Source: Allosphingosinicella sp. (GTDB taxonomy: Bacteria > Pseudomonadota > Alphaproteobacteria > Sphingomonadales > Sphingomonadaceae). Taken from it: DNA of 64,000 bases. The notes beneath the pieces were generated by a model that was given only the letters and a program-made list of their open reading frames with translations, did no database searches and was not told where the DNA came from. Positions 1-64,000 of the stretch are shown here, piece by piece; the first letter of the stretch is position 1, and every line of letters begins with the position of its first letter. The translations under genes and the position numbers were made by a program. Location of the stretch: contig DASVVY010000021.1 in the NCBI GenBank assembly GCA_036386335.1, forward strand, positions 738 through 64,737, given 5' to 3'.

Positions 1-8
1 ATCTGGCG

Positions 9-1538
9 GTGTTCGCCGACCTGCTCTACGGCACCGACAATTACGATGCGGTGCTCCGCGTCCGCTCCCGCGACGGCGCCGAGCGCGACGTCACAGTGCG
101 CCTCGGCGAGGAGCATATCGAGGCAGGCGCCCGCTCCCTTGGCATTCCCCCCGTCCTCCTCGCCGTCGTCGATCTGCTGCACGTCCTGGCCTACCCCTTC
201 CTCCTCGCCGTCGCCTGGATCCTCCATCGCCGGAAGCCGGAGGATGCGGTCAGCACGCTCGTCTCCTTCGCCGTTCTCCTCAACATCGCGGCGGAGCGGC
301 CGGCGGCGAATTTCCTCATTGCGATGCTGGGAGTGCCGCTGCGGGTCCAGAGCCTGCTGTTCGACCTTGGCAACATCGCGCTGGTCGCTGGCATCGTCCT
401 GTTCCCGCACGGCCGCTTCTCGCCGCGGCTCGTCGTGCCGCTGCTGCTGACGCTGCCGGTGCTCTTCTTCCTCGGCGGCGATATCTACCGCACGGTCCTC
501 ATGGCCCTGATGTTCGGAGCCCTCGTGGTGCTGATCCGGCGCCTCCGGCAGACCCCGCCGAGCGACATCCGCCAGCAGATAAAATGGGCGTTGTTCGGTT
601 TCTTCGGCTACGCCATCTTCTTCGGCGCATCGCTGATCCTCGACATCATGAAGCGGGGGGCCGAATCCTTCTCCGGACAGCTCCTCCTCGAGACGACCGC
701 CGGGCTGACCGTCGGGATTGCCTTCCTGTGCCTGCTCCTCGGCCTCATGGTCGCCCTGCTGCGCTACCGGCTCTACGATGCCGAAGTGGTGATCAGCCGG
801 TCGGCCACTTTCGCAGTCATCACGCTGATCGTCGGCGCCGCCTTCGCAGGCGTCGTGGAAGGAATCATCACTTCGGTGCAGGGGGCCTTCGGAGGGAATG
901 CGGGGGCGGGCGCGGCGGTGCTGGGCGGCATCGTCGCTACCGTGCTGATCAACCCGCTCCACGGCCGCATACAGGGATGGACGGAGCGCTGGTTCAATCG
1001 CGACCTGATGGAGCTTCGCCGCGACCTTCCCGAGTGCGTCCGTGACATCCGCGAGGTCGCCTCGTTACCGGAGATGCTCCATGAGATCCTGCAGCGCATC
1101 CGCGCCGGCGTGCGCACGGTCCGCGTCGCCGTGGCTGTCGACGGCGTCGTGCAGGACGTTTCCGGGGTTACTCGGGAGGAGGCCGAACAATGGCTCGCTT
1201 CGTTCCACCCGCCGGAAGGCGCGCCGAAAGTGGAGTGCGATGCGAATGACGAGCTCTTCCCCGTGCGCGTCGCGCTCAGCTACAGCACCGACCGGACGTG
1301 CATCGGCTGGCTGCTGGTAGGCAGGCGGCCGGACGGAACGACGCTCGGCCGCGACGAGCGCGATGCGCTCGCCGAGATCGCCGACCCGGTCGCCCGCGCG
1401 ATCCGCATCGTGCTGAAGCGCGACCGGCAGGACCACGAAATCGCACAGCTGCTCGACTCCCACCGCCGCCGCATCGAGGAGCTCGAAGCGAGGCTGCAGG
1501 CGGCGGCTCCGCCGGTCCCGAGGGCGGCAGTGCGCTAG
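9..1538 (+). CDS. Multi-pass membrane protein with C-terminal GAF-like region and coiled-coil tail (5' end probably outside window)
   Basis: About 8 hydrophobic helices; LRYRLYDAEVVISRSATFAVITL linker and IGWLLVGRRPDGTTLGRDERDAL resemble 7TM-GAF sensor modules; ORF begins at the window edge. Confidence 0.6.
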   Translation: MFADLLYGTDNYDAVLRVRSRDGAERDVTVRLGEEHIEAGARSLGIPPVLLAVVDLLHVLAYPFLLAVAWILHRRKPEDAVSTLVSFAVLLNIAAERPAANFLIAMLGVPLRVQSLLFDLGNIALVAGIVLFPHGRFSPRLVVPLLLTLPVLFFLGGDIYRTVLMALMFGALVVLIRRLRQTPPSDIRQQIKWALFGFFGYAIFFGASLILDIMKRGAESFSGQLLLETTAGLTVGIAFLCLLLGLMVALLRYRLYDAEVVISRSATFAVITLIVGAAFAGVVEGIITSVQGAFGGNAGAGAAVLGGIVATVLINPLHGRIQGWTERWFNRDLMELRRDLPECVRDIREVASLPEMLHEILQRIRAGVRTVRVAVAVDGVVQDVSGVTREEAEQWLASFHPPEGAPKVECDANDELFPVRVALSYSTDRTCIGWLLVGRRPDGTTLGRDERDALAEIADPVARAIRIVLKRDRQDHEIAQLLDSHRRRIEELEARLQAAAPPVPRAAVR

Positions 1539-1666
1539 TCGCAGGGAACGTGCGGGTCCGCGCCCGCGGCGGCGTCTTACGCAACGCCACGCGATCCGCT
1601 ACAATGCGGCGGAGGCACAAAAAGGCACGATAGGGCGAGGGGCCGACACCAGGGAGCTCGGACACC

Positions 1667-2428
1667 ATGAAATTGCAGGGAAATTTCGAACGCGACTCGG
1701 GCGCGAACCGCGGCCTGCGCTGGAAGAGGCTCTTCCTCGGCGCCGCCGCCGCCGGCTTGGCGTTGGTCGGAGCCGCGGCGGACGCGGGCGTTCTCATCGT
1801 CCGCTCGGCCGGTCCATCCGCCAAGAGCTACCCGGCCGGCCGCTCGCTGCCCGACACGGCCCGGCTCACGCTGCAGCCGGGCGACGTCGTCGTCCTGCTC
1901 GGCAACGACAGCACGCGAACGCTGCGGGGCCCCGGCACCTTCACCCTCGGCAGCCCGCGCCCGGCGGGCGGCATCCCGATGGCGGCCCTCGCACGTCGCG
2001 GCCGGTTCAGCGCGCTTCGTTCCGGCGAGATGGGTCCGCGCAACCCGAGCATCTGGAACGTCGACGTGTCGCAGAGCGGCAAGGTCTGCGTCTCCAATCC
2101 CGGCGCCGTCACGCTTTGGCGCCCGGACGCCAACGATGCATCGACGGTGAAGCTCGCCGCCGCCGGCGGCAGCGCGCAGGAAGAGCAATGGCCGGCCGGC
2201 GAGCCGACCCTCGCCTGGCCGCAGCGGCTCCCGATCGCGGCGGGCAGCGAATATGAGGTGAGCCTCGCCGGCAGCGAGGCGCCGAGCCGCGTGCGATTCG
2301 ACGTGCTCCCTGCGGTGCCCAGCGACACCAGCGCCACCGCGCAGCTGCTGCTCGAGAAGGGTTGCCAGCACCAGCTCGACCTGCTGCTCGAGACGGTGCC
2401 GACCGAGCCCGCCGCGCCGGACAAGTGA
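1667..2428 (+). CDS. Secreted hypothetical protein
   Basis: RBS GGAG upstream; basic N-region plus hydrophobic signal ending AADA; Cys pair; GC3-rich coding frame. Confidence 0.6.
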   Translation: MKLQGNFERDSGANRGLRWKRLFLGAAAAGLALVGAAADAGVLIVRSAGPSAKSYPAGRSLPDTARLTLQPGDVVVLLGNDSTRTLRGPGTFTLGSPRPAGGIPMAALARRGRFSALRSGEMGPRNPSIWNVDVSQSGKVCVSNPGAVTLWRPDANDASTVKLAAAGGSAQEEQWPAGEPTLAWPQRLPIAAGSEYEVSLAGSEAPSRVRFDVLPAVPSDTSATAQLLLEKGCQHQLDLLLETVPTEPAAPDK

Positions 2429-2451
2429 TCCGGCGCTGAGGGCCGCGGCCG

Positions 2452-2799
2452 ATGAAGGCGACCATCTACCACAACGGCAAGTGCGGCACCTCGCGCAAGA
2501 CCCTCGACATCCTTGAGCGGGAGGGCGCGGAGGTGCGCGTCGTCGAGTATCTCAAGACTCCGCCCTCACGCGAGGAGCTGAAGCGCCTCTATGCCCGCGC
2601 CGGCATCTCGCCGCGCGAGGGGCTGCGGACCAAGGAGCCGCTGGCGGAGGAGCTCGGCCTGACCCGCGAAGGCGTCGACGACGAGGCGATACTCGATGCG
2701 ATGGCCGAGCACCCGATCCTGATCAACCGGCCCCTCGTGGAGACGGAGAAGGGCGTGCGGCTGTGCCGGCCGCAGGAGCGGGTGCACGCGATCCTCTGA
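2452..2799 (+). CDS. arsC: ArsC-family arsenate reductase (glutaredoxin type)
   Basis: IYHNGKCGTSRKTL, VVEYLKTPPS, HPILINRPLV motifs. Confidence 0.9.
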   Translation: MKATIYHNGKCGTSRKTLDILEREGAEVRVVEYLKTPPSREELKRLYARAGISPREGLRTKEPLAEELGLTREGVDDEAILDAMAEHPILINRPLVETEKGVRLCRPQERVHAIL

Positions 2800-2808
2800 G
2801 GCGGGAGG

Positions 2809-3447
2809 CTAGCGCCTCGCCCGCCGCCGCGAGCCGAGGCCGATCAGCAGGAAGGCGGCGCCGCCCGACACGAAGCTGAGCGCGACCAGCGTCCCGAACA
2901 AAGTCGCCACCGAAGGGCTCCCCGCGCCGCCGCCGAAGAAGATGGCGCTGAGGCTGGCGAACGGCACCGTCAGCAGCACGGTGAGCGGCACCGTCACCAG
3001 CAGGAAGGCGGCGATGCCGATATCGAAGATGCCGCGGCACAGGACCAGGGTCTTCATCGCCGGCCGCGCGTAAAAGGCGGCGACGGCGGCGCCGATGCCG
3101 CGCAGCGCCAGCGCCGCGATCAACAGCTGGGCGAGCCGCGCGAAGGTGCCGAACGGGTGGACGACCAGGATCGCTCCGGCCGCGAGGCTGAAGACGGAGA
3201 GGAGCAGCGCCGCTTTGCCCTCGACGCTGCCGCGGTTGGCGAAGCCGACACCGCCCTCGGCCACGCCGCAGACGAGCAGGAAGGCGCCCACGGTGAGGAT
3301 GAAGCGCTGCGCCGTCCCCACCGGCATGAACGCCAGCGCGAGGCCGAGCCCGATGGTCAGCGCGCCGAGCGGCAGCGCCCACTTCCACGCGGGCGCCGCC
3401 GGCGGCGTCTCATTTCCAGCGGTAGAGCCGTCTGAATCTTGCAACAC
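2809..3447 (-). CDS. HdeD/DUF308-family membrane protein (start uncertain)
   Basis: Six TM segments with repeated GAFLLVCGVAEG / ALALRGIGA pattern. Confidence 0.65.
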   Translation of the reverse strand: MLQDSDGSTAGNETPPAAPAWKWALPLGALTIGLGLALAFMPVGTAQRFILTVGAFLLVCGVAEGGVGFANRGSVEGKAALLLSVFSLAAGAILVVHPFGTFARLAQLLIAALALRGIGAAVAAFYARPAMKTLVLCRGIFDIGIAAFLLVTVPLTVLLTVPFASLSAIFFGGGAGSPSVATLFGTLVALSFVSGGAAFLLIGLGSRRRARR

Positions 3448-3508
3448 GCCACCAGGTCAGAGCCGCGCTCACGAGGAGCAGGATAAGCAGATACGCAACA
3501 GCGGACAT
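3410..3508 (-). CDS. Small membrane protein, 32 aa (MSAVAYLLILLLVSAALTWWRVARFRRLYRWK), not in ORF track
   Basis: Translated by hand; AGGAG RBS upstream of ATG; one TM helix plus basic tail; EcfG-type promoter upstream. Confidence 0.6.
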   Translation of the reverse strand: MSAVAYLLILLLVSAALTWWRVARFRRLYRWK

Positions 3509-3553
3509 GGGTACACTCCTGACCGGCCGCCCCGCGTCTTGCGACACGGAGGC

Positions 3554-3579
3554 AACGAGGGGCGCTCCGGGGCCGTTCC
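3554..3579 (-). promoter_or_regulatory. EcfG/SigT-type promoter GGAAC-N17-CGTT
   Basis: Exact consensus on minus strand, 46 nt upstream of the sORF ATG. Confidence 0.75.
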
Positions 3580-3664
3580 GCGCCGTTATACCAGGTTAAT
3601 CCCGGTGCGGCGCGCCGTGGCTGCGGCGGGACACGCCGATCCGCCGCCGCGGCCGAACCGGCGC

Positions 3665-3994
3665 CTAGCGCGACCAGACCAGCTTCAGCGGCTTGCGTTT
3701 CGGCGCCTGCGCCCGCGCCCGGGCGACCGCATCCGCGAGGCGGCAGTCGCCGATGTGGGCCACCTGCAGCCCGCGCAGGCCGTGGCGGCGGAGCGCCTGC
3801 TGCCAGCTCGCGAATTCCTCGAGCGTCAGGCGATAACGCGCGAGCGCCTCGTCGAGCGTGAGCCGGCCCTGCCGGACCGCCTCCACCACCTGGGCCTTGC
3901 GCCGTGCCACCCACCGGGTCGTCGGCGGCGGCAGCTTCTCGGCCTTGTCGCCTCCCTCGGGCGCCGCCTTCCGGCTGTTCGAAACGTCGTTCAT
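3665..3994 (-). CDS. sciP: DUF1153 / SciP-like CtrA inhibitor
   Basis: LPPPTTRWVARRKAQVVEAV...YRLTLEEFASWQ...HGLRGL signature. Confidence 0.8.
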   Translation of the reverse strand: MNDVSNSRKAAPEGGDKAEKLPPPTTRWVARRKAQVVEAVRQGRLTLDEALARYRLTLEEFASWQQALRRHGLRGLQVAHIGDCRLADAVARARAQAPKRKPLKLVWSR

Positions 3995-4045
3995 CGGGGC
4001 CTCCTGCGTGGCCCCACCCGCTAGGCGCGATCATGGCCTGACAAG

Positions 4046-4085
4046 TTAATAAATCGTAAAGCAAAGTAGTTACCGCCAGATTAAC
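4046..4085. promoter_or_regulatory. Two CtrA-like boxes (TTAA-N7-TAAA at 4046-4060; TTAC-N7-TTAAC at 4070-4085)
   Basis: One-mismatch matches to TTAA-N7-TTAA in the AT-rich divergent intergenic region between sciP-like and REC/EAL genes. Confidence 0.65.
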
Positions 4086-4179
4086 TTAACTATTCTTGAG
4101 TTTTCCACAGACGCCGCAACTAATCGGATGCACGGCAGTTGTATTGGTTCGGGACAAACGGCAGAGTGGATCTTTTGCC

Positions 4180-4668
4180 ATGCCACAGGCCTTCGAATTT
4201 GCGCGCGAAGCCGGGTCGCGTCCGGCGCGGCACCCGCTCGGCGGGCCGCGGAAGCTGCTGCTGGTCGACGACGAGCCCGCTGTCGGCCGCATGATGTGCC
4301 ACGCGGCGCAGGAGTGCGGCTACGAGGCGGCGGTCGCGATGACGGCGACCAGCTTCCGCCGTCACTATGAGGAGGAGACGCCGGACATCGTCCTGCTCGA
4401 CCTGTCGCTGCCCGGCGGCGACGGCATCGAGCTGCTCCGCTTCCTCGCCGAGAAGAAGTCGCAGGCGGTGATCCTGATCGTCAGCGGCTTCGACCGGCGC
4501 GTGCTCGAAGCCGCGCGCCGGCTCGGCGAGGCGCTCGGGCTCAGGATGGGCGGCTGTCTCACCAAGCCGGTCTTCGTCAACCAGCTCGGCGAGGCGATCG
4601 AGAAAGCGACGAGGCAGTTCAGCGCGGGAGGCGACGACGATGCGGCTCACCTCTGTTTCCGATCCTGA
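4180..4668 (+). CDS. Response regulator receiver protein (RocR-type REC)
   Basis: LLVDDE, LLDLSLPGGDG, IVSG, LTKP motifs; start ATG chosen at 4180. Confidence 0.85.
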   Translation: MPQAFEFAREAGSRPARHPLGGPRKLLLVDDEPAVGRMMCHAAQECGYEAAVAMTATSFRRHYEEETPDIVLLDLSLPGGDGIELLRFLAEKKSQAVILIVSGFDRRVLEAARRLGEALGLRMGGCLTKPVFVNQLGEAIEKATRQFSAGGDDDAAHLCFRS

Positions 4669-5473
4669 GCTCGCCACCCGGCTCCAGCTCGCGATCGAAC
4701 GCGGCGAGATCTTCCTTCACTACCAGCCCAAGCTTCATCTGAGCTCGGGCATCGTCACCGGCGTCGAGGCGCTGGCGCGGTGGGAGGATGCGGAGCTCGG
4801 GCCGATCGAGCCCGCCGCCTTCGTGCCCGTCGCCGAGCGCTACGGCCTGATCGACGCGCTGACCGAGTGCGTCTTCCGCTGCGCCACCAGCCAGTGGCTC
4901 GCCTGGCAGGACCAGGGCATCAAGGTCCACCTTGCGATCAACATCTCGGCGCTGAGCCTGCGCGACGTCTACCTGCCCGACTACATCCAGCGCGTCTGCA
5001 TGCGCGAGGGCATGCCCTGCGATCACCTCACCGTCGAAGTGACCGAGAGCGCGACCCAGAACGTCGTGCGCCTGCTCGACACCCTCACCCGCTTCCGGCT
5101 GAAGGGGATCAGCGTCTCGCTCGACGATTTCGGCACCGGCTATTCCTCGCTGCTGCAGCTGCGCCAGCTTCCCTACACCGAGATCAAGATCGACCAGTGC
5201 TTCGTGAAGGACGCCGCCCGCTCCGAGGATTCGCGGCTGATCGTCAAGGCGATCGTCGACCTCGCCCACGCCATGGGCCTGATCGCCACCGCGGAAGGCG
5301 TCGAGGACCTCGACACGCTGAAGCTGCTGCGCGATCTCGGCTGCGACGACGTCCAGGGCTTCATCGTCTCGCCGCCGCTCGCCGGCACCGCGTTCGCCGA
5401 ATGGCTGATGAGCTTCGCGCCCCCGGACCGGGGCGGGGCGCTCACCGCGCCGAGGAGCGCGGTGATCGTCTGA
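4640..5473 (+). CDS. EAL-domain c-di-GMP phosphodiesterase
   Basis: YQPK, EAL, INIS, EVTES, DDFGTGYSS, IKID, EGVE, QGF all present; own GGAGG RBS. Confidence 0.92.
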   Translation: MRLTSVSDPELATRLQLAIERGEIFLHYQPKLHLSSGIVTGVEALARWEDAELGPIEPAAFVPVAERYGLIDALTECVFRCATSQWLAWQDQGIKVHLAINISALSLRDVYLPDYIQRVCMREGMPCDHLTVEVTESATQNVVRLLDTLTRFRLKGISVSLDDFGTGYSSLLQLRQLPYTEIKIDQCFVKDAARSEDSRLIVKAIVDLAHAMGLIATAEGVEDLDTLKLLRDLGCDDVQGFIVSPPLAGTAFAEWLMSFAPPDRGGALTAPRSAVIV

Positions 5474-5476
5474 GCG

Positions 5477-5899
5477 TCAGTCGCGGCGCAGCGAATCCCG
5501 GATCTCGCGCAGGACGAGGAGCTCGTCGCTCGGCGCCGGGCTCGCCGCCTCCGCCGGCTTCGAGCCCCGCGCCGCGGCCTTCACCAGCTGGTAGATGATG
5601 AAGGCGAGGATCAGGAAGTTGACGACCGCGGTCAGGAACTGGCCGTAGCCGAACATCGCCACCCCCGCCTCCTTGAGCGCGGCATAGCTGGTCGGGTCGC
5701 CCCTGAAGCCCGCCGGGATCGGGCCCAGGCGGACGAAATAATTGGAGAAGTCGAGGCCGCCGAAGACCGCGCCGACCAGCGGCATGATGATGTCGTCGGT
5801 GAGCGAGGTGACGATCGTGGCGAACGCCGCGCCGATGATCACCGCCACCGCGAGATCGAGCACGTTGCCGCGCGCGACGAATTGCCGGAATCCTGCCAT
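5477..5899 (-). CDS. mscL: Large-conductance mechanosensitive channel
   Basis: FVARGNVLDLAVAVIIGAAF...YGQFLTAVVNFLI...LLVLREIRDSL. Confidence 0.95.
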   Translation of the reverse strand: MAGFRQFVARGNVLDLAVAVIIGAAFATIVTSLTDDIIMPLVGAVFGGLDFSNYFVRLGPIPAGFRGDPTSYAALKEAGVAMFGYGQFLTAVVNFLILAFIIYQLVKAAARGSKPAEAASPAPSDELLVLREIRDSLRRD

Positions 5900-6070
5900 T
5901 GCCTCTCTCCCCCTCCCCTGTCGCGGCACGCCGCAGGCGCCAAGACTACCCTTCCCGGCGCCTTCCGCCAAGCGGACGTCCCGCGTGGGGCTTTCCGTTC
6001 ACCTCCTGTTGCTTTTCGCGGGGCTAAAAACGCGGTAAAGCCTCGTCACATCAGACAGCAGGATTTCCCG

Positions 6071-7414
6071 ATGACCAAGAATCTCTTCCGCTCGCTGGGG
6101 CTGGTCGCCGCGGTGGCGATCGTTCCCGCCGCGACCGCGGCGCTGGCGGCGGTGGACAGCGAGACCTATCGCGAGTTCGACCAGTTCATGAGCGTGTTCG
6201 AGCGGGTGCGCGCCCAATATGTCGATCAGGTCGACGACAAGACGCTGATGCGCGGCGCCATCGACGGCATGCTCAACAGCCTCGATCCGCACAGCTCCTA
6301 TCTCGACGAGCGCGGCTACGAGTCGCTGATGACCCAGACCGACGGCGAATATGGCGGGCTCGGCCTCAACGTCACGCTCGAGGACGGCGCCGTGAAGATC
6401 GTCGCGCCGATCGAGGATTCGCCCGGCGACAAGGCCGGCATCAAGGCCGGCGACTATATCAGCCACCTCAACGGCAAGCTTATCTACGGCGGCACGCTGG
6501 ACGAGGCCGTCGACCAGATGCGCGGCGCCCCCGGCACGACCATCCGCCTCACCATCATCCGCCCCGGCCGCGACAAGCCGTTCGACGTCAGCGTCACCCG
6601 CGCCATCGTCGAGCTGCCGGCGGTCAAGTGGGAGGTGAAGGACCGGGTCGGCGTCATCAACGTCAACACCTTCAGCCGCACCACCACCCAGGAGACGCTG
6701 GCGGCGATCAGCGGCATCGAGAAGTCTCTCGGCGGGCAGCCGCTCGGCTATGTCCTCGATCTTCGCTCGAACCCGGGCGGGCTCCTCGACCAGGCGGTCG
6801 GCCTCTCCGACGTCTTCCTCGAGCGCGGCGAGGTCGTCTCGCAGCGCGGCCGCCGCAAGGGCGACATCGAGCGCTATTACGCTCAGCCCGGCGACGCCGC
6901 CCGCGGCCTCCCGGTCGTGATCCTCGTCGATTCGGGCACCGCTTCGGCGGCCGAGATCGTCGCCGCCGCTCTCCAGGACCACCACCGCGCGGTCGTGATG
7001 GGGGAGCGCAGCTTCGGCAAGGGCTCGGTGCAGACCCTGCTGCCGCTCAGCGAGAAGACGGCGCTGAGGCTCACCACCGCCCGCTACTACACGCCGTCCG
7101 GCCGGTCCGTGCAGGAAGGCGGCATCACCCCGGACATCGAGGTGCCCCAGCTTTCCGACCCCGACTACAAGAGCCGGCCCAAGCTGCGCGAGGCGGACCT
7201 GCGCCGCCACCTGATCAACGAGATCAAGGTGGACGAGGCGGTGATCACCGAGGACGGCAAGCCCGATCCGCGCTTCGCCGCCACGCCGGACGAGCTGAAG
7301 AAGAAGGGGATCGAGGACTTCCAGCTGCATTACGCGCTGCAGACCCTGACCCGCCTCGGCCGCACCAATGTGGCCGCGAAGCCGGCGGCGCCGGCACGGA
7401 CCGGCACGCGCTGA
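6071..7414 (+). CDS. ctpA: S41 carboxyl-terminal processing protease with PDZ domain
   Basis: LDPHSSY, GLGLNV (PDZ), LDLRSNPGGLL, TASAAEIVA, SFGKGSVQT, RLTTARYYTPSG. Confidence 0.93.
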   Translation: MTKNLFRSLGLVAAVAIVPAATAALAAVDSETYREFDQFMSVFERVRAQYVDQVDDKTLMRGAIDGMLNSLDPHSSYLDERGYESLMTQTDGEYGGLGLNVTLEDGAVKIVAPIEDSPGDKAGIKAGDYISHLNGKLIYGGTLDEAVDQMRGAPGTTIRLTIIRPGRDKPFDVSVTRAIVELPAVKWEVKDRVGVINVNTFSRTTTQETLAAISGIEKSLGGQPLGYVLDLRSNPGGLLDQAVGLSDVFLERGEVVSQRGRRKGDIERYYAQPGDAARGLPVVILVDSGTASAAEIVAAALQDHHRAVVMGERSFGKGSVQTLLPLSEKTALRLTTARYYTPSGRSVQEGGITPDIEVPQLSDPDYKSRPKLREADLRRHLINEIKVDEAVITEDGKPDPRFAATPDELKKKGIEDFQLHYALQTLTRLGRTNVAAKPAAPARTGTR

Positions 7415-7421
7415 CCTGCTG

Positions 7422-7910
7422 GTGACCTCGCTCGACAAGGCCAAGGCGCTCGCGCTGATCGTGCCGGCGGCGCTGCTCGCCGGCGCCTACGGCTTCCAGC
7501 ATCTCGGCGGCCTCTACCCGTGCGAAATGTGCTGGTGGCAGCGTTACGCGCACATGGCGGGGGTGGTGTTCGCCCTGCTCGCCTTGCTCCTCGCCCGCCT
7601 GCCGGACCGGGCGCGCAGCTTCGTCTGGCTGGCGGCGCTCGCCATCCTCGCCAGCGGCGCGATCGGCGGCTATCATGCGGGGGTGGAGGCGGGCGTGTTC
7701 GAAGGCTTCACCCAATGCACCAGCACTGCCTCGGGCGGGTCCGCCGAGGAGATGATGAAGCAGATCCTCGCCGCCCCGCTCATTCGCTGCGACCAGGTGC
7801 AATGGTCGTTCCTCGGCATATCGATGGCGGGGTGGAACGCGATCCTCTCCATCGGGTTCGCACTGGTGATCCTATGGCTGAGCCTCAGACGCCCCCGGCC
7901 GCAGGCATGA
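7422..7910 (+). CDS. dsbB: Disulfide bond formation protein B
   Basis: PCEMCWWQR motif, second Cys pair, four TMs; GTG start estimated. Confidence 0.85.
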   Translation: MTSLDKAKALALIVPAALLAGAYGFQHLGGLYPCEMCWWQRYAHMAGVVFALLALLLARLPDRARSFVWLAALAILASGAIGGYHAGVEAGVFEGFTQCTSTASGGSAEEMMKQILAAPLIRCDQVQWSFLGISMAGWNAILSIGFALVILWLSLRRPRPQA

Positions 7911-8464
7911 GCGGCACCGCCAGCCCCGAGCGCCCCCGCTGGCGCCCTGGGGACGACCGGCCCGACACCGCCTCGATGGTGCGGGTCGACCAGGCCGGCG
8001 AATATGGCGCGACGCGCATCTATTGCGGCCAGCTCGCCGTCCTCGGCAGCCACCCCGCCTCGCGCGCGATAGCGCGGATGCAGGGGCAGGAGGAACGGCA
8101 CCTGCGCACCTTCGACGAGATGATGATCGAGCGCGGCATCCGCCCGACCATCCTCCAGCCCGTCTGGCGCAGCGCCGGCTACATGCTCGGCGCGGTGACG
8201 GCGCTGATGGGCCCGAACGCCGCCATGGCCTGCACCGCCGCGGTCGAGACCGAAATCGACAAGCATTATGCCGAGCAGCGCCGCGCGCTCGGCGAGGAGG
8301 ATCCGGACCTCTCCGGCACCATCGCCGATTTCCAGGCGGAGGAGCTCGAGCATCGCGACACGGCGATCGCCGCCGGTGCGGAGGACACATTCGGCTATCC
8401 CATACTTTCCAGCATCATCCGAGCCGGCTGCCGGTTCGCGATCGCACTTTCGAAGAGGATCTGA
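7907..8464 (+). CDS. coq7: Demethoxyubiquinone hydroxylase (Coq7 family, di-iron)
   Basis: RVDQAGEYGA..IY.GQ, EERH, EIDKHY, EELEH; ATGA overlap with dsbB. Confidence 0.9.
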   Translation: MSGTASPERPRWRPGDDRPDTASMVRVDQAGEYGATRIYCGQLAVLGSHPASRAIARMQGQEERHLRTFDEMMIERGIRPTILQPVWRSAGYMLGAVTALMGPNAAMACTAAVETEIDKHYAEQRRALGEEDPDLSGTIADFQAEELEHRDTAIAAGAEDTFGYPILSSIIRAGCRFAIALSKRI

Positions 8465-8468
8465 CCCG

Positions 8469-8951
8469 ATGAGACTGCTTACCCTGGCCGCCGCGGCCCT
8501 GGCGGCCGTCCCCGCTTTCGCCCAGACCGAGGAGGCGCCGCCGCCTCCGGGCGCGGGCGAGGAAAGGATCAACCAGCTCGTCGTCTACGGCAACGATCCC
8601 TGCCCGAAGAGCACCGACGAGGAGATCACCGTCTGCGCGAGGAAGCCCGAGACCGAGCGTTTCCGCATCCCCAAGGGGCTGCGCGACGAGGGTCAGCCGA
8701 CCGCGGAGAGCTGGGCCTCGCGCGCGAGCGAGCTTCAATATGTCGGCCGGTCCGGCATCGGCAGCTGCTCGCCGACGGGGCCGGGCGGCGCCACCGGCTG
8801 CCTGCAGGGGCTGATCAACAATGCCCGCGAGGAGCGCCGGCAAAGCGCGGATGCCGACTGGAACGCGCTGATCGCCCAGGCGCGCCGCGAGCGGCTCGGC
8901 CGGATCGACGCGGAGGCCGAGGCCGAAGAGAAAGCGAACGCGCCCGATTGA
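8469..8951 (+). CDS. Secreted hypothetical protein, paralog A (4 conserved Cys)
   Basis: Signal peptide ending AFA; VYGNDPCP...VCARKPETERFRIP...SW...VGRSGIGSCS.TGPGG..GC. Confidence 0.75.
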   Translation: MRLLTLAAAALAAVPAFAQTEEAPPPPGAGEERINQLVVYGNDPCPKSTDEEITVCARKPETERFRIPKGLRDEGQPTAESWASRASELQYVGRSGIGSCSPTGPGGATGCLQGLINNAREERRQSADADWNALIAQARRERLGRIDAEAEAEEKANAPD

Positions 8952-9034
8952 GGCGGCGGGGCGGCCGCCCCCGGGAACCAAAGCGCCGGCTCGGCCCTTC
9001 TTTTCGGGAACTCGCTTCCGAAAAGGAGCCGCCC

Positions 9035-9451
9035 ATGAAAGCTCTCTTCGCCGCCGCCGGTGCGCTCTCCGTCGCCGCGGCGCTCGCCCCCGCCCCCGCC
9101 GCGTCCCAGGCCCGCAGCGGGACCAATGCCGACCGGATCAGCCGCGTCGTCATCTACGGCAACGACCCCTGCCCCCGCGGCACCACGTCCGGCGACATCG
9201 TCGTCTGCGCCCGCCGCCCCGAGACCGAACGCTACCGCATCCCCGAAGGCCTGCGCGACGAGGGCGCCGACGACGATCCCGAAAGCACCAGCTGGGCCGC
9301 GCGCGCGGAGAGCCTCGAATATGTCGGCCGCACCGGCATCCAGAGCTGCTCGACCGTCGGCCCCGGCGGCGTCAGCGGCTGCTGGGCCGAAATGATGCGC
9401 GCCGCCCGCGACGAGCGCCGCCAGAGCCCGGAGGGCGAGCCGGGGCGCTGA
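9035..9451 (+). CDS. Secreted hypothetical protein, paralog B
   Basis: AAGGAG RBS; signal peptide; same motif blocks as paralog A. Confidence 0.75.
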   Translation: MKALFAAAGALSVAAALAPAPAASQARSGTNADRISRVVIYGNDPCPRGTTSGDIVVCARRPETERYRIPEGLRDEGADDDPESTSWAARAESLEYVGRTGIQSCSTVGPGGVSGCWAEMMRAARDERRQSPEGEPGR

Positions 9452-9454
9452 GGC

Positions 9455-11218
9455 TTAGGACGGCGATCGCCCCTTCTCCGCCACGATCCACGCATCGACC
9501 TGCGTTTCCAGCACGTCGAGCGGCACCGAGCCCTGGAGCAGCACGGCGTCGTGGAAGCGGCGGAGGTCGAATCCGGGCCCGAGCGCCTTTTCCGCCCGCG
9601 TCCGCAGTTCGCGGATCCTCAGCGCGCCGATCATGTAGCCGAGCGCCTGGCCGGGCCAGCTGATGTAGCGGTTGACCTCCGCGTCGATGTTCGCGTCGGT
9701 CAGCGCCGTGTTCTCGCGCATGAAGGCCACCGCCTTCGCCTTGTCCCAGCCCTTGGCGTGAATGCCGGTGTCGATCACCAGCCGCGCCGCCCGCCACGCC
9801 TGGTAGGAGAGCTGCCCCATCTTCTTCTCGGGCGTGTCGTAGAGGCCCATCTCCTCGCCGAGGCTTTCCCCGTACAGCGCCCAGCCTTCGGTAAAGGCGG
9901 TGAAGAAGGTGAAGTAGCGGCGGAACGGCGGCAGCTCGACCTCCTGCTGGAGGGCGATCTGGTGGTGGTGCCCCGGCACCGCCTCGTGCAGCGTCAGCGC
10001 GGTCAGCTCCCACAGCGGCCGCTGGTTGAGCTTGGACGTGTTGACGTAGAAGGTCCCGGCAAGGCCGCTCTCCGGCGAGCCCTGGGCATAAAAGGCGGTC
10101 GTCGTCCCTTCCGCCGTCTCCGCCGGGATTTGCCGCAGGCCGTAGGAGAGCCGCGGCAGGGTGGCGAAGAAGGCGGGCATCTTGCCGTCGATCGTCTTTG
10201 CGGTGAGCGCCGCCGCCTGCATCAGCTGATCTGGCGTGGTTGCGAAATATTTGGGGTTGGTCCTCAGCTCCCGGATGAACGCCTCGCGGCTCGCGAAGCC
10301 CGCCCCCTTCGCCAGTTTCTCCATCTCCGCGCGGATGCGGCGCATCTCGCGAAGGCCGACCTCGTGGATCTGCTCGGGCGTCAGGTCGGTGGTGGTCTCC
10401 TCGCGCACCCGGAAGGCATAGAATTCGCGCCCGCCCCGCTGCGCCGAGATGCTGTCCTTCTTGGCGCAGGCCGGCGCATAGGTCGTGCGGTAGAACGCGA
10501 GATGCCTCGCATAAGCTGGGTTCAGCACCTCGGCTATCAGCCGCCGCGCCCTCCCCTGCATGGCCCCCCAGTCCGGCGCGCTCACGTCCTGCGGCCGCGC
10601 GCCCTCGAATGGCGCGTAGAAGCGGGATTTGGCGGGGTCGTCCGCGATCACGCCGGAGATCGTCTTCTCGTAATTGCCGAGGACGGAGCAGGGCAGCACG
10701 AAGCCGCCGCGCACCGCCTCCGCCGTCACCGCCAGGCCGGTGTCGCCGATCTTCGGGTACTGCTCCAGCCGGCTGAGGTAGCTTTCGAAATCCGCTTTGC
10801 TGCGCAGCGGCACCGTGTTCGGCAGGTCGGCGAAGTCCTGGTGCCATCCCGCATAAGTGGTGAACAGCATGGTGCGCTGCGGGTAGCGGTTCGCCTCCAC
10901 CGTCGCCTCCAGCCCCCGCTTCAGGATCGCGCGGTTGACCCGGTCCGCCGGGGAGAGCTGCGCCTCCGGAATGCGCTCCAGCCGCGCGAGGAACGCCGCC
11001 GCCTCCCGCGCCCGGCGGTCGGCGGCGGCGAGGCTGATGTCCTGCACCCGGTCGTCATGCTCCCGCACCCCGAGCGCGGTTGCGTAGATCGGGCTCTCGC
11101 GCAGCAGCCAGGCATAATGCTCCTGGAGCAAAGTCCGGAAATCGTCCGCGGGCGCGGCGGCGGCGGGTGCGGAGAGGGCGATCAGGGCCGCGGCCGCGGC
11201 GAGGTGTTTGAAGGGCAT
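9455..11218 (-). CDS. DUF885-family secreted protein
   Basis: [43 protein letters not shown] motifs. Confidence 0.9.
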
Positions 11219-11258
11219 GGCGGGAGTCTAGCCCACGCCCGGCCGCCGCGCCAATTGC

Positions 11259-11284
11259 GGAAACGAACCCGCGCCCCGCCCGTT
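11259..11284 (+). promoter_or_regulatory. Possible EcfG-type promoter GGAAA-N17-CGTT
   Basis: One mismatch at -35; upstream of dodecin. Confidence 0.4.
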
Positions 11285-11314
11285 GGCGTTTCACGGCAGC
11301 GGAGGAGCGATGCG

Positions 11315-11524
11315 ATGAGCAACCATGTCTACAAGATCGTCGAGATAGTCGGCAGCTCGCCCACCAGCATCGAGGACGCGATCGACGCCGGCATCGCGCG
11401 GGCCGCCAAGACCGTGCGCGACATCCGCTGGTTCGAAGTCAAGGAGACTCGCGGCCACGTCGAGAATGGCCGCGTCGCCCACTATCAGGTGACGCTGAGG
11501 ATCGGCTTCACGCTGGGCGAATAG
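11315..11524 (+). CDS. Dodecin (flavin-binding)
   Basis: [35 protein letters not shown]...YQVTLRIGF; GGAGGAG RBS. Confidence 0.92.
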
Positions 11525-11565
11525 GCCATTCGACGGCGCCGGAACGATCGGCTAGCGTCCGGGCC

Positions 11566-12957
11566 ATGACCGTTCCAGAAGCCACGCCCGACCTCGACCC
11601 CGGCCCCGACGACCGCGCCTTCCTCGGCCACCCGAAAGGCCTCGCCTACCTCGCCTTCACCGAGACGTGGGAGCGCTTCTCCTATTACGGCATGCAGACC
11701 CTGCTCGTCCTCTACATGGTGAACGAGCTGCTGCTGCCGGGGCATATCGAGAATATCGCCTTTTTCGACAGCTTCCGCCGGATCTACGGCAACCTCGAAG
11801 GCCAGCCGCTCGCCTCCGCCATCTTCGGCACCTACACGGCGCTGGTCTACCTGACCCCGATCTTCGGCGGCCTGCTGGCCGACCGCGTGCTCGGCCGCCG
11901 CCGCACCGTGCTGCTCGGCGCCGTGACGATGGCGGCCGGCCACTTCCTGATGGCGTTCGAGGTGAGCTTCCTCTTCGCCCTCCTCTGCCTCGTCATCGGC
12001 AGCGGCATGTTCAAGGGCAACATCGCCAGCCAGGTCGGCGCCCTCTACGGCCCGAACGACCTGCGCCGCGCCACCGCCTTCCAGATCTTCTACCTCGGCA
12101 TCAATGCCGCGGTGATCGTCTCCCCCGCCATCGTGGGGACCCTGGGCGAGAAGGTCGGTTGGCACTGGGGCTTCGGCTCGGCGGGCGTCGGCATGCTGAT
12201 CGGGCTCGCCGTCTACCTGATGGGCCAGAAGCACCTGCCCAGGGAGCATTTCGACCGCCCCTCCGCCGCCGCCCGGGCCGAGCGCCCCCGCCTCTCCTCC
12301 GGCGACTGGAGCGCGGTGATCGCGCTCATCCTCCTCATCCCGGTGATGGCGGTCGGCCTCCTCCCCAACCAGCAGATCTTCAACGCCTACCTCGTCTGGG
12401 GCGACCGCAGCTTCGACCTCACGTTCATGGGCAGCCGGCTGCCGACCAGCTGGCTGATCAGCCTCGATGCGATCACCAGCGTCAGCTTCCTCGCCATCGT
12501 CGCCCTCTTCTACAGCTGGTACGGCAGGCGCCGGAAGGAGCCGGACGAGGTCACCAAGATGATCATCGGCTCGGCCTTCTCGATCGCGGGCATGCTCTGC
12601 CTGTTCATGGCCGCATCGACGACCGGCCCGGGCGAGAAGATCGGCCTGTTCTGGCCGGTCATGTTCCACCTGATGAACAGCATCGGCTTCGCGCACATGC
12701 TGCCCGTCAGCCTCGCTCTCTTCGCCAAGGTCGCGCCCAAGGCGATCAACGCCACCGTGATCGGCCTCTATTACCTCACCTTCTTCGCCGCCAACTCGAT
12801 CGTCGGCTACGTGGGCGGCTGGCTGGAGACGATGCCGGCGACCAGCTTCTGGCTGATGCACGCCGCCTTCGCCGCCGCCGCCGGCGCTGCGTTCATCCTC
12901 TTCCGCCTGTTCGTCGGCACCCGCCTCGAAGGCGCCCGGGCCGGTCCCCTCCGTTGA
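11566..12957 (+). CDS. POT/PTR-family proton-dependent oligopeptide transporter (MFS)
   Basis: FLGHPKGL...ETWERFSYYG (ExxERFxYY), GSGMFKGN, FYLGIN. Confidence 0.92.
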   Translation: MTVPEATPDLDPGPDDRAFLGHPKGLAYLAFTETWERFSYYGMQTLLVLYMVNELLLPGHIENIAFFDSFRRIYGNLEGQPLASAIFGTYTALVYLTPIFGGLLADRVLGRRRTVLLGAVTMAAGHFLMAFEVSFLFALLCLVIGSGMFKGNIASQVGALYGPNDLRRATAFQIFYLGINAAVIVSPAIVGTLGEKVGWHWGFGSAGVGMLIGLAVYLMGQKHLPREHFDRPSAAARAERPRLSSGDWSAVIALILLIPVMAVGLLPNQQIFNAYLVWGDRSFDLTFMGSRLPTSWLISLDAITSVSFLAIVALFYSWYGRRRKEPDEVTKMIIGSAFSIAGMLCLFMAASTTGPGEKIGLFWPVMFHLMNSIGFAHMLPVSLALFAKVAPKAINATVIGLYYLTFFAANSIVGYVGGWLETMPATSFWLMHAAFAAAAGAAFILFRLFVGTRLEGARAGPLR

Positions 12958-13009
12958 CATTCGTTTCGGCTGCGCCTATCCGCCCGCACCCTGCGGCACT
13001 GGTGCCGCA
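12954..13009 (+). promoter_or_regulatory. Sigma70-like promoter (TTGACA-N17-TATCCG) followed by perfect palindrome TGCGGCAC-TG-GTGCCGCA
   Basis: TTGACA 12954-12959; inverted repeat 12992-13009. Confidence 0.5.
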
Positions 13010-13027
13010 TTTGGACGGAGACGCGCG

Positions 13028-13096
13028 ATGATGGTGCATCGCCTGAGGCATGGGAATATTCGTCCCGCCGCCGTCCGGACCCTGCCCAAGCGCTAG
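13028..13096 (+). CDS. Possible 22-aa leader/small peptide MMVHRLRHGNIRPAAVRTLPKR
   Basis: GGAG RBS 7 nt upstream of ATG; lies between the promoter and the AAA gene. Confidence 0.35.
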   Translation: MMVHRLRHGNIRPAAVRTLPKR

Positions 13097-13198
13097 CGCG
13101 CCCGGCCGGGGACGGACCCGGCGAGACCGCACTTCCTGAAATTTTCGAGAGACGGCTGCGCCGCGCCCTTTTGCGCGGGCGGGCCGCATGGATGGGTC

Positions 13199-15223
13199 AT
13201 GGGCGAGAAGCTTCTGGCGCAGCGCGTGCTTACGCTGCTGCGCGAAACCAGCGGCCGGAGCGGCGCCGTCGCGCCCGCGCTGGTCGACTGGGCGAACGAC
13301 AAGCGCGACTGGCTGTGGCCGGACGTCAAATGGGCGGCCTGCAAGGGCGAGCCCAAGCGCACCGGCAAGCGCCGGAAGGGCAAGCTCCGGCTCGACTGGG
13401 ACGGGCTGCCGGCGCTCGCGGCGAAGATCGCGACCGACGAACCGGACCCGGACCTGTTCGGGCCCGTCGACGCGCTCGCGCGCCTGCTCGCGCTCGAGCC
13501 GTTCGAGCATGCGCTGCTGCGGGCGGCCGTGGGGATGGACAGGTTCCCGCGCCTTTCGACGCTGCGCCAGCGCCTGCTCGACGCCGGTCAGGACATGCTG
13601 CCGCTGCTCGGTCGGGTCGCCGGCGCGGGCGAGGGCGACGCCGCCGCGCGGGTGCGCCGCTCGGCGCTGGTCTCGCTCGGCCTCGTCCGCGTCGAGATGG
13701 GCCGCGCGGGCGGCTATCGGCTCGAGTTCGACTGGACCTTCTCCAGCGTCCTCGACCGCGGCCTCGTCGCCGAGGAGCGGCTCGTCGACGCGCTTGCCGG
13801 CGTCCGGCAGAAAGCCTCGCTCACGGCGGAGGACTTCGCGGAGCGGCGCGAGAGCTTCGACCTCATCGCCCGCCTCCTCGGCGGCGCGTTGCGTGCCCGC
13901 GCCGCAGGGGTGAACGTGCTGATCTACGGTCCCCCCGGCACCGGGAAGACCGAGCTCGCCCGCACCCTCGCCGCCGCCGCCGGCGCGGATCTCTACGCGG
14001 TCGGCGAAGCGGACGAGGATGGCGACGAGCCCACCCGGTGGGAGCGCATCCACGCGCTGAAGCGGGCGCAGCGGCTGCTCTCGCGCCGCACCGGCGCGCT
14101 CCTGCTGTTCGACGAGATGGAGGATTTGTTCAGCGACGCGCGCACCACGGCGGGCGACGGGGCGCCCCGGGCCGGCTCTAAAATCTTCGTCAACCGCCTG
14201 CTCGAGGAGAATCCCGTCCCCACCTTGTGGACCAGCAACGCCATCGGCGACGTCGATCCGGCGCACCTGAGGCGAATGAGCTTCGTCCTCAAGATGGATC
14301 ATCCCCCGGCACGCGCGCGGGCGCGGATCGCGCGGCGTATCGCCGAGGCGGAGGGCACGCCCGCCGCGGCCGACGCGCTGGCGCCGCTGCTGGAGGAGGA
14401 TGCCGAGGCGGCGAGCATCGCCCGCGCCGCAATCCGCGCCGCCGCCCTTGCCGCCGGTGCGCCGGAGGACGCGGAGGCGGTCGGGCGCGCGTTGCTGACC
14501 GGGCTTCGCGGCGGCCGCGCCGCGCCGCCGCGCACCTGCGGCGCCGGCCTCGACCTCGGCCTCTACGAAGCCGACGTTTCGATCGAGGCCTTGCTCGAGC
14601 GGCTTTGCGCCCCCGGCGCGGCGAGCGACTTCTCGCTCCTCCTGACCGGCCCGCCGGGGACGGGGAAGACCGCGCTCGCCGCCCATCTCGCGCACCGGCT
14701 CGACCGGCCGCTGTCGGTGAAGCGCACCTCGGACCTCCTCTCCAAGTGGGTCGGCGGCACCGAGGCCAATATCGCCGAAGCCTTCGCCGAGGCGCGGGAG
14801 GAGGGCGCCGTGCTGCTGTTCGACGAGGCGGATTCGCTGCTCCTCGACCGCTCCGACGCGCAGCGTTCGTGGGAGATCACGCAGGTGAACGAATTGCTCA
14901 CCTGGATGGACAGCCACACGCTGCCGTTCGTCGCCGCGACCAATTTCGCGCGGCGTCTCGATCCGGCGGCGCTGCGGCGATTCGTGTTCAAGATCGACCT
15001 GCGGGCGATGAGCGAGGCAGCGGCGGCGCGGGCGTTCGAGCGCTTCTTCGGCGCGGCCGCGCCGGCGGGCCTGCGCGAGATACCCGGCCTCACCCCCGGC
15101 GATTTCGCGGTGGTGAAGCGCCAGCTCCGCTACCGTCGCCAGGCGGCGCCGGCGGACATCGTCGCCCTGCTCGCCGCCGAAGCCAAAGCGAAGCCGGAAC
15201 GCCCGCTGAAGATCGGTTTTTGA
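13199..15223 (+). CDS. Tandem (two-ring) AAA+ ATPase with N-terminal extension
   Basis: Two GPPGTGKT Walker A; Walker B LLLFDEME and LLFDEAD; second region of homology ATNF..RLDPAALRRF. Confidence 0.9.
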   Translation: MGEKLLAQRVLTLLRETSGRSGAVAPALVDWANDKRDWLWPDVKWAACKGEPKRTGKRRKGKLRLDWDGLPALAAKIATDEPDPDLFGPVDALARLLALEPFEHALLRAAVGMDRFPRLSTLRQRLLDAGQDMLPLLGRVAGAGEGDAAARVRRSALVSLGLVRVEMGRAGGYRLEFDWTFSSVLDRGLVAEERLVDALAGVRQKASLTAEDFAERRESFDLIARLLGGALRARAAGVNVLIYGPPGTGKTELARTLAAAAGADLYAVGEADEDGDEPTRWERIHALKRAQRLLSRRTGALLLFDEMEDLFSDARTTAGDGAPRAGSKIFVNRLLEENPVPTLWTSNAIGDVDPAHLRRMSFVLKMDHPPARARARIARRIAEAEGTPAAADALAPLLEEDAEAASIARAAIRAAALAAGAPEDAEAVGRALLTGLRGGRAAPPRTCGAGLDLGLYEADVSIEALLERLCAPGAASDFSLLLTGPPGTGKTALAAHLAHRLDRPLSVKRTSDLLSKWVGGTEANIAEAFAEAREEGAVLLFDEADSLLLDRSDAQRSWEITQVNELLTWMDSHTLPFVAATNFARRLDPAALRRFVFKIDLRAMSEAAAARAFERFFGAAAPAGLREIPGLTPGDFAVVKRQLRYRRQAAPADIVALLAAEAKAKPERPLKIGF

Positions 15224-15266
15224 GGATGCCGCCCGCCGCACGCGTCCCGAAAAACCGCGCGATCTT

Positions 15267-15288
15267 CCCCTCTCCCTGGTGAGAGGGG
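15267..15288. terminator. Hairpin CCCCTCTC-N6-GAGAGGGG between convergent genes (terminator or REP-like remnant)
   Basis: 8-bp perfect stem. Confidence 0.4.
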
Positions 15289-15371
15289 GGCGACGAGCCG
15301 CCGCTCCGGAGATTAGCCACCAGGGGCGGAAGCCATATCGCCGACCTTCTCCCGGAACGGCTCAATTCGGG

Positions 15372-16052
15372 CTACCGCTCCGCCCCCACCTTGGGCGGCA
15401 GCGGGAAGAGGGTGGCGAACCGCTCCGCCAGCGCCCGGTCGCCCTCGATCCGGAGCGCCCCCTCCCCCTCCAGCGCTTCGAGCGGGACGCCGCCGTACAC
15501 GGCCGCGGCGATCGCCGGCGGCGCGCCGCTCCAGACGAGGTCCGCGCCGTCGGCCGGGCCGCGCTCGATGTCGAAGACGCCGTCGTGCAGCCGGCCGCGA
15601 TATTCGCCGTCCGGCAGCCGGAACCCGATTCGGGCGTCAATCCCCTCCGCCCGCGCCGGGTCGAGCATCGTGCGGAACGAGAGGAGCAGCGAGGCCGAGC
15701 TCAGCGGCAGCCGCGGGTCGTGGGTCGGCGACCGCGCCGCCCAGCGGCCGAGCACCTGGAAGATCGGCTCGGCCTCATAGCCCCACGGCGTCAGCTCGTA
15801 GACCTGGGCCGGCGCCGGCGGCGGCAGCCGCTTCTTCGCCAGCACGCCCGCCGCCTCCAGCCCCTCCAGCCGCTGGGTCAGCACGTTGGCGCTGATCCCG
15901 GGCAGGCCCGTGCGGATGTCGCTGAACCGTTTCGGCCCCAGCATCAGCTCGCGTATGACGAGCAGCGCCCAGCGCTCGCCGACCAGATCGAGCGCGTGGG
16001 CGGCGCCGCAGGCGTCCTCGTAGCTCCGTCTGGTTGTCTTTTCTAACTGCAC
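15372..16052 (-). CDS. HxlR-family winged-helix regulator with C-terminal SCP2-like domain
   Basis: YEDACGAAHALDLVGERWALLVIRELMLGPKRFSDI...GISANVLTQRL...VYELTPWG. Confidence 0.9.
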   Translation of the reverse strand: MQLEKTTRRSYEDACGAAHALDLVGERWALLVIRELMLGPKRFSDIRTGLPGISANVLTQRLEGLEAAGVLAKKRLPPPAPAQVYELTPWGYEAEPIFQVLGRWAARSPTHDPRLPLSSASLLLSFRTMLDPARAEGIDARIGFRLPDGEYRGRLHDGVFDIERGPADGADLVWSGAPPAIAAAVYGGVPLEALEGEGALRIEGDRALAERFATLFPLPPKVGAER

Positions 16053-16068
16053 AGTTGCTTTTTATAAC
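16033..16068. promoter_or_regulatory. Tandem operator pair GTTG-N7-TAAC (16033-16047, 16054-16068)
   Basis: Two near-palindromic sites 21 bp apart, overlapping the hxlR start and the divergent operon promoter. Confidence 0.6.
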
Positions 16069-16121
16069 AGAACCGCGCATCACCGTCAAACAGCGATTCG
16101 CAGAACCCCAAGGAGCAAGAG

Positions 16122-16565
16122 ATGCCGAGAATGATCTTCGTGAACCTGCCGGTGGCGGACCTCGACCGCGCCGTTGCCTTTTATCGGGCGATCGGCGGCG
16201 AGCAGAACATGCAATTCTCCGATGCCACCGCGGCGATGATGACCTTCTCCGACACGATCAGCGTGATGCTGCTCACCCACGGCAAGTTCGCGCAATTCAC
16301 GCCCAAGCCGATCGCCGACGCCCACGCGACCAGCGAGGTGCTGCTCTGCCTCTCCTGCGACGATCGCGCCGCGGTCGACGACATCACCGGGCGCGCGCTC
16401 GCCGCCGGCGGGCGGGAGCCGCGCGAGAAGCAGGATTACGGCTTCATGTACGGACGCAGCTTCGAGGATCCGGACGGCCACATCTGGGAGCCGATGTGGA
16501 TGGACCTCGAAGCCGCCACCCGCGCCATGGCGGAATGCCCGCAGGACGAGGCGGTCTCGGCATGA
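16122..16565 (+). CDS. VOC/glyoxalase-family protein
   Basis: MIFVNLPVADLDRAVAFY...QDYGFMYGRSFEDPDGHIWE. Confidence 0.9.
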   Translation: MPRMIFVNLPVADLDRAVAFYRAIGGEQNMQFSDATAAMMTFSDTISVMLLTHGKFAQFTPKPIADAHATSEVLLCLSCDDRAAVDDITGRALAAGGREPREKQDYGFMYGRSFEDPDGHIWEPMWMDLEAATRAMAECPQDEAVSA

Positions 16566-17047
16566 ACGCCCCCGCAACCAGCCACGAGCTCTCGGTCACC
16601 CGCCTGATCCACGCCTCTCCCGAGACCGTCTACCGCACCTGGACGCACCGCATCGAGGAGTGGTGGGTGCCGAGGCCCTGGACTGCGCGGATCATCGAGC
16701 AGGACCTGCGCACCGGCGGCCGCAGCGCGATCGAGGTCCAGGGACCCGAAGGCGAGCGCTTCCCCCACGACGGCATCTTCCTCGAGGTCGTGCCGAACGA
16801 GCGGATCGTCATCACCAACGCTTTCACCGACGGCTGGCAGCCCAAGGGCCACATGGACAGCGATTGCGACTTTCCGGTGGTCAACATCGTCACCTTCGCG
16901 CCCGAGGGTGACGGCACCCGCTACACCGCCCGCGTCCTCCACTGGACCGACGAAGCGGTAAAGGCCCACGAGGCGATGGGCTTCCACCAGGGCTGGGCCC
17001 AGGTCACCGCCCAGCTCGCCGACCTTGCCGAAGGAGAGACGCGATGA
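16562..17047 (+). CDS. SRPBCC (AHA1/START-like) domain protein
   Basis: ELSVTRLIHASPETVYRTWT...DLRTGG...FLEVVPNERIV...HEAMGFHQGW. Confidence 0.9.
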   Translation: MNAPATSHELSVTRLIHASPETVYRTWTHRIEEWWVPRPWTARIIEQDLRTGGRSAIEVQGPEGERFPHDGIFLEVVPNERIVITNAFTDGWQPKGHMDSDCDFPVVNIVTFAPEGDGTRYTARVLHWTDEAVKAHEAMGFHQGWAQVTAQLADLAEGETR

Positions 17048-17397
17048 GCTACATCGACGGTTTCGTCGTGCCCGTTCCGGCCGACAAGCGGGACGCCTAT
17101 CGCGAAATGGCCGAGCTGGCCGCGACGGTGTTCCGCGATTGCGGCGCCACCCGCCTGGTCGAAGCGTGGGCCGACGACGTTCCGGACGGCAAGGTCACCG
17201 ACTTCCGCCGCGCGGTTGCCGCCGAGGAAGGCGAGGTTGTCGTCTTCTCCTGGATCGAGTGGCCGTCGAAGGAGGTGCGCGACGCCGGTCTCAAAAAGGC
17301 GATGGAAGACCCGCGCATGAGCAGCGACCCTGCGACGCACCCGTTCGACGGCAAGCGGATGATCTTCGGCGGATTCGCGCCGTTTGTGGATGCCTGA
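17044..17397 (+). CDS. DUF1428 (YbaA-like) protein
   Basis: MSYIDGFVVPVP...EAWADDVPDGKVTDF...VVFSWIEWPSK...PFDGKRMIFGGF. Confidence 0.9.
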   Translation: MSYIDGFVVPVPADKRDAYREMAELAATVFRDCGATRLVEAWADDVPDGKVTDFRRAVAAEEGEVVVFSWIEWPSKEVRDAGLKKAMEDPRMSSDPATHPFDGKRMIFGGFAPFVDA

Positions 17398-17407
17398 AGG
17401 GAGGAAA

Positions 17408-18184
17408 ATGACGATGGCGAACGGCTTCATCTGGTACGAGCTGATGACGAGCGACCCGGAAGCGGCGGCGTCCTTCTATGAAAAGACGGTCGGCTGGACC
17501 GCGGCCGATTCCGGCCATCCCGACGTCCGCTACACCATCTTCTCCAACGCCGCCCGCGGCGTCGCCGGGATGATGGAAATCCCCGAAGCCCCCCGCCAGG
17601 CCGGCGCCCGCCCGCTCTGGATCGGCTATATCGGCGTGGACGATGTCGACGCCGCCTGCGGCCGGCTCGAGCAGGCGGGCGGAACGGTGCACAAGCAGCC
17701 GGCCGACATTCCCGAGGTCGGCCGCTTCGCGATGGTCGCCGATCCGCACGGCGCGATGTTCGTGCTGATGACGCCGCGCCCCATGGAGAACCCGCCCGAG
17801 CCCCTCCCCCGCATGACACCGGGCGGCGCCGGCTGGCACGAGCTCTACGCCGGCGACGGCGATGCCGCATTCCACTTCTACGCCGGCCAGTTCGGCTGGA
17901 GCGAGGTGGGCGGCGTCGACATGGGTCCGATGGGCGTCTACCGCCTCTGGGCCGCCGGCGGCGACGAGGCGATGGGCGGCATGATGACCAAGCAGCCGCA
18001 ATTCCCGCGGCCGATGTGGATCTTCTACTTCGTCGTCGACGGTATCGACGCGGCGGCCGAGCGCGTCGAAGCGAACGGCGGCACGATCCGAATGGGGCCG
18101 ATGGAGGTGCCGGACGGAAGCTGGGTCTTCCAGGCGACCGATCCGCAGGGCGCCCTCTTCGCCCTCGTCTCCCGCACCCGCTGA
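17408..18184 (+). CDS. Two-domain VOC-family protein
   Basis: Duplicated WYEL/WHEL...FY...GW and DPHGAMF / DPQGALF. Confidence 0.9.
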   Translation: MTMANGFIWYELMTSDPEAAASFYEKTVGWTAADSGHPDVRYTIFSNAARGVAGMMEIPEAPRQAGARPLWIGYIGVDDVDAACGRLEQAGGTVHKQPADIPEVGRFAMVADPHGAMFVLMTPRPMENPPEPLPRMTPGGAGWHELYAGDGDAAFHFYAGQFGWSEVGGVDMGPMGVYRLWAAGGDEAMGGMMTKQPQFPRPMWIFYFVVDGIDAAAERVEANGGTIRMGPMEVPDGSWVFQATDPQGALFALVSRTR

Positions 18185-18196
18185 AGGACAGGCGCC

Positions 18197-18676
18197 ATGT
18201 CGAAGATCAACCCGTGCCTGTGGTTCAACCACAATGCCGAGGAGGCGGCGAACTTCTACGTCAGCCTCCTCCCCGACAGCCGCATCGACAAGGTGGTCCG
18301 CTCGCCCTCCGACAATCCCAGCATGAAGAAAGGCGACGTGCTGACGGTCGAGTTCACCCTCGCCGGCAGCCGCTTCTCCGGGCTCAACGGCGGGCCGTTA
18401 TTCTCCTTCACCGAAGCGGTCTCCTTCCAGATCCACTGCGACGACCAGGCCGAGGTCGACCGCCTCTGGGATGCCATCGCCGGGAATGGCGGAGAACCCG
18501 GCCCCTGCGGCTGGATCAAGGACAGATGGGGTCTCTCCTGGCAGATCGTGCCCAAGGAACTCCTCGCCATGTTCGAGAGCGAGGATCGCGCGGGTGCCGA
18601 GCGGGCGATGCAGGCGATGCTGCAGATGGGCAAGCTCGACCTGCCGAAGCTGCGCGAGGCGTTCGCGGGCGGCTGA
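18197..18676 (+). CDS. PhnB-like VOC protein (3-dmu-9 3-mt family)
   Basis: KINPCLWFN..AEEAANFY...LNGGP.F.FTEAVSF...CGWIKDRWGLSWQIVP. Confidence 0.9.
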   Translation: MSKINPCLWFNHNAEEAANFYVSLLPDSRIDKVVRSPSDNPSMKKGDVLTVEFTLAGSRFSGLNGGPLFSFTEAVSFQIHCDDQAEVDRLWDAIAGNGGEPGPCGWIKDRWGLSWQIVPKELLAMFESEDRAGAERAMQAMLQMGKLDLPKLREAFAGG

Positions 18677-18723
18677 TCGGCCTGTCACAAAAGCGTCATG
18701 CGAGGGGCGTATATTTGCCTGGC

Positions 18724-19485
18724 ATGACGGGCGAAATCCGCACCCTCCAATCTTATGCCGCCCTCTGGGCTGCCCTGCGGGACATGCGGATCGAGGAGCC
18801 AGGGGCGGAGAAGAGCTTCGAGCAGGCGCTCGCGCTCGAGACCGGCTGGACGCTCGACCGCGCCCGACTCGTCTCGGCCGAATACCGCCGCTTCCTGTTC
18901 CTCGCCTTCACCGCCGGCGGGGAGGTGACGCCGTCGGTCGACATCGACAAGGCCTGGCACCTCCACCTCACCTACACCCGCCATTATTGGGAGGTGCTGT
19001 GCGGCGAGATCCTGCGCCGCCCGCTGCACCACGTGCCCGGCACCGGCAGCGAGGCCGAGGAAGAGCGCTACCGCCGCCAGTATGAGGAGACGCTGGCGCT
19101 GTACGAGGCGACGTTCGACGCACCTCCCCCGCCCTCGGTGTGGCCGCGTCCGGAAGGGTCGGAACCCGAGCCCAAGCCCGCCGCGGCGCCGCAGTCGCAG
19201 CGCCTCCCCGCGCTGGCGGCTGCCGGCGTGCTGGTGATGGTCGGCTCCTTCATGGCCGGAATGGTCGGCTTCGGTGTGACCGTGATGGTGGCGGTGGTCT
19301 GCCTCATGGTCGTCTTCTCGCCGGAGCTCGGCTTTGCAGGGGCTGCCGTTCCGAAGAAGAAGAAGGGCGACGGCGGCAGCTGCGGCGGCGGCTGCACCGC
19401 CGGGTCGAGCGGCCATTGCGCAAGCAGCGGCCATTGCGGCGGGAGCTGCGGCGGCGGTTGCGGCGGAGGTTGCGGCGGCAGCTAA
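18724..19485 (+). CDS. Glycine-rich-domain (GRDP/TIGR04222-like) membrane protein with Cys/Gly tail
   Basis: EYRRFLFLA...TPS.DIDKAWHLHLTYTRHY...LHH.P; TM hairpin; C-terminal GGSCGGGC repeats. Confidence 0.75.
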   Translation: MTGEIRTLQSYAALWAALRDMRIEEPGAEKSFEQALALETGWTLDRARLVSAEYRRFLFLAFTAGGEVTPSVDIDKAWHLHLTYTRHYWEVLCGEILRRPLHHVPGTGSEAEEERYRRQYEETLALYEATFDAPPPPSVWPRPEGSEPEPKPAAAPQSQRLPALAAAGVLVMVGSFMAGMVGFGVTVMVAVVCLMVVFSPELGFAGAAVPKKKKGDGGSCGGGCTAGSSGHCASSGHCGGSCGGGCGGGCGGS

Positions 19486-19531
19486 GACTTTTCCTCTTTC
19501 CTATTGCCGTTTTCCTTGGCAAGGGAGTGGA

Positions 19532-20656
19532 ATGCCCGAGTCGCTCGCCTCCTTCGTGCCCGTGCCGGTGAAGCCGCGCCGCGACGGCTGGACGCCCGAA
19601 CGCCAACGCGCCTTCGTTCGGCTTCTCGCCGAAGGGCGCGGCATCTCGGCCGCGGCACGCGCCATCGGCAGGAGCCGGCAGTCGGCCTACCACCTCCGGC
19701 GCCTCCCGGGCGCTGAGAGCTTCGTCGCCGCCTGGGAAGCGGCCCTTGCCTCGCGCCCGGCGCCGCGCCTCTGCCGGCCCACCCTCCGGGAACGTGCGAT
19801 GATCCCGCGCCTCGTTCCCATCCGGATCGGCGGCCGGGTGGTCGCGGAGCGCCGCGTCTACGACAACCGCGCCCTGGCCGCGCTGCTTCGAAGTGCGCTG
19901 GGGGCGAAACAAGCCGGGCGCGAGGCTCGCCGCCGGGAGCGCATCCGCAGCCGCATCGAAGCGGAGACCCTGCGCAACCGTGCGACACTCGTCAATTTTG
20001 CCGACGACATCATCTTCGAGTTGGCGAGCCGCGGCTGGACAGTCTCCGACCTGGAACATATATCGAACGCATGCCCCGCCTCGACACGCGCGAGAAGCTC
20101 GCCATCCTCGCCGACGCCGCCAAATACGACGCGTCCTGCGCCTCTTCCGGCACTGCGAAGCGCGACAGCGCCGGCGGCAAGGGCATCGGCTCGACCGAGG
20201 GAATGGGAATCTGCCACGCTTACGCGCCCGACGGCCGCTGCATCTCGCTCCTCAAGATCCTGCTCACCAACTCCTGCGTCTTCGACTGCCATTATTGCAT
20301 CAACCGCAAGAGCTCGAACGTGCGGCGCGCGCGCTTCACCGTCGGGGAGGTGGTCGATCTCACCCTCTCCTTCTACCGCCGCAACTATATCGAGGGGCTG
20401 TTCCTCTCCTCCGGCATCATGCGATCGCCCGATTACACCATGGAACGCGTCGTGGAGGTGGCGCGGCGGCTGCGCGAGGAGCATGATTTCCGCGGCTACA
20501 TCCACCTCAAGACCATCCCCGACGCCGATCCGGAGCTGGTCCGGCAGGCGGGGCTTCATGCCGACCGGGTGTCGATCAACGTCGAACTGCCGACCGCCGC
20601 CGGCCTCGCCCGCCTCGCGCCGGAAAAGGACGGGGCGCGGATCGAAGGCGCGATGA
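19532..20656 (+). CDS. HTH protein resembling terminase small subunits; ORF runs 586 nt into the next gene
   Basis: RRDGWTPERQRAFVRLLAEGRGISAAARAIGRSRQSAYHLRR.PGAESF..AWEAAL; only about the first 150 aa look protein-like. Confidence 0.55.
   Translation: MPESLASFVPVPVKPRRDGWTPERQRAFVRLLAEGRGISAAARAIGRSRQSAYHLRRLPGAESFVAAWEAALASRPAPRLCRPTLRERAMIPRLVPIRIGGRVVAERRVYDNRALAALLRSALGAKQAGREARRRERIRSRIEAETLRNRATLVNFADDIIFELASRGWTVSDLEHISNACPASTRARSSPSSPTPPNTTRPAPLPALRSATAPAARASARPREWESATLTRPTAAASRSSRSCSPTPASSTAIIASTARARTCGARASPSGRWSISPSPSTAATISRGCSSPPASCDRPITPWNASWRWRGGCARSMISAATSTSRPSPTPIRSWSGRRGFMPTGCRSTSNCRPPPASPASRRKRTGRGSKAR
20054..20068 (+). promoter_or_regulatory. Alphaproteobacterial LexA (SOS) box GAAC-N7-GAAC
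   Basis: GAACATATATCGAAC, 2 nt before the radical SAM ATG. Confidence 0.85.
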
Positions 20657-21315
20657 AGGACATGCGCTCCGCCATCGAGGACGGCACCGACGCGTCGAAG
20701 CGCTTCAGGTCCGCCCCCGCCTTCGCGCCCGCCGGCCAGTCGACGCAGATGATCGTGGGCGCGGACGCCGCCACCGACCGCGACATCGTCGCCCGCGCAA
20801 GCAGTCTCTACGATCGCTTCGCCTTGCGCCGCGTCTATTATTCGGCCTTCTCGCCCATCCCGGACGCGAGCGCGGTGCTGCCGCTGAAGCGCCCGCCGCT
20901 GCTGCGCGAACACCGCCTCTACCAGTCGGACTGGCTGATACGCTTCTACGGCTTCTCCGCCGCCGAGGTGGCGGACGCCGCCGACCGCTCCGGCATGCTG
21001 CCGCTCGACATCGACCCCAAGCTCGCCTGGGCATTGAAGCACCGCGACCGCTTCCCCGTCGACGTCAACCGCGCGCCGCGCCAGGCGCTGCTCCGCGTCC
21101 CCGGCCTCGGCGTCAAGGCGGTGGAACGCATCCTCGCCTCCCGCCGCTGGCGCCGCCTCCGCCTCGCCGACGTGGCGCGGCTCACCGTCTCGGTGGCAAA
21201 GCTCCGGCCGTTCCTGGTTACGGAGGACTGGCGCCCGACCCTGTTGACCGACCGCGCCGATCTCGGCCAGTGGCTGAAGCCCCCGCAGCAGCAACTGGAG
21301 CTGTTCGCCGCATGA
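20071..21315 (+). CDS. Putative DNA modification/repair radical SAM protein (TIGR03916 type)
   Basis: CVFDCHYC (CxxxCxxC), GICHAYAPDGRCISLLK, REHRLYQSDWL, HhH-like RVPGLG. Confidence 0.92.
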   Translation: MPRLDTREKLAILADAAKYDASCASSGTAKRDSAGGKGIGSTEGMGICHAYAPDGRCISLLKILLTNSCVFDCHYCINRKSSNVRRARFTVGEVVDLTLSFYRRNYIEGLFLSSGIMRSPDYTMERVVEVARRLREEHDFRGYIHLKTIPDADPELVRQAGLHADRVSINVELPTAAGLARLAPEKDGARIEGAMKDMRSAIEDGTDASKRFRSAPAFAPAGQSTQMIVGADAATDRDIVARASSLYDRFALRRVYYSAFSPIPDASAVLPLKRPPLLREHRLYQSDWLIRFYGFSAAEVADAADRSGMLPLDIDPKLAWALKHRDRFPVDVNRAPRQALLRVPGLGVKAVERILASRRWRRLRLADVARLTVSVAKLRPFLVTEDWRPTLLTDRADLGQWLKPPQQQLELFAA

Positions 21316-22094
21316 AACGCCTCGCTCCCCTCGCCTCCCTTCTGATCGCCGCCGCCTGCGCGCCCGCGCCCGCGCCGGGGGCGGACCAGGGCTGGGTCTC
21401 CCTGTTCGACGGCCGCACCCTCTCCGGCTGGACGCCGAAGGTCACCGGCTATGCGGCCGGCGAGAATCCGCTCGGCACCTTCTCCGTGCGGGACGGTGCG
21501 ATCCGCGTCTCCTACGACGGCTACGACGCCTTCCGCGGCCGCTTCGGCCATATCGCCTACAAGACGCCCTTCTCCGCCTACCGGCTGCGCCTCGACTACC
21601 GCTTCACGGGCAAGTTCCTGCCCGACGTCGAGGCCTGGCAGCAGAGCAACAGCGGCATGATGCTGCACGCGCAGGCGCCCGACACGATGGGACGGGACCA
21701 GAAATTCCCGGTCTCGATCGAGGTCCAGCTGCTCGGCGCCGACCGCTCCGAGCCGAGCCCAACCGGCAACCTCTGCACGCCCGGCACCAACGTCGTCATG
21801 AACGGCAAGCTCGAGACCACCCACTGCATCAATTCGTCGAGCCCCGTCTACCCGAACGGCCGCTGGATCCACGCCGAGGTGGAGGTCGACCGCGCGGGCA
21901 ACTTCACCCATTTCATCGAGGGCCGCCCGGTGCTGCGCTACAGCGGCGCGCAATATGATCCGACCGACGAGGACGCGAAGCCGCTCATCGCCCGCGCCGG
22001 CGGGAAGCTCCCCATCTCCGGCGGCTACATCTACCTGCAGAGCGAGGGCCACCCGGTAGAATTTCGCAACATCGAGATAATGGAGCTGCGCTGA
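21312..22094 (+). CDS. DUF1080 (3-keto-disaccharide hydrolase-like) lipoprotein
   Basis: Lipobox IAAAC; WVSLFDGRTLSGW, SNSG, GYIYLQSEGHPVEFRNI. Confidence 0.88.
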   Translation: MKRLAPLASLLIAAACAPAPAPGADQGWVSLFDGRTLSGWTPKVTGYAAGENPLGTFSVRDGAIRVSYDGYDAFRGRFGHIAYKTPFSAYRLRLDYRFTGKFLPDVEAWQQSNSGMMLHAQAPDTMGRDQKFPVSIEVQLLGADRSEPSPTGNLCTPGTNVVMNGKLETTHCINSSSPVYPNGRWIHAEVEVDRAGNFTHFIEGRPVLRYSGAQYDPTDEDAKPLIARAGGKLPISGGYIYLQSEGHPVEFRNIEIMELR

Positions 22095-22102
22095 GCCGTG
22101 CC

Positions 22103-23485
22103 ATGCGCCTCGTCACGCTTGCAGAGGAGGACGATTTCGACGGCTGGCGCGCCGCCGCCCGGCCACTCGCCGCGGCGGGCGTTCCGGGGTCCGAGATCCT
22201 CTGGCGCGTCGGCGACTCCTCGGGCGGCCTGTTCGGCGACGAGGCCGCACCCGTCCCGGAAGGCCACCCCTTCTCCGTCCCCCGCGCCTTTCTCGACCTC
22301 ACTCGCGACGCCGTCTGTCATTCCGATCCGGAGCGCTTCTCCCTCCTCTACGCGCTCCTCCTCAAGCTCCGCACGACGCCCGGGGCGATGGAAGACGCCG
22401 CCGACCCCCTCGTCCGACGCGTCGAGGGCATGGCCAAGGCGGTCCGGCGCGACGTCCACAAGATGCACGCCTTCGTGCGCTTCCGTGAAGTCGAGGAGGA
22501 TGGCGGCGCCCGCTACGTCGCCTGGTTCGAGCCTGAGCACCACATCGTTCGCACCGCGTCGGGCTTCTTCGTTCGCCGCTTCGCCGCGATGCGCTGGTCG
22601 ATCCTCACCCCCGCGCTTTGCGTCCACTGGGACGGCGAGCGGCTGACGGAGAGCCCCGGCGCCACCCGCGCCGACGCGCCCTCCGGCGATCCCGTCGAGG
22701 AGACCTGGCGCACCTATTACGCGTCGATCTTCAACCCCGCGCGCCTCAAGGTCGGCGCGATGGTGAAGGAGATGCCGAAGAAATATTGGAAAAACCTGCC
22801 CGAGACGGCGTTGGTCGGGCAGCTCATTGAAGGCGCACAAGCACGCGAGGCGCGGATGGTGGAGACGTCGCGGCAAAGGACCGGATCCAACGCGCTCGCC
22901 GCGTGGCAGGCTGTGCGGGACGAGGCCAGGGGCTGCACACGCTGCGACCTCTACCGCTGCGGCACCCAGACGGTGTTCGGCGAGGGCCCCGTCGGCGCGC
23001 CGTTGATGTTCGTGGGCGAGCAGCCCGGCGACCAGGAGGACCTTGCCGGGAAGCCCTTCATCGGCCCCGCCGGCCAGCTCTTCGACCGCGCGTTGGGCGA
23101 CGCCGGCATCGACCGCTCCGCCGCCTACGTCACAAACGCCGTCAAGCATTTCAAGTTCGAGCGCCGCGGCAAGCGCCGCATCCACTCCAAGCCGGAGGGC
23201 GGCGAGATCGCCGCCTGCCGCTGGTGGCTGGAGCAGGAGCGGACCATCCTCCGCCCCGCCCTCACCGTCGCCCTGGGCGCCACCGCCGCCCGCTCGCTCT
23301 TCGGCAAGGCGGTGACCATCTCAGCGATGCGCGGCCGCGCCCACGCGATACCGGACGGCGGCGAAGGCTGGGTCACCGTCCACCCGAGCTTTCTCCTCCG
23401 CGTCCGCGACAATCGCGAGGAGGAATATGCCCGTTTCGTCGAGGATCTGGTGCGGGTGAAGCAGCGACTCGCTGAGCTGGCGTGA
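22103..23485 (+). CDS. udgX: DUF4130-UdgX fusion (uracil-DNA binding, Fe-S family-4 UDG)
   Basis: N-terminal KMHAFVRF, FEPEHHI, WRTYYASIFNPARLK; C-terminal CTRCDL, GEQPGDQED, KRRIH, TVHPSFLLR. Confidence 0.9.
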   Translation: MRLVTLAEEDDFDGWRAAARPLAAAGVPGSEILWRVGDSSGGLFGDEAAPVPEGHPFSVPRAFLDLTRDAVCHSDPERFSLLYALLLKLRTTPGAMEDAADPLVRRVEGMAKAVRRDVHKMHAFVRFREVEEDGGARYVAWFEPEHHIVRTASGFFVRRFAAMRWSILTPALCVHWDGERLTESPGATRADAPSGDPVEETWRTYYASIFNPARLKVGAMVKEMPKKYWKNLPETALVGQLIEGAQAREARMVETSRQRTGSNALAAWQAVRDEARGCTRCDLYRCGTQTVFGEGPVGAPLMFVGEQPGDQEDLAGKPFIGPAGQLFDRALGDAGIDRSAAYVTNAVKHFKFERRGKRRIHSKPEGGEIAACRWWLEQERTILRPALTVALGATAARSLFGKAVTISAMRGRAHAIPDGGEGWVTVHPSFLLRVRDNREEEYARFVEDLVRVKQRLAELA

Positions 23486-23502
23486 TGAGGAGGCAGGTCG
23501 GC

Positions 23503-24624
23503 TCAGAGGTCGAGCAGCCAGGCGCGGTCCGATACCCTGATCGAACCCTCGCTATAGCCGCCGGCGAGCAGGACGTGGGCCCCGGCCCGGGCGGCGGTGA
23601 GATAGTTCCAGCGTCCGCCGAGGCTGTCGGGCAGCAGCCGGCTGGTACCCGTCGCCGGATCGAACAGCTCGGGCCGTTCGAACCCACCGGCGACGAGGAC
23701 CTTGCCCGAGGGCAGCAGCACCGAGGCATCGGCGAGCTTGAACCGCGGCTGCGCGAGGTGCCCCGCGGAAATCCACCGCCCTGTCCGGACGTCGTAGCGC
23801 TCGACCGTATCGAGCTTCCCCTCGTAATCGCACTCGTCCGAGCCGCCGACGACGAGGATGTTGCCGTCCGCAAGCGCAACGGCGCCATGCTTGTAGCGGC
23901 GCTGCGCGAGCGGCGCCGTCGGCGAGAAGCGACCGGTGGAAGGATCGTATATCTCGGCCGAGGCAAGCGCGACGCGGCCCGCGCTCTCGCCGGTCCCGCC
24001 GCCCGCGATCAGGACACGGCCGTCGCGCAGCAAGGTCGCCGTCGCCCCCGAGCGTGCCTCGCCGAGGCGGCCGGTCGGGGTGAGCTCGCCGGTCGCGGGA
24101 TCGAAGATCTCCGCCGATGCGAGCACGCGGCGGCCGTCATAGCCGCCGGCGATCAGGACGCGACCGTCCGGCAGCACGGCGACCGCCGCGGCGTTGCGCG
24201 GCGCAGCCATGTCCGGGCCGGCCGTCGAGGAGCGGCTTCGCGGATCGAAGATTTCCGTGGAAGCATCGACCCGCCCGCCGACCCAGCCGCCGAGCACGAG
24301 CACGCGCCCATCGGCGAGCGCGGCCGCAGAAGGCTGGACTCGCCGGGCGAGCAGCCTTCCCACCACCGGAGCCTGGCCGGGCAGCAACATGTCGACCGTG
24401 GCGCTCTCCGGGCCCGGATCGCAGCCGTCGCGCACGCAGCCGCCGATCAGCAGCACGTATCCGCCGCTCTGGACGATGGCGTGGGTGGCGCGCGGGGCGG
24501 AAAGGCTCGGCGCGGCGCGCAAAGTGGAGAGCTTCGTCGGCCCCTCGGCGGCCGGCGAGGACCCGCAGGCGACCAGCGGCAAGGCAACGGAGGCTCCCAG
24601 CAGAAAGACCTTGCTCCAGCGCAT
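23503..24624 (-). CDS. Kelch-repeat beta-propeller lipoprotein
   Basis: Lipobox LVAC; about 6 repeats of R...AA..L.DGRVL..GG...S.E.FDP. Confidence 0.88.
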   Translation of the reverse strand: MRWSKVFLLGASVALPLVACGSSPAAEGPTKLSTLRAAPSLSAPRATHAIVQSGGYVLLIGGCVRDGCDPGPESATVDMLLPGQAPVVGRLLARRVQPSAAALADGRVLVLGGWVGGRVDASTEIFDPRSRSSTAGPDMAAPRNAAAVAVLPDGRVLIAGGYDGRRVLASAEIFDPATGELTPTGRLGEARSGATATLLRDGRVLIAGGGTGESAGRVALASAEIYDPSTGRFSPTAPLAQRRYKHGAVALADGNILVVGGSDECDYEGKLDTVERYDVRTGRWISAGHLAQPRFKLADASVLLPSGKVLVAGGFERPELFDPATGTSRLLPDSLGGRWNYLTAARAGAHVLLAGGYSEGSIRVSDRAWLLDL

Positions 24625-24645
24625 CCGTCCCTCCCGTCCGACTCG

Positions 24646-25644
24646 TCAGAGTCGCACCAGCATCTTCCCGATATTGCCGCCGCGAAACAAGTCGAGGAAC
24701 GTCTCGGGCGCCGCCTCCAGTCCCTCGCGGATCGTCTCCCGGCTCCTCACCTGCCCGGCGGCGATCCAGCCCGCCATGTCCCGGTAGAAGTCGGCCATCC
24801 CATCGCCATAGTCGCTGTAGATAAAGCCTTTCACCATGATCCGCGCGGCGATGATCCGCGCCATGTAGCGGAAGGCGGGCGGCTCTCCGCCATTGTAGAT
24901 GTCGATCATCCCGCAGATGGCGAAGCGCGCGTCGCGCCGGGCGTGGGCGAAGGCCGCGTCGAGATGCTCGCCGCCGACATTGTCGAAATAGACGTCGATG
25001 CCGTCGGGCGCAGCGCGGGCCAGCGCCTTCACCACCGGCCCCGCCTTGTAGTCGATGGCGGCATTGGCTCCGAGCTCGCGCACCCAGGCGCATTTCTCCT
25101 CGCCTCCCGCCGAGCCGATCACCGTCATGCCCTTGGCCTTCGCGATCTGGACCACCGCCGATCCCACCGCGCCCGCCGCGGCGGAAACGAACACCGTGTC
25201 GCCCTCCTTCGCCTCGGCCACCCGCAGCAGCCCGAAATAGGCGGTGGCGCCGGTGAGGCCGAGATTGCCGAGCCACTGATGGTCCTCGACCGGCATGGCC
25301 GGGACCTTGGTGAATGCCTTCGCCGGCCCCGCCGCCTGCTCCCGCCAGCCGAGCATGTGGAAGACGGTGTCGCCCTCGGCGAGGTCGGTCGAGCGGCTCT
25401 CGACCACCTTGCCGATCGCGCCGCCCTCCAGCGGTGCGCCGAGCTCGAACGGCGGCACGTAGCTCTTCACGTCGTTCATCCGCCCGCGCATGTAGGGATC
25501 GACCGAGAGCCATGTGTTCCGGACCCGGACGCTGCCCTCCTCGAGCGGCGGCAGCGGCATCTCCTTCAGCTCGAAATTGTCAAGGCTCGGCAGCCCCGTC
25601 GGGCGCGACTTCAGGTGCCATGCGCGCGTGGTGTCGGCCATCAT
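24646..25644 (-). CDS. NADP-dependent oxidoreductase (CurA/YncB MDR family)
   Basis: LSVDPYMRGRM, SAAAGAVGS, YFDNVGG, GNIGKMLV. Confidence 0.92.
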   Translation of the reverse strand: MMADTTRAWHLKSRPTGLPSLDNFELKEMPLPPLEEGSVRVRNTWLSVDPYMRGRMNDVKSYVPPFELGAPLEGGAIGKVVESRSTDLAEGDTVFHMLGWREQAAGPAKAFTKVPAMPVEDHQWLGNLGLTGATAYFGLLRVAEAKEGDTVFVSAAAGAVGSAVVQIAKAKGMTVIGSAGGEEKCAWVRELGANAAIDYKAGPVVKALARAAPDGIDVYFDNVGGEHLDAAFAHARRDARFAICGMIDIYNGGEPPAFRYMARIIAARIMVKGFIYSDYGDGMADFYRDMAGWIAAGQVRSRETIREGLEAAPETFLDLFRGGNIGKMLVRL

Positions 25645-25764
25645 CCCCTCCCTCTAGTATCCTCTCTCCTTGGCGCGCCGGACACCGGAGTCAAAGAAGG
25701 AACGGCCCGGCTGCCGCGTAAACAGCCGGGCCGCCTCGTCCTCGCCGCTCAGCGGCGGCGGGGG

Positions 25765-26970
25765 CTAACGCTTGCGGCGCTCGTTCTCGTCGTCGTCGTA
25801 GGTTCCGGCGAAGCTGCGGTTCAGCGCATGCGGACCCTCGCTTCCCGAATCCTCGCGTTCGAACAGCGCCCGTTCGCGGTCCTCGCCGCGCCACTCGCGC
25901 ATCGCTTCCAGCGCCGTGCGGTTGAGCGTCACATTGCCTTCGACGCCTTCCACCCAGCTGCACGGGATCGAGTGGTGCATGCCGCCGGCGGCGTCGTCGT
26001 CCTTCTTGAGGACGATGCGGTCGCCGCGGACCTTGTCGACGGTGCCGACGCGGGTGCCGTCGGAGCCGACGACCTCCATATCGTCGCGGACGGCGCCGAG
26101 CAGCTGCCGCTGGCTCTGCCGCTTCGTCCGCCAGGAGCCGAACTCGTTCTCGAACTTCGACTGATGCTCGCGGCGATATTCGTCATAGTCCCGGTCGAGA
26201 TCCTCGATCTGCCGCCGGCGCCATTCCGAATAATGCGGATCGTGCTGATGCTGGCCGCCGCCACGCTCATTGTCGCGCATCATGCCAGCATAACGAGACG
26301 AGCTGCCGGAGCCTGGGGCGCCGGTGCCGAATCCCTGGCCGACCGGCGCAGACATCGGATGCGCACCGTGCGTACCGGTGCTGCCCGCATCGACGCGGTC
26401 GAAGCGACGGCCGCGGTCCGAGGGGCCGCCGAACCCGGTGCCTTCCCAATGCTCGGCCCGTCCGACGCCGTAGCCGGCCCCGTAGCCGCTATCGCCCCCG
26501 CCGCCGCCGCCGCCATAGCGGTCGCCGCGCTCGCCGCCGCTCGAATCGGTGAACCAGCCGTCGCGCTCGCTGCGCGCGCCGGGCCGTTCGCGGTTCCAGC
26601 TCTCGCCCTGCTGGTTGCCCCAGCCGCCGCCGAAGCCGCCGGCATAACCGGAATAGCCGCCGCCGCGGCCGTAATCGTTGTCGCGCCGGCCGGTCATGCG
26701 CTGCTCGCGCTCCCAGCGGCGTTCGTCGGCTTCGCGCCGGTGCTGGGCCTCGTCGTCGCCGAACCAGGAGCGGACCTCGTCGCCCGCGCGCTCGAAGAAG
26801 CCGCGGTCGTCGCCGCCGCCCCGATAGTCGCCGCGTCCGTGCTCGCCCCGGCCGTAGGAACTCCGCTCGGTGTCGCGGTCACGGTTCCGTCCGCCGCGCT
26901 CGCTCCAGCGGCCATCGTCCCGGTCGCGCCATCGACTGTCGCCGCCCTGGCGGTCGTCCTGATAGCCCAT
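25765..26970 (-). CDS. SWFGD-motif + DUF2171 hydrophilic stress protein
   Basis: GFFERAGDEVRSWFGDDEA; C-terminal MEVVGSDGTRVGTVDKV; Gly/Arg/Asp low complexity. Confidence 0.85.
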   Translation of the reverse strand: MGYQDDRQGGDSRWRDRDDGRWSERGGRNRDRDTERSSYGRGEHGRGDYRGGGDDRGFFERAGDEVRSWFGDDEAQHRREADERRWEREQRMTGRRDNDYGRGGGYSGYAGGFGGGWGNQQGESWNRERPGARSERDGWFTDSSGGERGDRYGGGGGGGDSGYGAGYGVGRAEHWEGTGFGGPSDRGRRFDRVDAGSTGTHGAHPMSAPVGQGFGTGAPGSGSSSRYAGMMRDNERGGGQHQHDPHYSEWRRRQIEDLDRDYDEYRREHQSKFENEFGSWRTKRQSQRQLLGAVRDDMEVVGSDGTRVGTVDKVRGDRIVLKKDDDAAGGMHHSIPCSWVEGVEGNVTLNRTALEAMREWRGEDRERALFEREDSGSEGPHALNRSFAGTYDDDENERRKR

Positions 26971-27036
26971 CTTACTCTCCTTCACTCATCGCCGGTTCGC
27001 GCACAGCCCTACGCCGCGCGCGTAACCGAAGTTAAA

Positions 27037-27062
27037 AACGCGGGGGCAAAGAGCGCCGTTCC
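27037..27062 (-). promoter_or_regulatory. EcfG-type promoter GGAAC-N17-CGTT
   Basis: Exact consensus upstream of the SWFGD gene. Confidence 0.8.
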
Positions 27063-27215
27063 GGGGAGAGAGGCAGTCCGTTCGGCGCCTCCGCCGAAAC
27101 GATCCCGGCACAAAGCGCGCCTGAATTGCCGCATTGCGAAAGGCCGTCGGTCTCGCTATCTGAGCGCCTTCCCGGGTCCCACGCCGCGAGGCTGGGATAC
27201 CGTCGCCGAGGGCGC

Positions 27216-27291
27216 GGGGCCGTAGCTCAGCTGGGAGAGCGCTGCAATCGCACTGCAGAGGTCAGGGGTTCGATTCCCCTCGGCTCCACCA
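27216..27291 (+). tRNA. tRNA-Ala(CGC)
   Basis: 76-nt cloverleaf, anticodon stem CTGCA/TGCAG with CGC, GGTTCGATTCC T-arm, G3:U70, encoded CCA. Confidence 0.97.
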
Positions 27292-27306
27292 TCGCGCCGC
27301 TCCCCT

Positions 27307-27335
27307 TTCGTCGCTCCCGCTGCGGCCTTCGTCGC
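27307..27335 (+). promoter_or_regulatory. Direct repeat TTCGTCGC x2, 21-bp spacing (candidate LytTR site)
   Basis: Copies at 27307 and 27328; inverted copy at 28798-28805. Confidence 0.45.
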
Positions 27336-27466
27336 CTCGAACAGCGCTTCGCAGAGCGATTGCGTGGCGCCGTCGAAGCGCGCGCGCGCTCGGCCGCGGG
27401 CCCTGACTATCCCGCCCTCACCGCCACGGGACGCACCGTGGCCGAGGTTCAGGGAAGGACAGACCA

Positions 27467-27790
27467 ATGACCCGCTTTTTCTCCTCGATCGTGCTCGCAG
27501 CCGCCCTGCTCAGCTCCGGCCTCGCCCGCGCCGAAGCCGCGCCGGCTGCGAATCTCCCCACCGCCACCATCCACACTGCGGACCTCAACCTCCGCAGCGC
27601 GATGGGCCGTGACGCGCTCGACGGCCGCATTCGCGGCGCCGCCAACCTGCTTTGCGGGGCCAACCATACGCTTCCACTCGACAGCAGCGCCCGCACCCGC
27701 ACTTGCCGGGCAGAGCTGTTCCGCTCCGCCGAGCGCCAGGTCCGCGTCGCGTTGCGCAGGGGCCAGGTCGAGCTCCTCGGCACCCGCTGA
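27467..27790 (+). CDS. urcA: UrcA-family secreted protein
   Basis: Signal peptide; TADLNL....GR..LDGRI..AA..LCG...C. Confidence 0.85.
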   Translation: MTRFFSSIVLAAALLSSGLARAEAAPAANLPTATIHTADLNLRSAMGRDALDGRIRGAANLLCGANHTLPLDSSARTRTCRAELFRSAERQVRVALRRGQVELLGTR

Positions 27791-27799
27791 GCCGCAGCG

Positions 27800-27820
27800 A
27801 AGGGGGCCGAGGCCCCCTTT
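27800..27820 (+). terminator. Intrinsic terminator-like hairpin after urcA
   Basis: AAGGGGGCC-GA-GGCCCCCTT-T. Confidence 0.5.
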
Positions 27821-27844
27821 CCCCTACTCTCAGGGAAGCAGCCG

Positions 27845-28723
27845 ATGATCGCGATCCTCCAGCTCCTGCTCGCGCCCGCCGTCACCGCCGCCGCGCCCGC
27901 GACGCCCCTTGCCGATCCGCGCGAAGTGGTCGCGACGGAGCGCGCCTTCGCCCGCTATGCCGCGGAGAAGGGGATCGGCCCCGCCTTCCGCAGCTTCGTC
28001 GCGGAGGACGGCATCGTCTTCGTTCCGGAGCCCGCCCGCGCCAAGCCGCTGTTCGAGAAGGGCGACCCGCCGGGGACGCTCGAATGGTGGCCGGGCTATG
28101 CGGGGATCGCCGTTTCAGGCGACCTCGGCTTCACCACGGGGCCGTTCGTCAGCCGCGCCGGCAACCATCAGCGGCACGGCCATTTCTTCACCATCTGGCG
28201 GCGCCAGGCCGACGGCAGCTGGCGCTGGGTGGTCGACCAGGGGCCGGAGACGCGGGAGCCCTCGCCGCTCGGGCGCGACGCGGCGGTGACGACGCTGGCC
28301 GCAGGGGAGCGGGCGGCGGGCGGTTCCGGCCGGGCCTGGGAGGATCTCCTCAAGATCGAAGCGGGACTGGCGCGGTCCCTCGCCGCGGACGCCCCTGGCG
28401 CACTGGCAGCCGTGCTCGCCGACGACGGCCGGACCCTGCGCGACGGCCCTCAACCCGCCATCGGCCGCGCCGCCTTCAGCGAGAGCCTGCGGGCGGGACC
28501 GGCGAGCATCGAAGCGGTGCACCTCGGCGGCGGCATCTCGGCGGCGGGCGATCTTGCCTACACCTACGGCCGCGCCTCCTGGACGGAGACCGGCTCTCCG
28601 GTGCCCGGCCATTACGTCCGCGTCTGGCAACGCCGCGATGGCGGCTGGAAGCTGATCGTCGACACGATGATCGCCGACCCGCGGCCGCCGAAGCGCAAGC
28701 CGGCGCATGAACCCGCGGGGTAA
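27845..28723 (+). CDS. Secreted tandem DUF4440/NTF2-like protein
   Basis: Two copies of S..GDL..T.G ... YV/FTIW.R..DG.W. Confidence 0.8.
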   Translation: MIAILQLLLAPAVTAAAPATPLADPREVVATERAFARYAAEKGIGPAFRSFVAEDGIVFVPEPARAKPLFEKGDPPGTLEWWPGYAGIAVSGDLGFTTGPFVSRAGNHQRHGHFFTIWRRQADGSWRWVVDQGPETREPSPLGRDAAVTTLAAGERAAGGSGRAWEDLLKIEAGLARSLAADAPGALAAVLADDGRTLRDGPQPAIGRAAFSESLRAGPASIEAVHLGGGISAAGDLAYTYGRASWTETGSPVPGHYVRVWQRRDGGWKLIVDTMIADPRPPKRKPAHEPAG

Positions 28724-28865
28724 GCCCCCCGCTCCGCGGCCGTCCCGGGCGCAGCCCCGCGCCCGGGACGGATGCTGCTGCCAAACCGCGGATTTGCGCG
28801 ACGAAAACCGGCGCGGCCGACGCGCAAAGCCGCTACAAGGCCGTAACGACCAGGACGGACGAGAG

Positions 28866-29963
28866 ATGGACACCTCCCTGCCCCGCCATCCCGCTGTGTT
28901 CCGGCAGGCGGTGAAGCTGACGCTCGGCGTCTGGTTCTTCACCTTCATCCTGTTCCTGATGCCGGTGGTGGTGGCGACCGGGCGCCTCCCCACCTTCGTC
29001 GTCAGCCTCGCCGCGATCTGCATCGCCTTCGGCATCCTCCTCTCGCTGCCGCTCTACTGGGCGGCGGCGCGGCTGCAGACCGCAGCGACATGGCTCAAGG
29101 TTTCCGGGGTGTTCGGCGCCGTCTGCTTCGTGGCGCTGGCCTTTTCCGCCTTCGACGCGCTGCTCGGCGGCGAGATCATCAAGCTGTTCATGAGCGGCCA
29201 CCACATTCCACCCGACATCATCAACCGCACGGTGTCGAACTTCATCAGCTTCTCCTGGCTCTACGGCCTGCTCGGCACGATCTACGTGATCCTCCATACC
29301 CACGCGGCGATGCGCGAGCGCGAGCTGCAGCTGGTCGAGGCGCGCGCCCTCGCCCAGACGGCGCAGCTCACGGCGCTGCGTCTCCAGCTCAACCCGCATT
29401 TCCTGTTCAACACGCTCAACGCCATCTCCTCCCTGATCGTCACCGGCCGCAACCGGCAGGGTGAGGAGATGCTCGGCAAATTATGCGACTTCCTGCGCAC
29501 GGCACTGGTCGCGGACAGCGACGGCACCACCACGCTGGGCGAGGAGCTGGAGACGCTCCAGACCTACCTCGAGATCGAGTCGGTGCGCTTCGGTGATCGG
29601 CTGACGGTCGACTTCGCCTGCCCGCAAGAGCTTGCCGACCTGCCGGTGCCCAACTTCATCCTCCAGCCGCTGGTCGAAAATGCGGTGAAGCATGCGGTCG
29701 CGCCGAGCACGCGGCCGGTGATCATCCGCGTCGCGGCCCGGCGGGAGGGCGGCGAGCTGCTGCTCAGCGTCAGCGACAATGGCGGCACGCCCGCGGCGGG
29801 GAAGACGGGCGGCACCGGCGTCGGCCTCGCCAACACGCGGCGGCGGCTTGAAGTGATTTACGGTCCGCGCGCGCGGCTGGAGGTGATCGCGCACGAGGAG
29901 GGGTTCATGGCCATCATCCGCCTCCCCGCCGCCGAGGCGCCGTCGCTGGGGCTGGTGGCATGA
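28866..29963 (+). CDS. LytS/YehU-type sensor histidine kinase
   Basis: ALRLQLNPHFLFNTLNAI, ILQPLVENAVKH, VSDNG, GTGVGLANTRRRL. Confidence 0.92.
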   Translation: MDTSLPRHPAVFRQAVKLTLGVWFFTFILFLMPVVVATGRLPTFVVSLAAICIAFGILLSLPLYWAAARLQTAATWLKVSGVFGAVCFVALAFSAFDALLGGEIIKLFMSGHHIPPDIINRTVSNFISFSWLYGLLGTIYVILHTHAAMRERELQLVEARALAQTAQLTALRLQLNPHFLFNTLNAISSLIVTGRNRQGEEMLGKLCDFLRTALVADSDGTTTLGEELETLQTYLEIESVRFGDRLTVDFACPQELADLPVPNFILQPLVENAVKHAVAPSTRPVIIRVAARREGGELLLSVSDNGGTPAAGKTGGTGVGLANTRRRLEVIYGPRARLEVIAHEEGFMAIIRLPAAEAPSLGLVA

Positions 29964-30730
29964 CGGTGCTGCGCACCCTTTTGGTCGACGACGAGCCGCT
30001 GGCGCTGGAGCGGCTGCAGGTCTTCTTCGCCGACATCGCGGGCGCGGAAGTGGTCGGCACCGCCCGCAACGGCAAGGAAGCCGCCGACGCGATCGAGCGG
30101 CTGAAGCCGGACCTGGCGCTGCTCGACATCCAGATGCCGGAGCAGAACGGCCTTCGAGTCGCGGCCACCCTGCCGGAGGAGGCGCGGCCGGAGATCGTTT
30201 TCGTCACCGCCTTCGAGCAATATGCCCCCGACGCGTTCGAGGTGGAGGCGGCCGACTATTTGCTGAAGCCGGTGCGCTTCGACCGGCTGTGGCAGGCGGT
30301 CGAGCGGGCGAAACGCCGCAAGGAACTGCGCGCCATGGCCGGACGTGCGGCGGAGCTCGAGGCGAAGGCGGGAACCGCCGCAGTGCCTGCCCACCACGAG
30401 GACGGCCTGTGGGTGCCGACCCGCGCCGGCTCCGTCTTCGTCCCGACCGAGTCGATCGAATGGATCGAGGCGCAGCGCGACTATGTGATGCTGCACACGC
30501 CGACGCGAAGCCACATCCTGCGCATCTCGATGCGCGCGCTCGAGGAGAAGCTCGATCCCGCCCAGCTAATGCGCGTCCACCGCTCCGCTTTCGCGCGGCC
30601 GGCGAACGTCGTGGAGGTTCAGCGGCTCGGCCGGACCATCACCGGCCTCGTGCTTCGCGACGGCGCGGTCGTGCAGGTGGGGCCGAATTACTCGAAAGCC
30701 GTCGCCGAACGGCTGGCCATCCCGGTTTGA
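29960..30730 (+). CDS. LytTR-family response regulator
   Basis: LVDDEPLA, LLDIQMP, FVTAF, YLLKP, RVHRS. Confidence 0.93.
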   Translation: MTVLRTLLVDDEPLALERLQVFFADIAGAEVVGTARNGKEAADAIERLKPDLALLDIQMPEQNGLRVAATLPEEARPEIVFVTAFEQYAPDAFEVEAADYLLKPVRFDRLWQAVERAKRRKELRAMAGRAAELEAKAGTAAVPAHHEDGLWVPTRAGSVFVPTESIEWIEAQRDYVMLHTPTRSHILRISMRALEEKLDPAQLMRVHRSAFARPANVVEVQRLGRTITGLVLRDGAVVQVGPNYSKAVAERLAIPV

Positions 30731-30772
30731 GACGGCCACGGCGCGGAAAAGCGCAAGCCGACGGGGCGGCGT

Positions 30773-30797
30773 GGAACGCAGGCTCATAACCTGAGTT
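30773..30797 (+). promoter_or_regulatory. Possible EcfG-type promoter GGAAC-N16-AGTT
   Basis: Exact -35, one mismatch at -10. Confidence 0.45.
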
Positions 30798-30846
30798 ACA
30801 CGATCAGCCGGCGCACAGGGGCTCCGGCAGTGCCGGGAGCTGGCGC

Positions 30847-31215
30847 ATGGACGGGGCGATGAGGCGCGTGCTGCTGGTCGAGGACGATCCGATCATCCTG
30901 CGCAGCACTGCCGAGACGCTCGCCGGCGGAGGCTTCGAAGTGCTGGAAGCGAGCGGCTACGACGAGGCGCTCGCCTTCCTGGCTTCCGGCCCGCAGCCGT
31001 CCCTGCTCGTCACCGACATCGATCTGGCCGGCGCGCCCGACGGCCTCGCCCTCGCCCGCTCCGCCGCCGCCCGATCGCCGGAGATGCGCATCGTCCTCGT
31101 CTCCGGACAGGTGCGCCCCGCAGGCGGCGAGTATCCGGAAAGGGCGATCTTCTTCACCAAGCCGTACCCGCCCGGCGCGCTCCTCACCATCCTCGAGGAT
31201 GTCGAGGCCTGGTGA
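30847..31215 (+). CDS. Single-domain response regulator
   Basis: LLVEDD, LVTDIDL, LVSG, FTKPY; no output domain. Confidence 0.88.
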   Translation: MDGAMRRVLLVEDDPIILRSTAETLAGGGFEVLEASGYDEALAFLASGPQPSLLVTDIDLAGAPDGLALARSAAARSPEMRIVLVSGQVRPAGGEYPERAIFFTKPYPPGALLTILEDVEAW

Positions 31216-31257
31216 GGCCGCTTTCCAGGCGCGGGCGCCGCGCCTAACGATCGCGCC

Positions 31258-32019
31258 ATGTCGGAGCTTCCCGAGCCAATTCCCGCGGCGACGCTCATCC
31301 TGATGCGCCCCGCCGCGGCCGGGGGAGCGCCCGAGATCCTGATGATCGAGCGCACCGCCGACATGGCCTTTGCGGCGGGCGCGCTCGTCTTCCCCGGCGG
31401 GCGGATCGATCCCGAGGACCATGCGGCCGCGGCGCGCCTGGCGCCGAACCTGCCGGACGCGGCCGCCCGCATCGCCGCGATCCGCGAGACGATCGAGGAA
31501 ACCGGCCTCGCCCCGGCCCTCATACCGGCGCCCGATTCGGCGGGGGCCGCCGCGCTGCGCGAAGGCATGGCGCGGGGCGAGCGATTCGCCCCGCTGCTGG
31601 AGCGGCTCGGCACGGCGCCGGATTTCGACGCGCTCACGCCCTTCGCCCGCTGGTGCCCCAATTTCCGCGAGACTCGGCGCTTCGACACCCTCTTCTACCT
31701 CGCCGAGGCTCCCGAAGACGTCGCTCAGGCGCGGGTGCAGGAGGCGGAAGCGACTCGCTTGTTCTGGGCGAGCGCCGCGGCGATCCTGGCGGAGATCGAC
31801 GCCGGCCGCGCCCACGCCATCTTCCCGACCCGGCGCAACCTGGAGCGGCTCGCCCGCTTCGGCTCGATTGGCGAGGCGCGCGCCGACGCCGCCGCGCACC
31901 CGGTGCGCAAGATCACCCCCTGGGTCGAGGAGCGGGACGGCAGCAAGTTCGTCTGCATCCCCACCGATGCCGGCTACCCGGTGACCGCCGAGCCCCTCGA
32001 AACCGCCCGCCGCCGCTGA
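31258..32019 (+). CDS. NUDIX hydrolase
   Basis: VFPGGRID...AAIRETIEETG; RRFDTLFY; IFPTRRNLERL. Confidence 0.85.
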   Translation: MSELPEPIPAATLILMRPAAAGGAPEILMIERTADMAFAAGALVFPGGRIDPEDHAAAARLAPNLPDAAARIAAIRETIEETGLAPALIPAPDSAGAAALREGMARGERFAPLLERLGTAPDFDALTPFARWCPNFRETRRFDTLFYLAEAPEDVAQARVQEAEATRLFWASAAAILAEIDAGRAHAIFPTRRNLERLARFGSIGEARADAAAHPVRKITPWVEERDGSKFVCIPTDAGYPVTAEPLETARRR

Positions 32020-32057
32020 GGCGCAACCTTGGCGCGGGCGAGGCGTCCTCGCCTCGC

Positions 32058-32783
32058 ATGCCCTATCTGCGGTCGCTCAAGATCCTGATCGTCCTCGTCC
32101 TGCTCGGCTTCGGGGGCCTGCTGCTGTGGGGCTATGGCCGCAACCATCCCGAGGACCTGCCCTGGTCGGAGCTCGACCTCGGCCGGCCGGTCGGCGCGTT
32201 CACCGGACGCAAGCTCGCCGCGCTTCGGGATGAGCCCGGACGGTGCCGCGCCCTCCTCGGCCGCGCGGGGGTCCGCTTCACCGCCCTTCCGCCGCGCACC
32301 GGCGGGCAGTGTGGCTACAAGGATGCCGTCCGCTTTCGGACGGGCGGCGCGGTGCGGATCGGCTATCGGCCGGGCGACCTCGGCACCAGTTGCGCCGTCG
32401 CCGCCGGGCTCGCGCTGTGGGAATGGCATGTCGTCCAACCCGCCGCGCTCGAACAGTTCGGCACGAACGTGGTCGCGGTCGAGCATTTCGGCAGCTACAG
32501 CTGCCGCCGCATCTACGGCCGCTCCGAAGGAGTCTGGAGCGAGCATGCGACCGCCAACGCGGTCGACATCGCCGGCTTCCGCCTGGCCGACGGCCGCCGC
32601 GTTACTGTCGTTGGCAACTGGAAGGACTCGGGCGCGAAGGGTCGAGTCCTCCACCAGGTCCGCGACGGCGCTTGCCGCCTGTTCGCGACGACGCTTTCGC
32701 CGGACTATAACGCCGCCCACCGCGACCATCTCCACCTCGACCAGGCGTCGCGCGGGTCGACGGGATGGCGCGCCTGCCGCTGA
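32058..32783 (+). CDS. Extensin-like C-terminal domain protein
   Basis: HFGSYSCR, SEHATANAVDI, LSPDYNAAHRDHLHLD. Confidence 0.85.
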   Translation: MPYLRSLKILIVLVLLGFGGLLLWGYGRNHPEDLPWSELDLGRPVGAFTGRKLAALRDEPGRCRALLGRAGVRFTALPPRTGGQCGYKDAVRFRTGGAVRIGYRPGDLGTSCAVAAGLALWEWHVVQPAALEQFGTNVVAVEHFGSYSCRRIYGRSEGVWSEHATANAVDIAGFRLADGRRVTVVGNWKDSGAKGRVLHQVRDGACRLFATTLSPDYNAAHRDHLHLDQASRGSTGWRACR

Positions 32784-32890
32784 GGTGGCCAAGTGCGGCA
32801 TGCCTCCGAATCGGTTCGGCCCCACCCATGCGGATGAGGCCGAACGTTGCGCACCCGGCTGGCGCCGGCGCGCGGGCAGATTGGGCCGCC

Positions 32891-33160
32891 TTAACTGAGG
32901 TGGCGGGAAAGGTGCTTGTTCATCTCGAACATCGACGACTTGTCGGAGCCGAACACCTTCTTGAGCTTGTCGTCGGCGAGAATTTCCCGCTTGTTCTCCG
33001 GGTTCTGGAGGTTGTTCTTGCGGATGTGATCCCACACCTTGCTGACCACCTCGCTGCGCGGCAGCGGGTCCGGACCGGTGATCGCCGCCAGGTCCGCCGA
33101 CGGCGTGACCGGCCGTGCCAGTCCGCCCCGAGCTCCGCCGCCTGAAGTACCCTTAGCCAT
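32891..33160 (-). CDS. SWIB/MDM2-domain protein
   Basis: PSADLAAITG..PLPRSEVVSKVWDHIRKNNLQNPENKREILADDKL. Confidence 0.93.
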   Translation of the reverse strand: MAKGTSGGGARGGLARPVTPSADLAAITGPDPLPRSEVVSKVWDHIRKNNLQNPENKREILADDKLKKVFGSDKSSMFEMNKHLSRHLS

Positions 33161-33202
33161 GGAAATACCCTCCCTGTCGAATCTGAGTGCTGATAAGCCT
33201 CA

Positions 33203-33228
33203 AACGCCCGGCGAGCGCAAGGGCTTCC
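33203..33228 (-). promoter_or_regulatory. Possible EcfG-type promoter GGAAG-N17-CGTT
   Basis: One mismatch at -35; 43 nt upstream of the SWIB ATG. Confidence 0.5.
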
Positions 33229-33285
33229 TCAGAGGAAATCGCGCTGCCGCCCGCTTTGACCCGTCCACCGCGAAAATGATGTGGA

Positions 33286-34110
33286 TCAAGTTGCGCGGTC
33301 GCGGCCGAACGGCACGATCTTGTTCGCCGCATCGTGGCCGATGTCCGCTCGCCCGAGATAGGCGATGCCGGACCGCAGGCACCAGTAGCGGACGACCTCC
33401 TCCTCCGTCTCGCCGAAGTCGGGATCGTTCTCCGGCACCTCGCTGCACCGGCCGAGGCGGATTCCCGCCACCTCCCGGACCGCCGGGTTGCCGCTGATGT
33501 GGAACATCGCCCGGTCGGTCCGGTACATATGCTCGGAAACGTCCTCGATCATCAGCAGGTGCCCGGCGAGGTCGGGCTGCAATGGCGTCCCGAGCAATTG
33601 GCTGAAGACGGTGATGTTGAAGGCGAGGGCCGGTTCCTCCCCTAAATTCGGCTCCAGCGCGTCGGCAGCGCTGCGCGTGAGCCACTCCAGCGCGCGGCGG
33701 ACCGCGTCCCCGCCGCCGTCGCGCCGGATGTCCTGTGGCATCGGCCCATGGGCAACCTGCGCAAGGCCGGCGCGGTAGAGGCCGGCGAGCATGAAGCCGG
33801 CGTCGCTGTATCCGAGATATGCCTTGTCGCGCGCCGCCGGGCCGAGCCGCGCCAGCACTTCCTCGGCGATGCGGCACGATCCGTAGCCGCCGCGGGCGAA
33901 CCAGACGGCGTCGACGGCAGGATCGTTGGCGACCTCGACGAAAGCGTCGGCCCGCAGCCGGTCCTCCCCCGCGAAATGACGGTGGGTCACGAAGCATTGC
34001 GGGTGGAAGACGAGCTCGGCGTCGGGGAAGTCCAGCGCAGCGAGCGCCGTCACGCAATCGGCGGTCTCGGCGAGGATCGGCGTGCTCGGGGCGACGATTC
34101 CGATCCGCAA
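33286..34110 (-). CDS. LD-carboxypeptidase (S66)
   Basis: RGGYGS, GYSDAG, IEDVSE, IGH catalytic motifs. Confidence 0.9.
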   Translation of the reverse strand: MRIGIVAPSTPILAETADCVTALAALDFPDAELVFHPQCFVTHRHFAGEDRLRADAFVEVANDPAVDAVWFARGGYGSCRIAEEVLARLGPAARDKAYLGYSDAGFMLAGLYRAGLAQVAHGPMPQDIRRDGGGDAVRRALEWLTRSAADALEPNLGEEPALAFNITVFSQLLGTPLQPDLAGHLLMIEDVSEHMYRTDRAMFHISGNPAVREVAGIRLGRCSEVPENDPDFGETEEEVVRYWCLRSGIAYLGRADIGHDAANKIVPFGRDRAT

Positions 34111-34162
34111 TCCACTGCTCCTACGGTTTGAAATGGCCGCGCGACCTCAATAGGGCGGCGCG

Positions 34163-35554
34163 ATGGCCCACACCAAATCCTATTTCTTCTGCGGCATCGG
34201 CGGGAGCGGCATGCTCCCGCTCGCCACGATCGTGCGGGCGCAGGGCGCTGAGGTCGCGGGCTCCGACCGCTCGCTCGACCAGGGCCGCCTCGGCGACAAA
34301 TTCGCCTTCCTCGAGCGCCAGGGGATCGTCCTCTACAAACAGGACGGGAGCGGCATCCGGGACGCCCGGCAGATCCTCGTCACCTCCGCCGCCGTCGAGG
34401 AGACGATTCCCGACGTCCAGGCCGCACGGCGGCTGGGCCTGGCCCACCTGACGCGGCCGCAGCTTCTCGCCCAGCTGTTCAACGAGGCGGAGCTGAGCAT
34501 CGCGGTCGGCGGGACCAGCGGCAAATCGACAGTCACCGGCATGATCGCCTGGATCCTGCGGGAGACGGGGCGGGACCCGACGGTGATGAACGGCGCGGTG
34601 ATGAAGAATTTCGCAACCGAACACGCTCCCTTCGCGAGCGCGCTGGTCGGCCGCGGCGGCGCGTTCGTCAGCGAAGTGGACGAAAGTGACGGATCGATCG
34701 CCCTCTACCGGCCCAGGATCGCGGTGCTCAACAATGTGAGCCTCGACCACAAGAGCATGGACGAGCTGCGTAGCCTCTTCCGCGACTTCCTCGGCAGGGC
34801 CGGCACCGCAATCGTCAACCTCGACGACCCGGAGACGGCGGAGATCGGCCAGGCGGCGCACAGCGGCCGCCTGGTCACGTTCAGCCTCCTGCGCGACGAC
34901 GCGGACCTGCTCGGCCGCGACATCGCCGAGGAGCCGCTCGCCGTCCGTTTCACCGTCGTCGCGGACGGCGAGAGGGCCGAGGTCCGCTTACAGGTCCCCG
35001 GGCGCCACAACGCTGCCAACGCGCTCTCGGCGATCGCCGCCGCCCGCGCCGCCGGACTGGGCCTGCGAGAGGCGGCCGATGCCCTGGCGGGCTTTACCGG
35101 TCTCCGCCGGCGGTTCGAGGTGGTCGGCACCCGGGGTGGCATCACCGTCATCGACGATTTCGGCCACAACCCCGACAAGATCGCGGCGACGCTCAGGACG
35201 CTCCACGCCTTCCCCGGCCGCCTCCTCGTCCTCTTCCAGCCGCACGGCTACGGCCCCCTCAGGACCATGCAGGACGAGCTAGTGGCATGCTTCCGGGACA
35301 ATCTGGCGCCCGAGGACGTCCTGATCCTCCCGGACCCGGCCTATTTCGGCGGGACGGTCGAACGGGCGGTGACCAGCGCCGACATCGTGGACGCGGTCCG
35401 CGCTTCGTGCCGCACCGCGGAGCACATCGCGGATCGCGCCGAGGCGGGCCGGCGACTCGCGGCGCTCGCGCAGCCGGGGGACCGGATCGTGATCATGGGC
35501 GCGCGGGACGATACGCTGAGCGACTTCGCCCGTTCGGTCCTCGAAAGCCTCTGA
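34163..35554 (+). CDS. MurC/Mpl-like Mur ligase
   Basis: GIGGSGM, GGTSGKST, EVDESDG, LDH, HNAANA, DDFGHNP, FQPH. Confidence 0.85.
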   Translation: MAHTKSYFFCGIGGSGMLPLATIVRAQGAEVAGSDRSLDQGRLGDKFAFLERQGIVLYKQDGSGIRDARQILVTSAAVEETIPDVQAARRLGLAHLTRPQLLAQLFNEAELSIAVGGTSGKSTVTGMIAWILRETGRDPTVMNGAVMKNFATEHAPFASALVGRGGAFVSEVDESDGSIALYRPRIAVLNNVSLDHKSMDELRSLFRDFLGRAGTAIVNLDDPETAEIGQAAHSGRLVTFSLLRDDADLLGRDIAEEPLAVRFTVVADGERAEVRLQVPGRHNAANALSAIAAARAAGLGLREAADALAGFTGLRRRFEVVGTRGGITVIDDFGHNPDKIAATLRTLHAFPGRLLVLFQPHGYGPLRTMQDELVACFRDNLAPEDVLILPDPAYFGGTVERAVTSADIVDAVRASCRTAEHIADRAEAGRRLAALAQPGDRIVIMGARDDTLSDFARSVLESL

Positions 35555-35564
35555 AGCAAACGAA

Positions 35565-35590
35565 AACGGCGGACCCGAAGGCCCGCCGTT
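35565..35590. terminator. Hairpin terminator between convergent genes
   Basis: AACGGCGG...CCGCCGTT with an A-tract on the left. Confidence 0.6.
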
Positions 35591-35613
35591 CCGTGTTCGC
35601 GTTGGGGTGCGTG

Positions 35614-36162
35614 TCAGCCGGCGACGGTGACGTCGACCTTCTCGACCCACTCGGGGAAGAAGACCGGCTCCCGGTTCGACCAGCCCGGCGCCGTGGCGGC
35701 GGCTTCGCTGATCGACTGGAGGAGCGTGCGGCGCTTCTCGGGATGGAGGTGCGGTAGCGCGGCGGCGGCGCAGAAGGCGCCGGGCAGCCACGGCCGCACC
35801 GAAGCGCCGATCAGCCGCTCGTAGAGGAAGCGGTAGGAGGCGAAGTCGGGAAGCCGGCCCTGCCCCAGGTCGAAGGCGCTGATCGTGACCAGCGGGCCCA
35901 TCAGCGGCTCCATCGCGTCGAGGCCCGAATCGTCGGGAACGTTGGCGCGGATGTGATCGAGGCGCTGGTAGATGCGGTCCTGGGCGCGGATGCTCGCCGC
36001 CTCGGCGACGTCGCGCGACCAGCGGCGGAGCGCATCGCGCCGGTGAAGGCCGACGTCGAGCGAGCGGCGGATGTAGCGCTGCGTCGCCGCCGCGAAACCT
36101 GCAAATTCCTTCATCTCTACCAGCGTCAGGGCGCCGTCGGCTGGCTTTGTGTTGGTCGCCAT
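35614..36162 (-). CDS. Conserved hypothetical cytoplasmic protein
   Basis: Well-formed globular sequence, GGAG RBS, GC3-rich. Confidence 0.75.
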   Translation of the reverse strand: MATNTKPADGALTLVEMKEFAGFAAATQRYIRRSLDVGLHRRDALRRWSRDVAEAASIRAQDRIYQRLDHIRANVPDDSGLDAMEPLMGPLVTISAFDLGQGRLPDFASYRFLYERLIGASVRPWLPGAFCAAAALPHLHPEKRRTLLQSISEAAATAPGWSNREPVFFPEWVEKVDVTVAG

Positions 36163-36210
36163 GATCCCCACACTCCTCTTACCCCGGCGGAGATCATGCC
36201 CATGAAACGG

Positions 36211-36227
36211 TTACGGACCGCTTAACC
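36211..36227. promoter_or_regulatory. CtrA-like box TTAC-N7-TTAACC with nearby GANTC sites (36253, 36265)
   Basis: Direct sequence match upstream of the 35614-36162 gene. Confidence 0.6.
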
Positions 36228-36429
36228 AAATCCCCGCTCCCCATTCAGAAATGAATCAGAAGTCGAATCCACCCGCAACGGAAATCGGGCGGGGCGGAAA
36301 ACAGGCGGCGCGCCACTGTCGCATCCGGGACACAGGGCCGGAGCAGGAATGGCGGAAAAGCTAGATTTTTTCGGTGGCGCACCGACTTTTCCACATTTTT
36401 CTTGCGCAGGGGCTTGTGCGGCCGAATCG

Positions 36430-37284
36430 TCAGTCGGTGCGAGTCACGTCGCGGGCGAACGCGGCGACGTCGACGAGAACCGGCGCCTTGCGGCGGAACG
36501 GGCGGGCGAACGCGGTCAGCAGGCCGACATGCCCGAGCTTCGGGTAAACCCGAGTCCGCACCGCCACCCCCTGTTCCGACAGCAGCATCGCGAGCTTGAC
36601 GCTGTTCGCCGGCAGGACGAGCTCGTCGGCCCCGCCCGCGGCGAGCAGCGCCGGGGGATCGTCGGGCGACGCGAAGTTGATCGGCTGTGTCGCGGGGAGA
36701 TCCGGCGCCTGCGCGAACGCCGCCTCGGTCACCGCGTGGTCGAGCGGCAGGAAATCATACGGCCCGGCGAGGCCGGCGAAGCCCTTCACCGCCGCACGGT
36801 CGGCACCGAGCCATTGCGGGTCCAGGCTCAGCATCGCGGCGTTGTAGGCCCCGGCCGAATGACCGACGAGGACGATCCGATCCGGATCGCCGCCGAGCTC
36901 CACCGCGTGCCCGCGCAGCCAGTGGACGGCGGCGGCATTGTCCTCGAGGAAGCCCGGGAACCGCACCTCCGGCACCAGCCGGTAATCGGGCACCGCGACT
37001 AGGAAGCCCTGCACGGCGAGCGCCCGCGCGGCAAAGGCGTAGCCGTCCTTGCTGCCGGAATTCCACGAGCCGCCATACAGCCAGACGATGATCGGCAGCC
37101 GCGCCCCCGCGGCGGTGCCGCGCGGCGCATAGACGTCCAGCTTGCCGCGTCTGCCCGGCGCATAGCGCAGGTCGCGGGCCAGAAGCAGCGAGCCTTTGTC
37201 CTTCGCCACCACCGCGTCGAAGGCGGAGAGCGCCGAGCAGCCGGACATGAGCAGCGACAAGGGAAGAAGCCAACGCAGCGACAT
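36430..37284 (-). CDS. Alpha/beta hydrolase (esterase) lipoprotein
   Basis: Lipobox MSGC; YGGSW, PDYRL, GHSAG nucleophile elbow, catalytic D and H. Confidence 0.88.
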   Translation of the reverse strand: MSLRWLLPLSLLMSGCSALSAFDAVVAKDKGSLLLARDLRYAPGRRGKLDVYAPRGTAAGARLPIIVWLYGGSWNSGSKDGYAFAARALAVQGFLVAVPDYRLVPEVRFPGFLEDNAAAVHWLRGHAVELGGDPDRIVLVGHSAGAYNAAMLSLDPQWLGADRAAVKGFAGLAGPYDFLPLDHAVTEAAFAQAPDLPATQPINFASPDDPPALLAAGGADELVLPANSVKLAMLLSEQGVAVRTRVYPKLGHVGLLTAFARPFRRKAPVLVDVAAFARDVTRTD

Positions 37285-37317
37285 AGGCCGGCCTATAGCC
37301 GCGGCGGGATGAACGGT

Positions 37318-37343
37318 GGAAGCATTTGCCCGCCTGCCGCGTT
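37318..37343 (+). promoter_or_regulatory. Possible EcfG-type promoter GGAAG-N17-CGTT
   Basis: 32 nt upstream of the small ORF ATG. Confidence 0.5.
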
Positions 37344-37375
37344 GCCCCACGTGAACCAGCACGAGGAGCTTATCG

Positions 37376-37540
37376 ATGCGCGAGAATAGCGGCGGCGGAA
37401 AGAGCAGCAACAACACCGGCAACCCAACGCTCAAGGACCATGAGCGGGCCAAGGGCACGTCGGGCGCAGCCATTCACGGCAACAAGAAGGTCGATGCGGA
37501 GCCGAGCCGGACCAGCGCCCGCAAGCACCAGAACAGCTGA
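37376..37540 (+). CDS. 54-aa hydrophilic small protein (MRENSGGGKSSNNTGNPTLKDHERAKGTSGAAIHGNKKVDAEPSRTSARKHQNS), not in ORF track
   Basis: Translated by hand; GAGGAG RBS; fills an intergenic gap. Confidence 0.7.
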   Translation: MRENSGGGKSSNNTGNPTLKDHERAKGTSGAAIHGNKKVDAEPSRTSARKHQNS

Positions 37541-37557
37541 GCCGCAGACGGCGCGGT

Positions 37558-38988
37558 TCAGTAGAGGCCAATGGCCCCCTTGAGCGCGTCGAACATGGCC
37601 TGGGTGCGGTAGCCGACGCCGGCCTTGAACACGAACGGCATCCGGTCGAGCGCGGAGGCGTCGCGGACCGGATCGCCGTCGATCAGGACGAGGTCCGCCC
37701 GCTTGCCGACCTCCACGGATCCGACGTCGCGGTCGCGGCCGAGGTAGCGGGCACCGTTCAGCGTCGAGATGCGCAGCGCCTGCGGGAAGGTGAAGCCCGC
37801 CTCGACGAGCAGCTGCACCTGCCGCCGGCCGGACCAGCCAGGAACGACCCCGCCGTAACCCGTCGGGTCCGTCCCCGCGAGGAGGGTCCCGCCCATTCCC
37901 ACGAACCTCCTCTCCATCCGCATCAGCTTCGGCAGGAAGGCCCTCCACATCGCCGTCCCCGGCGCGGAGGAGACCGCCTTCCAGGTCTGTTCGTAGGCGG
38001 TGCGAAGCTGCGGCGTCAGCAGCGCCCGCGCCGCCTCCGGCGCCTGCGGCCGCCCCGGCGTGAAGGTCTCGAAGACGGTGAGGGTCGAGGTCAGCGCCAC
38101 CTTGCGCGCGATCAGCGTAGTCATCAGCGCGCCGATCTCCGGCCCGTCCGGATCGAGGGCGTTGAGCGACGCAAAGGTGTCGACCTGGCTCGGGCACTCG
38201 TCCGGCTTCTTGTCCTTCACGAAGTCGGTCGCGGTGGCGAAGCCGTGCTCGAGATTGTCGATGCCCATCGCCGCCGCCTCGCCGTAGGTGATTGAGCAGA
38301 GGTGGCCGGTGAGCTTCAGGCCGTGCTTGTGCGCCGCACCGATGGCCGCCTCGAGCTGGGCCCGCGTGAGGAAGTTGTAGGCCTTGAACGAGGTCGCCCC
38401 CGCCCCGGCCCAATAGTCCACCGTCCGCGCCGCGTCGGCCGGATCCTTGAGCGACGCCATCTTCGCCGACAGCAGCCGCGTGCCTTCCAGGTACGGCCCA
38501 GTCGCGTCGACGTCCGGCCCCGGCTGCTCGCCGCGCTCGATCGCGCGAGCGGTGTTGATGTCGCCGTAGGGCGCGAGGCTGCCGCCCGTCCTCAGCGTGG
38601 TCGTGCCGCCGGCCAGATAGAGGCGCGAGAAGCTGTAAGGATATTCGGAATATTCGCCGCCCATCGGCGCTGGGTAGAAGAAATGCTCGTGCACCATGAC
38701 GAAGCCCGGCAGCAGCGTCTTGCCGCGGCCGTCGATCACCGTCGCGCCCCTCCCCGCCTCGACCCTTCCGATGGCGGCGATCCTGCCGCCGCGCACCAGC
38801 ACCGAGACGTCCTGTAGCGGCGCCGCGCCGGTGCCGTCGACCAGCTGGACATGCTCGAACAGCAGGTCGCCGCCCGGATAGGCGACGAAGGCGGCGTCGG
38901 CGGGCGCGAACTTGGCGACGGCCGGCGGCGCCGGCGGGGACGGGGGCGCCGCGGCGAGGAGCAGAGCAAGTGCGGCGAGTCTCTTCAT
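37558..38988 (-). CDS. Secreted amidohydrolase-family protein
   Basis: LPGFVMVHEH, TGHL, EHG, AGTDP, GKRADLVL. Confidence 0.88.
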   Translation of the reverse strand: MKRLAALALLLAAAPPSPPAPPAVAKFAPADAAFVAYPGGDLLFEHVQLVDGTGAAPLQDVSVLVRGGRIAAIGRVEAGRGATVIDGRGKTLLPGFVMVHEHFFYPAPMGGEYSEYPYSFSRLYLAGGTTTLRTGGSLAPYGDINTARAIERGEQPGPDVDATGPYLEGTRLLSAKMASLKDPADAARTVDYWAGAGATSFKAYNFLTRAQLEAAIGAAHKHGLKLTGHLCSITYGEAAAMGIDNLEHGFATATDFVKDKKPDECPSQVDTFASLNALDPDGPEIGALMTTLIARKVALTSTLTVFETFTPGRPQAPEAARALLTPQLRTAYEQTWKAVSSAPGTAMWRAFLPKLMRMERRFVGMGGTLLAGTDPTGYGGVVPGWSGRRQVQLLVEAGFTFPQALRISTLNGARYLGRDRDVGSVEVGKRADLVLIDGDPVRDASALDRMPFVFKAGVGYRTQAMFDALKGAIGLY

Positions 38989-39030
38989 GGGGATCCCTCC
39001 TTCACCCCATGATCCTATCACCCTCGCGGG

Positions 39031-40605
39031 CTACGGCCCAATGTCGTGAACGTGCGTCTGAACGCGCTGGCGAACGGCGCCGCCGAGGCCGAGCGCGGCC
39101 GCGAGCTTGTCGTCCCAGGCATAGGGGTCGGTGCGGAAGACCACCCGCGATCCGTCCCAAAAGGCGCTGTGGTAGAGGAGGCGCACGGGGATCTTCGCCT
39201 TGAGCGGGACCGGCGTCTCCTTGCCCGTCGCGAGCGCCTTGTCGAAGGCCTCGAGCACGCCGTCGTGGCTGGCGATCAGGCGCGCGAACTCGATCGCATT
39301 CTCCACCCGCGCACAGCCGTGGCTGGCGTGCCGCTCGGTCGAGGCGAACAGCGCCTTGGCGGGCGTGTCGTGGAGGTAGATCTGGTGCGGATTGATCAGG
39401 TCGAACTTGACCAGCCCAAGCGCCGATTTCGGCCCCGGCTCCTGGACGAGGCGCCCGTTTTTCGTCGTGATGTGCTCGCGCGCCATATACGCCGCCCCCT
39501 TGGGCAGGATCTCCTCCTCGGCGATCGACTCCGGCACCGTCCACGGCGGGTTGGCGACGAGGCGGACCATCGGGGAGCCGAGCTCCGGCGTCTCCCATTC
39601 AGTCTGGCCGACGACGACCCGGCGGGTGTCGACGCGCTGCCCGTCGCGCCAATATTCGAGGAACGCCCCGGCCGTGTTTACGTCGATGCGCGTTCCCGGC
39701 TGGTTGCGCTCCAGCCAGCGCCGCCGCTCGAGGTTGACGGCGAGGATGCGGGCACGGTCCTTCGCGCCGGTGTTGAGCGCCTCGAGCGTCGAATTGCCGA
39801 TCACTCCGTCCGCTTCGATGCCGTAATCCGCCTGCACCCGCGACACCGCCTTGGCGATCTCGGCGGAGTAGCGGTCGCTGGCCGGCGCCGCTTTCGCCTG
39901 CGCCTTGCCCTTGGCCTGAGTCTGTTGCGGCTGCGGCTGCGGCTGCTCGGGCGGCAGGTAGCCGTTGCTGCGCAGAGCCGCAGCGATTAGCGGCACGCGC
40001 GGGTCGCGGTCGCCGACCTCGATCTTCTTGCCCGGCTGGATCGCCTGCCTTTGCTCCGCGGCCGCGCGCCGGCGGTAGGCGAGATAGGCGTCGGAGAGCG
40101 CCTTATACTCCGGATCGGACGGCGCGAGGCTCGCGAGCCATGCCCGCACGCCCCCCTGCCCAGTCGCCTGCGCGAGGCCCGCGACCACGTCCGCCTGATG
40201 CATCGGCACGGTATAGACTTCGAACACCTTGCGCGGATCGACAGCGCCGGTGGCGAGCGCCTGCGCGTAATTGAGCGCCGCGAGCGTCAGCCCCGCCTCA
40301 CGCTCGGCCGGGCTGCCGTCCTTTCTTGCTTCGTCCAGAAAGGCTTTGGAATCGATCGCGTGGCGTTCGGAATCGGCAAAGGCGGCGGTCAGCTCTTGGG
40401 CCAGCTTGTCGCTCCACACCGGAGCCCATGCCCGGGCTTCGTAGAAGCGGCGCACCCGCTCGTCGGACACCGCGGCCCTCAGCGCCTCGGGGCTGACCTG
40501 CTTCGCGTTGACCTCGACGGACTGATCGGAGCCGCCCCCTCCGGATTGGCCACAGCCGGCGACCGTCACGGCCGCCAGCGACACGCACAGCATGAATCGA
40601 CGCAT
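39031..40605 (-). CDS. L,D-transpeptidase (YcbB type) with PG-binding domain, lipoprotein
   Basis: Lipobox VAGC; FQ..YG.EADG.IG..TL; NPPWTVP; IYLHDTP; SHGCARV. Confidence 0.9.
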   Translation of the reverse strand: MRRFMLCVSLAAVTVAGCGQSGGGGSDQSVEVNAKQVSPEALRAAVSDERVRRFYEARAWAPVWSDKLAQELTAAFADSERHAIDSKAFLDEARKDGSPAEREAGLTLAALNYAQALATGAVDPRKVFEVYTVPMHQADVVAGLAQATGQGGVRAWLASLAPSDPEYKALSDAYLAYRRRAAAEQRQAIQPGKKIEVGDRDPRVPLIAAALRSNGYLPPEQPQPQPQQTQAKGKAQAKAAPASDRYSAEIAKAVSRVQADYGIEADGVIGNSTLEALNTGAKDRARILAVNLERRRWLERNQPGTRIDVNTAGAFLEYWRDGQRVDTRRVVVGQTEWETPELGSPMVRLVANPPWTVPESIAEEEILPKGAAYMAREHITTKNGRLVQEPGPKSALGLVKFDLINPHQIYLHDTPAKALFASTERHASHGCARVENAIEFARLIASHDGVLEAFDKALATGKETPVPLKAKIPVRLLYHSAFWDGSRVVFRTDPYAWDDKLAAALGLGGAVRQRVQTHVHDIGP

Positions 40606-40860
40606 CTACACATCCCGAACCGGAGAGAAGGACGCCCGCTGAACGCCTCCCCCTGACGATCCGATCCATGTTAAGTTCGCCGGACATCGTCGGTCTGCCC
40701 CTGTGTGCTGTGCCAGCCACAGCGATGTGCCGCGGCGCCGGGTTGGAGCGGCCGGCGTGCGTCACGCTTGCTGGCCGGTATCGCGGGACAGGTAAGCCTC
40801 AGGCCGACTGCCGTCCCCTTTCGGCACAGGCGGAATTGGGGGGCAGCATGGTAGCAACAA

Positions 40861-41943
40861 ATGAAGCTATCTGACGCTAGCGCGCAGTCTCGGACGCGTG
40901 GGAAAGCTGGCGTAACAGTGCTTGGAACCTTCATCGTAGACACTTTTCTGGACGCGCTTCGCTGGCGCGGCCGGGACGGCGCGTGCGTCGCGATGCTGCT
41001 GCTCAGCGCCTCGTGCGTGCCGCTGCGGGCCTCACCGGAGCCGGTCTTCGAGCAGGTGCGGATCGCGAGGGCCGAAGCGCAGCAGCTAGCTCCGCCGCCC
41101 GCCGCGATCCCGCCCGAGCCGGAGCCGATGGTGCTGAAGCCGGTTTCCCCGACCGACGCCGCCGCTATCAACGCTTCGATTCCGCTCTCCACCGCCCCCG
41201 ATCCCCGCGCTGCTTCCGTCGTCTTCCGCGCGAGCTCGGCGGTCGACCAGGAGCGTTCGCTCCAGTGCCTCGCCGAGGCGATCTATTACGAGGCACGTTC
41301 GGATCCCGAGGAAGGGCAGCGCGCAGTCGCGCAGGTCGTGCTGAACCGCGTCCGCCACCCGGCTTACCCGAACAGCGTCTGCGGCGTCGTCTACCAGGGG
41401 CCGATGCGCGCCGGCGGCGGCTGCCAGTTCACCTTCACCTGCGACGGCTCGCTCGCCTCCCCGCCCGGCGGCTACGCCTGGGCCCGCGCCCGCCGCATCG
41501 CCGCGGCCGCGCTCGCCGGGTCGGTCTACGCGCCTGTCGGCCATGCCACCCACTACCACACGCAGCAGGTGGTGCCGCTCTGGGCGTGGAAGCTGGTCAA
41601 ATCGGCGGTGATCGGATCGCACAGTTTCTATCGCCTGCAGGGCGCCTGGGGTGCCCCCGGCGCCTTCCGCACCCGCTATGCCGGCCGCGAGCCGTCTCCC
41701 GCGACGATCATGGCGACGCGGCTGCCGGTGACCGTGCCGAAGCTTGGGGTCGGCAACGCGATGCCGATCGACCTCGCCGCCTTCGCCGCCCCGTCCTACA
41801 CCGCGCCCGCGCCACCGGCGGCAGCCGCGGCAGGCACGACGCTGCAAGCAGACAACGACCTGCCCGAGTCCGGTATCCGCCCCGAATACCGCAATTCCGG
41901 CCGCTGGCTCATCGACCCGCCGGCACCGGCCGCGACCCGCTGA
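40861..41943 (+). CDS. SleB-like cell wall hydrolase (Hydrolase_2); start uncertain
   Basis: [39 protein letters not shown]. Confidence 0.88.
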
Positions 41944-41958
41944 GCGACGGCTCCTGCG

Positions 41959-43632
41959 CTAGCGGCGCCGCGCCTGCGACTCGGCGCGGATGCCGCGGAA
42001 TTCGGAGGATTGGCGCCACTCGGGCCATTCCGGGCTGAAGGCGAGCTGGCGGCCGATCGTGTAGAAGAGGGCCACATCCTGGGCGGCGCCGCGCCAGTCG
42101 TAATCGGGCCGCCACTCGTCGCAGGTCTGGTGGTAGCAATTGGCGGTGAATTCGGTGACCCAGCGGTCCCCCGCCTCGCGCCCGCCACTGACCAGGTCGA
42201 CGCCGCCGCCGAGCGCCATGATCAGGAGCACCGGGACGCCGCGCTTGGCAAAGGCGAAATGGTCCGCGCGGTAGAACAGACCGCGCTCGGGGCGCGCGTC
42301 GGGCGTGACGGTGCGGTTCTGGCGGCGGGCTGCGGCGTCCAGCATGTCCTCGAGCTGGCTTTGGCCGCGGCCGATCAGCACGACGTCGCGCGCCGGGCCG
42401 TTGGGCTGCAGCGTGTCGAGCGTGAGGTTGGCGACCGCCGTCTCGAACGGGAAGACCGGGTTCGCCGCATAATGCTCGGCGCCCAGGAGGCCGCGCTCCT
42501 CGGCGGTCCACGCGGCGAAGACGAGGGTTCGGTCCGGCCGCGGCCCGGCCTTGAAGACGCGGGCGAGCTCGAGCACGCCGGCAATGCCGGACGCGTCGTC
42601 GAGAGCGCCCGGCCGCACCCTCTTGCCGCGCGCGTCGGGTGCGCCGATGCCATAGGCGTCCCAATGGCCGGCGAACCAGACGGTCTCGTTCGGGCGCTTT
42701 GAGCCCGTGATCTTGGCGAGCACGTTGTGGCTTTCGACGCGGCTCGCCTCCACTCCGAAATCGGCCGAGAAGCGGGCGCCGAGGTCGATCGGCCGGAAGG
42801 CCGCGGTTCGGGCTTGGCGCTTCACCGCCTCGAAATCATGCCCGGCGCGGCGGAACAGGTCCTCCGTAACCGGCCGCTGGATCCAGCCCTGCAGCAGCAC
42901 AGGCTGCTGCGCGCCGGGCTTGAGGACGATGTTGTAATTCTCGCCGGCAGGCGCCTGGACCGTGTTCCAGCCGTAGCCGGCGCCGGCGGTCTCGTGGACG
43001 ACGAGGGCGGCGATCGCGCCGCGCCGGGCGGCCTCCTCGAACTTGTACGACCAGCGGCCGTAATAGGTCATCGCCTGCCCGCCGAACCGGCCCGCCACCG
43101 CATCGCCCGGCGCCGCTTCGAAATCGGGATCGTTGACGAGGAACACGGCGACCTTGCCCTTGAGATCGACGCCCTTGAAATCGTCCCACTGGCGCTCGGG
43201 TGCCGAGACGCCGTAGCCGACGAAGACCATCGGCGCTCCGTCGACCCGGGCGCGGTCGATCTCCCGCACCGTCGAGAGGTAGACGTCGTCCGGGAAGCGC
43301 AGCGGGATGCGCTCGCCGCCGCGGTCGACCGACACTTTGCCGGACTTCTGCAGCTGCGTGCGGATCAGCGGGACGCGCTGGAGATAGGTGCCGTTGTCCC
43401 CGGCCGGCTCCAGCCCGAGCTGGCGGAACTGTTCGGACAGGTACGCCATCGTCCTCGCCTCGCCCGCCGTGCCGGGGGCGCGGCCCTCGAATTCCTCGGA
43501 CGCGAGGGTGCGGGTGATGATCGAGATTCGGTTTGGATCGATGATCCCGGTGGCGGAGGCGTCGGCGGTCCGCTCCGCCGTGGAGGCACAGGAGGCCAGC
43601 GCGAGGGCGGCGAAGAGGATGGCAGCTTTCAT
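41959..43632 (-). CDS. M28-family metallopeptidase (PA domain), lipoprotein
   Basis: Lipobox LASC; GHWD, GALDDASG, AEERGL, ADH, YHQ. Confidence 0.9.
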   Translation of the reverse strand: MKAAILFAALALASCASTAERTADASATGIIDPNRISIITRTLASEEFEGRAPGTAGEARTMAYLSEQFRQLGLEPAGDNGTYLQRVPLIRTQLQKSGKVSVDRGGERIPLRFPDDVYLSTVREIDRARVDGAPMVFVGYGVSAPERQWDDFKGVDLKGKVAVFLVNDPDFEAAPGDAVAGRFGGQAMTYYGRWSYKFEEAARRGAIAALVVHETAGAGYGWNTVQAPAGENYNIVLKPGAQQPVLLQGWIQRPVTEDLFRRAGHDFEAVKRQARTAAFRPIDLGARFSADFGVEASRVESHNVLAKITGSKRPNETVWFAGHWDAYGIGAPDARGKRVRPGALDDASGIAGVLELARVFKAGPRPDRTLVFAAWTAEERGLLGAEHYAANPVFPFETAVANLTLDTLQPNGPARDVVLIGRGQSQLEDMLDAAARRQNRTVTPDARPERGLFYRADHFAFAKRGVPVLLIMALGGGVDLVSGGREAGDRWVTEFTANCYHQTCDEWRPDYDWRGAAQDVALFYTIGRQLAFSPEWPEWRQSSEFRGIRAESQARRR

Positions 43633-43939
43633 GGCGGGCTCCGGTGGCTCTCAGCCCTAACCCGCCGACGGGCCGCGAGTTGCGCCTCAGCCGCCGGCGC
43701 AGACGCGAGGCTCTTATGCATGACCCATCCCCCCGCCCACCCGCCATCGCCCAGCGATGGCGGCATGCCGATGGAGGGCGGAGCGTCACCTCCCCTGCGG
43801 GGCTGCGGGCCCGGTCGGCATCATGTGATTTCGAGGCGTGCGCCGCCGCTTTTGCCGGCGATAACGTCTTGTTAGAAGTAAATGGCCCATCTTCGCCGGC
43901 GCAACGGCTCTCGTTGCTGCCAGGGGGAAATCAATCATC

Positions 43940-46900
43940 ATGCCGATCAAGCTGAGTGCGGCGCCGCTGAGCGCCGACGACCGGTTCACCTTTTCGGAAA
44001 CGGCCGCGACGAGCGCCTTGATCCTCGACGTCCGCGCCAACGACGGCAAGAATGCCGGCAAGACGCTCTACGCGCTGGACAACGGCCAGTCGGCGGACCT
44101 GGCTAATGGCGACGCGATCGCCGCGACCGGCGATCGCAGCGCGCTCGGCGCGAGCATCTCGATCACGGCGAACGGCACCGTCCGCTACGACCCGGCGGCG
44201 ATAAGCGCCCTCATCGATGCGCTCGCGCCCGGACAGATTCTCGAGGACAGCTTCCTCTACGCGCTCCAGACCTCGACGACTGCGGGCCAGTGGTCGACGG
44301 TGCGAATCACCTTCACCGGCACCAACGACGTGCCGGTCGCCACCGCGGACGTCGCCGCCCTCCCCGAAGGGAGCGTGCTCAGCGGCAATGTCGGCAGCAA
44401 CGACCGCGATGTCGACAACGGGGCCATCCTCTCCTTCGCTCCGGCGGCGGGCCCCCTGCCCGCCGGCTTCAGCATGAATTCGAGCGGCGGCTGGACCTTC
44501 AACGCCAACGACTCCGCCTATGACGGCCTGGCCGCCGGGCAGGTACAGACGCTGGTCGTGGGCTACACCGTTACCGATCAATATGGCGCCAGCGCAGGAT
44601 CGTCGCTGACGATCAAGATGACCGGCACCAACGACGCGCCCGTGGCCGAAGCGGGCGGCGGCGCTGTCGACGAGGGCAGCCGAATCGCGGGGCAAGCCTA
44701 TGCAAGGGACGCCGACAGCGGCGCGGTGCTGAGCTACGCGGTGGCGGGCGAAGCGCCGGCCGGGTTCACGCTGGCCGCGAACGGCGCCTGGACCTTCGAC
44801 GCCCGCCATTCGAGCTACAACAGCCTCGCCGCGGGCGAGGTGCGCACGGTGGTGCTCAACTACACCGCAACGGATCAGCATGGCGCGAGCAGCGCTTCGA
44901 CCATCAGCGTCAAAGTAACGGGCACCAACGACGCGCCGGTCGCCGAGCCCGCCAGCGCGGGCGTTGCCGAGGATGCGCGGGTGACGGGACAGCTCAGTGC
45001 CACCGATGCAGACGGCGGCGCGGTGCTCACCTATGCGGTGGCGGGCGAAGCTCCGGCCGGGTTCGCCCTGGCCGCGAACGGCGCCTGGACGTTCGACGCC
45101 GATCACCCGGTCTACGACAGCCTCGCCGTGGGCGAGGTGCGCACGGTGTTGCTGAACTACACCGTGGCCGACCAGCATGGTGCGAGCAGCGCTTCGAGCG
45201 TCAGCGTGACCGTAACCGGAACCAACGATGCGCCCGTAGCCGAGGCGGCCAACGCGGCAGTGACGGAGGATGCGCAAGTTGCCGGTCGGCTCAGCGCAAA
45301 CGATGCCGACGGTGGCGCGGTGCTGAGCTATGCCATCGCCGGCGAAGCTCCGGCGGGGTTCGCGCTGGCGGCCAACGGGGCGTGGACCTTCGATGCGACC
45401 GATCCCGCTTACCGGGGGCTGGCAGCCGGTCAGGTGCAAACCGTTGCGCTCAACTATACCGTCACCGACGAGCATGGCGCGAGCAGCGGCTCGACGCTGA
45501 CCATTCGAGTCACCGGGACGAACGATGTTCCCGTCGCCGAGGCGGCGAGCGCAAACGTCGCTGAGGATGCGCGAGTGACGGGGCAGCTCAGTGCCAGCGA
45601 TGCCGATGGTGGCGCGGTACTGAGCTATGCGCTCGTCGGCGACGCTCCGGCGGGCTTCACGCTCTCAGGTAACGGTGCCTGGACCTTCGATGCTGCCGAT
45701 CCCGCTTACCAGGGACTCGCCGCAGGGGAGGTGCAGACGCTCCTGCTCGACTACACGGCCACCGACGAGCACGGCGCAAGCAGCGGCTCGACGCTGACCA
45801 TCCGAGTCACCGGCACGAACGATGCGCCCGTCGCCGAAGCAGGGAGCGCGGGCGTCGCCGAGGATGCGCAGCTGTCGGGCCAGTTGAGCGCCAGCGATGC
45901 CGATCGAGGCGCCGTGCTGAGCTACGCGCTCGTCGGCAGTGCTCCGGCGGGGTTCGTGCTTGCGAGCGACGGCGCCTGGACGTTCGATGCGAGCGAGTCC
46001 GCCTACCAGGGCTTGGCGGCGGGCGAGGCGCGGACACTCTCGCTCGACTATACCGTCACCGACGAGCACGGCGCGAGCAGCGCTTCCACGCTGGCGATCG
46101 AGGTGACCGGCACCAACGATGCGCCCGCCGCCGAGGCGGCGAGCGCGGCGGTGGCCGGGGATGGGCGGGTAGCGGGGCAGCTCGGCGCCAGCGATCCCGA
46201 CGCCGGTGCGGTGCTGAGCTATGCCTTGGTCGGCGAGGCCCCGGCGGGGTTCACCCTGGCGGGCGACGGCGCCTGGACCTTCGATGCCGGTCAGCCGGGC
46301 TACGGCAGCCTGGCCGCCGGCGAGGTGCAAACCGTTGCGCTCGACTATACCGTCACCGACGAGCACGGGGCGAGCAGCCGCTCGACGCTGACCCTCGAAA
46401 TCACCGGCACCAACGATGCGCCCGCCGCCGAGGCGGCGAGCGCGGCGGTGGCCGAGGACGGGCTGGTGAGCGGGCGTTTCAGCGCCAGCGACGTCGATCA
46501 CGGCGTGACGCTCAGCTTCTCCCTCGACGGAGACGCACCCGCAGGCTTCACCCTGTCCGCCGACGGGAGCTGGACCTTTGACGCCCGCCACGTCGATTAC
46601 CAGGCTTTGGGGGCGGACGAGACGCTTTCGCTCAGCGTCGCCTACCGGGTCACTGACGAACATGGGGCCAGCACCACCTCGACGCTGTCCCTGACCGTCA
46701 CCGGCACCAACGACGGGCCGGTCGTACTGCTTCCCGCCACTCGGCCGGAAGTGGCGGAAGGTCAGTCGATCGGCGGCAAGCTGCTCGCAACCGACGCTGA
46801 CGCCGGCGCGACTTTCCTCTTCGCCCTCGACGGCACGGCACCTGCGGGCTTCGCGCTGGTCGCGGACGGGAGCTGGACCTTCGACGCCTCGGGCGGTGCT

Positions 46901-48367
46901 TACGACCATCTCGCCGCCGGCGAGACGCTGCTCATCGAGCTGCCCTTCACGTCCACCGACGAGCATGGCGCCACTGGCGCGGCGCGCCTGGTCGTCTCCG
47001 TTACCGGCACCAATGACGGCCCGACCCACAGCGGCACCCCTGTCGTCCTCCCCGGCGGTCTCGAGGACACCCCCTACTCCTTCGGCCTCGCCGAGCTGCT
47101 CGCCGGCTGGAGCGATCCCGACGGGGATCCGCTCTCCGTCGGCTCGATCAGCGTCAGCAGCGGCTCGATCAGCGTCAGCGGCGGCACCGTCACCTACACA
47201 CCCGTCGCGGACGCGAGCGGCCCGGTGACGATCAACTACCAGGTCGCCGACTCGCACGGCGCCGCCAGCGCCGCGAGCGCCAGCTTCACCGTGGCGGCGG
47301 TAAACGACGCCGCGGTGATCGGCGGGACGCGGACCGGCAGCGTCACCGAGGCGGCTCTGGGCAATGCGGGGGTTCCCACGTCCAGCGGGCAGTTGACGAT
47401 CGCCGACAAGGACAGCCCGGCCAGCTTCCGCGCCGTCACCGACCAGCAGAGCCTGTCCGGCTACGGCACCGTCTCGCTCACCGCCGCCGGCGCCTGGACC
47501 TACAGCCTCGACAACAAGGCGGCGGCGGTCGAGCGGCTGGCGACGGGGCAGACCGTCACCGACAGCTTCTGGGCGGTCGCCGCGGACGGAACCCAGTCGC
47601 TCGTCACGATCACGGTGCGCGGCGCCAACGACTTCACCGCGCCGAGCGCGTCCACCGCCATGTGGGGCGACCCCAACGACCAGGAGGTCGTTCAGGGCGG
47701 CTGGGGCTATGCCGACCAGGTCGTCTTCGGCACCGAGGGTGCGGACCGGATCGTCACCAACGACGGCAAGGACCGCATCTACGGCAAGGGCGGCAACGAC
47801 GAGCTTTACGGCTACAACGGGGACGACCTCATCTTCGGCGATGCCGGCGACGACCAGCTCTTCGGCCAGGTCGGGAACGACCAGCTCATCGGCGGCATCG
47901 GCAACGACGTCATCTATTTCGGCTCGGGGCAGGACATCGGCTCGGGCAGCGCCGGCAACGACATCATGTACGGCGGCTCCGGCGCCGACGACTTCAGCGG
48001 CAATGAGGGCGACGACGTGCTGATCGGCGGCTGGGGACGCGATTATACCCAGGGCGGCGCCGGCGCCGACCGCTTCGTCTACCTCGACCTGCGCGACACC
48101 AACGACATCCTCGAGGATTTCGTGTTCGGCGTCGACACGCTCGACTTCTCCGCGCTGGATGCGAATGCGGCGGTGGCGGGCGACCAGGCTTTCGCCTGGG
48201 GCGGGCTCGATCCGCGCGCGAACGGCGTGTGGATGACGCAGGTCGGCAGCACCGTCACCTTCTATGCGGACACGGACGGCAACGTTGCGACGGCGGAGTT
48301 CATGGTGGTGATCTCCGGCACCTCGCTGGCCTCGTTCGATCAGGCTCCGGCGAGCATCCTCTTCTAG
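43940..48367 (+). CDS. Large VCBS/Ig-like repeat adhesin with RTX Ca-binding C-terminus (T1SS substrate-like)
   Basis: Ten GTND(A/V/G)P repeats plus two divergent ones; GGXGXD nonapeptides; no signal peptide. Confidence 0.88.
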   Translation: MPIKLSAAPLSADDRFTFSETAATSALILDVRANDGKNAGKTLYALDNGQSADLANGDAIAATGDRSALGASISITANGTVRYDPAAISALIDALAPGQILEDSFLYALQTSTTAGQWSTVRITFTGTNDVPVATADVAALPEGSVLSGNVGSNDRDVDNGAILSFAPAAGPLPAGFSMNSSGGWTFNANDSAYDGLAAGQVQTLVVGYTVTDQYGASAGSSLTIKMTGTNDAPVAEAGGGAVDEGSRIAGQAYARDADSGAVLSYAVAGEAPAGFTLAANGAWTFDARHSSYNSLAAGEVRTVVLNYTATDQHGASSASTISVKVTGTNDAPVAEPASAGVAEDARVTGQLSATDADGGAVLTYAVAGEAPAGFALAANGAWTFDADHPVYDSLAVGEVRTVLLNYTVADQHGASSASSVSVTVTGTNDAPVAEAANAAVTEDAQVAGRLSANDADGGAVLSYAIAGEAPAGFALAANGAWTFDATDPAYRGLAAGQVQTVALNYTVTDEHGASSGSTLTIRVTGTNDVPVAEAASANVAEDARVTGQLSASDADGGAVLSYALVGDAPAGFTLSGNGAWTFDAADPAYQGLAAGEVQTLLLDYTATDEHGASSGSTLTIRVTGTNDAPVAEAGSAGVAEDAQLSGQLSASDADRGAVLSYALVGSAPAGFVLASDGAWTFDASESAYQGLAAGEARTLSLDYTVTDEHGASSASTLAIEVTGTNDAPAAEAASAAVAGDGRVAGQLGASDPDAGAVLSYALVGEAPAGFTLAGDGAWTFDAGQPGYGSLAAGEVQTVALDYTVTDEHGASSRSTLTLEITGTNDAPAAEAASAAVAEDGLVSGRFSASDVDHGVTLSFSLDGDAPAGFTLSADGSWTFDARHVDYQALGADETLSLSVAYRVTDEHGASTTSTLSLTVTGTNDGPVVLLPATRPEVAEGQSIGGKLLATDADAGATFLFALDGTAPAGFALVADGSWTFDASGGAYDHLAAGETLLIELPFTSTDEHGATGAARLVVSVTGTNDGPTHSGTPVVLPGGLEDTPYSFGLAELLAGWSDPDGDPLSVGSISVSSGSISVSGGTVTYTPVADASGPVTINYQVADSHGAASAASASFTVAAVNDAAVIGGTRTGSVTEAALGNAGVPTSSGQLTIADKDSPASFRAVTDQQSLSGYGTVSLTAAGAWTYSLDNKAAAVERLATGQTVTDSFWAVAADGTQSLVTITVRGANDFTAPSASTAMWGDPNDQEVVQGGWGYADQVVFGTEGADRIVTNDGKDRIYGKGGNDELYGYNGDDLIFGDAGDDQLFGQVGNDQLIGGIGNDVIYFGSGQDIGSGSAGNDIMYGGSGADDFSGNEGDDVLIGGWGRDYTQGGAGADRFVYLDLRDTNDILEDFVFGVDTLDFSALDANAAVAGDQAFAWGGLDPRANGVWMTQVGSTVTFYADTDGNVATAEFMVVISGTSLASFDQAPASILF
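44318..47020 (+). repeat. Intragenic tandem repeats of about 297 bp (VCBS units)
   Basis: ggcaccaacga-like anchor recurs about every 297 nt. Confidence 0.85.
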
Positions 48368-48427
48368 GCCTGCAGGCGGCGGGCCTCGGCGATATGCTGC
48401 GGCTGGGCGTCGCCGGCAGGTAAGGTG

Positions 48428-48452
48428 GATGCCGGTTCAAGTCGGGTATGAC
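48428..48452. repeat. Degenerate alphaproteobacterial REP-like element
   Basis: GATGCCGGTTCAAGTCGGGTATGAC resembles the GATGCCGGATCAAGTCCGGCATGAC family (recalled, not searched). Confidence 0.4.
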
Positions 48453-48617
48453 GGGCTGGGCCGCGGCTGCGTGCCCCTGCCCCCGATGCGCCCCGGCCAT
48501 GGGGAGAGCCGGGGCGCGCGGCGGCGTTGAACTCGTACGCCGGCCGCAGATCGGACGCGCGGCCGCGGAGGGCGGGGCATGTTTGCCTCCGCCGCCCGGG
48601 GACCGACGCAGCCGATT

Positions 48618-49163
48618 TCAGAAGATGAAGTCGGCGTAGCTGAGCTGCGCGGCGCCGACCCCGCTGACGATGAGGTGGCCGGCGTCCCAGGTGACGACGG
48701 CATTGCCGTTCGCGTCGTTGCCGATGTGGAGGTCGCGGAAGGTCTCGCCGCCGTCGATCTTGATCCGGTCGACGCCGTCCTGGAAGTCGGTGATGACGTC
48801 GCGGCCGTTATTCCCTTCCTCGAACTCGAAGATGTCCGCGCCGGCGCCGCCGGTCAGACGGTCGTTGCCGGTGCCGCCTTCCAGCGTGTCCCGGCCGGCG
48901 CCGCCGTTCAGGACGTCGTCTCCCGAATCGCCTTCGAGCTCGTCGTTGCCGGCCTCGCCGTAGAGCCGGTCATTGCCTTCCTCGCCGCGCAGCCGGTCTT
49001 GGCCGTCGCCGCCGTAGAGGATGTCCGCGCCCCAGCCGCCGCGCAGCTCGTCATTGCCGCCGAGGCCGTAGAGCGTGTCGTTGCCGCCGCGCCCCTCGAT
49101 CCGATCGTCGTAAGCCGTGCCCCGGATCACGTCGTTCGCCGAACTGCCTTCAAACCGCGCCAT
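48618..49163 (-). CDS. Small RTX/hemolysin-type calcium-binding protein
   Basis: Eight or more GGXGXD repeats; D.ITDFQDG.D.I. Confidence 0.88.
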   Translation of the reverse strand: MARFEGSSANDVIRGTAYDDRIEGRGGNDTLYGLGGNDELRGGWGADILYGGDGQDRLRGEEGNDRLYGEAGNDELEGDSGDDVLNGGAGRDTLEGGTGNDRLTGGAGADIFEFEEGNNGRDVITDFQDGVDRIKIDGGETFRDLHIGNDANGNAVVTWDAGHLIVSGVGAAQLSYADFIF

Positions 49164-49217
49164 TTTCGTCTCCCTGAGTTTGCGGTGGAACAACAGGACT
49201 ACGGATCGGCGGGAGGC

Positions 49218-49880
49218 TTATTCCCGGGCCGGCGAAATTTTCTTCGCGCGGGGCTGGAGCGACGATTTGGCGGCGACGCTGAGGGCGCGGAGGCGCGGCA
49301 GGGTGGCGGAGCCGGCGGGAAGGGCCGCGAACAGGGTGAGCTCGCGGATGCTGCCGTTCGAATAGAGGGTGGAGCGGCGGCGGACATAATGGCCGACTTC
49401 GGGGGACCAGTCCCACTCGATCCGTTCGGCAAGCCGCATCGAGGAGGAGGAATAGCGCTCGCAGCGGATCGGCAGCGCGCGGAAGGTGCCGGCCGGGACG
49501 GCGGTCTGCGTCTCCCGACCGACGCCGCATTTCCAGAAGGCCACCGAGCGGCGGCTGCCCTTGCCCTGGCGGATTTGGGTGACGACCCGGAAGCGGGCGG
49601 AGCTTCCGGGTCTCAGCGGCCACAACCGCTCGGCGCCGGCGGACACCTGCCGCTCGCCCTCCGCACCCGAGAGGGACCAGGCGAGGACCGGGACGACCGG
49701 GTTGCGCGAGCGGGCGTAGGTGCGGCTGCCGAGGCCGGACCAGGTGACGCGGTCGCCCTCGACGCGGCGGACTCGTTCGACGCGGCCGTCGGAGAAGACG
49801 AAGGCGTCGCCCGGCCGGTAGTCGGGAAGCGGGGATGCGGGCGCCGCGGTCGCCGCGGCGGCGACCAGCGCCGCGATCAC
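49218..49880 (-). CDS. Secreted hypothetical protein, coupled to subtilase
   Basis: Overlapping stop/start with S8 gene; beta-rich sequence. Confidence 0.6.
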   Translation of the reverse strand: MIAALVAAAATAAPASPLPDYRPGDAFVFSDGRVERVRRVEGDRVTWSGLGSRTYARSRNPVVPVLAWSLSGAEGERQVSAGAERLWPLRPGSSARFRVVTQIRQGKGSRRSVAFWKCGVGRETQTAVPAGTFRALPIRCERYSSSSMRLAERIEWDWSPEVGHYVRRRSTLYSNGSIRELTLFAALPAGSATLPRLRALSVAAKSSLQPRAKKISPARE

Positions 49881-51682
49881 GACCCCGGCCCGACCAGGCC
49901 GTAGCCGTAGACGGGATCGCGGCCGGGCGCGCCGAGGTCGCGCGCGCTCTTCACCGCTTGGTCGATCGCCCGCCGCCGCTGCGCGGGGTCGGGCGCGGCC
50001 AGCGACCTGGCGATGCGGGCGGCCACCACCGGCGCCGCGAAGGACGTTCCGCTGACGGTGCGCGCCGCGCCGCGCGCGTCCGCGGCGATGACCCCGACTC
50101 CGGGAGCGGCGAGCATGGTGTGCGGGCCGCGCCCGGCCCGCCGATAGACGGCACCACGCGAGTCGACGGCGGTGACGGCGACCACCTCCGGATAGGCCGC
50201 GGGGTAGAGCGGCGGAGCGGCCGGACCGTCATTGCCGACTGCGGCGACGATGACGTGGCCGCGCGCCTCAAGGATCCTGATCATGCGGTGGACGATCGGG
50301 TTGGCTGGCCCCGCGAGGCTGATGTTGATCACCGGCACCTTCTTGGCGGCCATCCAGTCGAGACCGCGGATGAGCGCGGCGGCGGACGCCTGGCGGCCGC
50401 CGAAGATGTCGGCGGAGTAGATTTTCGAGACGCCCTCGCCGCCCATCAGCGCGGCGACCGCGGAACCGTGGTCGCTCGCGCCGCCGGGCCGCGCGACGAA
50501 GCTCGCGGCCTCGAGCGCGACGCCGGGCGGAAGCGCCGCCGGGGAGACGCCGCCGTCGATCACGCCGACCGCGCCGCGGCGGGCGGGCGCGGGCCGCTGC
50601 GGCCGCGCAGCCGGAGCCTTGCCGACGCGGCCGGCGGCGAAGAAATGGTTGAGCGCGAAGACCGCGCCCGAGCGCGCCTGGACCAATCGGCCGAGCGCCG
50701 CCTCGGCACTGCCCGCCTCGGGAAGCGCGATCCTCAGCAATTCGAGCCCGGTGCCGGGGAGCGTCTCGCTCGACGAGACGGTGAAGCCGAGCGCCTCCAG
50801 CGTCTCCCGGTCGGCCGGATCGGAGGAGAGGGCGAGGACCTCCTCCGCCGCGGCCGGGAAGCCCTCTTTGTCATATTCGACCGGAACCGGGAGCTCCCCC
50901 GCACCTGCGGCCACGCCGTCGTCGTCGCCGCGCGAGCCGCCGCGGCCGCTGCCCTCGCCGGGCCCGCTCCGGTCGCCGCCGAAACCGGAGCTACCGGAGC
51001 CGTTGCGGTCGTCGCCGCCGGAGCTGCCGCTGCCTGGGCCGCTCGAGCCGCCATCGTCGCCGCCGCCGCCGGAGCCGGAGCGGTCGTCGTCACCGTCGTC
51101 ACCCCCGCCCCCGCCCGGGCCGGAGCTGTCCGAGCCCCCGGCGTCCTTCGCGGCATCCTCGGCGGCGTCCGCGGCATCGTCGGCGGCGTCTTCGGCCGCT
51201 TCGGCAGCCTCCTTCGCGGCGTCTTCGGCGTCATCCGCCGCATCGTCTCCGTCCGAGCCGGAGCCCGAATTGGAACCGTCGTCGACCTCGTCGCCGCCGC
51301 CGGGGGCGGAGCTCCCGGAGTCGCCGCCGTCATCTGCGCCGGACCCGCCACCCCCGTCGTCGCCGCCATCCGAGCCCGATCCGTTGGAGTCACCGTCGTC
51401 AGAGCCGCCGTCGGAGCCGGATCCGCTGGAATCCACATCGTCGGAGCCGCCGTCCGAGCCCGGCCCGCTGGACCCGTCGTCATCGCCGTAGTTGCCGCCG
51501 GAGCCGGATCCACTGGAATCGCCATCGTCCTCGTGGCCGCCGGAGCCCGATCCGCTGGAATCGCCGTCGTCGGAGCCGGAGCCGCCCGAGCCGCCGCCGT
51601 CCTGCGCAGCGAGCGGCGCGGCCGCCGCGCCGAACAGGATCAGGGCAAGCGCCGTGGCGATCAGCTTCCTGCTCGTGCGCAT
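49877..51682 (-). CDS. S8 subtilase with long Gly/Ser/Asp low-complexity N-terminal region
   Basis: Signal peptide; triad VIDGG, HGSAVA, GTSFAAP; INISLAGP, AAVGN, YPAAYP. Confidence 0.9.
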   Translation of the reverse strand: MRTSRKLIATALALILFGAAAAPLAAQDGGGSGGSGSDDGDSSGSGSGGHEDDGDSSGSGSGGNYGDDDGSSGPGSDGGSDDVDSSGSGSDGGSDDGDSNGSGSDGGDDGGGGSGADDGGDSGSSAPGGGDEVDDGSNSGSGSDGDDAADDAEDAAKEAAEAAEDAADDAADAAEDAAKDAGGSDSSGPGGGGGDDGDDDRSGSGGGGDDGGSSGPGSGSSGGDDRNGSGSSGFGGDRSGPGEGSGRGGSRGDDDGVAAGAGELPVPVEYDKEGFPAAAEEVLALSSDPADRETLEALGFTVSSSETLPGTGLELLRIALPEAGSAEAALGRLVQARSGAVFALNHFFAAGRVGKAPAARPQRPAPARRGAVGVIDGGVSPAALPPGVALEAASFVARPGGASDHGSAVAALMGGEGVSKIYSADIFGGRQASAAALIRGLDWMAAKKVPVINISLAGPANPIVHRMIRILEARGHVIVAAVGNDGPAAPPLYPAAYPEVVAVTAVDSRGAVYRRAGRGPHTMLAAPGVGVIAADARGAARTVSGTSFAAPVVAARIARSLAAPDPAQRRRAIDQAVKSARDLGAPGRDPVYGYGLVGPGS

Positions 51683-51743
51683 CGCGACTAAACCACTCCC
51701 TCCGCTGGATAAATTAGCACGGAACCCGGCCAGGTGCCAAGAA

Positions 51744-51768
51744 AACGGAGCGCCGGCGGGATTATTCC
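51744..51768 (-). promoter_or_regulatory. ECF promoter GGAATAA-N14-CGTT toward subtilase
   Basis: Reverse-strand twin of the 51776-51800 motif. Confidence 0.75.
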
Positions 51769-51775
51769 AGCAGGC

Positions 51776-51800
51776 GGAATAAAGTGGCGGGGCCGCCGTT
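51776..51800 (+). promoter_or_regulatory. ECF promoter GGAATAA-N14-CGTT toward sigma gene
   Basis: Direct sequence; 19 nt upstream of the sigma ATG. Confidence 0.75.
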
Positions 51801-51819
51801 GTCGTTGCACGATGGCCTG

Positions 51820-52329
51820 ATGAGGGACGTTTCGGAACTGACCCCGCCTCTCCGGCAGGAGCTGATCGCGCTCCTGCCCCGCCTGCGCCGCTTCGCGCGG
51901 TCGCTGGCGGGCGGAGACGCCGAGGCGGGAGACGACCTCGCCCAGGCCGCCATCGAACGGGCGCTGGCGAACATCGCCCGGTTCGAACAGGGAACGAGGC
52001 TCGACAGCTGGATGTACAAGATCGCGCAGAACCTCTGGATCGACTCGCGGCGGGCCCAGCGCAGCCGCGGCGTCGCGGTGCCGGAGACGGCGCTGGAGGG
52101 CGTCGTGGGCACCGACGGGCGGCGGGTGGCGGAGGCCAGCCTGACGCTCGCCGCGACGCGGCGCGCGATCGAGGCGCTTCCCGACGACCAGCGCTCGGCG
52201 GTGATGCTCGTCCTCGTCGACGGCCTTTCCTACAAGGACGCGGCCGAAGCCCTCTCGGTGCCGGTCGGCACCGTGATGAGCCGAATCCACCGGGCGCGAA
52301 CGGCGCTGGAAGCGAGGGTGTTCGGATGA
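51820..52329 (+). CDS. ECF RNA polymerase sigma factor
   Basis: LPRLRRFARSL, DDLAQ, SWMYKIAQN, GLSYKDAAE, GTVMSRIHRAR. Confidence 0.93.
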   Translation: MRDVSELTPPLRQELIALLPRLRRFARSLAGGDAEAGDDLAQAAIERALANIARFEQGTRLDSWMYKIAQNLWIDSRRAQRSRGVAVPETALEGVVGTDGRRVAEASLTLAATRRAIEALPDDQRSAVMLVLVDGLSYKDAAEALSVPVGTVMSRIHRARTALEARVFG

Positions 52330-53066
52330 CGATCGACGATCAGACCCTGTTCGCCTGGATCGACGGGATGCTGCCGGCGGAGGAGCAGGCGCGGATCGCA
52401 CGGCTGGTCGCCGAGGACCCGGCACTGGCCGAGCGGGTGGACCGCCAGGAGGCGCTCGCCGCCGCCGCCCGCGAGAGCTTTCGCGCCGACCTCGATGAGC
52501 CGGTTCCCGACGCCTGGATCGCGCGCATCGACGCCGCTCTGCCCGCAGCGGGCGGCGGCAGGGTTGAAAGCCTCGCCGCGGCGCGCGAGCGGCGGCGGCT
52601 GCGCTGGACCGGCTGGCACGCCGGAGCCGCGGCCGCGGCGGCCCTCGTCGCCGGCCTGCTGCTCGGCAGGACGACGGCGGGCGGCGGCGAGCTGGTCGGC
52701 GAGCGCGGCGGCGTGCTGGTCGCGGCCGCTCCGGTCGCGAAGGCGCTCGACGGCGCGCGCAGCGGCCTTCCCGTGCCGCTCGCCGGCGGGCGCTCACTCG
52801 AGATCCGCCTCAGCCTCAGGAGCGCTGCGGGGGATTATTGCCGCGAGGCGTTGGTCTCCGGAGCCGGCGGGGGCGACCATCTCCTCGCCTGCCGGGGCAA
52901 GCAGGGGTGGCGGATCGCCGGCCTCGCCCACGGTGCGGCCGCGCGCGGCGGCTACGAGGCGGTGGGCGGCGACAGCCCCCTCGATCCGCTCCTCGACGGC
53001 ATCGGCGGCGAGCCGCTCGACGCGGCGGCGGAGCAGGCGGCGATCGCCGCCGGCTGGAAACGCTAG
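52326..53066 (+). CDS. Membrane anti-sigma factor
   Basis: LFAWIDGML...RIA N-terminus, single TM, periplasmic domain with Cys pair; ATGA overlap. Confidence 0.85.
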   Translation: MTIDDQTLFAWIDGMLPAEEQARIARLVAEDPALAERVDRQEALAAAARESFRADLDEPVPDAWIARIDAALPAAGGGRVESLAAARERRRLRWTGWHAGAAAAAALVAGLLLGRTTAGGGELVGERGGVLVAAAPVAKALDGARSGLPVPLAGGRSLEIRLSLRSAAGDYCREALVSGAGGGDHLLACRGKQGWRIAGLAHGAAARGGYEAVGGDSPLDPLLDGIGGEPLDAAAEQAAIAAGWKR

Positions 53067-54079
53067 ATCCGGAACTCGACGCCGCCGACCAGGACCACGC
53101 CGGATTGCGGCTCGGCCGGCTCGAAATCGTGCCGCATGGCGACGACGTCCGCGGTGAGCACCACGTGCCGCCCGATATTGTAGCTGCCGCCGAGGCCGAC
53201 CAGGTCGTAGTCGAAGCCGCGCGCGCTGGTGCGCGAGGCGGAGAGAGCCAGCCCCCATTTCTCCTCGCGCCACGCAACGCCCGCATTGACCTCGGACTGG
53301 TCGAAGCCGTCGCGGAACAGGGCGCTGTCGCCGCGCTCGACAAAGGCGCCGCCGATGGTGAGCTTGCCGCGGCGCGCCTGCGCGCCGAGGCTCCAGCTGT
53401 CGATATCGGCGAGGCCGGGCCGCTCGGCGCCGCCGTGGACATAGGCCGCGCTCCCGCCCAGCACCCATTCGCCGACGGGTCGCTCATATTGGGCGCCGAG
53501 CTCGAAGCCGTTGCGGTGGACGGCGTTGCCCCGGTCCACCTCCGGCGCCCAGGAGACGCCCAGCCGCAGCCCCCCGAGCGGCGGCGAGAAATAGGCCAGC
53601 TTGAACGACTGGCGCGTGTCGGTCGGCCAGAGCAGGGCGGGCGGGCCGGAATAGCGGGCGAAGTCGCCGCGTATCTGGCCCGATCCGAGGACGGGCGCGT
53701 AGAAGCTCATGCGGCGGGCCGGCCCGCTGGTCAGCCCGACCTCGGCGCGCCCCCACTCGCTCGCGACATAGCCGTAGAGGCGGTCGTTCTTCAGCGTGTC
53801 CGGGCGGTTGTCGGCCGTGTCGCCGGAGGCGTAGGCGCCGACGATCACGCCACTCTTCGAAGTCCATTCGACGTTGAGCGACCCGAAGGCGTCGACATCT
53901 CCCTCCTCCTCGAACCCGAGATCGAGCTCCGGATCGTCTACCAGCGCGCCGGTGAGCGAGACGTTCGCGTTTGCGACCAGGACGAACTCGCCCCGCTCGT
54001 AGCGCAATTCGGCCATGGCCGGCGCGGGGACGCAGAGCGCGGCCAGCGCGAGACCTCCAAGCCATTGGATTTTATGCAT
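53063..54079 (-). CDS. Outer-membrane porin
   Basis: Signal peptide ending AMA; amphipathic beta strands; C-terminal VEFRI. Confidence 0.75.
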   Translation of the reverse strand: MHKIQWLGGLALAALCVPAPAMAELRYERGEFVLVANANVSLTGALVDDPELDLGFEEEGDVDAFGSLNVEWTSKSGVIVGAYASGDTADNRPDTLKNDRLYGYVASEWGRAEVGLTSGPARRMSFYAPVLGSGQIRGDFARYSGPPALLWPTDTRQSFKLAYFSPPLGGLRLGVSWAPEVDRGNAVHRNGFELGAQYERPVGEWVLGGSAAYVHGGAERPGLADIDSWSLGAQARRGKLTIGGAFVERGDSALFRDGFDQSEVNAGVAWREEKWGLALSASRTSARGFDYDLVGLGGSYNIGRHVVLTADVVAMRHDFEPAEPQSGVVLVGGVEFRI

Positions 54080-54189
54080 TCCCTCAGCCCCCCGGGCCAA
54101 GACGTGCCAGAGCCGCGGAACAGTTGCAAGGCGTTCGCGCGGCAAACCGGCGGCTGCGTCGCCGACGCCGGCGCCGCCCTCGACGTGCC

Positions 54190-54223
54190 GGATTGCTTCG
54201 TGGCCGCGCTCCTCCCAATGACG
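54190..54223. repeat. Degenerate REP-like element
   Basis: GGATTGCTTCGTGGCCGCGCTCCTCCCAATGACG resembles the GGATTGCTTCG...CGCAATGACG family (recalled). Confidence 0.45.
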
Positions 54224-54229
54224 ACGACC

Positions 54230-54679
54230 ATGCGTATCGCCCTTTACCAGCCCGATCAGGCGGGGAATGTCGGGACGGTGATCCGGCTCGCCGCCTGCAT
54301 GGGCGTGCCCTTGGACGTGATCGAGCCGTGCGGCTTTCCTTTCTCGGACCGGGCCCTGAAGCGGGCGGGGATGGATTATGCGGAGATGGCCGCCGTCACC
54401 CGGCACGCCGGATGGAGCGCGTTCGAGGCGGGGATGGCGGGGCGGCTGGTCTTGTTCACGACCGCGGGCGCGGTGCGGCTGCCCGACGCGCGGTTCGGAG
54501 CCGGGGATGTCCTCCTGTTCGGCTCAGAGAGCCGCGGGGTGCCGGAAGAGGTGCATGCGCGGGCGGCGCTCAGGGTGCGCATCCCGCAGGTAGAGGGCAC
54601 GCGCTCGCTGAACCTGGCCGTGGCGGCGGGCATCGGCCTGGCGGAGGCGCTGCGGCAGAAGGGCGCGTGGCCCTCCTGA
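54230..54679 (+). CDS. trmL: tRNA (cytidine/uridine34-2'-O)-methyltransferase
   Basis: MRIALYQP...GNVG, IEPCGF, LKRAGMDY, FGSESRG, RSLNLA. Confidence 0.93.
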   Translation: MRIALYQPDQAGNVGTVIRLAACMGVPLDVIEPCGFPFSDRALKRAGMDYAEMAAVTRHAGWSAFEAGMAGRLVLFTTAGAVRLPDARFGAGDVLLFGSESRGVPEEVHARAALRVRIPQVEGTRSLNLAVAAGIGLAEALRQKGAWPS

Positions 54680-54869
54680 GAACCGGGAAAGGGGCGTAGC
54701 GATCTGCCGCTCTCGTCCTTGCGGCTGCCCCGGCCGCCGCGATACGGCTTCGACGCTCGCGCTTCTCGAAGAGGTTTTCAGCGGCGGCACCTGAGCGGCC
54801 GCCCGCCACTGGGCAATGCTCGCCGGCTGTGCCATCATCCGAACTCGTGATGGTGTGGAGGAGGTCGCT

Positions 54870-55385
54870 GTGTTTCTGGCGCTTGGTGCCGCCGTCGCCC
54901 TGTCCCTCCCGGCCGGGCAGATGCCGCCGTCATTCCCGTATGACTGCCGGAGCGGCCGCTCGGGCCTGTGGGTGAATGTCGGGGAGGCGCGCGCCGCCTA
55001 CGGTCGTCGCTCCGTCGAAGTCATCGAGGCCGCGCTGGCGGGGGACGCAAGCCGCCTCGCTGCCATCGTCGATCCGCGCACGCAGTTCAGCTATGTGCGG
55101 GGAGACGCCGGCTTCAGCACGATCAAGCGGGGCGCCGAGGCGGCGATCGAATTCGTGAGCCATGCCCGGCCCGTCGCCTACGAGTTCGCCACCGAATTCC
55201 CCGGACCGATTTCCCGCGAGCCCTGCGGCCCCGCGACCGCGCGGCTGCTGGTCAAGAGCGCCGGCGACGGGAGGGCCTACGACCTCACCTTCCGCTATGT
55301 GGACGGCATCCTCATGGAAGTGACCGGTGCCGAGGTGATCCTCTCTGAAGGCCGCTTTGGAGGCGGCACTGAGCCGCCCCGCTAG
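54870..55385 (+). CDS. Secreted hypothetical protein
   Basis: GGAGGAGG RBS, GTG start, signal-like N-terminus. Confidence 0.5.
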   Translation: MFLALGAAVALSLPAGQMPPSFPYDCRSGRSGLWVNVGEARAAYGRRSVEVIEAALAGDASRLAAIVDPRTQFSYVRGDAGFSTIKRGAEAAIEFVSHARPVAYEFATEFPGPISREPCGPATARLLVKSAGDGRAYDLTFRYVDGILMEVTGAEVILSEGRFGGGTEPPR

Positions 55386-55527
55386 ATCGCGATCGGGTGC
55401 GGCGGCGGCGCTTCCGTGCCCAGGGACGAGGTTTGGACCGGCTGGGCACGCGTGAACCGGTGCCCTTGCGAAGGAGCGCCCGATCCGCCACGGTCCCGCC
55501 ACGCCAAGCGGACAAGCGGGACCGGCA

Positions 55528-55791
55528 ATGCATTTCTTCGTGTTCATCGGCTGCGCGCCGGGCAAGACCTCGATCGTCGGCCAGTCGATCGCGGCCAAGG
55601 AGATGGCGCAGGTCCTCGAAATCTACTCGGTGAGCGGCGACTGGGACCTGATGGTGCGGGTGAAGTTCGGCGGCCAGGATTTCGAGACCAATGTCATCGA
55701 GACGATGCTCGACGGGCAGTGGGACAATGTCCAGAAGACGCACACCGTGATCGGCTACCGCGTCTACAGCCCCAACGACGCGTCGTTCTAA
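55528..55791 (+). CDS. Stand-alone Lrp/AsnC ligand-binding (RAM) domain
   Basis: EIYSVSGDWDLMVRV...V.KTHTVI; no HTH. Confidence 0.8.
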   Translation: MHFFVFIGCAPGKTSIVGQSIAAKEMAQVLEIYSVSGDWDLMVRVKFGGQDFETNVIETMLDGQWDNVQKTHTVIGYRVYSPNDASF

Positions 55792-55838
55792 GCGGCGAAC
55801 CTTGCATGTCGCAGCGGGTCGCGCCATCCGCTCGGCGC

Positions 55839-56693
55839 ATGATCCACCTCGACGAAGAACAGCAGCGCGCGCGGGAATGGTTCGAGGCGCTGCGCGACCG
55901 CATCTGCACCGAATTCGAAGCCATCGAGCGCGAGGCCGGATCGGACGCCGCCTTCGCCTACACCGCCTGGGACCGCACCGACCCCGGCGGCGAGCCGGGC
56001 GGCGGCGGCGTCCGCGGGCTGATGAAGGGCAAGGTGTTCGAGAAGGTCGGAGTCAACGTCTCCACCGTCGGCGGCACGTTCAGCCAGGACTTCGCGGCGA
56101 GCATCCACGGCGCCGGCGAGGACCCGCGCTTCTTCGCCACCGGCATCAGCCTCGTCGCCCACATGGCGAACCCGCACGTACCGGCCGTGCATATGAACAC
56201 GCGGTTCCTGGCGACGACGAAGCGCTGGTTCGGCGGCGGCGCCGACCTCAATCCGCCGATCCCCTACGAGGAGGACACGGCCGACTTCCACGCCCGCCTG
56301 CGCGCCGCCTGCGCCGCCCACGACCAGACCTTCTACGACCGCTTCTCTAAATGGGCGGAGGACTATTTCTGGATTCCCCACCGCGGCGTCCACCGCGGCG
56401 TCGGGGGCATCTTCTTCGACCATCTCGAATGCACGCCGGGCGCCTCGTTCGACGCGACCTTCGCCTTCACCCGCGAGGTCGGCGAGGCCTTCCTCGACGT
56501 CTTCCCCCGCCTCGTCCGCCGCCGCATGGCGAGCCCCTTCAGCGACGCCGACAAGGCCCGCCAGCTCGAATGGCGGGGCCGCTACGCCGAGTTCAACCTC
56601 CTCTACGACCGCGGCACCCTGTTCGGCCTCAGGACCGGCGGCAATGTCGACGCCATCCTGATGAGCCTGCCGCCGGTCGCGACCTGGGAGTGA
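55839..56693 (+). CDS. hemF: Oxygen-dependent coproporphyrinogen III oxidase
   Basis: FEKVGVNVS, NPHVPAVHMNTR, WFGGGADL, RGVGGIFFD, RYAEFNLLYDRGTLFGL. Confidence 0.96.
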   Translation: MIHLDEEQQRAREWFEALRDRICTEFEAIEREAGSDAAFAYTAWDRTDPGGEPGGGGVRGLMKGKVFEKVGVNVSTVGGTFSQDFAASIHGAGEDPRFFATGISLVAHMANPHVPAVHMNTRFLATTKRWFGGGADLNPPIPYEEDTADFHARLRAACAAHDQTFYDRFSKWAEDYFWIPHRGVHRGVGGIFFDHLECTPGASFDATFAFTREVGEAFLDVFPRLVRRRMASPFSDADKARQLEWRGRYAEFNLLYDRGTLFGLRTGGNVDAILMSLPPVATWE

Positions 56694-56728
56694 GCCGGCT
56701 TCGGACCGGACGCTCCGCCGGCCGCGCC

Positions 56729-57532
56729 CTACACCTCGTCAAGCGGCTCCGGCGGCGGATCGGCCGAGCGCAGCCCCAGCGCCCGCAGCCTCTTGTCCAG
56801 CGCGACGATCGCCTCGTCGAACGTCCAGGCCCGCTCCGCCGACGGCTGCACCGTCCGCCGCCCCGGCGGGCCATGCCTGCGGTCCCACCGCGCCAGCAGC
56901 TTCATCACCCGCTCGAACTCGGCGGCGACGTCGCCCGCCGGCAGCGGCGCCGTGCCCGCGTCGGCGGCGTCCATCGCCGCCCGCAGCCTCTTCTGCGCCT
57001 CGAGCCGCTGGCGCAGCGCCTCGGCCTCGAGCCGGAGATAGCCCTGCGCGAGCGCCGCCTGATATTCCTCGGCGAATTGCGGGTCCGCGCGCAGATGGTT
57101 GTAGACCGTCCGCTCGCACACGCCCGCTTCCGCCGCCGCCGCGAGCGCGTCGCAGCTCCATCGAAAATGGGAGAGGAACAGCGCGCGCCGCTTCTCGTCG
57201 AACCGCACGTGGCGCAGCTTGCGCCGCTGCAGCAGGCGGCGGTTGTTGGGGACGATCCGCTCCTCCCCTTCTCCCCCGCCCGCCGCGGGCTCCGCGTCGC
57301 CGTTGCGGGCGAGGCGCCGCTCCGCCTCGGCCGCCGCCGCATGCGCGGCGCGCCAGCCCGCGTCGAACAGCTTGTCGCGCCGACGCGCCGCGTAGAAGGC
57401 CTGCGTGGTCACGCCGAAGGCGTCGGCGACCTCCTCCAGCCGCCGCCCCTCGCGAAACGCGGCCAGCACCGCCACCTTCGCCGCGGCGTCCACCCGCACG
57501 CGCCGCCCCCGCCCGTTCCCGCTCCCGCCCAT
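56729..57532 (-). CDS. Tandem-HTH protein resembling terminase small subunits
   Basis: Two HTH-like units: LEEVADAFGVTTQAFYAARRRDKLF..GW and AAAAEAGVCERTVYNHLRADPQFAEEY. Confidence 0.65.
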   Translation of the reverse strand: MGGSGNGRGRRVRVDAAAKVAVLAAFREGRRLEEVADAFGVTTQAFYAARRRDKLFDAGWRAAHAAAAEAERRLARNGDAEPAAGGGEGEERIVPNNRRLLQRRKLRHVRFDEKRRALFLSHFRWSCDALAAAAEAGVCERTVYNHLRADPQFAEEYQAALAQGYLRLEAEALRQRLEAQKRLRAAMDAADAGTAPLPAGDVAAEFERVMKLLARWDRRHGPPGRRTVQPSAERAWTFDEAIVALDKRLRALGLRSADPPPEPLDEV

Positions 57533-57542
57533 GACCCGAGCA

Positions 57543-57557
57543 GAACACATCAGGAAC
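57543..57557 (-). promoter_or_regulatory. LexA box GTTC-N7-GTTC
   Basis: GAACACATCAGGAAC on +; 11-25 nt upstream of ATG 57532. Confidence 0.8.
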
Positions 57558-57604
57558 GATCTGTCAAGGATTTTTCCTAGCTGGTCATGGATCTCGCCGA
57601 ATCG

Positions 57605-57646
57605 CTCATCCTGAGGAGGGACTGAGCTCGGCGAAGGCCCGTCTCG
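57605..57646. repeat. Partial REP-like element
   Basis: CTCATCCTGAGGAG...CCGTCTCG resembles the CTCATCCTGAGGAG...GTCTCGAAGG family (recalled). Confidence 0.45.
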
Positions 57647-57749
57647 CCGCGCCTGCCGCGCCCGGCCTTGAGCGGCGCCCGCTTGCGCAGCCGCGCGGGC
57701 GGGCGCATTGCGTGGGCGCGATGACCCAGCGCGAGCGGCGGCGGCCGGC

Positions 57750-58319
57750 ATGCCCCTGATCGACATTCCCCGAGGCCATCTCGGCGCGGTCGTCACCTAT
57801 CTGGAGATGACCCAAGGCCCGAAGCCGGCGCCCCTGCCCCCCTCCCCCCTCCGCCTCGAGCGATGGCGCGATCCCGAGCCGGCGAAATACCGCGCCTTGT
57901 TCGCCCGCGTCGGAGCGCGCTGGCTCTGGTATTCGCGGCTCGCGATGGACGACGCGGCGCTGCGCGCTGGCATGGGCGAGGTCTGGGCGGTGGTCGACCG
58001 GGCGGGGATCGAGGTCGGCATGGTCGAGCTCGACTTCCGCGACGCGGGCGAGTGCCTGATCCGATTCCTCGGCCTGGTCCCCGAGCTCGCGGGCAAGGGC
58101 CACGGCAAGTGGCTCTTCGCGCAGACCCTCGCCCTCGCCTGGCGCCCGGGCGTTCGCCGCGTCGCGGTGAACACCTGCACGCTCGACCACCCGGCCGCCC
58201 TCCCCGCTTACCTCAAGGCAGGCTTCCGGGCCACCGAACGCGCCTTCGAAACCTTTCCCGATCCCCGCCTCGCGGGCCTCCTCCCCGAAGACGTCGCGCC
58301 GCAGATCCCGCTGGTGTGA
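57750..58319 (+). CDS. GNAT-family acetyltransferase
   Basis: FLGLVPELAGKGHGKWL, VNTCTLDHPAAL.AY.KAGF. Confidence 0.88.
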   Translation: MPLIDIPRGHLGAVVTYLEMTQGPKPAPLPPSPLRLERWRDPEPAKYRALFARVGARWLWYSRLAMDDAALRAGMGEVWAVVDRAGIEVGMVELDFRDAGECLIRFLGLVPELAGKGHGKWLFAQTLALAWRPGVRRVAVNTCTLDHPAALPAYLKAGFRATERAFETFPDPRLAGLLPEDVAPQIPLV

Positions 58320-58355
58320 ATGTCCTCGCCGCTCTTCGACGAGGAGGGAGCCAGG

Positions 58356-58895
58356 TCAGCCCTGCATCGCCCAGTACCCGAAGAGCGCCAGCTTGGGGAC
58401 CATCGTCACCACGGCAACGCCGCCCGCCACCCAGGCGACGGTCTTCTCGATCCCGCCGCGCGCGGCCGCGGTACGGGCGATCTCGACGATCAGCAGCCAG
58501 GCGAGCGAACTTGCCAGCACCGGCGCGGAATCGCGGATCGGGAGAGCGAGGAGGTATGCGAGCTGAGCATAGGCCGGCGCGCCGATGCCGAGCGCGACCA
58601 TGAGCGAGAGGAGCGTCGCCTTGCGATCGCGGCCCCGGCCGAACAACCCCAACGTCACCGGCCGCTCGAGGAACAGCTTCGCCGCGAGCCAGAGCACCGG
58701 AGCGGCAAAGATCAGTGCCGTGAACCAGCCGGTCAACACGATGAAGCCATGTGGATCGAAGTACCCGTAGGGTTCGCCGGCGCGCTCCGCGGCCCGCGAC
58801 AGCGCCGCACCGCAAGACCAGGGCCGGGCCAAATAGGCCGCTACCGCGGCCGGCATGAGCGCAAAGCCGATCCGCTGAGGCGTTTCCTCGCTCAT
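58356..58895 (-). CDS. Hypothetical membrane protein
   Basis: About five TM segments. Confidence 0.55.
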   Translation of the reverse strand: MSEETPQRIGFALMPAAVAAYLARPWSCGAALSRAAERAGEPYGYFDPHGFIVLTGWFTALIFAAPVLWLAAKLFLERPVTLGLFGRGRDRKATLLSLMVALGIGAPAYAQLAYLLALPIRDSAPVLASSLAWLLIVEIARTAAARGGIEKTVAWVAGGVAVVTMVPKLALFGYWAMQG

Positions 58896-58951
58896 CCCGC
58901 GATGCTTTCAGTCCAACATGCGCAAGGACAGCACCCCCCGGAGGAACGGCT

Positions 58952-59368
58952 TCAGCGCCCGCGGTGCGAGGGCCGATGGCCCCTCAGGCGGGCATCGAGG
59001 CTGAGCGGGCCCGGGCCCGCGAAAACGAAGTAGAGGAAGATGAAGCAATAGAGGATGGCGGCGTCGCCGCCGGTGTTGACGGGCCAGAAGCCCTGCGGTG
59101 CGTGGCCGATGAAATAGGCCGCGGCCATCGTGCCCGACGCGATGAACGCGGCGGGCCGGGTGAACAGCCCCAGCGCGATCAGCGCTCCGGCGACCAGTTC
59201 GATGATCCCGGCATAAGCGCCGGGGTGGGCGAACGTCCAGCCGAAGCCCGCGGCCTCACCGGCCGGAAAGCTGAGAAACTTCTGCGTCCCATGTTCGAGG
59301 AACAGCAATCCGGCCATGATCCTGAGGATGCTGCGCATCAGCGGCGCATGCCGGTCGAGCTGGTCCAT
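58952..59368 (-). CDS. DoxX-family membrane protein
   Basis: LRIMAGLLFLEHGTQKF, LGLFTRPAAF, GPGPLSLD. Confidence 0.92.
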   Translation of the reverse strand: MDQLDRHAPLMRSILRIMAGLLFLEHGTQKFLSFPAGEAAGFGWTFAHPGAYAGIIELVAGALIALGLFTRPAAFIASGTMAAAYFIGHAPQGFWPVNTGGDAAILYCFIFLYFVFAGPGPLSLDARLRGHRPSHRGR

Positions 59369-59519
59369 GGCGATGCGGCCTCCCTTCTGTTGCGGACCCG
59401 TAATAAGGGCAGTCGTCGGAAACGGCAAACTCAGCGTGCACCGTTCACGCGGCGCCAGAGAAGCGACAGCGCAGTCACCCGGTTTTTTTCCGGTCGAGCT
59501 CGAGACGTCGCTCCTCCGA

Positions 59520-60248
59520 TCAGCCCGCCACGACCAGGCGGTACCCGGCGTCATAAGCGTCGAGCGTGAGGAGCTCGCCGTAGCGGCGCTCCCACGCACC
59601 GGTCTCGAGATCGGCCTTCAGACGCCGCAATCCGGCCTTGAGGTCAGGAAGGGTCCAGAATGATGAGCTGCCGGAGCGGATGCGGGGGTCGAGATAGGCC
59701 TCCGGACGACGCCAATAGGCGTAGAGGAAGCCGTCGGTGCAATCGTGCGGCACCGGAACGGGGACGACCCGCACATCCCCGAGCCATCGTCCGTAGTCCG
59801 AAATGGCCGGCATTTGCGCCTCGTCCAAAGCAGCCAGCTCCGGAAGGTAGTCGGTGAGCCACGGCCGGTGGGAGGGATCGAAGGTGAGCAGGACGATCCG
59901 GCCGCCCGTCACCCGGCGCATTTCCTTCAGGCCCGCCACTTTGTCGCGCCAGTGGTGGAGCGTCAGGATCGCCATCGAAGCGTCGAACGCATCATCGCCG
60001 AACGGCAGGCTTTCGGCGGACGCCTGCACCGCGCGCGCGGCTGCGGGACTGCGCTGCCGGATCATCTCGAGGGACGGCTCCACCGCCGTCACCGCCCGGT
60101 CGGCAGGCTCGTAGGAGCCGGTGCCCGCCCCGACGTTCAGAACCGTCCGCGCGTCCCCGAGAGCCTCCCCGATCGCGGCTGCGATCCGCGGGTCGGGCCT
60201 GCGAAGCTGCGCATAGCCGATCCCTATCCTGTCGTATTTGGCGGCCAT
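59520..60248 (-). CDS. Class I SAM-dependent methyltransferase
   Basis: LNVGAGTGSY, AVEPS, AESLPF.D..FD, LHHW. Confidence 0.9.
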   Translation of the reverse strand: MAAKYDRIGIGYAQLRRPDPRIAAAIGEALGDARTVLNVGAGTGSYEPADRAVTAVEPSLEMIRQRSPAAARAVQASAESLPFGDDAFDASMAILTLHHWRDKVAGLKEMRRVTGGRIVLLTFDPSHRPWLTDYLPELAALDEAQMPAISDYGRWLGDVRVVPVPVPHDCTDGFLYAYWRRPEAYLDPRIRSGSSSFWTLPDLKAGLRRLKADLETGAWERRYGELLTLDAYDAGYRLVVAG

Positions 60249-60360
60249 TCGAAACGCTTGGGTCATCAGCCGATCGCGCGCAATGGAAAGCGAAGCTATG
60301 CGCGGCCGTTACAGTAGACCGTCACGACACGGTGAGCTGCAGGACCATACTCCACCGCCG

Positions 60361-60699
60361 CTACTCGTAGAAGTAGCCGCTGGCCTCCCCTTTGGCGCGA
60401 ATGCAGCGGAACAACGCGATAGCGCCGTCGCGAGTCCAGGGGGAGCGCCCGATCTCGGCCTTGCATTGCAGCCCGGCCTGACGTGCCGCCTCGGGCTCAT
60501 CCTGTCTGAAGCCCTGGACCCAGGCGCGCTCCTCTTCGATCTCAGGGTCGTCGAGGCTGTAGCCGCCGAGGGTGACCGCCCAGGCAAGCCCCCCGCTGAA
60601 GCAGATACCGGCGAGAGCGGCCAAAGCGCGAAACGGATGGTTCAACAAGGGCGGGTTCCTCGTGTCTGCACCCAAGGCGTACGCGCAACGCACCACCAT
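60361..60699 (-). CDS. Small hypothetical protein (start uncertain)
   Basis: TM segment plus a Cys pair; fills a gap. Confidence 0.35.
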   Translation of the reverse strand: MVVRCAYALGADTRNPPLLNHPFRALAALAGICFSGGLAWAVTLGGYSLDDPEIEEERAWVQGFRQDEPEAARQAGLQCKAEIGRSPWTRDGAIALFRCIRAKGEASGYFYE

Positions 60700-60726
60700 A
60701 GCGTTAACGCCGTCACGTGCAGGCCC

Positions 60727-61215
60727 TCAGCCGAGGAAGCGTACGGCGCCGTGGACCCTGATGCTCGAACCGGCGTCCGGCGGGATGTCGGCGAGGAGCC
60801 GGCAGGGAACACCCATATCTTCCCCCTGCACGATTTCGATATGCCCGCCGTGGGGCCAGCCGAGGTCGCGAAGATAGCCCGCCAGCGCGGCCGCCGCCGC
60901 TCCCGTTGCCGGATCCTCGTACACGCCCCCGGCGGCGAACGGATTGCGCGACTGGAAAAGCGTGGGCGATGCGGCGTGCACCAGGCTGACGGTCGCAAGG
61001 CCCCAGCCCTTCATCAGGCAGGCGCCCGCTTCGAAATCGTACCGCATGGCCGCGAGCGCGCTGCGCTCGCGGAGCGCCACGAGCAGATGCCGCGCTCCGG
61101 CCTCGATGAAAGCGGGCGGAAGGCGCGGCTCGAGATCCTGCGCGGCCAAGGAAAACAGGTCCAAGGCGGCTGCGATGTCCTCGGCGCCTGCGGGCTCGCT
61201 CCGCGTGGGGGGCGA
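60727..61215 (-). pseudogene. PhzF-family isomerase, 3' half only
   Basis: RNPFAAGGVYEDPATGAAAAAL, IVQGEDMG; N-terminal half (F..NP, CGHAT) absent. Confidence 0.85.
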
Positions 61216-61495
61216 GATTGTAGTGGTCGATCTCGCGCGCGACGCGGCGGCTCCCCTCCAATCGAACTATTTCCATTTTGGAAACGGTTGCCTTCGGATC
61301 GAGCTCGCCCTGCTCGAATATGTTCCCGATGTGCTTCGACACGGCGGGAACGTTAACCCCGAAGAGGTCAGCGATCTGCTGCTGAGTCGCCCAAACCGCC
61401 TCATGGGACCAGTCAACATTTAGATCGACAGCGGCGTTCTCGCCGTTGAATCGGACTAGCTCAAGGTCGATCTGCTCTGCTCCGGTGACAAGAGC
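61214..61495 (-). pseudogene. RhuM-family DNA-binding protein fragment
   Basis: VWATQQQIADLFGVNVPAVSKHIGNIFEQGEL...EG.R.V.R.IDHYNL, truncated before the expected D.IISVGYRV. Confidence 0.85.
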
Positions 61496-61509
61496 GGCAC
61501 TAATATACT

Positions 61510-61922
61510 TCACTCAGTAGCGGGTGCGAGCCCAAGCCGCTTCTCTAGCTGCCGGAGGATTCGATGATACCTCCCACGCTCCCTTTCCGCGACCTCGCGA
61601 TTGCAGCCTCCCGTCCGCAAGATCGACGCCTCCTCCTGCTCGGCGAGCCTTTTTGTCTCGGCTTCGAGGTCAGTAAACCGGCTCCCCTCCCGCCGTATTA
61701 GCTCAGCGCGGCTTCTGTCGCGTCTCGCCATCGCCTGCTCCTGCATCCTTACATATCGAGGATGCGCGGGACCGAAGGGGCGCGCTGCTGGAATGCAGCC
61801 CCACGCGGTCCTGCCCGTGTCGAAAAGGTGAACGTACAGCTCCAGGTCCGACTGAACTGAACGAGTCCCTATTGTAGATGCGCAGCCCGCCAAGGCGATT
61901 AACAGATCAGCAACTTGTGCAT
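61510..61922 (-). pseudogene. Lipoprotein gene with 1-nt frameshift in its signal peptide
   Basis: AAGGAA RBS, ATG CAC AAG TTG CTG ATC TGT TAA; one extra T restores MHKLLICLIALAGC. Confidence 0.6.
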
Positions 61923-62194
61923 GCCGGGTTCCTTCGAACGCCGATCCTACTAAGAAAAAGGGGCCCGCCGAAGCGACCTTTGCCGCGCTAGAACGGATCA
62001 TCCTGCCACGGATCGCCGAACCCCATATCCTCCGGCTGACAGACTGAAACGTGCAACTTAGTCACTGTCCGGGTTTCCACGTCCACAGTAAAGAGCAGCT
62101 TGTAAGACGAAAAACCTTGGTGCCTTTGTCCTTGATGCGCAGCCTGGTCTTGGCAACCCTGATTTGCGAGTTAATCGCTAGCGGCGGAAAGGCG

Positions 62195-63202
62195 GGCGAT
62201 TAAGTACTTGTTTGGACCACGCGGCCGTGCTACATACCCGGCATGGACAGCATCAGCCTCATGGATCTCACCCGCTTCCTCGCCGACGAAGCCGCCGCTC
62301 AGCAAGCTTTGGCAAATTTGCGGTGGCCGAACGGCGTTGAATGCCCGCTCTGCCACGGCGGCAAGAAGGTGTACGAGGTTAAGTACGTTCGCCGCGACGC
62401 GCGCACCGGCGAGGTCAAGCCGAGCGTCCGCAAGCAGTGGAAGTGCGGCGCGTGCCGGAAGAAGTTTTCCGTCACGACCGGCTCCATTTTTGAAGGTGCT
62501 CATACCCCGGTCGGGAAGTGGATCTACGCTATCCACCTCATGTGTTCGTCCAAGAAGGGCGTAAGCGCCAATCAGCTCAGCCGCACCCTCGAGATCAGCT
62601 ATAAGAGCGCCTGGTTCATGTGCCACCGCGTCCGCGAGGCGATGCTACAGGAGCCTCTGGCGGGGATGCTCGGCAAGGGGCCGGATGCCATCGTAGAGTT
62701 GGACGAAACCTACGTGGGCGGGAAAAAGAAGAACAACCGCCACGCCAACCGCACCCACAAGGCCGGTCAGAAAACCGCCGTCATGACCCTGATCGACCGT
62801 GAGGGCGACGTTAAGACCGTCAAGGTCGAAAACGTCCGCAAGGGCACCCTTCAGGCGCTGGCGAAGCCTATCGTGGACCGCTCAGCGAACATCGTGACCG
62901 ACGCCCATCTCTCCTATGAGGGGCTTGATCAGCACTTCCACAGCCATCATGTGGTGGACCACAGCCGCACCTATGTGCGGGGGGTGATCTTCCACACGAA
63001 CTTCGCCGAGAGCTATCACAGCCTCCTGAAGCGCGGCATCATCGGCACCTTCCACCACGTGAGCGACAAGCACCTGCCGCGGTATCTGGCGGAGTTCGAC
63101 CGCCGCTGGAACACTCGCAAAGCCACCGATGGCCAGAGCACTGTCAACGTTATCAAAGCCGCTCCTGGCAAGCGGCTGACCTACGAAGCGACCACCGCTT
63201 AA
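62195..63202 (+). mobile_element. IS1595-family element (minimum extent; right end not found in window)
   Basis: Left IR-like GGCGATTAAGTACTT 48 nt before the transposase; resembles the ISNwi1-group end motif as I recall it. Confidence 0.8.
62243..63202 (+). CDS. IS1595-family (ISXO2-like) DDE transposase
   Basis: Zn ribbon RWPNGVECPLC...WKCGAC, HTH, VELDETYVGG, IVTD, HTNFAESYHSLLKRG, RYLAEF. Confidence 0.95.
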   Translation: MDSISLMDLTRFLADEAAAQQALANLRWPNGVECPLCHGGKKVYEVKYVRRDARTGEVKPSVRKQWKCGACRKKFSVTTGSIFEGAHTPVGKWIYAIHLMCSSKKGVSANQLSRTLEISYKSAWFMCHRVREAMLQEPLAGMLGKGPDAIVELDETYVGGKKKNNRHANRTHKAGQKTAVMTLIDREGDVKTVKVENVRKGTLQALAKPIVDRSANIVTDAHLSYEGLDQHFHSHHVVDHSRTYVRGVIFHTNFAESYHSLLKRGIIGTFHHVSDKHLPRYLAEFDRRWNTRKATDGQSTVNVIKAAPGKRLTYEATTA

Positions 63203-63349
63203 GGATCGTGACCCTCGTTGGGCTTGTGGTTGGATTTTCAGTTGGATTTGACCAACAAGTGTGTTGGGCGATTTGTGGATGATTTTAGGAGAAATTTAGC
63301 GTCCGGACCATTATATGGGTCATGCGTTGGAGGCGATGAAAAACAGCGC

Positions 63350-63441
63350 GCCTGCCCGATAGGGTCCTGCGATAGCAGGGGCAACAGGCTTTCGCGAGGG
63401 GTTCGGCCCCGGAAAGTAGCCCCTTCGGGGGCTATTTTTTT
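63350..63441 (+). ncRNA. Candidate structured ncRNA (three-way junction, hairpin, terminator)
   Basis: Base pairings listed in findings; no credible ORF. Confidence 0.45.
63417..63441 (+). terminator. Intrinsic terminator overlapping the stop codon of the convergent gene
   Basis: TAGCCCC-TTCG-GGGGCTA followed by T7. Confidence 0.85.
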
Positions 63442-63929
63442 GACCAGCGGATTGGCTTGCCGTTGATAACGTTAGCAACGACCACTTGGAATTTCGCGCG
63501 CGGCAGACTGGGGTCGAGATTGGGCCGATGATGGGCGCTGCGAACGTCAAGCCTCGCATCAAAGCGCTTCCCCTTCACGGCTCGCAGGTTGAACACAACC
63601 AGATACGGGCCGGCGAGACCAGGAAGGGTGGTGTTCAGCACCATCGTATTCCGGCTGAGGCAGACATCCCCGTGCACTGCCGCCGCAATGGCGGCAGGGA
63701 GATGTAGAGAGTGCGCATAGCGATCTACCGAGAAAGTGCGTGGCTGGTTGCCATCCATGAAGAGGAGGTCCGGCGTATCGCCGGGTTCCACCTCTCTCGT
63801 GAAAGCATGGGCGCCGAACGCTACCTGGACGCGGTAGCCCACCCCGCCGCAGAGCACCGGCAGGAGAAACGGATCAAGGTGCCGGAGAGAATACGGCGTT
63901 CCTTGGATAATTCGAGTACCCCACGACAT
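63432..63929 (-). CDS. Hypothetical protein, candidate BECR/RelE-like RNase toxin
   Basis: W..G..YSL.HL.PF, V.F..H.FTR, R.F...RY..S..LP, Y.V.F, V.SAH.R pattern. Confidence 0.7.
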   Translation of the reverse strand: MSWGTRIIQGTPYSLRHLDPFLLPVLCGGVGYRVQVAFGAHAFTREVEPGDTPDLLFMDGNQPRTFSVDRYAHSLHLPAAIAAAVHGDVCLSRNTMVLNTTLPGLAGPYLVVFNLRAVKGKRFDARLDVRSAHHRPNLDPSLPRAKFQVVVANVINGKPIRWSKK

Positions 63930-63970
63930 CTCAGACCCCTGTTATTCAACCCACGGATGTGCTAGAAAAA

Positions 63971-64000
63971 TGTGCCCCCGCCGGGTTTCGAACCCGGACG
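63971..64000 (-). tRNA. 3' part of a tRNA or tRNA-like element (truncated by window end)
   Basis: T-stem CCGGG/CCCGG, loop TTCGAAA, acceptor strand CGGGGGC, discriminator A, no encoded CCA. Confidence 0.55.

Follow-up and report, generated by a model that had tools for sequence, protein, structure and literature searches.

The divergent intergenic region described here, part of a 64,000-nucleotide stretch of DNA analysed as a whole (the window), very probably belongs to a single ECF26 signalling cassette of the RpoE6 type, whose mirrored elements are the -35/-10 promoters of the sigma factor itself, arranged back-to-back. That the mirrored motif serves as a promoter pair for the neighbouring alternative sigma factor is almost certain. 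The earlier note had proposed a self-contained positive-feedback circuit. Judged by sequence, the region is instead an ordinary example of the RpoE6/EcfR6/SMa0142-type module and not a new circuit, because both the divergent protease and the GGAATA...CGT(T) promoter have already been described for group ECF26 (Lang et al., 2018; PMC6180224). All the parts of such a cassette are present at this locus: the sigma, the anti-sigma, the divergent S8 protease and the promoters.

The gene calls of the earlier note, a sigma/anti-sigma pair on the forward strand and an S8 protease with a coupled 220-aa reading frame on the reverse strand, are borne out. The rightward operon begins with a gene (51820..52329, +) for an ECF sigma of 169 aa, assigned to group ECF26 (RpoE6-type) and matched by the Pfam models Sigma70_r2, Sigma70_r4_2 and Sigma70_ECF; sigma-2 and sigma-4 are its sole regions. 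Its product shares 50% identity with RpoE6 of S. meliloti over 151 aa (E 1e-50) and 38-77% with the sigmas at related loci. It is the sole RpoE6-type sigma of the genome, in which its closest paralogue is 34% identical. An alternative start at GTG 51784 was rejected in favour of ATG 51820, because 51784 falls within the promoter. The start of the membrane anti-sigma gene (52326..53066, +; 246 aa; a weak match to the NF052375 anti-sigma family) overlaps the sigma stop (ATGA), and its product is 29% identical to EcfR6 over the full length. This protein consists of an N-terminal helical anti-sigma domain, one transmembrane helix (residues ~98-115) and, on the periplasmic side, an alpha/beta domain in which C172 and C189 are invariant in an alignment of 44 orthologues. 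An AF2 model (pLDDT 85) supports the membrane topology; a structure search with this model matched no solved structure.

Leftward, the first gene (49877..51682, -) encodes a predicted exported S8A subtilisin-like serine protease of 601 aa (Peptidase_S8, 1.3e-22), with a profile match covering the whole mature subtilisin (7.5e-34). Its signal peptide is followed by an acidic, G/S/D-rich low-complexity linker of ~230 aa, a conserved domain of ~95 aa in the position of a propeptide, and a compact catalytic domain. The catalytic D/H/N/S residues are intact here and invariant in 16 orthologues, and identity to the SMa0142-type protease of pSymA is 38% over 352 aa. The protease carries a Sec signal but lacks any additional secretion domain. 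Most simply, it would act as an output of the sigma system.

The protease gene overlaps by four nucleotides (GTGA) the gene for a translationally coupled 220-aa protein (p220; 49218..49880, -), which has no match in Pfam or NCBIfam and whose 108 homologues are all named 'hypothetical'. The aligned family shares a short hydrophobic N-terminus and two invariant cysteines. With its AF2 model (pLDDT 93) the best Foldseek match is E. coli YmcC (2in5; E 2.6e-6, TM 0.5-0.6), and p220 is accordingly modelled as a YmcC-like open beta-barrel. The N-terminus, the fold and the two cysteines together make a periplasmic location probable. Genes for p220 lie 3' of the S8 gene at eight related loci (L031, L032, L033, L037, L042, L045, L048 and L077) and are absent from most orthologous cassettes; the acidic protease linker is common to the subclade that also carries p220. 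Beyond p220 lies a gene (48618..49163, -) for a small RTX (calcium-binding nonapeptide repeat) protein of 181 aa, ending ...ADFIF (HemolysinCabind, 1.9e-52), which is probably a type I secretion substrate and a third local target of the sigma. In both L031 and L077 an RTX homologue stands in the same place and is preceded by the same promoter motif.

Direct reading of the letters places the right-facing motif, predicted to be the ECF26-type promoter through which the sigma autoregulates its operon with the anti-sigma, at 51776..51800 (+), with GGAATAA at 51776-51782, 14 nt, and CGTT at 51797-51800. The left-facing motif, the predicted ECF26-type promoter of the S8 operon, lies at 51744..51768 (-), with GGAATAA at 51768-51762, 14 nt, and CGTT at 51747-51744. 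The two -35 boxes are separated by 7 bases (51769-51775), which agrees with the earlier description of GGAATAA-N14-CGTT on both strands 7 bp apart. The same description called the promoters identical; this is true of the -35 and -10 boxes and untrue of the spacers, which differ. The motif is rare. Allowing up to one mismatch, four matches occur in the window against 0.19 expected, and none of 100 shuffles reaches four. A scan of the host genome (3,520,686 bp, 69% GC) found the exact motif twice, both times in the sigma/S8 intergenic region, and GGAATAA by itself only 73 times with both strands counted. The host genome is a soil/biocrust metagenome-assembled genome.

Read without its -10 boxes, the same stretch is a perfect 7+7 inverted repeat (TTATTCC-N7-GGAATAA) in a divergent intergenic region, and could be taken for the operator of a dimeric transcription factor instead of a promoter pair; some relatives even have a 32-bp palindrome in the same place. 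We regard this as extremely unlikely. Among relatives the distance between the two GGAATAA-type boxes ranges from 4 to 74 bp, and in most of them the boxes are inverted (CGTT inside, GGAT..AA outside); the pair may be laid out back-to-back, as a 32-bp palindrome or, in S. meliloti, face-to-face. The distance from box to CGTT is constant by comparison: 136 of the 138 sites have a spacer of 14 or 15 nt. A spacer that stays fixed while the layout varies points to promoters rather than an operator. Moreover, the cluster contains no conserved gene for a transcription factor, and the same motif has been mapped as a promoter in S. meliloti (PMC6180224).

The comparison behind these figures covered ~100 loci of Alpha-, Beta- and Gammaproteobacteria. 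The S8 gene adjoins the sigma/anti-sigma pair at 26 of 30 family loci and at nearly all of 80 loci drawn from the three classes, so the arrangement, which the earlier note had suggested following across sphingomonads, is kept both within them and far outside them. At 84 of 100 loci the pattern GGA[AT][TG]AA-N14/15-CGT[TAC] stands just 5' of the sigma gene; among control windows the rate is 4.6%. The cassette itself occurs in 26 of 101 genera of the family and at more than 490 loci in a species-representative genome set. The motifs are best interpreted as two promoters that the neighbouring ECF sigma uses, the first to drive its own operon and the second to drive that of the S8 protease.

Transcription of the sigma operon is expected to start near 51807, ~13 nt 5' of ATG 51820, a leader in which no clear Shine-Dalgarno sequence was found. 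The S8 operon would start near 51737, with a 5'UTR of ~55 nt and a putative Shine-Dalgarno sequence, GGAGGGAG, before ATG 51682; the two predicted start sites are thus ~70 bp apart. Both the start sites and the sigma dependence in this organism are proposed by orthology. A third candidate promoter, GGAATAA-N14-CGTA (49200..49224, -), overlaps the TAA stop of the p220 reading frame, and its -10 ends 37 nt 5' of the RTX protein ATG; an equivalent motif lies between the p220 and RTX genes in L031 (7709) and L077 (7744). When the genome was scanned with a position weight matrix built from other loci, this locus being left out, the S8 promoter received the top score genome-wide (21.4 bits), the sigma promoter ranked fourth (16.7 bits) and the RTX promoter ninth (14.0 bits). 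The motif is therefore usable as the regulon signature that had been suggested for it. The sigma regulon in this genome appears confined to these three local promoters.

The promoters also resemble those of the general-stress sigma EcfG, being one base from GGAAC-N16-CGTT. They might be read mainly by EcfG, in which case the cluster would form one arm of the general stress response. The sigma matches the PhyR_sigma2 Pfam model as well, the genome has an EcfG-like paralogue with GGAAC-N16-CGTT upstream, and 67% of S. meliloti RpoE6 targets overlap the RpoE2 regulon (PMC6180224). Against this, the extended -35 GGA(A/T)(T/G)AAA recurs at the ~100 loci as a conserved mark specific to this cassette and differs from the GGAAC sites elsewhere in the genome, and in S. 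meliloti SMa0142 and ecfR6 respond to RpoE6 (SMa0142 also, weakly, to RpoE4) but not to RpoE2 (PMC6180224). We consider EcfG very unlikely to be the main reader; given the similar motif and the overlap of targets, some cross-recognition by EcfG may nevertheless occur. The EcfG/NepR/PhyR system (ECF15), which is likewise alphaproteobacterial and has a very similar promoter (GGAAC-N16-17-CGTT), relies on the small cytoplasmic NepR, whereas the anti-sigma here is a membrane protein of 246 aa; its -35 is GGAAC, here extended by TAA(A); and no PhyR was found near this locus. Membership of the locus in the EcfG general stress response was rejected on the membrane anti-sigma, the -35 GGAATAA and the placing of the EcfG-like paralogue on contig C185.

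As an RpoE6-type cassette, the locus could work as follows. Sigma freed by its anti-sigma would direct the holoenzyme rightward into the sigma/anti-sigma operon, giving positive autoregulation with the co-made anti-sigma as a brake. It would also direct it leftward into the protease gene and the coupled gene of p220, the YmcC-fold partner. The third, weaker promoter copy, with CGTA as its -10, would boost the small RTX protein at the operon end.

It is conceivable that the protease, perhaps with p220, belongs to the switch itself and makes the first cut in the periplasmic domain of the anti-sigma. The positive-feedback loop put forward in the earlier note would then be closed because the protease would itself be sigma-dependent, and p220 could modulate the cut as RseB and MucB do for RseA and MucA. 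The 26 genera, out of 101, that have the full-length anti-sigma with its own periplasmic domain are precisely those that have the S8 protease; copy numbers agree in two genomes with two copies each, and one genome of the same genus lacks both. The triad is kept together across three proteobacterial classes, and a Sec signal with no further secretion domain would place the protease at the anti-sigma sensor domain. Such strict co-occurrence, however, fits cleavage of the anti-sigma, or signalling through it, and a plain regulator-target pair equally, being expected for any regulator and target inherited as a cluster. MucB, RseB and LolA-like proteins do appear in the weak tail of Foldseek matches of p220, but at E 0.2-0.5 and TM 0.2-0.3 those to MucB and RseB fall short of significance. 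The genuine match in fold is to YmcC, and most orthologous cassettes do without p220. Nor are there reports of experiments that connect SMa0142 with EcfR6, the function of RpoE6 being given as unknown (PMC6180224), and a self-activating protease would require an extra brake. A role for the protease in the switch thus strikes us as rather unlikely. Its fullest form is decidedly unlikely: here the subtilase would be the site-1 protease of its own anti-sigma, and Alpha-, Beta- and Gammaproteobacteria would share a periplasmic ECF switch that is gated by a subtilase and amplifies itself. In this subclade p220 and the acidic linker, which may bind calcium, would tune the switch along with the co-regulated RTX protein, for instance in response to Ca2+.

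Little of this is new in principle, since ECF26 sigmas with a divergent serine protease and a GGAATA/CGT promoter were already published. The value of the locus lies in adding one more clean example of a very widespread cassette, to which it brings three local extras: the acidic linker of the protease, the partner protein of YmcC fold and the RTX target. The comparative data may serve experimenters working on RpoE6-type systems in three respects: the strict co-occurrence of the protease with the anti-sigma sensor domain, the fixed -35/-10 spacer combined with three interchangeable promoter layouts, and the subclade in which the acidic linker, the YmcC-fold partner and the RTX target are found.

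Several known systems invite comparison. PrtI and PrtR of Pseudomonas fluorescens, which the earlier note offered as an analogue, are an ECF sigma and membrane partner needed for the production of an extracellular protease, AprX, a metalloprotease whose gene is not known to lie divergent to theirs. They are not the closest analogue of this locus, which is matched by RpoE6, EcfR6 and SMa0142 at 50%, 29% and 38% identity, respectively. The sigma-E/RseA/RseB/DegS and AlgU/MucA/MucB/AlgW systems likewise combine a membrane anti-sigma having a periplasmic domain with a periplasmic serine protease and a beta-rich periplasmic accessory protein. Their protease is of the HtrA/DegS type, whereas here it is a subtilase with a promoter of the type predicted to be read by the sigma itself, and p220 resembles RseB and MucB in fold at a level that is not significant. 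S. meliloti RpoE1 and RpoE4 also belong to ECF26; they are autoregulated, have the same type of membrane anti-sigma and use related promoters of the GGAAT(A) type, but lack a divergent protease. They mediate a sulfite response, controlling sulfite oxidation genes (sorT), and rpoE6 was reported to be unresponsive to sulfite-generating compounds (Bastiat et al., 2012; PMC3511301).

The RpoE6/EcfR6/SMa0142 system of pSymA shares with this locus the order of sigma and anti-sigma with a divergent S8 protease, a protease promoter of the same type and N14 spacing (GGAATA(A/G)-N14-CGTT), and a regulon concentrated around the locus. A divergent serine protease beside rpoE6 is stated to be widely conserved in group ECF26, for which the consensus is -35 GGAATA and -10 GT, and the promoters described here fit it with a -10 of the form (C)GT(T/C); the group context is credited to Staron et al. 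(2009) by Lang et al. (2018; PMC6180224). Overexpression of RpoE6 induces SMa0142 (log FC 4.7), and after such overexpression the RpoE6-dependent SMa0142 promoter GGAATAG-N14-CGTT was mapped by 5'-RACE (PMC6180224). Sigma-dependent induction of protease and anti-sigma is established in S. meliloti, and is expected here by orthology. We located both published S. meliloti promoters on pSymA, between the orthologous genes, where they stand face-to-face with 5' ends that cross by ~8 nt, unlike the back-to-back pair described here. The -35 and -10 boxes are perfect on both sides of this locus, whereas the mapped promoter of rpoE6 matches GGAATA poorly; autoregulation through the exact GGAATAA motif is therefore not universal. 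Finally, relative to the RpoE6 locus, the present one adds the ~230-aa acidic protease linker, the coupled p220 and an RTX protein that has a promoter copy to itself, the nearby targets in S. meliloti being instead SMa0139, SMa0146 and SMa0148.

On the forward strand of the window, an ECF sigma factor of 169 aa begins with the ATG at 51820 (the GTG at 51784 was ruled out as its start because it lies inside the promoter), and its gene overlaps that of a 246-aa anti-sigma factor (52326-53066) by ATGA. On the reverse strand, a 601-aa Peptidase_S8 protein (49877-51682) is followed by a 220-aa ORF without family match (49218-49880), whose start overlaps the protease stop (GTGA), and next by a 181-aa RTX nonapeptide-repeat protein (48618-49163). 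The protease opens with a signal peptide, after which come ~230 aa of acidic, Gly/Ser/Asp-rich sequence, ~95 aa that form a conserved domain and, last, a compact catalytic domain of the subtilisin type; its catalytic Asp, His, Asn and Ser do not vary among orthologues. Two further genes converge on this group. A Porin_4 outer-membrane porin (53063-54078, reverse strand) lies tail-to-tail with the anti-sigma gene, as it also does in the nearest relative, L031 (2700-3788). Convergent with the small RTX gene, on the forward strand (43940-48367), is a gene for a 1475-aa protein that carries 11 bacterial cadherin-like, Big_9 and RTX repeats and looks like a giant, adhesin-like substrate of type I secretion; we saw no ECF26 motif for this gene.

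The earlier note had described GGAATAA-N14-CGTT on both strands, 7 bp apart, and this mirrored arrangement is confirmed. The sigma-directed copy (forward strand) has GGAATAA at 51776-51782 and, after 14 nt, CGTT at 51797-51800; the protease-directed copy (reverse strand) has GGAATAA at 51768-51762 and, again after 14 nt, CGTT at 51747-51744, leaving 7 bases between the two -35-like boxes. With up to one mismatch allowed, 0.19 matches would be expected in the window; four are present, a number that none of the shuffled sequences attained. One of these matches, GGAATAA-N14-CGTA (49224-49200, reverse strand), lies 2.5 kb from the mirrored pair. A chance origin is ruled out, since a scan of the assembly (3,520,686 bp in 217 contigs, 69% GC) found two exact copies, both at the mirrored site. 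The sequencing runs found for this metagenome-derived organism are soil and biocrust metagenome DNA, with zero RNA runs; we infer its transcription start sites, and the leaders would be ~13 nt long for sigma, ~55 nt with a strong Shine-Dalgarno sequence for the protease, and ~30 nt for the RTX gene.

Related loci carry the same type of element. In 84 of 100 loci, GGA[AT][TG]AA(A)-N14/15-CGT[TAC] lies upstream of the predicted sigma start, from which its end is a few to ~25 nt away; random windows drawn from these loci contain it in 4.6% of cases. Of 138 sites, 136 have a spacer of 14 or 15 nt. The protease-directed copy is placed relative to the sigma-directed copy in three different ways. In the back-to-back layout, found in the clade of the window and some others, 4-74 bp separate the -35 boxes; in the cultured Blastomonas sp. 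AAP53 (L042), which has this layout, the two motifs are 15 bp apart. In a palindromic layout, found in ~32 loci (most Sphingomonadaceae and the Brevundimonas/Caulobacter group: L005, L007-L011, L013-L026, L030 and many of L035-L093), both copies are interwoven within 32 bp as GGAT[GT]AAACG-N12-CGTTT[CA]ATCC, for example GGATGAAACGCGCGAGGCCACTCGTTTCATCC in L005; Sphingobium boeckii DSM 25079 (L055) is a cultured carrier. Here the -35 of each strand lies just past the -10 of the opposite strand, so any one initiation event should use one direction at the expense of the other. For ECF promoters we came across no account of such a layout, and a literature search on bidirectional or palindromic ones gave nothing relevant. 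The third layout is face-to-face and comprises the two mapped Sinorhizobium meliloti promoters (pSymA locus L111, 4567-4634); when the published 5′-RACE promoters are placed on pSymA, the 5′ ends of the SMa0142 and rpoE6 transcripts cross by ~8 nt. An inverted repeat could alternatively serve as an operator, but its geometry varies among relatives, and this highly unlikely reading was dropped because the layout is not constant. A constant -35/-10 distance combined with a variable mutual layout is what is expected of promoters, not of the operator of a dimeric protein.

The sigma, anti-sigma and protease genes form a conserved cassette. Within the family, the protease domain is present in 29 of 101 genera, with strong matches (E <= 1e-40) in 26; setting aside the window's own genome, the strong matches have 39-46% identity. 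Of the 30 loci returned, 26 have a divergent sigma orthologue beside the protease, and the anti-sigma was also found in most of these 26. In a scan of species-representative genomes, which gave more than 490 relatives, the order of sigma, anti-sigma and divergent protease is kept in nearly all of the best 80 (Sphingomonadales, Caulobacterales, Hyphomonadaceae, Rhizobiaceae, Steroidobacteraceae, Burkholderiales and Xanthomonadales), the closest being an Allosphingosinicella MAG at 66% identity; the synteny that the earlier note had proposed to check is thus borne out. One rearranged cassette (L012, G015:C58) has sigma, anti-sigma and protease all co-directional; after them come a TGAATTA...CGTT-like element and a secreted protein of repetitive sequence. 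Full-length matches to the anti-sigma profile fall in the identical set of 26 genomes as the protease, the copy numbers of both agree in the two genomes with two copies, and the sole other genome of the genus lacks both. This makes the cassette an accessory unit that is acquired or lost in one piece.

It is very probable that the adjacent ECF26 sigma factor reads all three promoters of the locus. It would thereby transcribe its own gene in an autoregulatory fashion, and would direct transcription of the operon for the protease and the 220-aa protein, as well as of the RTX gene. When a two-block PWM trained on 138 sites from other loci was run across the genome, the best-scoring site was the protease promoter, at 21.4 bits; the sigma promoter came fourth with 16.7 bits and the RTX promoter ninth with 14.0. 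The matches ranked between them, and the other high scorers, are either internal to long ORFs or EcfG-type (GGAAC) sites; the PWM scan gave no convincing further target genome-wide, so a regulon spread over the genome was rejected. Conservation supports the RTX promoter: both relatives in which the 220-aa gene is likewise followed by an RTX gene have a copy of the motif in that gap (L031:7709 and L077:7744). Taken together, the regulon looks local, with three promoters and five genes. The porin was rejected as a target in the window, where the motif is absent upstream of its start at 54078; unlike this, a porin in the same neighbourhood of L077 (353-1396) is preceded by GGAATAA-N14-CGTT (L077:281).

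That EcfG might instead read the three promoters is unlikely. The genome has one RpoE6-type sigma factor, the nearest paralogue being 34% identical, and a GGAAC-N16-CGTT motif of EcfG type lies ~320 nt upstream of this paralogue on contig C185. Another EcfG-type promoter, GGAAC-N16-CGTC, lies outside the window (contig C48, ~16890, reverse strand), 55 nt upstream of a gene for a small GlsB/YeaQ-like membrane protein; it is a typical general-stress target and not a member of the local regulon.

Some 108 'hypothetical' proteins without a Pfam domain make up the family of the 220-aa protein; in its alignment two cysteines are invariant, and a short hydrophobic stretch stands at the N-terminus. 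Its AF2 model (pLDDT 93) matches the fold of the E. coli lipoprotein YmcC (2in5, E 2.6e-6, TM 0.5-0.6); LolA-, MucB- and RseB-like proteins turn up solely among its non-significant matches. It is confined to the subclade in which the protease has an acidic, D/E-rich linker of 175-280 aa. This Gly/Ser/Asp low-complexity linker spans protease residues ~28-260, has 26-42% D+E in most relatives and is also carried by L031, L033, L042, L045, L048 and L077. Taken together with the co-regulated RTX protein, this is a hint that calcium may be involved. In the anti-sigma model (pLDDT 85), a helical anti-sigma domain is joined by a single TM helix to a periplasmic domain (residues ~120-246) of alpha/beta type, which contains two invariant Cys and has no significant PDB fold match (best E 0.08). 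In the feedback loop suggested by the earlier note, the protease would cleave the anti-sigma factor or signal through it. Their co-occurrence and shared compartment would suit this, but suit a plain relation of regulator and target equally, and we regard such a loop as doubtful.

The closest known system is that of S. meliloti RpoE6, which has been assigned to group ECF26 and for which neither a function nor a signal emerged (Lang et al., 2018, PMC6180224). The same study describes a divergently transcribed serine protease as a widely conserved feature of the group. Overexpression of RpoE6 raises SMa0142 (log FC 4.7) and ecfR6, the SMa0142 promoter mapped by 5′-RACE is AAGAGGGAATAGACCGACGACTCAGCCGTTCTGACACA, i.e. 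GGAATAG-N14-CGTT, and the ECF26 consensus across species is GGAATA at -35 and GT at -10 (PMC6180224). The ECF26 paralogues RpoE1 and RpoE4 are sulfite-responsive, and rpoE6 was reported to give no response to compounds that generate sulfite (Bastiat et al., 2012, PMC3511301). The main text and preprint of the ECF reclassification paper (PMC7826278) do not mention a protease context. Both published promoter sequences were located on the pSymA record, in the interval that separates the sigma and S8 orthologues, and the window proteins are 50% (sigma), 29% (anti-sigma, full length) and 38% (protease) identical to RpoE6, EcfR6 and SMa0142. The self-contained circuit of the earlier note is thus a member of a described module, and the note's interpretation, supported in part, was largely already known. 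PrtI/PrtR, named in the earlier note, gives way as closest analogue to RpoE6/EcfR6/SMa0142, from which the window differs in that its promoters are back-to-back, whereas those of S. meliloti are face-to-face.

Follow-up and report, generated by a model that had tools for sequence, protein, structure and literature searches.

A transporter IS of the IS1595 family carrying a YjaZ-family gene, a convergent structured sRNA and a tRNA gene

Structure and boundaries of the element

Positions 62195-64000 of the window (the whole 64,000-nt stretch of DNA analyzed here) cover two thirds of an IS1595-family transporter IS, on the side of the transposase, and the remainder lies past the window end. Behind a terminal inverted repeat, an intact transposase gene is followed on the same strand by a structured sRNA, which faces a YjaZ-family gene and, upstream of the latter, a tRNA gene truncated by the window end (Table 1).

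Table 1. Features of the element within the window, in order of position
Feature	Position	Strand	Sequence or support
Terminal inverted repeat, transposase-proximal	62195..62218	+	GGCGATTAAGTACTTGTTTGGACC; exact match to repeat consensus
IS1595-family DDE transposase, 319 aa, intact	62243..63202	+	Pfam DDE_Tnp_IS1595 1.4e-33, Zn_ribbon_IS1595 4.6e-12
Three phased 11-bp repeats	63266..63295	+	GGGCGATT / GGATGATT / GGAGAAAT; directly read from sequence
-10-like box, putative sRNA promoter	63311..63316	+	TTATAT; position kept in most of 22 loci
Structured sRNA, ~120 nt	63320..63442	+	Model R1 124.9 bits, E=8e-32
sRNA terminator	63417..63441	+	Stem TAGCCCC / GGGGCTA, loop TTCG, then T7
YjaZ-family (PF27200) protein, 165 aa	63432..63929	-	41 homologues aligned end to end
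tRNA-ORF spacer, 43 nt	63930..63972	-	Short U-run after tRNA, conserved TAGC, AGGGG ribosome-binding site
tRNA gene, 3' part, 28 nt, cut by window end	63973..64000	-	CGTCCGGGTTCGAAACCCGGCGGGGGCA

Homology with four related loci (L012, L020, L028, and L031) breaks off abruptly at 62193-62195. A partner inverted repeat at the opposite end, together with perfect 8-bp target duplications, was read in four relatives (L012, L028, L030, and L031), in which the element is 2.9-3.5 kb long; the distal repeat of the window element lies past base 64000 and should be found about 2.9 kb from the repeat at 62195-62218. Past the window end, a ~180-aa ORF is predicted, then the repeat near 65.1 kb and, after it, a copy of the 8 bp in front of 62195. 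The transposase gene shares 73-81% nucleotide identity with those adjoining YjaZ-like genes in L012, L020, L028, L030, and L031. In the four relatives with both repeats, transposase, sRNA, and ORF are all bracketed by the inverted repeats and the 8-bp duplications, in agreement with the initial annotation of this DNA, which had suggested that the module may be passenger cargo of an IS1595 element. The tRNA is also enclosed in three of these four relatives (L012, L028, and L030), which are insertions at unrelated sites. The features that define an IS1595-family transporter IS, namely a zinc-ribbon DDE transposase, enclosing repeats, and an 8-bp duplication, were all found across the window and the four relatives, the duplication in the latter. 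A shorter IS, with repeats hugging the transposase, was suggested by a repeat pair in L028 and was rejected; the outer repeats are preferred as element ends because the target duplications flank them.

Three phased 11-bp repeats, located immediately 5' of the -10 box of the sRNA, recall the GGCGATT at the tip of the inverted repeat and are kept in five related loci (L001, L010, L012, L028, and L030). They are possibly binding sites for the transposase or for a regulator.

The IS1595 family includes transporter ISs (tIS), of which ISNha5 is an example (Siguier et al. 2009, as cited in PMC11891212). The present element resembles them in its N-terminal zinc-ribbon DDE transposase, its ~24-bp inverted repeats, its 8-bp duplications, and its passengers unrelated to transposition, but differs in the nature of its cargo, composed of a tRNA, a structured sRNA, and a YjaZ-family protein. 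Cargo consisting largely of RNA genes, including a tRNA whose anticodon does not fit its body (see below), is unusual for insertion sequences. To our knowledge, the combination of RNA genes and a YjaZ gene has no prior description for IS1595 elements.

A structured sRNA convergent with a YjaZ-family gene

Judged by its conservation and covariation, the plus-strand segment at 63320-63442 is a real RNA, far beyond chance. Its predicted fold combines hairpin P1, whose GGCGAUGA loop is conserved, with a three-way junction (P2/P2a/P2b), a variable hairpin (P3), and an intrinsic terminator, and the single-stranded loops GGCGAUGA and GGNAAGAGG are conserved in sequence. With covariance model R1, the window segment reaches 124.9 bits, and the scores in 20 metagenome/MAG loci range from 76 to 125 bits. 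The RNAalifold consensus contains 31 pairs, 21 of which show compensatory changes; 96.1% of the alignment cells are paired (vs. 44-53% in slid controls), and none of 500 shuffles reached the observed values. The single-sequence fold is the same as the consensus fold (z=-3.0), and GNRA/UUCG loop swaps are seen among the sequences. One G-U pair is found in 17-18 sequences; as such pairs become A-C on the other strand, the sRNA is assigned to the plus strand.

Upstream of the sRNA, TTGnnn is found 16-18 nt before the -10-like box in 14 of the 22 loci; the IS-type subgroup has no TTG -35. Loci with a non-transposase neighbour upstream retain both promoter and covarying fold. Metagenome contigs confirm the window sequence without extending it, and the runs carrying it are all DNA metagenomes. 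No Rfam family matches the sRNA in the window or in related loci. With its strong covariation and its conserved terminator and putative promoter, this RNA represents a new structured sRNA family.

The terminator and the end of the ORF share the same nucleotides. The hairpin TAGCCCC-TTCG-GGGGCTA occupies 63417-63434, with the ORF stop codon (63432-63434) in its 3' arm, and the T7 run (63435-63441) is complementary to the last two codons of the ORF, both Lys (AAA AAA), and to one base of the Ser codon. In almost all loci, the ORF ends with AAA/AAG-AAA-TAG and the stop codon overlaps the terminator, the stem of which covaries across loci (from CCCC/GGGG to CUCC/GGAG to GCCC/GGGC). A simple promoter/terminator scan flagged nothing, this hairpin included, but fold and covariation do show the terminator. 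The initial annotation had placed the stop codon inside the terminator of an oppositely oriented structured segment, and the covariation backs this RNA. The hairpin probably serves as a bidirectional terminator shared by both transcripts. The fixed overlap between sRNA and ORF is 11 nt, and a longer one would depend on read-through.

Such a layout brings to mind a sensor or attenuator, in which binding of the YjaZ protein or of some ligand to the junction would set the frequency of termination, so that read-through antisense RNA would tune a non-toxic accessory protein. The arrangement is indeed reminiscent of an aptamer placed ahead of a terminator, and the nucleotides of the junction are conserved. 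In the sense of the RNA, nothing but the antisense of the ORF comes after it, and the stop codon shares nucleotides with the terminator in nearly all loci. However, we saw no alternative anti-terminator pairing, and the variable P3 separates junction and terminator. Moreover, no Rfam riboswitch matches the sRNA, and the hairpin followed by U7 appears constitutively strong. We regard this possibility as rather unlikely.

The product of the ORF belongs to the YjaZ family. The PF27200 (YjaZ) tag is attached to each of the 41 homologues, among them the product encoded in the window; it is a precomputed assignment, the local Pfam copy predating the PF27200 model. BLASTP of the product against E. 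coli YjaZ gives 26% identity (E=1e-4). The end-to-end alignment of the 41 homologues backs the start codon and the full length of the ORF. Seven positions are invariant in this alignment (H17, H41, T44, R64, R70, S74, and Y109) and H133/R135 are near-invariant; the H.FTR, RY..S..LP, and terminal SAHHR motifs, already singled out in the initial annotation, are among the most conserved columns. Judged from the alignment, the conserved His, Arg, Ser, and Tyr columns would be compatible with nucleic-acid binding or catalysis. At 50% identity, the family amounts to 1014 clusters. Neither the GenBank phage collection nor IMG/VR yielded relatives, and within the genome collection the gene occurs in only two species genomes.

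These motifs had been taken to recall BECR/RelE-fold RNases, hence a toxin whose antitoxin would be the tRNA-like decoy or the antisense RNA. Several elements of this proposal are accurate: the His, Arg, and Tyr motifs are indeed conserved, RNA elements lie on both sides of the gene, the gene is mobile-element cargo, and no protein antitoxin or other protein partner adjoins it in the window. However, the AlphaFold model is confident (pLDDT 92.3) and has no significant neighbour when compared with the PDB using Foldseek (best E=0.49, TM below 0.3), with no BECR, RelE, barnase, or colicin nuclease among the 50 PDB matches listed, which leaves the fold assignment unsupported. The model consists mainly of beta strands (~13 in 165 aa, vs. 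a ~95-aa RelE core) and three helices, none of them hydrophobic. Profile searches of the ORF in Pfam (a copy older than PF27200), NCBIfam, PADLOC, and PHROGs returned no match, nor did a profile search of PDB sequences with E up to 10. In addition, most loci with the protein-sRNA pair lack the tRNA. A BECR-type toxin is thus very unlikely.

The association between protein and sRNA extends well beyond this element. The sRNA is present in all 21 loci with sequence downstream of the ORF (the window and 20 metagenome/MAG loci), over a range of 37-87% protein identity, and it also adjoins ~31%-identical homologues on plasmids of the cultured Rhizobium sp. TH2 (pTH2a) and Roseinatronobacter sp. S2. 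Neighbours of the pair vary between loci: it is found on a transposon, on a tyrosine-integrase island (adjoining the integrase), on a phage-like element, and on plasmids. The YjaZ-family gene as such is carried by 25 plasmids, including some of 4-5.5 kb, and certain plasmid copies lie near genes for a SOS-response-associated peptidase and toprim-domain proteins, which may be establishment or leading-region genes. Other clades have the gene in second place in a tight operon of two, preceded by a partner that is of HTH type in Ralstonia (with a 4-nt overlap) and in Roseinatronobacter. The association of protein and sRNA is genuine and previously undescribed.

Strict co-inheritance over very dissimilar elements would also be expected of a working ribonucleoprotein, in which the RNA would act as a scaffold or guide and the complex would serve the element through anti-defence, target choice, or nucleic-acid modification. 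The conserved single-stranded loops of the sRNA and the vicinity of SOS-response-associated peptidase and toprim-domain genes in some plasmid copies fit this idea, as do the best viral fold matches, which are phage polyvalent-protein domains (Foldseek vs. BFVD, probability 0.9). These matches are nevertheless weak (E 0.04-0.1, TM at most 0.37), and no variable guide-like segment is evident apart from P3. A ribonucleoprotein would also leave the fixed convergent, stop-overlapping layout unexplained, and the partner is a protein in other clades. We consider such a complex unlikely.

A related arrangement exists in E. coli K-12, where yjaZ (formerly htrC), a member of the same protein family (PF27200), faces the sRNA gene sroH (RF00372). 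The end of the opposite-strand sRNA lies 1 nt from the stop codon of yjaZ, giving the same convergent, stop-abutting layout, but the E. coli locus differs from that of the window in being chromosomal, between rpoC and the thi operon, and in having neither transposase nor tRNA. RF00372 does not match the window (E up to 1), and reaches its gathering score in none of 13 related loci. Conversely, R1 scores 12.6 bits on E. coli sroH with filters off; an AUGGCG loop motif is common to both RNAs, and sroH has no three-way junction. The two RNAs are not detectably homologous; the fixed pairing of YjaZ-family protein and sRNA nevertheless suggests that sroH may be the E. coli counterpart. The earlier heat-shock designation of E. 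coli YjaZ has been retracted (PMC11551758). The sRNA is now tied to a widespread family whose namesake has thereby lost its only functional label, and this fixed partnership offers a first concrete handle on YjaZ protein function.

A cargo tRNA with a mismatched anticodon

On the minus strand, 63973-64000 run from the last part of the variable arm through the T arm, whose loop is TTCGAAA, to the 3' acceptor strand and A73, after which comes CAT instead of CCA; CCA is encoded in the tRNA-Ala gene, the sole complete tRNA gene of the window. ARAGORN makes no call at 63973-64000 because the window end cuts the gene. These 28 nt are identical to the corresponding part of full genes in L010, L012, and L030, and differ at one position in L001 and L028. 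Full copies in relatives are class II tRNAs of 86-88 nt, called by ARAGORN and with no encoded CCA, and the one in L029 scores 45.4 bits with the Rfam tRNA model (RF00005, gathering score 29). Rfam default filters missed the cargo tRNA in large searches, and we regard these misses as filter artefacts because a small search found it.

The body of the full copies is Leu-like (A73 and D-loop GAAAUUGGUAGAC, as judged by eye). Their anticodon loop, UUAGGAG in the Rfam tRNA alignment, contains the anticodon AGG, which reads the Pro codon CCU. As read from sequence, anticodon and Leu-like class II body are thus in disagreement. Other tRNAs with a body/anticodon conflict include allo-tRNAs, nematode nev-tRNAs, and Streptomyces tRNAProX. 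The cargo tRNA is similar to them in combining a well-formed class II Leu-like body with a Pro anticodon (AGG), but differs in being a canonical 7/5 cloverleaf carried by a transposon, and it bears on the spread of translation-altering tRNAs. Recoding of CCU to Leu was rejected as far as the cargo genes show, as their CCT codons fall at invariant Pro columns. Searches of plasmids gave no match to the cargo tRNA, hence no host parent tRNA was traced, and no copy was found in the GenBank phage collection or IMG/VR.

Within the transposon subgroup, the tRNA is nearly invariant and precedes the ORF by 41-43 nt, in the same orientation. The initial annotation had described a tRNA-like 3' end, with an atypical TTCGAAA loop and no CCA, on the ORF strand and 41 nt upstream of it, all of which stands except for the distance, which is 43 nt in the window. 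It had also reported that no terminator separates the two, and the spacer indeed contains no hairpin terminator, so that tRNA and ORF are probably co-transcribed. By contrast, its suggestion that the tRNA could act as antitoxin is not supported as a general rule: ARAGORN finds no tRNA in most loci keeping the protein-sRNA pair.

The tRNA could in principle be a host gene used as an insertion landmark, as tRNA genes often are, next to a hypothetical gene and the ordinary terminator of the transposase mRNA; the plus-strand terminator would indeed end transposase transcripts too. However, the tRNA lies within an element bounded by repeats and duplications in three relatives, at unrelated sites, its anticodon is mismatched to its body, and the sRNA promoter and covarying fold persist in loci with no upstream transposase. 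An assemblage with nothing special about it is therefore extremely improbable.

At the other extreme, all three components might form a single RNA-centred system, in which a protein of new fold would work on or with its own sRNA, and the Leu-bodied tRNA with the Pro anticodon would be functional as well. The tRNA could then be a CCU mistranslator, a decoy or substrate of the protein, or a private decoder of the element's invariant CCU codons, two of which lie in the transposase gene. We consider this quite unlikely. If true, it would constitute a new kind of RNA-based conflict or control system, which may explain the orphan yjaZ-sroH pair of E. coli.

Possible role of the protein-sRNA pair

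The core of the cargo is a gene pair, made of a stand-alone YjaZ-family protein and a convergent ~120-nt sRNA with a putative promoter of its own. We propose that the sRNA is the dedicated partner of the protein and that it most likely keeps it in check. Two routes can be envisaged. ORF transcripts may pass the shared terminator, which would be weak in the ORF sense, and thereby acquire perfect complementarity to the sRNA, leading to antisense and convergent-transcription control. Alternatively, the protein may bind the folded sRNA directly. In both cases, the pair would act as a selfish or conflict module complete in itself, be it of a toxin-antidote-like, defence, or addiction kind, and would help the mobile element to persist. 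We are highly confident in the anatomy taken by itself. Taken as a whole, the proposal (anatomy, pairing, and a restraining sRNA in a selfish or conflict module) falls just short of an even chance, and the restraining mechanism by itself, in which toxicity is putative, is plausible but somewhat doubtful.

Comparison with toxin-antitoxin systems shows partial likeness to two types. Some type I systems, such as txpA/RatA and bsrG/SR4 of Bacillus subtilis, consist of convergent RNAs overlapping at their 3' ends and encode small hydrophobic toxins. Similarly, the 3' end of the convergent sRNA overlaps that of the protein gene in our pair, which is also carried by mobile elements. However, toxins of type I are hydrophobic and measure less than about 60 aa, whereas the present protein is soluble, beta-rich, and 165 aa long; the constant 11-nt overlap and the conserved loops and three-way-junction fold of the window sRNA are further differences. 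Type III systems (e.g., ToxIN, CptIN, and TenpIN) have a tandem-repeat RNA located upstream of the toxin gene and co-oriented with it. They share with our pair the dedicated structured RNA and carriage by mobile elements, but the sRNA has no tandem repeats and is single-copy, downstream of the ORF and convergent, and the protein has no fold match to solved structures.

Some observations weigh against a restraining role. Conservation of the sRNA loops and junction exceeds the needs of a plain cis-antisense RNA, the part of the overlap that is fixed is short, and neither PADLOC defence models nor toxin families match the ORF. As regards toxicity, the chromosomal namesake of the family, E. coli YjaZ, is not known to be toxic, which counts against a toxin.

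Pairing of the sRNA with the ribosome-binding region of the ORF was rejected, their complementarity being neither conserved nor better than that of shuffles (mean z -0.27). The ideas put forward here are directly testable, as the pair has cultured carriers in Rhizobium sp. TH2 (on pTH2a) and Roseinatronobacter sp. S2 (on a plasmid).

A conserved protein-sRNA pair

Comparison of the window with related loci (L001 to L040, i.e. metagenome or MAG contigs, plasmids, and E. coli as L011) shows a fixed gene pair, consisting of a YjaZ-family protein and a convergent structured small RNA (sRNA) with a common terminator, in several kinds of mobile elements. We hold this anatomy with high confidence. 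The coordinates of the module in the window are listed in the table.

Features of the module and its transposon in the window
Feature	Position	Strand	Remarks
Inverted repeat GGCGATTnnGTACTTGTTTGGACC	62195-62218		At the homology boundary in every transposase-bearing locus compared
IS1595-family transposase, intact	62243-63202	plus	Adjoins the sRNA/ORF block
Three repeats, 11-bp phasing	63266-63295		Resemble the inverted-repeat tip (GGCGATT); immediately 5' of the sRNA -10 box
sRNA	63320-63442	plus	Covariance model R1, 124.9 bits
Terminator hairpin	63417-63434	plus	3' arm contains the ORF stop codon
YjaZ-family ORF, 165 aa	63929..63432	minus	
tRNA gene, 3' part	63973-64000	minus	Variable-arm end, T stem with loop TTCGAAA, acceptor 3' strand, A73

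The initial annotation described a tRNA-like 3' end upstream of the ORF, on the same strand and with no intervening terminator. The sequence agrees, although the spacer measures 43 nt instead of 41; it contains a short U-run only and no hairpin terminator. The ORF stop codon (63432-63434) does lie, as had been noted, within the terminator of the opposite-strand structured segment, and the T7 run following this hairpin (63435-63441) is the complement of the last two Lys codons. A simple terminator scan overlooked this textbook hairpin and T7 (63417-63441), and its negatives should be read with caution. ARAGORN makes no tRNA call at 63973-64000 because the window end truncates the gene, whose A73 is directly followed by CAT, not CCA.

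About 115 nt located 3' of the ORF are conserved wherever a related locus extends far enough (20 metagenome/MAG loci plus the window), and these loci display 37-87% protein identity and quite different neighbours. Among the two flanking RNAs whose conservation was at stake in the initial annotation, the sRNA is thus present in all 21 such loci, whereas the tRNA is not general. The sRNA comprises a hairpin P1, the loop of which contains the conserved GGCGAUGA, a three-way junction (P2/P2a/P2b) with hairpin loops that interchange GNRA and UUCG, and a 3' part made of a variable hairpin, P3, then a hairpin and U-run terminator. RNAalifold predicts 31 pairs, 21 of which show compensatory double changes. 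In our hand-made alignment, 96.1% of cells pair, versus 44-53% after shifting the partners by 1-3 columns (21 covarying pairs versus 3-7), and none of 500 shuffled controls reaches any observed pairing measure. G-U pairs set the transcribed strand as the plus strand of the window; one of them occurs in 17-18 sequences, where the other strand would give A-C. Folded alone, the window sequence adopts the consensus structure (z=-3.0).

The R1 model scores 76-125 bits in metagenome and MAG loci, and it also matches at the same position beside ~31%-identical homologues in plasmids of two cultured strains, with 41 bits in Rhizobium sp. TH2 and 32 bits in Roseinatronobacter sp. S2. No Rfam family matches the sRNA in the window or related loci. 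Judging from sequence comparison, the convergent RNA is a new and well-supported sRNA family. Its promoter occupies a fixed position (TTGnnn-N16-18-TAnnnn in 14/22 loci), except that the transposon subgroup has a -10 box only, plus phased GGCGATT repeats. Such repeats are conserved in the loci of transposon type, where a normal -35 box is missing, and could couple transcription of the sRNA to the transposase.

The YjaZ-family protein and its possible mode of action

We found 41 homologues of the ORF in a large protein collection, nearly all of them 160-179 aa long and aligned end to end, and every one (41/41) carries the precomputed tag PF27200 (YjaZ). At E<=1e-3, a profile search of 1.8 billion representatives yielded 1014 clusters; with few exceptions, these are stand-alone proteins of 160-190 aa. 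The family extends to E. coli YjaZ (b3989, formerly htrC), which is distantly related (26% identity across 139 residues, E=1e-4) and whose original heat-shock designation was retracted (PMC11551758).

The initial annotation likened the motifs H.FTR, RY..S..LP and SA(H/Y).R to those of BECR/RelE-fold RNases. The motifs are genuine conserved columns of the homologue alignment (H41-x-F-T44, R70-Y-x-H-S74-L-x-L-P and S-A-H133-H-R135), in which H17, R64 and Y109 are conserved as well. The RNase assignment itself is not supported, because neither Foldseek against the PDB nor the profile and sequence searches point to such a fold. The AlphaFold model (pLDDT 92.3, pTM 0.85; ~13 strands and three helices) has no Foldseek neighbour in the PDB (best E=0.49, TM below 0.3), and barnase, RelE, colicin and EndoU folds are absent from the PDB matches listed. 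The best viral fold matches, phage "polyvalent" protein domains, are weak (probability 0.9, E 0.04-0.1, TM at most 0.37), and the protein has no match in Pfam (local copy), NCBIfam, PADLOC, PHROGs or PDB sequences. Either the predicted fold is new, or no structure with it has been solved so far. The observation stands, with more of interest in the RNA and the mobile element than in the proposed RNase: an undescribed sRNA family is combined with a protein family without known fold or function, in a module where an insertion sequence carries a tRNA with a mismatched anticodon.

The closest known system is E. coli yjaZ with sroH, which involves the same protein family and an RNA in the same convergent, stop-abutting position, but RNA homology is not detectable (RF00372 has no match here, and R1 scores 12.6 bits on sroH). 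In a Hyphomicrobiales MAG, the YjaZ-like gene is followed after ~500 nt by a TPP riboswitch (L002, 2568-2708, plus strand), and E. coli yjaZ likewise adjoins the thiamine operon (L011, 4736 onward); these two occurrences may be a coincidence. The 3'-overlapping type I and RNA-antitoxin type III systems work somewhat similarly, but the module departs from the former in the defining toxin size and from the latter in the defining RNA repeats and orientation.

The sRNA would be a dedicated partner of the protein. In the ORF sense, the shared hairpin has only a poor U-tract (CUUUCC), so that a share of the ORF transcripts would read through it and match the sRNA in perfect complementarity; interference from convergent transcription would come on top. 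A rival explanation of the same region is attenuator or riboswitch-like control of the antisense read-through. The conserved loops and junction suggest direct recognition of the sRNA by the protein, and the two might alternatively form a working ribonucleoprotein. Our tentative preference is for a selfish or conflict module that is self-contained (toxin-antidote-like, defence or addiction) and whose RNA would restrain the protein. Pairing of the sRNA with the ribosome-binding region of the ORF is not supported.

The pair in other mobile elements

The pair is not confined to loci with the IS1595 transposase. In the island of L003 it is flanked by a primase-like gene and a tyrosine integrase, in L004-L009 it sits at the margin of a phage-like element, and plasmids carry it as well. 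It is absent from phage collections. In other clades, the YjaZ-like gene comes second in a tight operon of two genes, the layout of effector-plus-antidote or effector-plus-regulator modules. The upstream partner is of HTH type in Ralstonia, where there is a 4-nt overlap, and in Roseinatronobacter; in small Klebsiella and Kosakonia plasmids it is an uncharacterised protein of ~170 aa. Such operons (L035 2819-3881, L036 686-1748, L038 3369-4537 and L040 1982-3001; partner of 162-210 aa) are located in gamma-, beta- and some alphaproteobacterial plasmids, and the Roseinatronobacter copy has both the HTH-type partner and the sRNA.

The transposon and its cargo tRNA

An IS1595 transposase neighbours the YjaZ-like gene in L010, L012, L020 and L028-L031, and in another arrangement in L033 and L034. 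In the latter two (1463-2959 and 443-1939), it immediately precedes the YjaZ-like gene and shares its strand, and the sRNA is still convergent and downstream. Homology among transposase-bearing loci stops sharply ~50 nt upstream of the transposase start. In L012, L028, L030 and L031, GGCGATTnnGTACTTGTTTGGACC recurs inverted 2.9-3.5 kb away, and perfect 8-bp direct repeats (CGTAGAAG, GAAATTCC, CAAATAAC and AAAATGGA) flank the elements. These relatives thus display the defining features of transporter ISs (a concept of Siguier et al. 2009, as cited in PMC11891212), and the suggestion that the module is IS1595 passenger cargo holds. From one end, the elements of L012, L028 and L030 contain an inverted repeat, a ~180-aa ORF, a covarying hairpin, the tRNA and the YjaZ-like ORF, then the sRNA and transposase (both on the opposite strand) and the other inverted repeat. 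The window covers the part from the transposase-side repeat to the tRNA 3' end, the remainder lying beyond base 64000. The ~180-aa ORF is seen in L010, L028 and L030 (42-48% identical). Directly upstream of the tRNA in the same loci, a 10-12-bp hairpin (~5840-5866, ~2895-2920 and ~3994-4020, respectively) differs in sequence per lineage with pairing kept, and could serve for processing or termination between the ~180-aa ORF and the tRNA.

Since it lies inside an element bounded by repeats and duplications, the tRNA is part of the cargo rather than a host landmark. ARAGORN recognises the full copies (86-88 nt) as tRNA, and a search restricted to a small region gives one of them 45.4 bits on the Rfam tRNA model; on larger inputs, Rfam speed filters dropped the 45-bit tRNA found by a 160-nt search, so that negatives need caution. 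Model alignment gives the anticodon loop U32 U33 A34 G35 G36 A37 G38, and therefore the anticodon AGG, which reads Pro CCU. In our own reading, however, the body is class II, with A73 and a Leu-type D-loop. CCA is not encoded, while the tRNA-Ala gene of the window does encode it. The tRNA is almost identical in L001, L010, L012, L028 and L030, while proteins have diverged to 47% identity and flanks have diverged too; L020 has a degenerate copy. As a general partner it does not hold up, being dispensable for the protein-sRNA pair in general.

No recoding via this tRNA is seen, as CCT codons of cargo genes fall at invariant Pro columns. The transposases of the window, L012, L020, L028, L030 and L031 have CCT at the same two Pro positions (6/6); elsewhere they use CCG for Pro, apart from a single lineage-specific CCT in the window copy and another in L020, and never CCC or CCA. 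This usage is notable given the AGG anticodon, yet L020 and L031 have no intact tRNA copy.

In L028, the 2923-bp transporter IS lies between an ORF with a faint N6_Mtase match (197-1984) and one with a Type_ISP_C match (4805-6295); a Type ISP restriction-modification gene seems to have been its insertion site. An Erythrobacter MAG (L001, 8001-8667) retains tRNA, ORF, sRNA and GGCGATT repeats without transposase or recognisable inverted repeats, and looks like a decayed, immobilised copy. Finally, just left of the transposon in the window, the first ~100 aa of a minus-strand ORF (60713-61513) match PADLOC candidate-defence families PDC-S05/S23 (E=4.5e-25), the rest being arginine-rich nonsense, and an overlapping minus-strand frame (60727-61164) resembles by eye the C-terminal portion of a second gene. 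Together they look like a disrupted gene junction, perhaps the scar left by an older mobile element.

What the first reader, a model, noticed from the sequence alone, without database searches (positions are those of the whole stretch)
63350..63441. Highly structured non-coding segment with twin GATA tetraloops
Seen: GCCTG (63350-54) pairs with CAGGC (63385-89), enclosing hairpins CCC-GATA-GGG and CCTGC-GATA-GCAGG. Next come GGGG-TTCGG-CCCC (63398-63410) and a UUCG-loop terminator with T7. A plain terminator does not need four nested helices or two identical loops, so this suggests an ncRNA or a protein-binding RNA. A perfect TATAAT on the minus strand at 63310-63315 leaves the transcription direction uncertain.
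Basis: partly seen in the sequence, partly recalled or inferred. Interest (0 to 1): 0.68.

Follow-up and report, generated by a model that had tools for sequence, protein, structure and literature searches.

The report
Small RNA partner of YjaZ-like gene
The segment is a real, conserved gene for a ~120-base structured RNA that always sits tail-to-tail with a YjaZ-family protein gene, as the uncharacterised E. coli RNA SroH does, and here the pair is cargo inside a jumping gene (an IS1595-type transposon).

Summary
With one more 5' hairpin they form a conserved RNA of about 120 nt on the + strand (about 63323-63441).

- **Conservation:** 15 distinct homologues from Sphingomonadales genomes and metagenomes keep the fold. 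93.9% of pair cells are paired, against 36-51% when partners are slid. 15 of 31 pairs show compensatory changes, and G-U outnumbers A-C 19 to 4.
- **Loops:** the twin GATA loops are not conserved. The stems and several unpaired motifs are.
- **Family:** no Rfam family matches.
- **Partner gene:** every copy lies convergent with a YjaZ-family gene (Pfam PF27200; window ORF 63432-63929, minus strand). That gene's stop codon lies inside the RNA's terminator. E. coli SroH and yjaZ have the same arrangement, and I found it again in Aeromonas, Oceanimonas, a cyanobacterium and prophage contigs.
- **Context:** in the window the pair, plus an odd Leu-like tRNA with anticodon AGG, is cargo of an IS1595-family transposon. 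Relatives show 26-bp inverted ends and perfect 8-bp target duplications.

The function is unknown. I infer that the RNA works with or on its YjaZ-like partner. It is a new RNA family and a positional counterpart of SroH. No expression data were available.

The parts
62195..62220 (+). Left terminal inverted repeat of an IS1595-family transposon (GGCGATTAAGTACTTGTTTGGACCAC). The right end lies beyond the window end.
   Evidence: The same ~26-bp sequence occurs at both ends, inverted, and is flanked by perfect 8-bp target duplications in L090, L086, L101, L002 and L005. There is a single copy in the window. All transposase loci are conserved from this point onward.
62243..63202 (+). IS1595 / ISXO2-like DDE transposase gene (319 aa).
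   Evidence: Pfam PF12762 at 1.4e-33 and PF12760 at 4.6e-12. NCBIfam NF033547 at 4.4e-59.
63288..63316 (+). Promoter region of the RNA: -10 TTATAT (63311-16) and a degenerate -35 (GGAGAA, 63288-93).
   Evidence: It sits in register with TTGAAN-N17-TATNTA in 10 of the 15 homologues. The consensus scan finds no promoter in the window itself because the -35 is poor.
63323..63441 (+). The structured small RNA, about 119 nt. The 5' end is inferred to within about 2 nt from the -10; the 3' end is the U-tract.
   Evidence: Covariance model R1 scores 126 bits, E 5e-32, over 63317-63445. Covariation is shown. No Rfam family matches.
63324..63349 (+). P0 hairpin (GCGUUG / CAGCGC) with a 14-nt loop carrying the conserved GGCGAUG.
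   Evidence: All 6 pairs show changes on both sides in other sequences, and 97.7% of cells are paired.
63350..63389 (+). Three-way junction: P1 (63350-54 with 63385-89) encloses P2 (CCC/GGG, 63355-64) and P3 (CCUGC/GCAGG, 63366-79).
   Evidence: P3 has 4 of 5 pairs with double changes. P2 has 1 of 3. P1 is paired in 71.6% of cells, with one compensatory pair (C-G to U-A).
63390..63397 (+). Conserved unpaired linker UUUCGCGA (family consensus UUCGCKA).
   Evidence: T76, C77 and C79 are invariant in A3. Its UCGC could pair with GCGA in the P0 loop, but both are invariant, so this is untestable (helix 2).
63398..63410 (+). P4 hairpin GGGG-UUCGG-CCCC.
   Evidence: 100% of cells are paired, with G-C changing to A-U in two sequences.
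63417..63441 (+). Intrinsic terminator (UAGCCCC-UUCG-GGGGCUA plus U7). Its 3' stem strand is the complement of the stop codon of the convergent ORF.
   Evidence: 99.3% of cells are paired, with C-G changing to U-A or U-G at one pair. The stop codon position is read directly from the sequence.
63432..63929 (-). YjaZ-family protein gene (165 aa), the constant partner of the RNA.
   Evidence: All 41 homologues, including the window's own product P0004, carry precomputed Pfam PF27200, named YjaZ. The family HMM hits E. coli YjaZ at 4e-10. BLASTP against YjaZ gives 26% identity, E 1e-4.
63973..64000 (-). 3' part of a tRNA-Leu-like gene (T arm, acceptor strand, A73), cut off by the window end. Full copies in relatives carry anticodon AGG.
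   Evidence: Read directly. Full-length copies sit in the same position in L085, L090, L020, L100, L003, L093 and L006.

Best explanation
**What it is.** The segment is an independently transcribed, Rho-independently terminated small RNA of about 120 nt on the + strand. Its fold runs: 5' hairpin with a conserved GGCGAUG loop, a three-way junction, a conserved linker UUCGCKA, a hairpin, then the terminator. It is one half of a fixed two-gene cassette. The other half is a convergent YjaZ-family (PF27200) protein gene whose last four codons and stop codon are encoded on the opposite strand of the RNA's U-tract and terminator stem.

**Closest parallel.** This is the gene arrangement of E. coli SroH and yjaZ. 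The window RNA is therefore the alphaproteobacterial counterpart of SroH. It is a different RNA family by sequence and model, paired with a homologous protein.

**Context.** In the window the cassette, together with a Leu-like tRNA, is passenger cargo of an IS1595-family transposon. In other genomes the same cassette sits in an integrase/primase island or another mobile element, or stands without the transposase and inverted repeat. The RNA therefore belongs to the YjaZ-like gene and not to the transposase.

**Mechanism (inferred, not shown).** I think it most likely that the RNA acts through its partner, by binding the YjaZ-like protein as a ligand or regulator. The shared terminator keeps the two genes inseparable and may also couple their expression. 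I put about 0.45 on a physical RNA-protein partnership, about 0.2 on a purely antisense role at the shared 3' end, and the rest on other roles.
For: **Shown.**
- Structure: 15 distinct sequences give 93.9% paired cells against 36-51% when slid, 15 of 31 pairs with compensatory changes, and 0 of 500 shuffles as high.
- Strand: G-U/U-G 19 against A-C/C-A 4.
- Promoter: TTGAAN-N17-TATNTA lies at a fixed distance in 10 of the 15 homologues.
- Linkage: every alpha-type YjaZ-like gene examined has the RNA convergent at its stop codon. That is 15 of 15 distinct loci, including five found through the protein alone (L094, L096/98, L100, L101/102).
- Specificity: the model finds nothing elsewhere in the window, nor beside the ~70 distantly related IS1595 transposase genes scanned.
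- Protein family: PF27200/YjaZ.
- E. coli parallel: sroH (b4691) ends 1 nt from the yjaZ stop codon on the opposite strand.
- Wider parallel: the same arrangement, with recognisable SroH sequence, appears in Aeromonas, Oceanimonas, Waterburya (cyanobacterium) and two IMG/VR prophage contigs.
- Transposon: a 26-bp TIR at both ends with perfect 8-bp duplications encloses transposase, RNA, yjaZ-like gene and tRNA-like gene in L090, L086 and L101.
- Independence from the transposase: the cassette occurs without it in L085, L094 and L096.
- Composition: window GC falls from about 70% to 59% over 61500-64000.

**Supporting the inference of a protein or macromolecule partner.**
- Unpaired motifs are invariant. 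These are GGCGAUG and UUCGCKA in the alpha family, and 13-15-nt blocks in SroH shared between E. coli and a cyanobacterium whose YjaZ proteins are only about 54% identical.
- Antisense complementarity alone would not conserve such blocks.
- In L006 the RNA and the protein are both strongly diverged together.
Against: - No expression data exist for this RNA. No RNA runs hold the window or L089 sequence, so the transcript and its ends are inferred.
- The window's own -35 is poor (GGAGAA), and the promoter scan finds nothing.
- No direct evidence shows that the RNA binds the protein.
- The protein has a confident model (pLDDT 91.7) but no solved or viral structural relative and no recognisable RNA-binding domain.
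- Homology between this RNA and SroH is not demonstrated. Rfam's sroH model does not hit the window even at E < 10 or the alpha loci, and model R1 does not hit E. coli.
- P1, the helix that makes the junction, is only weakly supported (71.6% paired).
- A sroH deletion in E. coli is viable and has only a mild envelope-stress phenotype (as cited in PMC5389530). That argues against an essential antitoxin-like role.
Confidence: 0.72

Rival explanations
1. The RNA is a cis-antisense regulator of the YjaZ-like mRNA. The two transcripts share a bidirectional terminator and pair at their 3' ends, or over the whole RNA if the mRNA reads through. This leads to RNase III processing or transcriptional interference. 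It would resemble 3'-overlapping type I toxin-antitoxin pairs (txpA/RatA, bsrG/SR4, par RNA I/RNA II).
For: - The convergent overlap is invariant, with the ORF stop codon inside the terminator stem.
- In the yjaZ-like direction the hairpin is followed by only 2-3 U (CUUUCC, UUCCCGG). Read-through into the antisense of the RNA gene is therefore plausible. This is read from the sequences.
- The cassettes ride on mobile elements, as addiction modules do.
Against: - The RNA body lies outside the ORF, and its fold and unpaired motifs are conserved beyond what antisense pairing needs.
- The protein is 165-180 aa and soluble, with a beta-rich fold. It is not a short hydrophobic type I toxin.
- No conserved pairing with the mRNA 5' region was found (z from -1.8 to +1.4).
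- A sroH deletion is tolerated in E. coli (as cited in PMC5389530).
Confidence: 0.2
2. The RNA is an ordinary trans-acting base-pairing sRNA that regulates host or element mRNAs. Its position beside the yjaZ-like gene would be only a matter of co-inheritance.
For: - Its size, own promoter and intrinsic terminator with a U-tail are typical of such sRNAs.
- It has conserved single-stranded stretches that could serve as seeds.
- For SroH, one in-vitro target (kbl) has been reported (PMC6172242).
Against: - Strict linkage to one protein family across alpha- and gamma-proteobacteria, cyanobacteria and several kinds of mobile element is not expected for a regulator of host genes.
- Target genes would differ among such hosts, yet SroH keeps long invariant blocks.
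Confidence: 0.12
3. The RNA serves the transposon itself, for example as a regulator or guide for the IS1595 transposase. That would be analogous to IS10 RNA-OUT, the TnpB/IscB omega-RNAs or the IS110 bridge RNA.
For: - It lies directly downstream of the transposase gene, inside the inverted repeats.
- Its P0 loop GGCGAU has the same sequence as the tip of the inverted repeat, GGCGAT.
Against: - The RNA occurs with the YjaZ-like gene but without this transposase in L085, L094 and L096.
- Related IS1595 transposons L002 and L005, with the same inverted repeats, lack it.
- The ~70 more distant IS1595 transposase loci scanned also lack it.
- The shared hexamer has the same sense as the repeat tip and is not complementary to it. 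In L089, L094 and L096 the loop motif is GGCGUG.
Confidence: 0.04
4. It is not an RNA gene. On this view it is only the transposase terminator plus chance or DNA-level hairpins.
For: - The single-sequence fold is only moderately better than shuffles (z = -2.1 to -2.9).
- The sequence is GC-rich.
Against: - Compensatory changes occur in four helices upstream of the terminator, with G-U asymmetry, a conserved promoter and presence without the transposase.
- The covariance model scores 96-129 bits in 14 loci and 50.6 bits in the diverged L006.
Confidence: 0.02

Closest known systems
SroH sRNA of Escherichia coli (Rfam RF00372; gene b4691), convergent with yjaZ (b3989)
   Same: - It is a structured small RNA with several hairpins, an intrinsic terminator and a U-rich tail.
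- It is transcribed convergently with a PF27200/YjaZ-family gene, and its 3' end abuts that gene's stop codon.
- The 3' half has the same layout: conserved linker, hairpin, (C/G)GAAR, terminator.
- It is carried on mobile DNA in many hosts.
- Its function is unknown.
   Different: - No detectable sequence or model similarity exists. Rfam sroH does not hit the window or the alpha loci, and model R1 does not hit E. coli.
- SroH is 140-185 nt, against about 120 nt here.
- The 5' halves differ. SroH has a GGAUG/CAUCC helix with an internal loop and a long-range CGCUACC/GGU..GGCG helix. The window RNA has P0 plus a three-way junction.
- The partner proteins are only about 24-26% identical.
3'-overlapping antisense RNAs of type I toxin-antitoxin systems (B. 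subtilis txpA/RatA and bsrG/SR4; E. faecalis par RNA I/RNA II, which share a bidirectional terminator). Recalled from the literature, not tested here.
   Same: - The genes are convergent, overlap at the 3' ends and share a terminator hairpin.
- They are carried on mobile elements.
   Different: - The partner is a 165-aa soluble protein and not a short membrane peptide.
- The overlap with the ORF is only about 10 nt.
- The RNA body is conserved for structure outside any known overlap.
- No toxicity data exist.
IS1595-family insertion sequences with passenger genes. That ISfinder describes subgroups carrying extra ORFs is my recollection, not looked up here.
   Same: - There is a DDE_Tnp_IS1595 transposase with an N-terminal zinc ribbon, short inverted repeats and 8-bp target duplications.
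- Extra genes lie between the transposase and the right end.
   Different: The cargo here is a non-coding RNA, a YjaZ-family gene and a tRNA-like gene. I know of no described IS1595 member with RNA-gene passengers.

Membership tests
SroH RNA (Rfam RF00372) | Matches the Rfam covariance model at or above the gathering score (80 bits). | tested here: not met
   There is no sroH match in the window at gathering, and none at E <= 10 in 63100-63600. The alpha loci L094, L096 and L101 give none either. The same call scores E. coli at 201 bits and Oceanimonas at 97 bits.
SroH RNA (Rfam RF00372) | Lies convergent with, and abuts the stop codon of, a yjaZ (PF27200) gene. | tested here: met
   The window ORF 63432-63929 (-) belongs to PF27200. 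Its stop codon (63432-34) lies inside the RNA terminator stem. E. coli has the same arrangement.
SroH RNA (Rfam RF00372) | Carries the conserved sequence blocks GGAUGCAGCAGAC, GACAUCCCG, CCGGUAAA, CGUUCUGAAUACC and GGCGAAG. | tested here: not met
   These blocks are invariant across the four SroH sequences. None occurs in the window RNA.
Bacterial small RNA gene (generic) | Has its own promoter and an intrinsic terminator, with no conserved ORF. | tested here: met
   TTGAAN-N17-TATNTA lies in register in 10 of the 15 homologues, although the window's own -35 is weak. The hairpin plus U7 is conserved. Loop indels break any reading frame.
Bacterial small RNA gene (generic) | A discrete transcript is detected. 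| not testable with these tools
   No RNA runs hold the window sequence or its TARA homologue. Loci from other sources could not be submitted.
Structured RNA family with a conserved fold | Base pairs are maintained by compensatory substitutions across homologues. | tested here: met
   15 of 31 pairs have double changes, against 1-6 in the slid controls. 93.9% of cells are paired, against 36-51%. 0 of 500 shuffles reach the observed values.
Type I toxin-antitoxin (antisense RNA antitoxin) | The toxin is a short (<60 aa) hydrophobic peptide, or another demonstrated toxin. | tested here: not met
   The partner is 165 aa with a confident mixed beta/alpha model. It has no PADLOC, PHROGs or NCBIfam match. 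Toxicity was not tested.
Type I toxin-antitoxin (antisense RNA antitoxin) | The RNA is complementary to the toxin mRNA, either through overlap or in trans at the ribosome-binding site. | tested here: inconclusive
   The 3' overlap covers about 10 nt of the ORF plus the shared hairpin. No conserved pairing with the 5' region was found. The extent of mRNA read-through is unknown.
Type III toxin-antitoxin (ToxI-like RNA) | The antitoxin is a tandem array of repeats upstream of the toxin on the same strand. | tested here: not met
   There are no tandem or direct repeats in 61500-64000 apart from two chance pairs. The RNA is convergent and lies downstream.
Transposon-encoded guide or regulatory RNAs (omega-RNA, bridge RNA, RNA-OUT) | Strictly co-occurs with its transposase or nuclease, and overlaps or pairs with an element end or the transposase mRNA. 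| tested here: not met
   The RNA occurs without this transposase (L085, L094, L096). Sister transposons L002 and L005, and the ~70 more distant IS1595 transposase loci scanned, lack it. It lies internally, far from the right end.
CsrB/RsmX-type protein-sponge RNA | Has repeated GGA-containing hairpin loops and matches the family model. | tested here: not met
   rsmX scores 19.4 bits against a gathering score of 56, and the match rests on the terminator. The two GAUA loops are not conserved.
IS1595-family transposable element (the context of the RNA) | Has a DDE_Tnp_IS1595 transposase, terminal inverted repeats and 8-bp target site duplications. | tested here: met
   The transposase domains are present. 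A 26-bp TIR pair with perfect 8-bp duplications is found in five related loci. In the window only the left TIR (62195-62220) is visible, because the right end lies beyond 64000.

The most novel reading that the evidence does not exclude
YjaZ-family proteins and their convergent structured RNAs (SroH in gamma-proteobacteria and cyanobacteria, this RNA in alphaproteobacteria) may form a previously unrecognised, widespread RNA-protein system carried by transposons, prophages, islands and plasmids. In the IS1595 transposon it would work together with the co-transcribed Leu-like tRNA(AGG). That could be, for example, a mobile module acting on translation or on tRNA, or an RNA-controlled addiction or conflict system built on a new protein fold.
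Probability: 0.25. Interest if true: 0.8.

Novelty: new variant of a known kind. Interest (0 to 1): 0.62.

Why it matters
**An old open question becomes testable.** SroH has been known in E. coli since the early RNomics screens and still has no function. YjaZ (formerly HtrC) had its functional name withdrawn (PMC11551758). No paper in the library mentions the two together.

**What this work adds.**
- A second, unrelated-looking RNA family occupies exactly the same place next to a distant YjaZ homologue.
- SroH itself travels with yjaZ into cyanobacteria and prophages.

Together these make the gene pair, and not either gene alone, the unit to study. The obvious experiments are binding, co-deletion and toxicity rescue.

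**Two further points of interest.**
- It adds a well-supported new structured RNA family for Sphingomonadales.
- It shows an insertion sequence carrying RNA genes as cargo, including a tRNA whose body and anticodon disagree.

Tried and rejected
1. **First guess at the IS boundaries.** I took the IS to be about 62201-63262, with GGGCGATT as its target duplication and the RNA outside it. That was wrong. GGCGATT is the tip of the inverted repeat. The true elements are 2.0-3.4 kb with other 8-bp duplications, and they enclose the RNA.
2. **Rfam.** No family matched at gathering or at E <= 10. The weak rsmX and Atu_C8 hits rest on the terminator.
3. **Pairing with the yjaZ-like 5' UTR or start region.** Duplex energies are no better than shuffles, and no common site appears.
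4. **Pseudoknot.** GCGA in the P0 loop could pair with UCGC in the linker. The pairing is possible in all sequences, but both sides are invariant, so covariation cannot test it.
5. **Partner protein function.**
   - The local Pfam copy, NCBIfam, PADLOC and PHROGs gave nothing.
   - PDB sequence search gave nothing.
   - Foldseek against PDB gave a best E of 0.45 with TM < 0.3.
   - BFVD gave only weak similarity to domains of phage 'polyvalent' proteins (E 0.05-0.17). I do not rely on that.
6. **Expression.** No RNA runs hold the window or L089 sequence. E. coli reads laid on a diverged prophage copy (L110) mapped only in patches, and the strand reading was ambiguous, so I did not use them.
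7. **Exact-pattern scans.** The GATA-loop pattern found nothing in genome contigs. Half of the looser hits were false. The alpha-type pattern gave only false hits in viral contigs.
8. **Family-wide locus search.** The mixed alpha/gamma alignment was too diverse for the tool.
9. **Plasmid collection.** Only the transposase matches.
10. **Other passenger ORFs of the transposon.** None has a Pfam family.
Full report
**1. The observation.**

- GCCTG 63350-54 pairing with CAGGC 63385-89
- CCC-GATA-GGG at 63355-64
- CCTGC-GATA-GCAGG at 63366-79
- GGGG-TTCGG-CCCC at 63398-410
- TAGCCCC-TTCG-GGGGCTA at 63417-34, followed by seven T
- ATTATA at 63310-15

The + strand folds into exactly these helices (-50.7 kcal/mol, z = -2.9). 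The minus strand does not stand out (z = -1.2). No Rfam family matches at gathering or at E <= 10. The best hits, rsmX at 19 bits and Atu_C8 at 18 bits, rest on the terminator.

**2. Surroundings.**

- Upstream lies an IS1595/ISXO2-type transposase gene (62243-63202, +).
- Downstream, on the minus strand, is a 165-aa ORF (63432-63929).
- Beyond that ORF is the 3' part of a tRNA-like gene, cut off by the window end.
- GC falls from about 70% to about 59% over the last 2.5 kb.
- The sequence occurs in biocrust and soil metagenome runs. The closest relatives are Sphingomonadales.

**3. Homologues and structure.**

I found related sequences by three routes:
- next to related transposase genes
- by DNA pattern in genomes and metagenomes
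- through homologues of the 165-aa protein, which is independent of the RNA

A covariance model built from 11 sequences scores 96-129 bits in 14 distinct loci and 50.6 bits in the diverged L006. It finds nothing else in the window, and nothing beside the ~70 more distant IS1595 transposase genes scanned.

On the 15-sequence alignment:
- 93.9% of pair cells are standard pairs, against 36-51% when the 3' partners are slid.
- 15 of 31 pairs show changes on both sides, against 1-6 in the slid controls.
- None of 500 shuffles reaches the observed values. The MAFFT-only alignment gives the same picture.
- G-U/U-G cells number 19 against 4 A-C/C-A, so the folded strand is the + strand.

This is a 5' hairpin P0 (63324-29 with 63344-49), in which all six pairs covary, and its loop carries a conserved GGCGAUG.

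The enclosing helix P1 is the weakest, with only a core CCU/AGG and 72% of cells paired.

The two GATA loops are not conserved. The P2 loop varies in sequence and length, and the P3 loop is GAUA, GAUG, GAUU, GAAU or GGUU.

The conserved unpaired elements are the P0 loop, an RKGNAAR junction, the linker UUCGCKA, and GGRAAU before the terminator.

Loop indels rule out a conserved reading frame.

**4. Direction and promoter.**

In 10 of the 15 homologues a TTGAAN -35 and a TATNTA -10, separated by exactly 17 bp, lie at a fixed distance upstream on the + strand. The window's ATTATA/TTATAT (63310-16) is that -10. The minus-strand TATAAT is therefore its mirror image and not a promoter.

The window and its closest relatives have a poor -35 (GGAGAA), which is why the consensus scan found nothing.

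I infer a start at about 63323 and an RNA of about 119 nt. No RNA-seq data could be obtained.

**5. The constant partner.**

- Every copy of the RNA is convergent with a homologue of the 165-aa ORF. That ORF's last codons (W-x-K-K-stop) are encoded opposite the U-tract and the 3' strand of the terminator stem.
- Co-occurrence is 15 of 15 distinct loci. This includes the very diverged pair in L006 (RNA 50.6 bits; protein E 2.4e-23).
- The protein family is Pfam PF27200, named YjaZ.
- An HMM of the alpha family finds E. coli YjaZ (4e-10), and the cyanobacterial, Aeromonas and Oceanimonas members.
- The joint alignment has invariant H, R, R, Y, F and S-A positions.
- The AlphaFold model is confident (pLDDT 91.7), but it has no solved or viral structural relative.

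**6. The link to SroH.**

- In E. coli K-12 the sRNA gene sroH (b4691) lies on the opposite strand, 1 nt after the yjaZ stop codon. This is the arrangement seen in the window.
- I found the same arrangement, with clearly homologous SroH sequence, in Aeromonas, Oceanimonas, the cyanobacterium Waterburya and two IMG/VR prophage contigs.
- SroH keeps 13-15-nt invariant blocks between E. coli and the cyanobacterium, although their YjaZ proteins are only about 54% identical.
- The window RNA is not a member of RF00372. The Rfam model does not hit it, and none of the invariant blocks is present.
- The 3' halves have a parallel layout: conserved linker, hairpin, (C/G)GAAR, terminator, partner stop codon. 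The 5' halves differ.
- Whether the two RNA families share ancestry or are independent solutions is open.
- SroH has no established function (PMC5389530, PMC6172242). No paper in the library mentions SroH and yjaZ together.

**7. Mobile context.**

A 26-bp sequence, GGCGATTAGGTACTTGTTTGGACCAA, occurs upstream of the transposase gene and again, inverted, 2.0-3.4 kb away. Perfect 8-bp direct duplications flank it in five loci:

| Locus | Target duplication |
|---|---|
| L090 | CTTCTACG |
| L086 | GTTTGTGC |
| L101 | TCCATTTT |
| L002 | GGAAAAAT |
| L005 | GGAATTCG |

- In L090, L086 and L101 the element contains the transposase, the RNA, the yjaZ-like gene, further small ORFs and, in L090 and L086, a called tRNA-like gene. 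L101 has a tRNA-like sequence at that position that ARAGORN does not call.
- In L002 and L005 the cassette is absent. The cargo in L002 is tRNA genes.
- The window shows the left inverted repeat at 62195-62220. The right end lies beyond position 64000.
- The RNA/yjaZ-like cassette also occurs without this transposase:
  - in a tRNA-Ser island with a tyrosine integrase and a DUF5906 primase (L094)
  - next to DUF5681 and large-protein genes (L096)
  - in an Erythrobacter MAG, with neither the transposase nor the inverted repeat (L085)
- The RNA therefore belongs to the yjaZ-like gene and not to the transposase.

**8. How it probably works.**

Shown:
- a conserved, strand-specific fold
- a conserved promoter and terminator
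- obligatory tail-to-tail linkage with a YjaZ-family gene
- carriage on mobile elements

Inferred: the RNA acts through its partner. I favour a physical RNA-protein partnership (about 0.45) for three reasons.
- Invariant unpaired motifs in both RNA families call for recognition by a conserved macromolecule.
- The only factor that always travels with the RNA is the protein.
- The RNA and the protein diverge together.

A purely antisense role at the shared 3' end is the main rival (about 0.2).
- It is made plausible by the weak U-tract in the yjaZ-like direction, which could allow read-through.
- The size and nature of the protein argue against it.
- The conservation of RNA parts that lie outside the ORF also argues against it.

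A host-directed trans-acting sRNA, a transposition-related RNA, and 'not an RNA gene' are progressively less likely. Reasons are given under the rival explanations.

**9. Verdict.**

The RNA is a new structured RNA family that fills the SroH position next to a YjaZ-family gene. It is a new variant of a known but uncharacterised kind, found here as transposon cargo.

Interest is moderate to high. The result gives a concrete handle on two long-standing orphan genes of E. coli, and it exposes an unusual cargo-carrying insertion sequence.

The main gaps are expression data and any direct test of function.

Noticed in passing
window 63973-64000 (minus strand, cut by the window end). Full copies: L085 2644-2729, L090 5741-5827, L020 2756-2842, L100 7870-7957, L003 3166-3250, L093 6990-7072, L006 3175-3260, L004 3353-3436.: A tRNA gene starts 40-50 nt upstream of the yjaZ-like start codon on the same strand. 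Its body is typical of tRNA-Leu: class II long variable arm, AAUUGGUAGA D-loop and A73. Its 7-nt anticodon loop, however, reads N-U-AGG-N-N in most copies (A at position 33 in L006), so the anticodon is AGG (proline codon CCU). The anticodon stem shows compensatory changes. ARAGORN calls it tRNA-Pro(AGG), and the Rfam tRNA model misses several copies. LeuRS does not read the anticodon (textbook knowledge), so this could be a transposon-borne tRNA that inserts Leu at Pro codons. I found no paper describing it.
   Followed up: partly
L002 1437-3558 and L005 1452-3487 (sister IS1595 transposons).: These transposons have the same inverted repeats and perfect 8-bp duplications but lack the RNA/yjaZ-like cassette. 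L002's cargo is tRNA genes, including a 100-nt class II tRNA with anticodon UGG and a very long variable arm (L002 2515-2614; Rfam tRNA 57.8 bits). L005 has a tRNA-like T-arm sequence downstream of the transposase that neither ARAGORN nor Rfam calls. An insertion sequence carrying tRNA genes is unusual.
   Followed up: partly
window 62221-62245, and the same region in L001, L002, L005, L006, L090 and L101.: In most relatives a TATAAT lies 5-6 nt before the transposase ATG (TATAATGGCGCATG). The transposase mRNA is therefore probably leaderless. The window copy has TACATA at that position.
   Followed up: no
window 63259-63285, and L085, L090, L020 and L100 upstream of the RNA promoter.: A conserved GTGTTGGGCGATTNNTGGANGATTT lies upstream of the RNA promoter and repeats the tip of the inverted repeat (GGCGATT). 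L100 has it twice. It may be an internal transposase-binding or regulatory site. It misled my first estimate of the IS boundaries.
   Followed up: partly
L090 ~6560-6703, L086 5439-5693, L101 1837-2043 (near the right inverted repeat).: A small conserved ORF ends in ...KPVSLxPLxLxxAL...PDPDATKPK..KRKKAPPPP. A variable 180-300-aa ORF lies beside it (L090 5869-6468, L085 2780-3316, L086 4733-5551, L101 1970-2863). These are further passengers, and none has a Pfam family.
   Followed up: partly
L103 4555-4760 (Waterburya), L104 4543-4760 (Aeromonas), L105 2843-2983, L110 1067-1252, L111 3120-3305.: SroH is far more widespread than its Rfam description suggests (Rfam scope as I recall it: enterobacteria). 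Recognisable copies with invariant blocks lie next to yjaZ homologues in a cyanobacterium, in Aeromonas (beside P2/HP1-like tail genes), in a plasmid-like Oceanimonas contig, and in prophage contigs that also carry C4 and IsrK RNAs. Two of these copies did not reach Rfam's gathering score.
   Followed up: partly
window 61510-62001 (minus strand).: A 163-aa ORF with no family match (Pfam, NCBIfam, PADLOC, PHROGs) lies just left of the transposon, in the low-GC stretch. It may belong to an older island into which the transposon inserted.
   Followed up: no
window 60700-61520.: Only the C-terminal part of a PhzF-like protein is readable (60727-61164, matching profile positions 138-259 of 281). 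Several long overlapping ORFs cover the region, so this may be a frameshifted or truncated gene next to the island.
   Followed up: no
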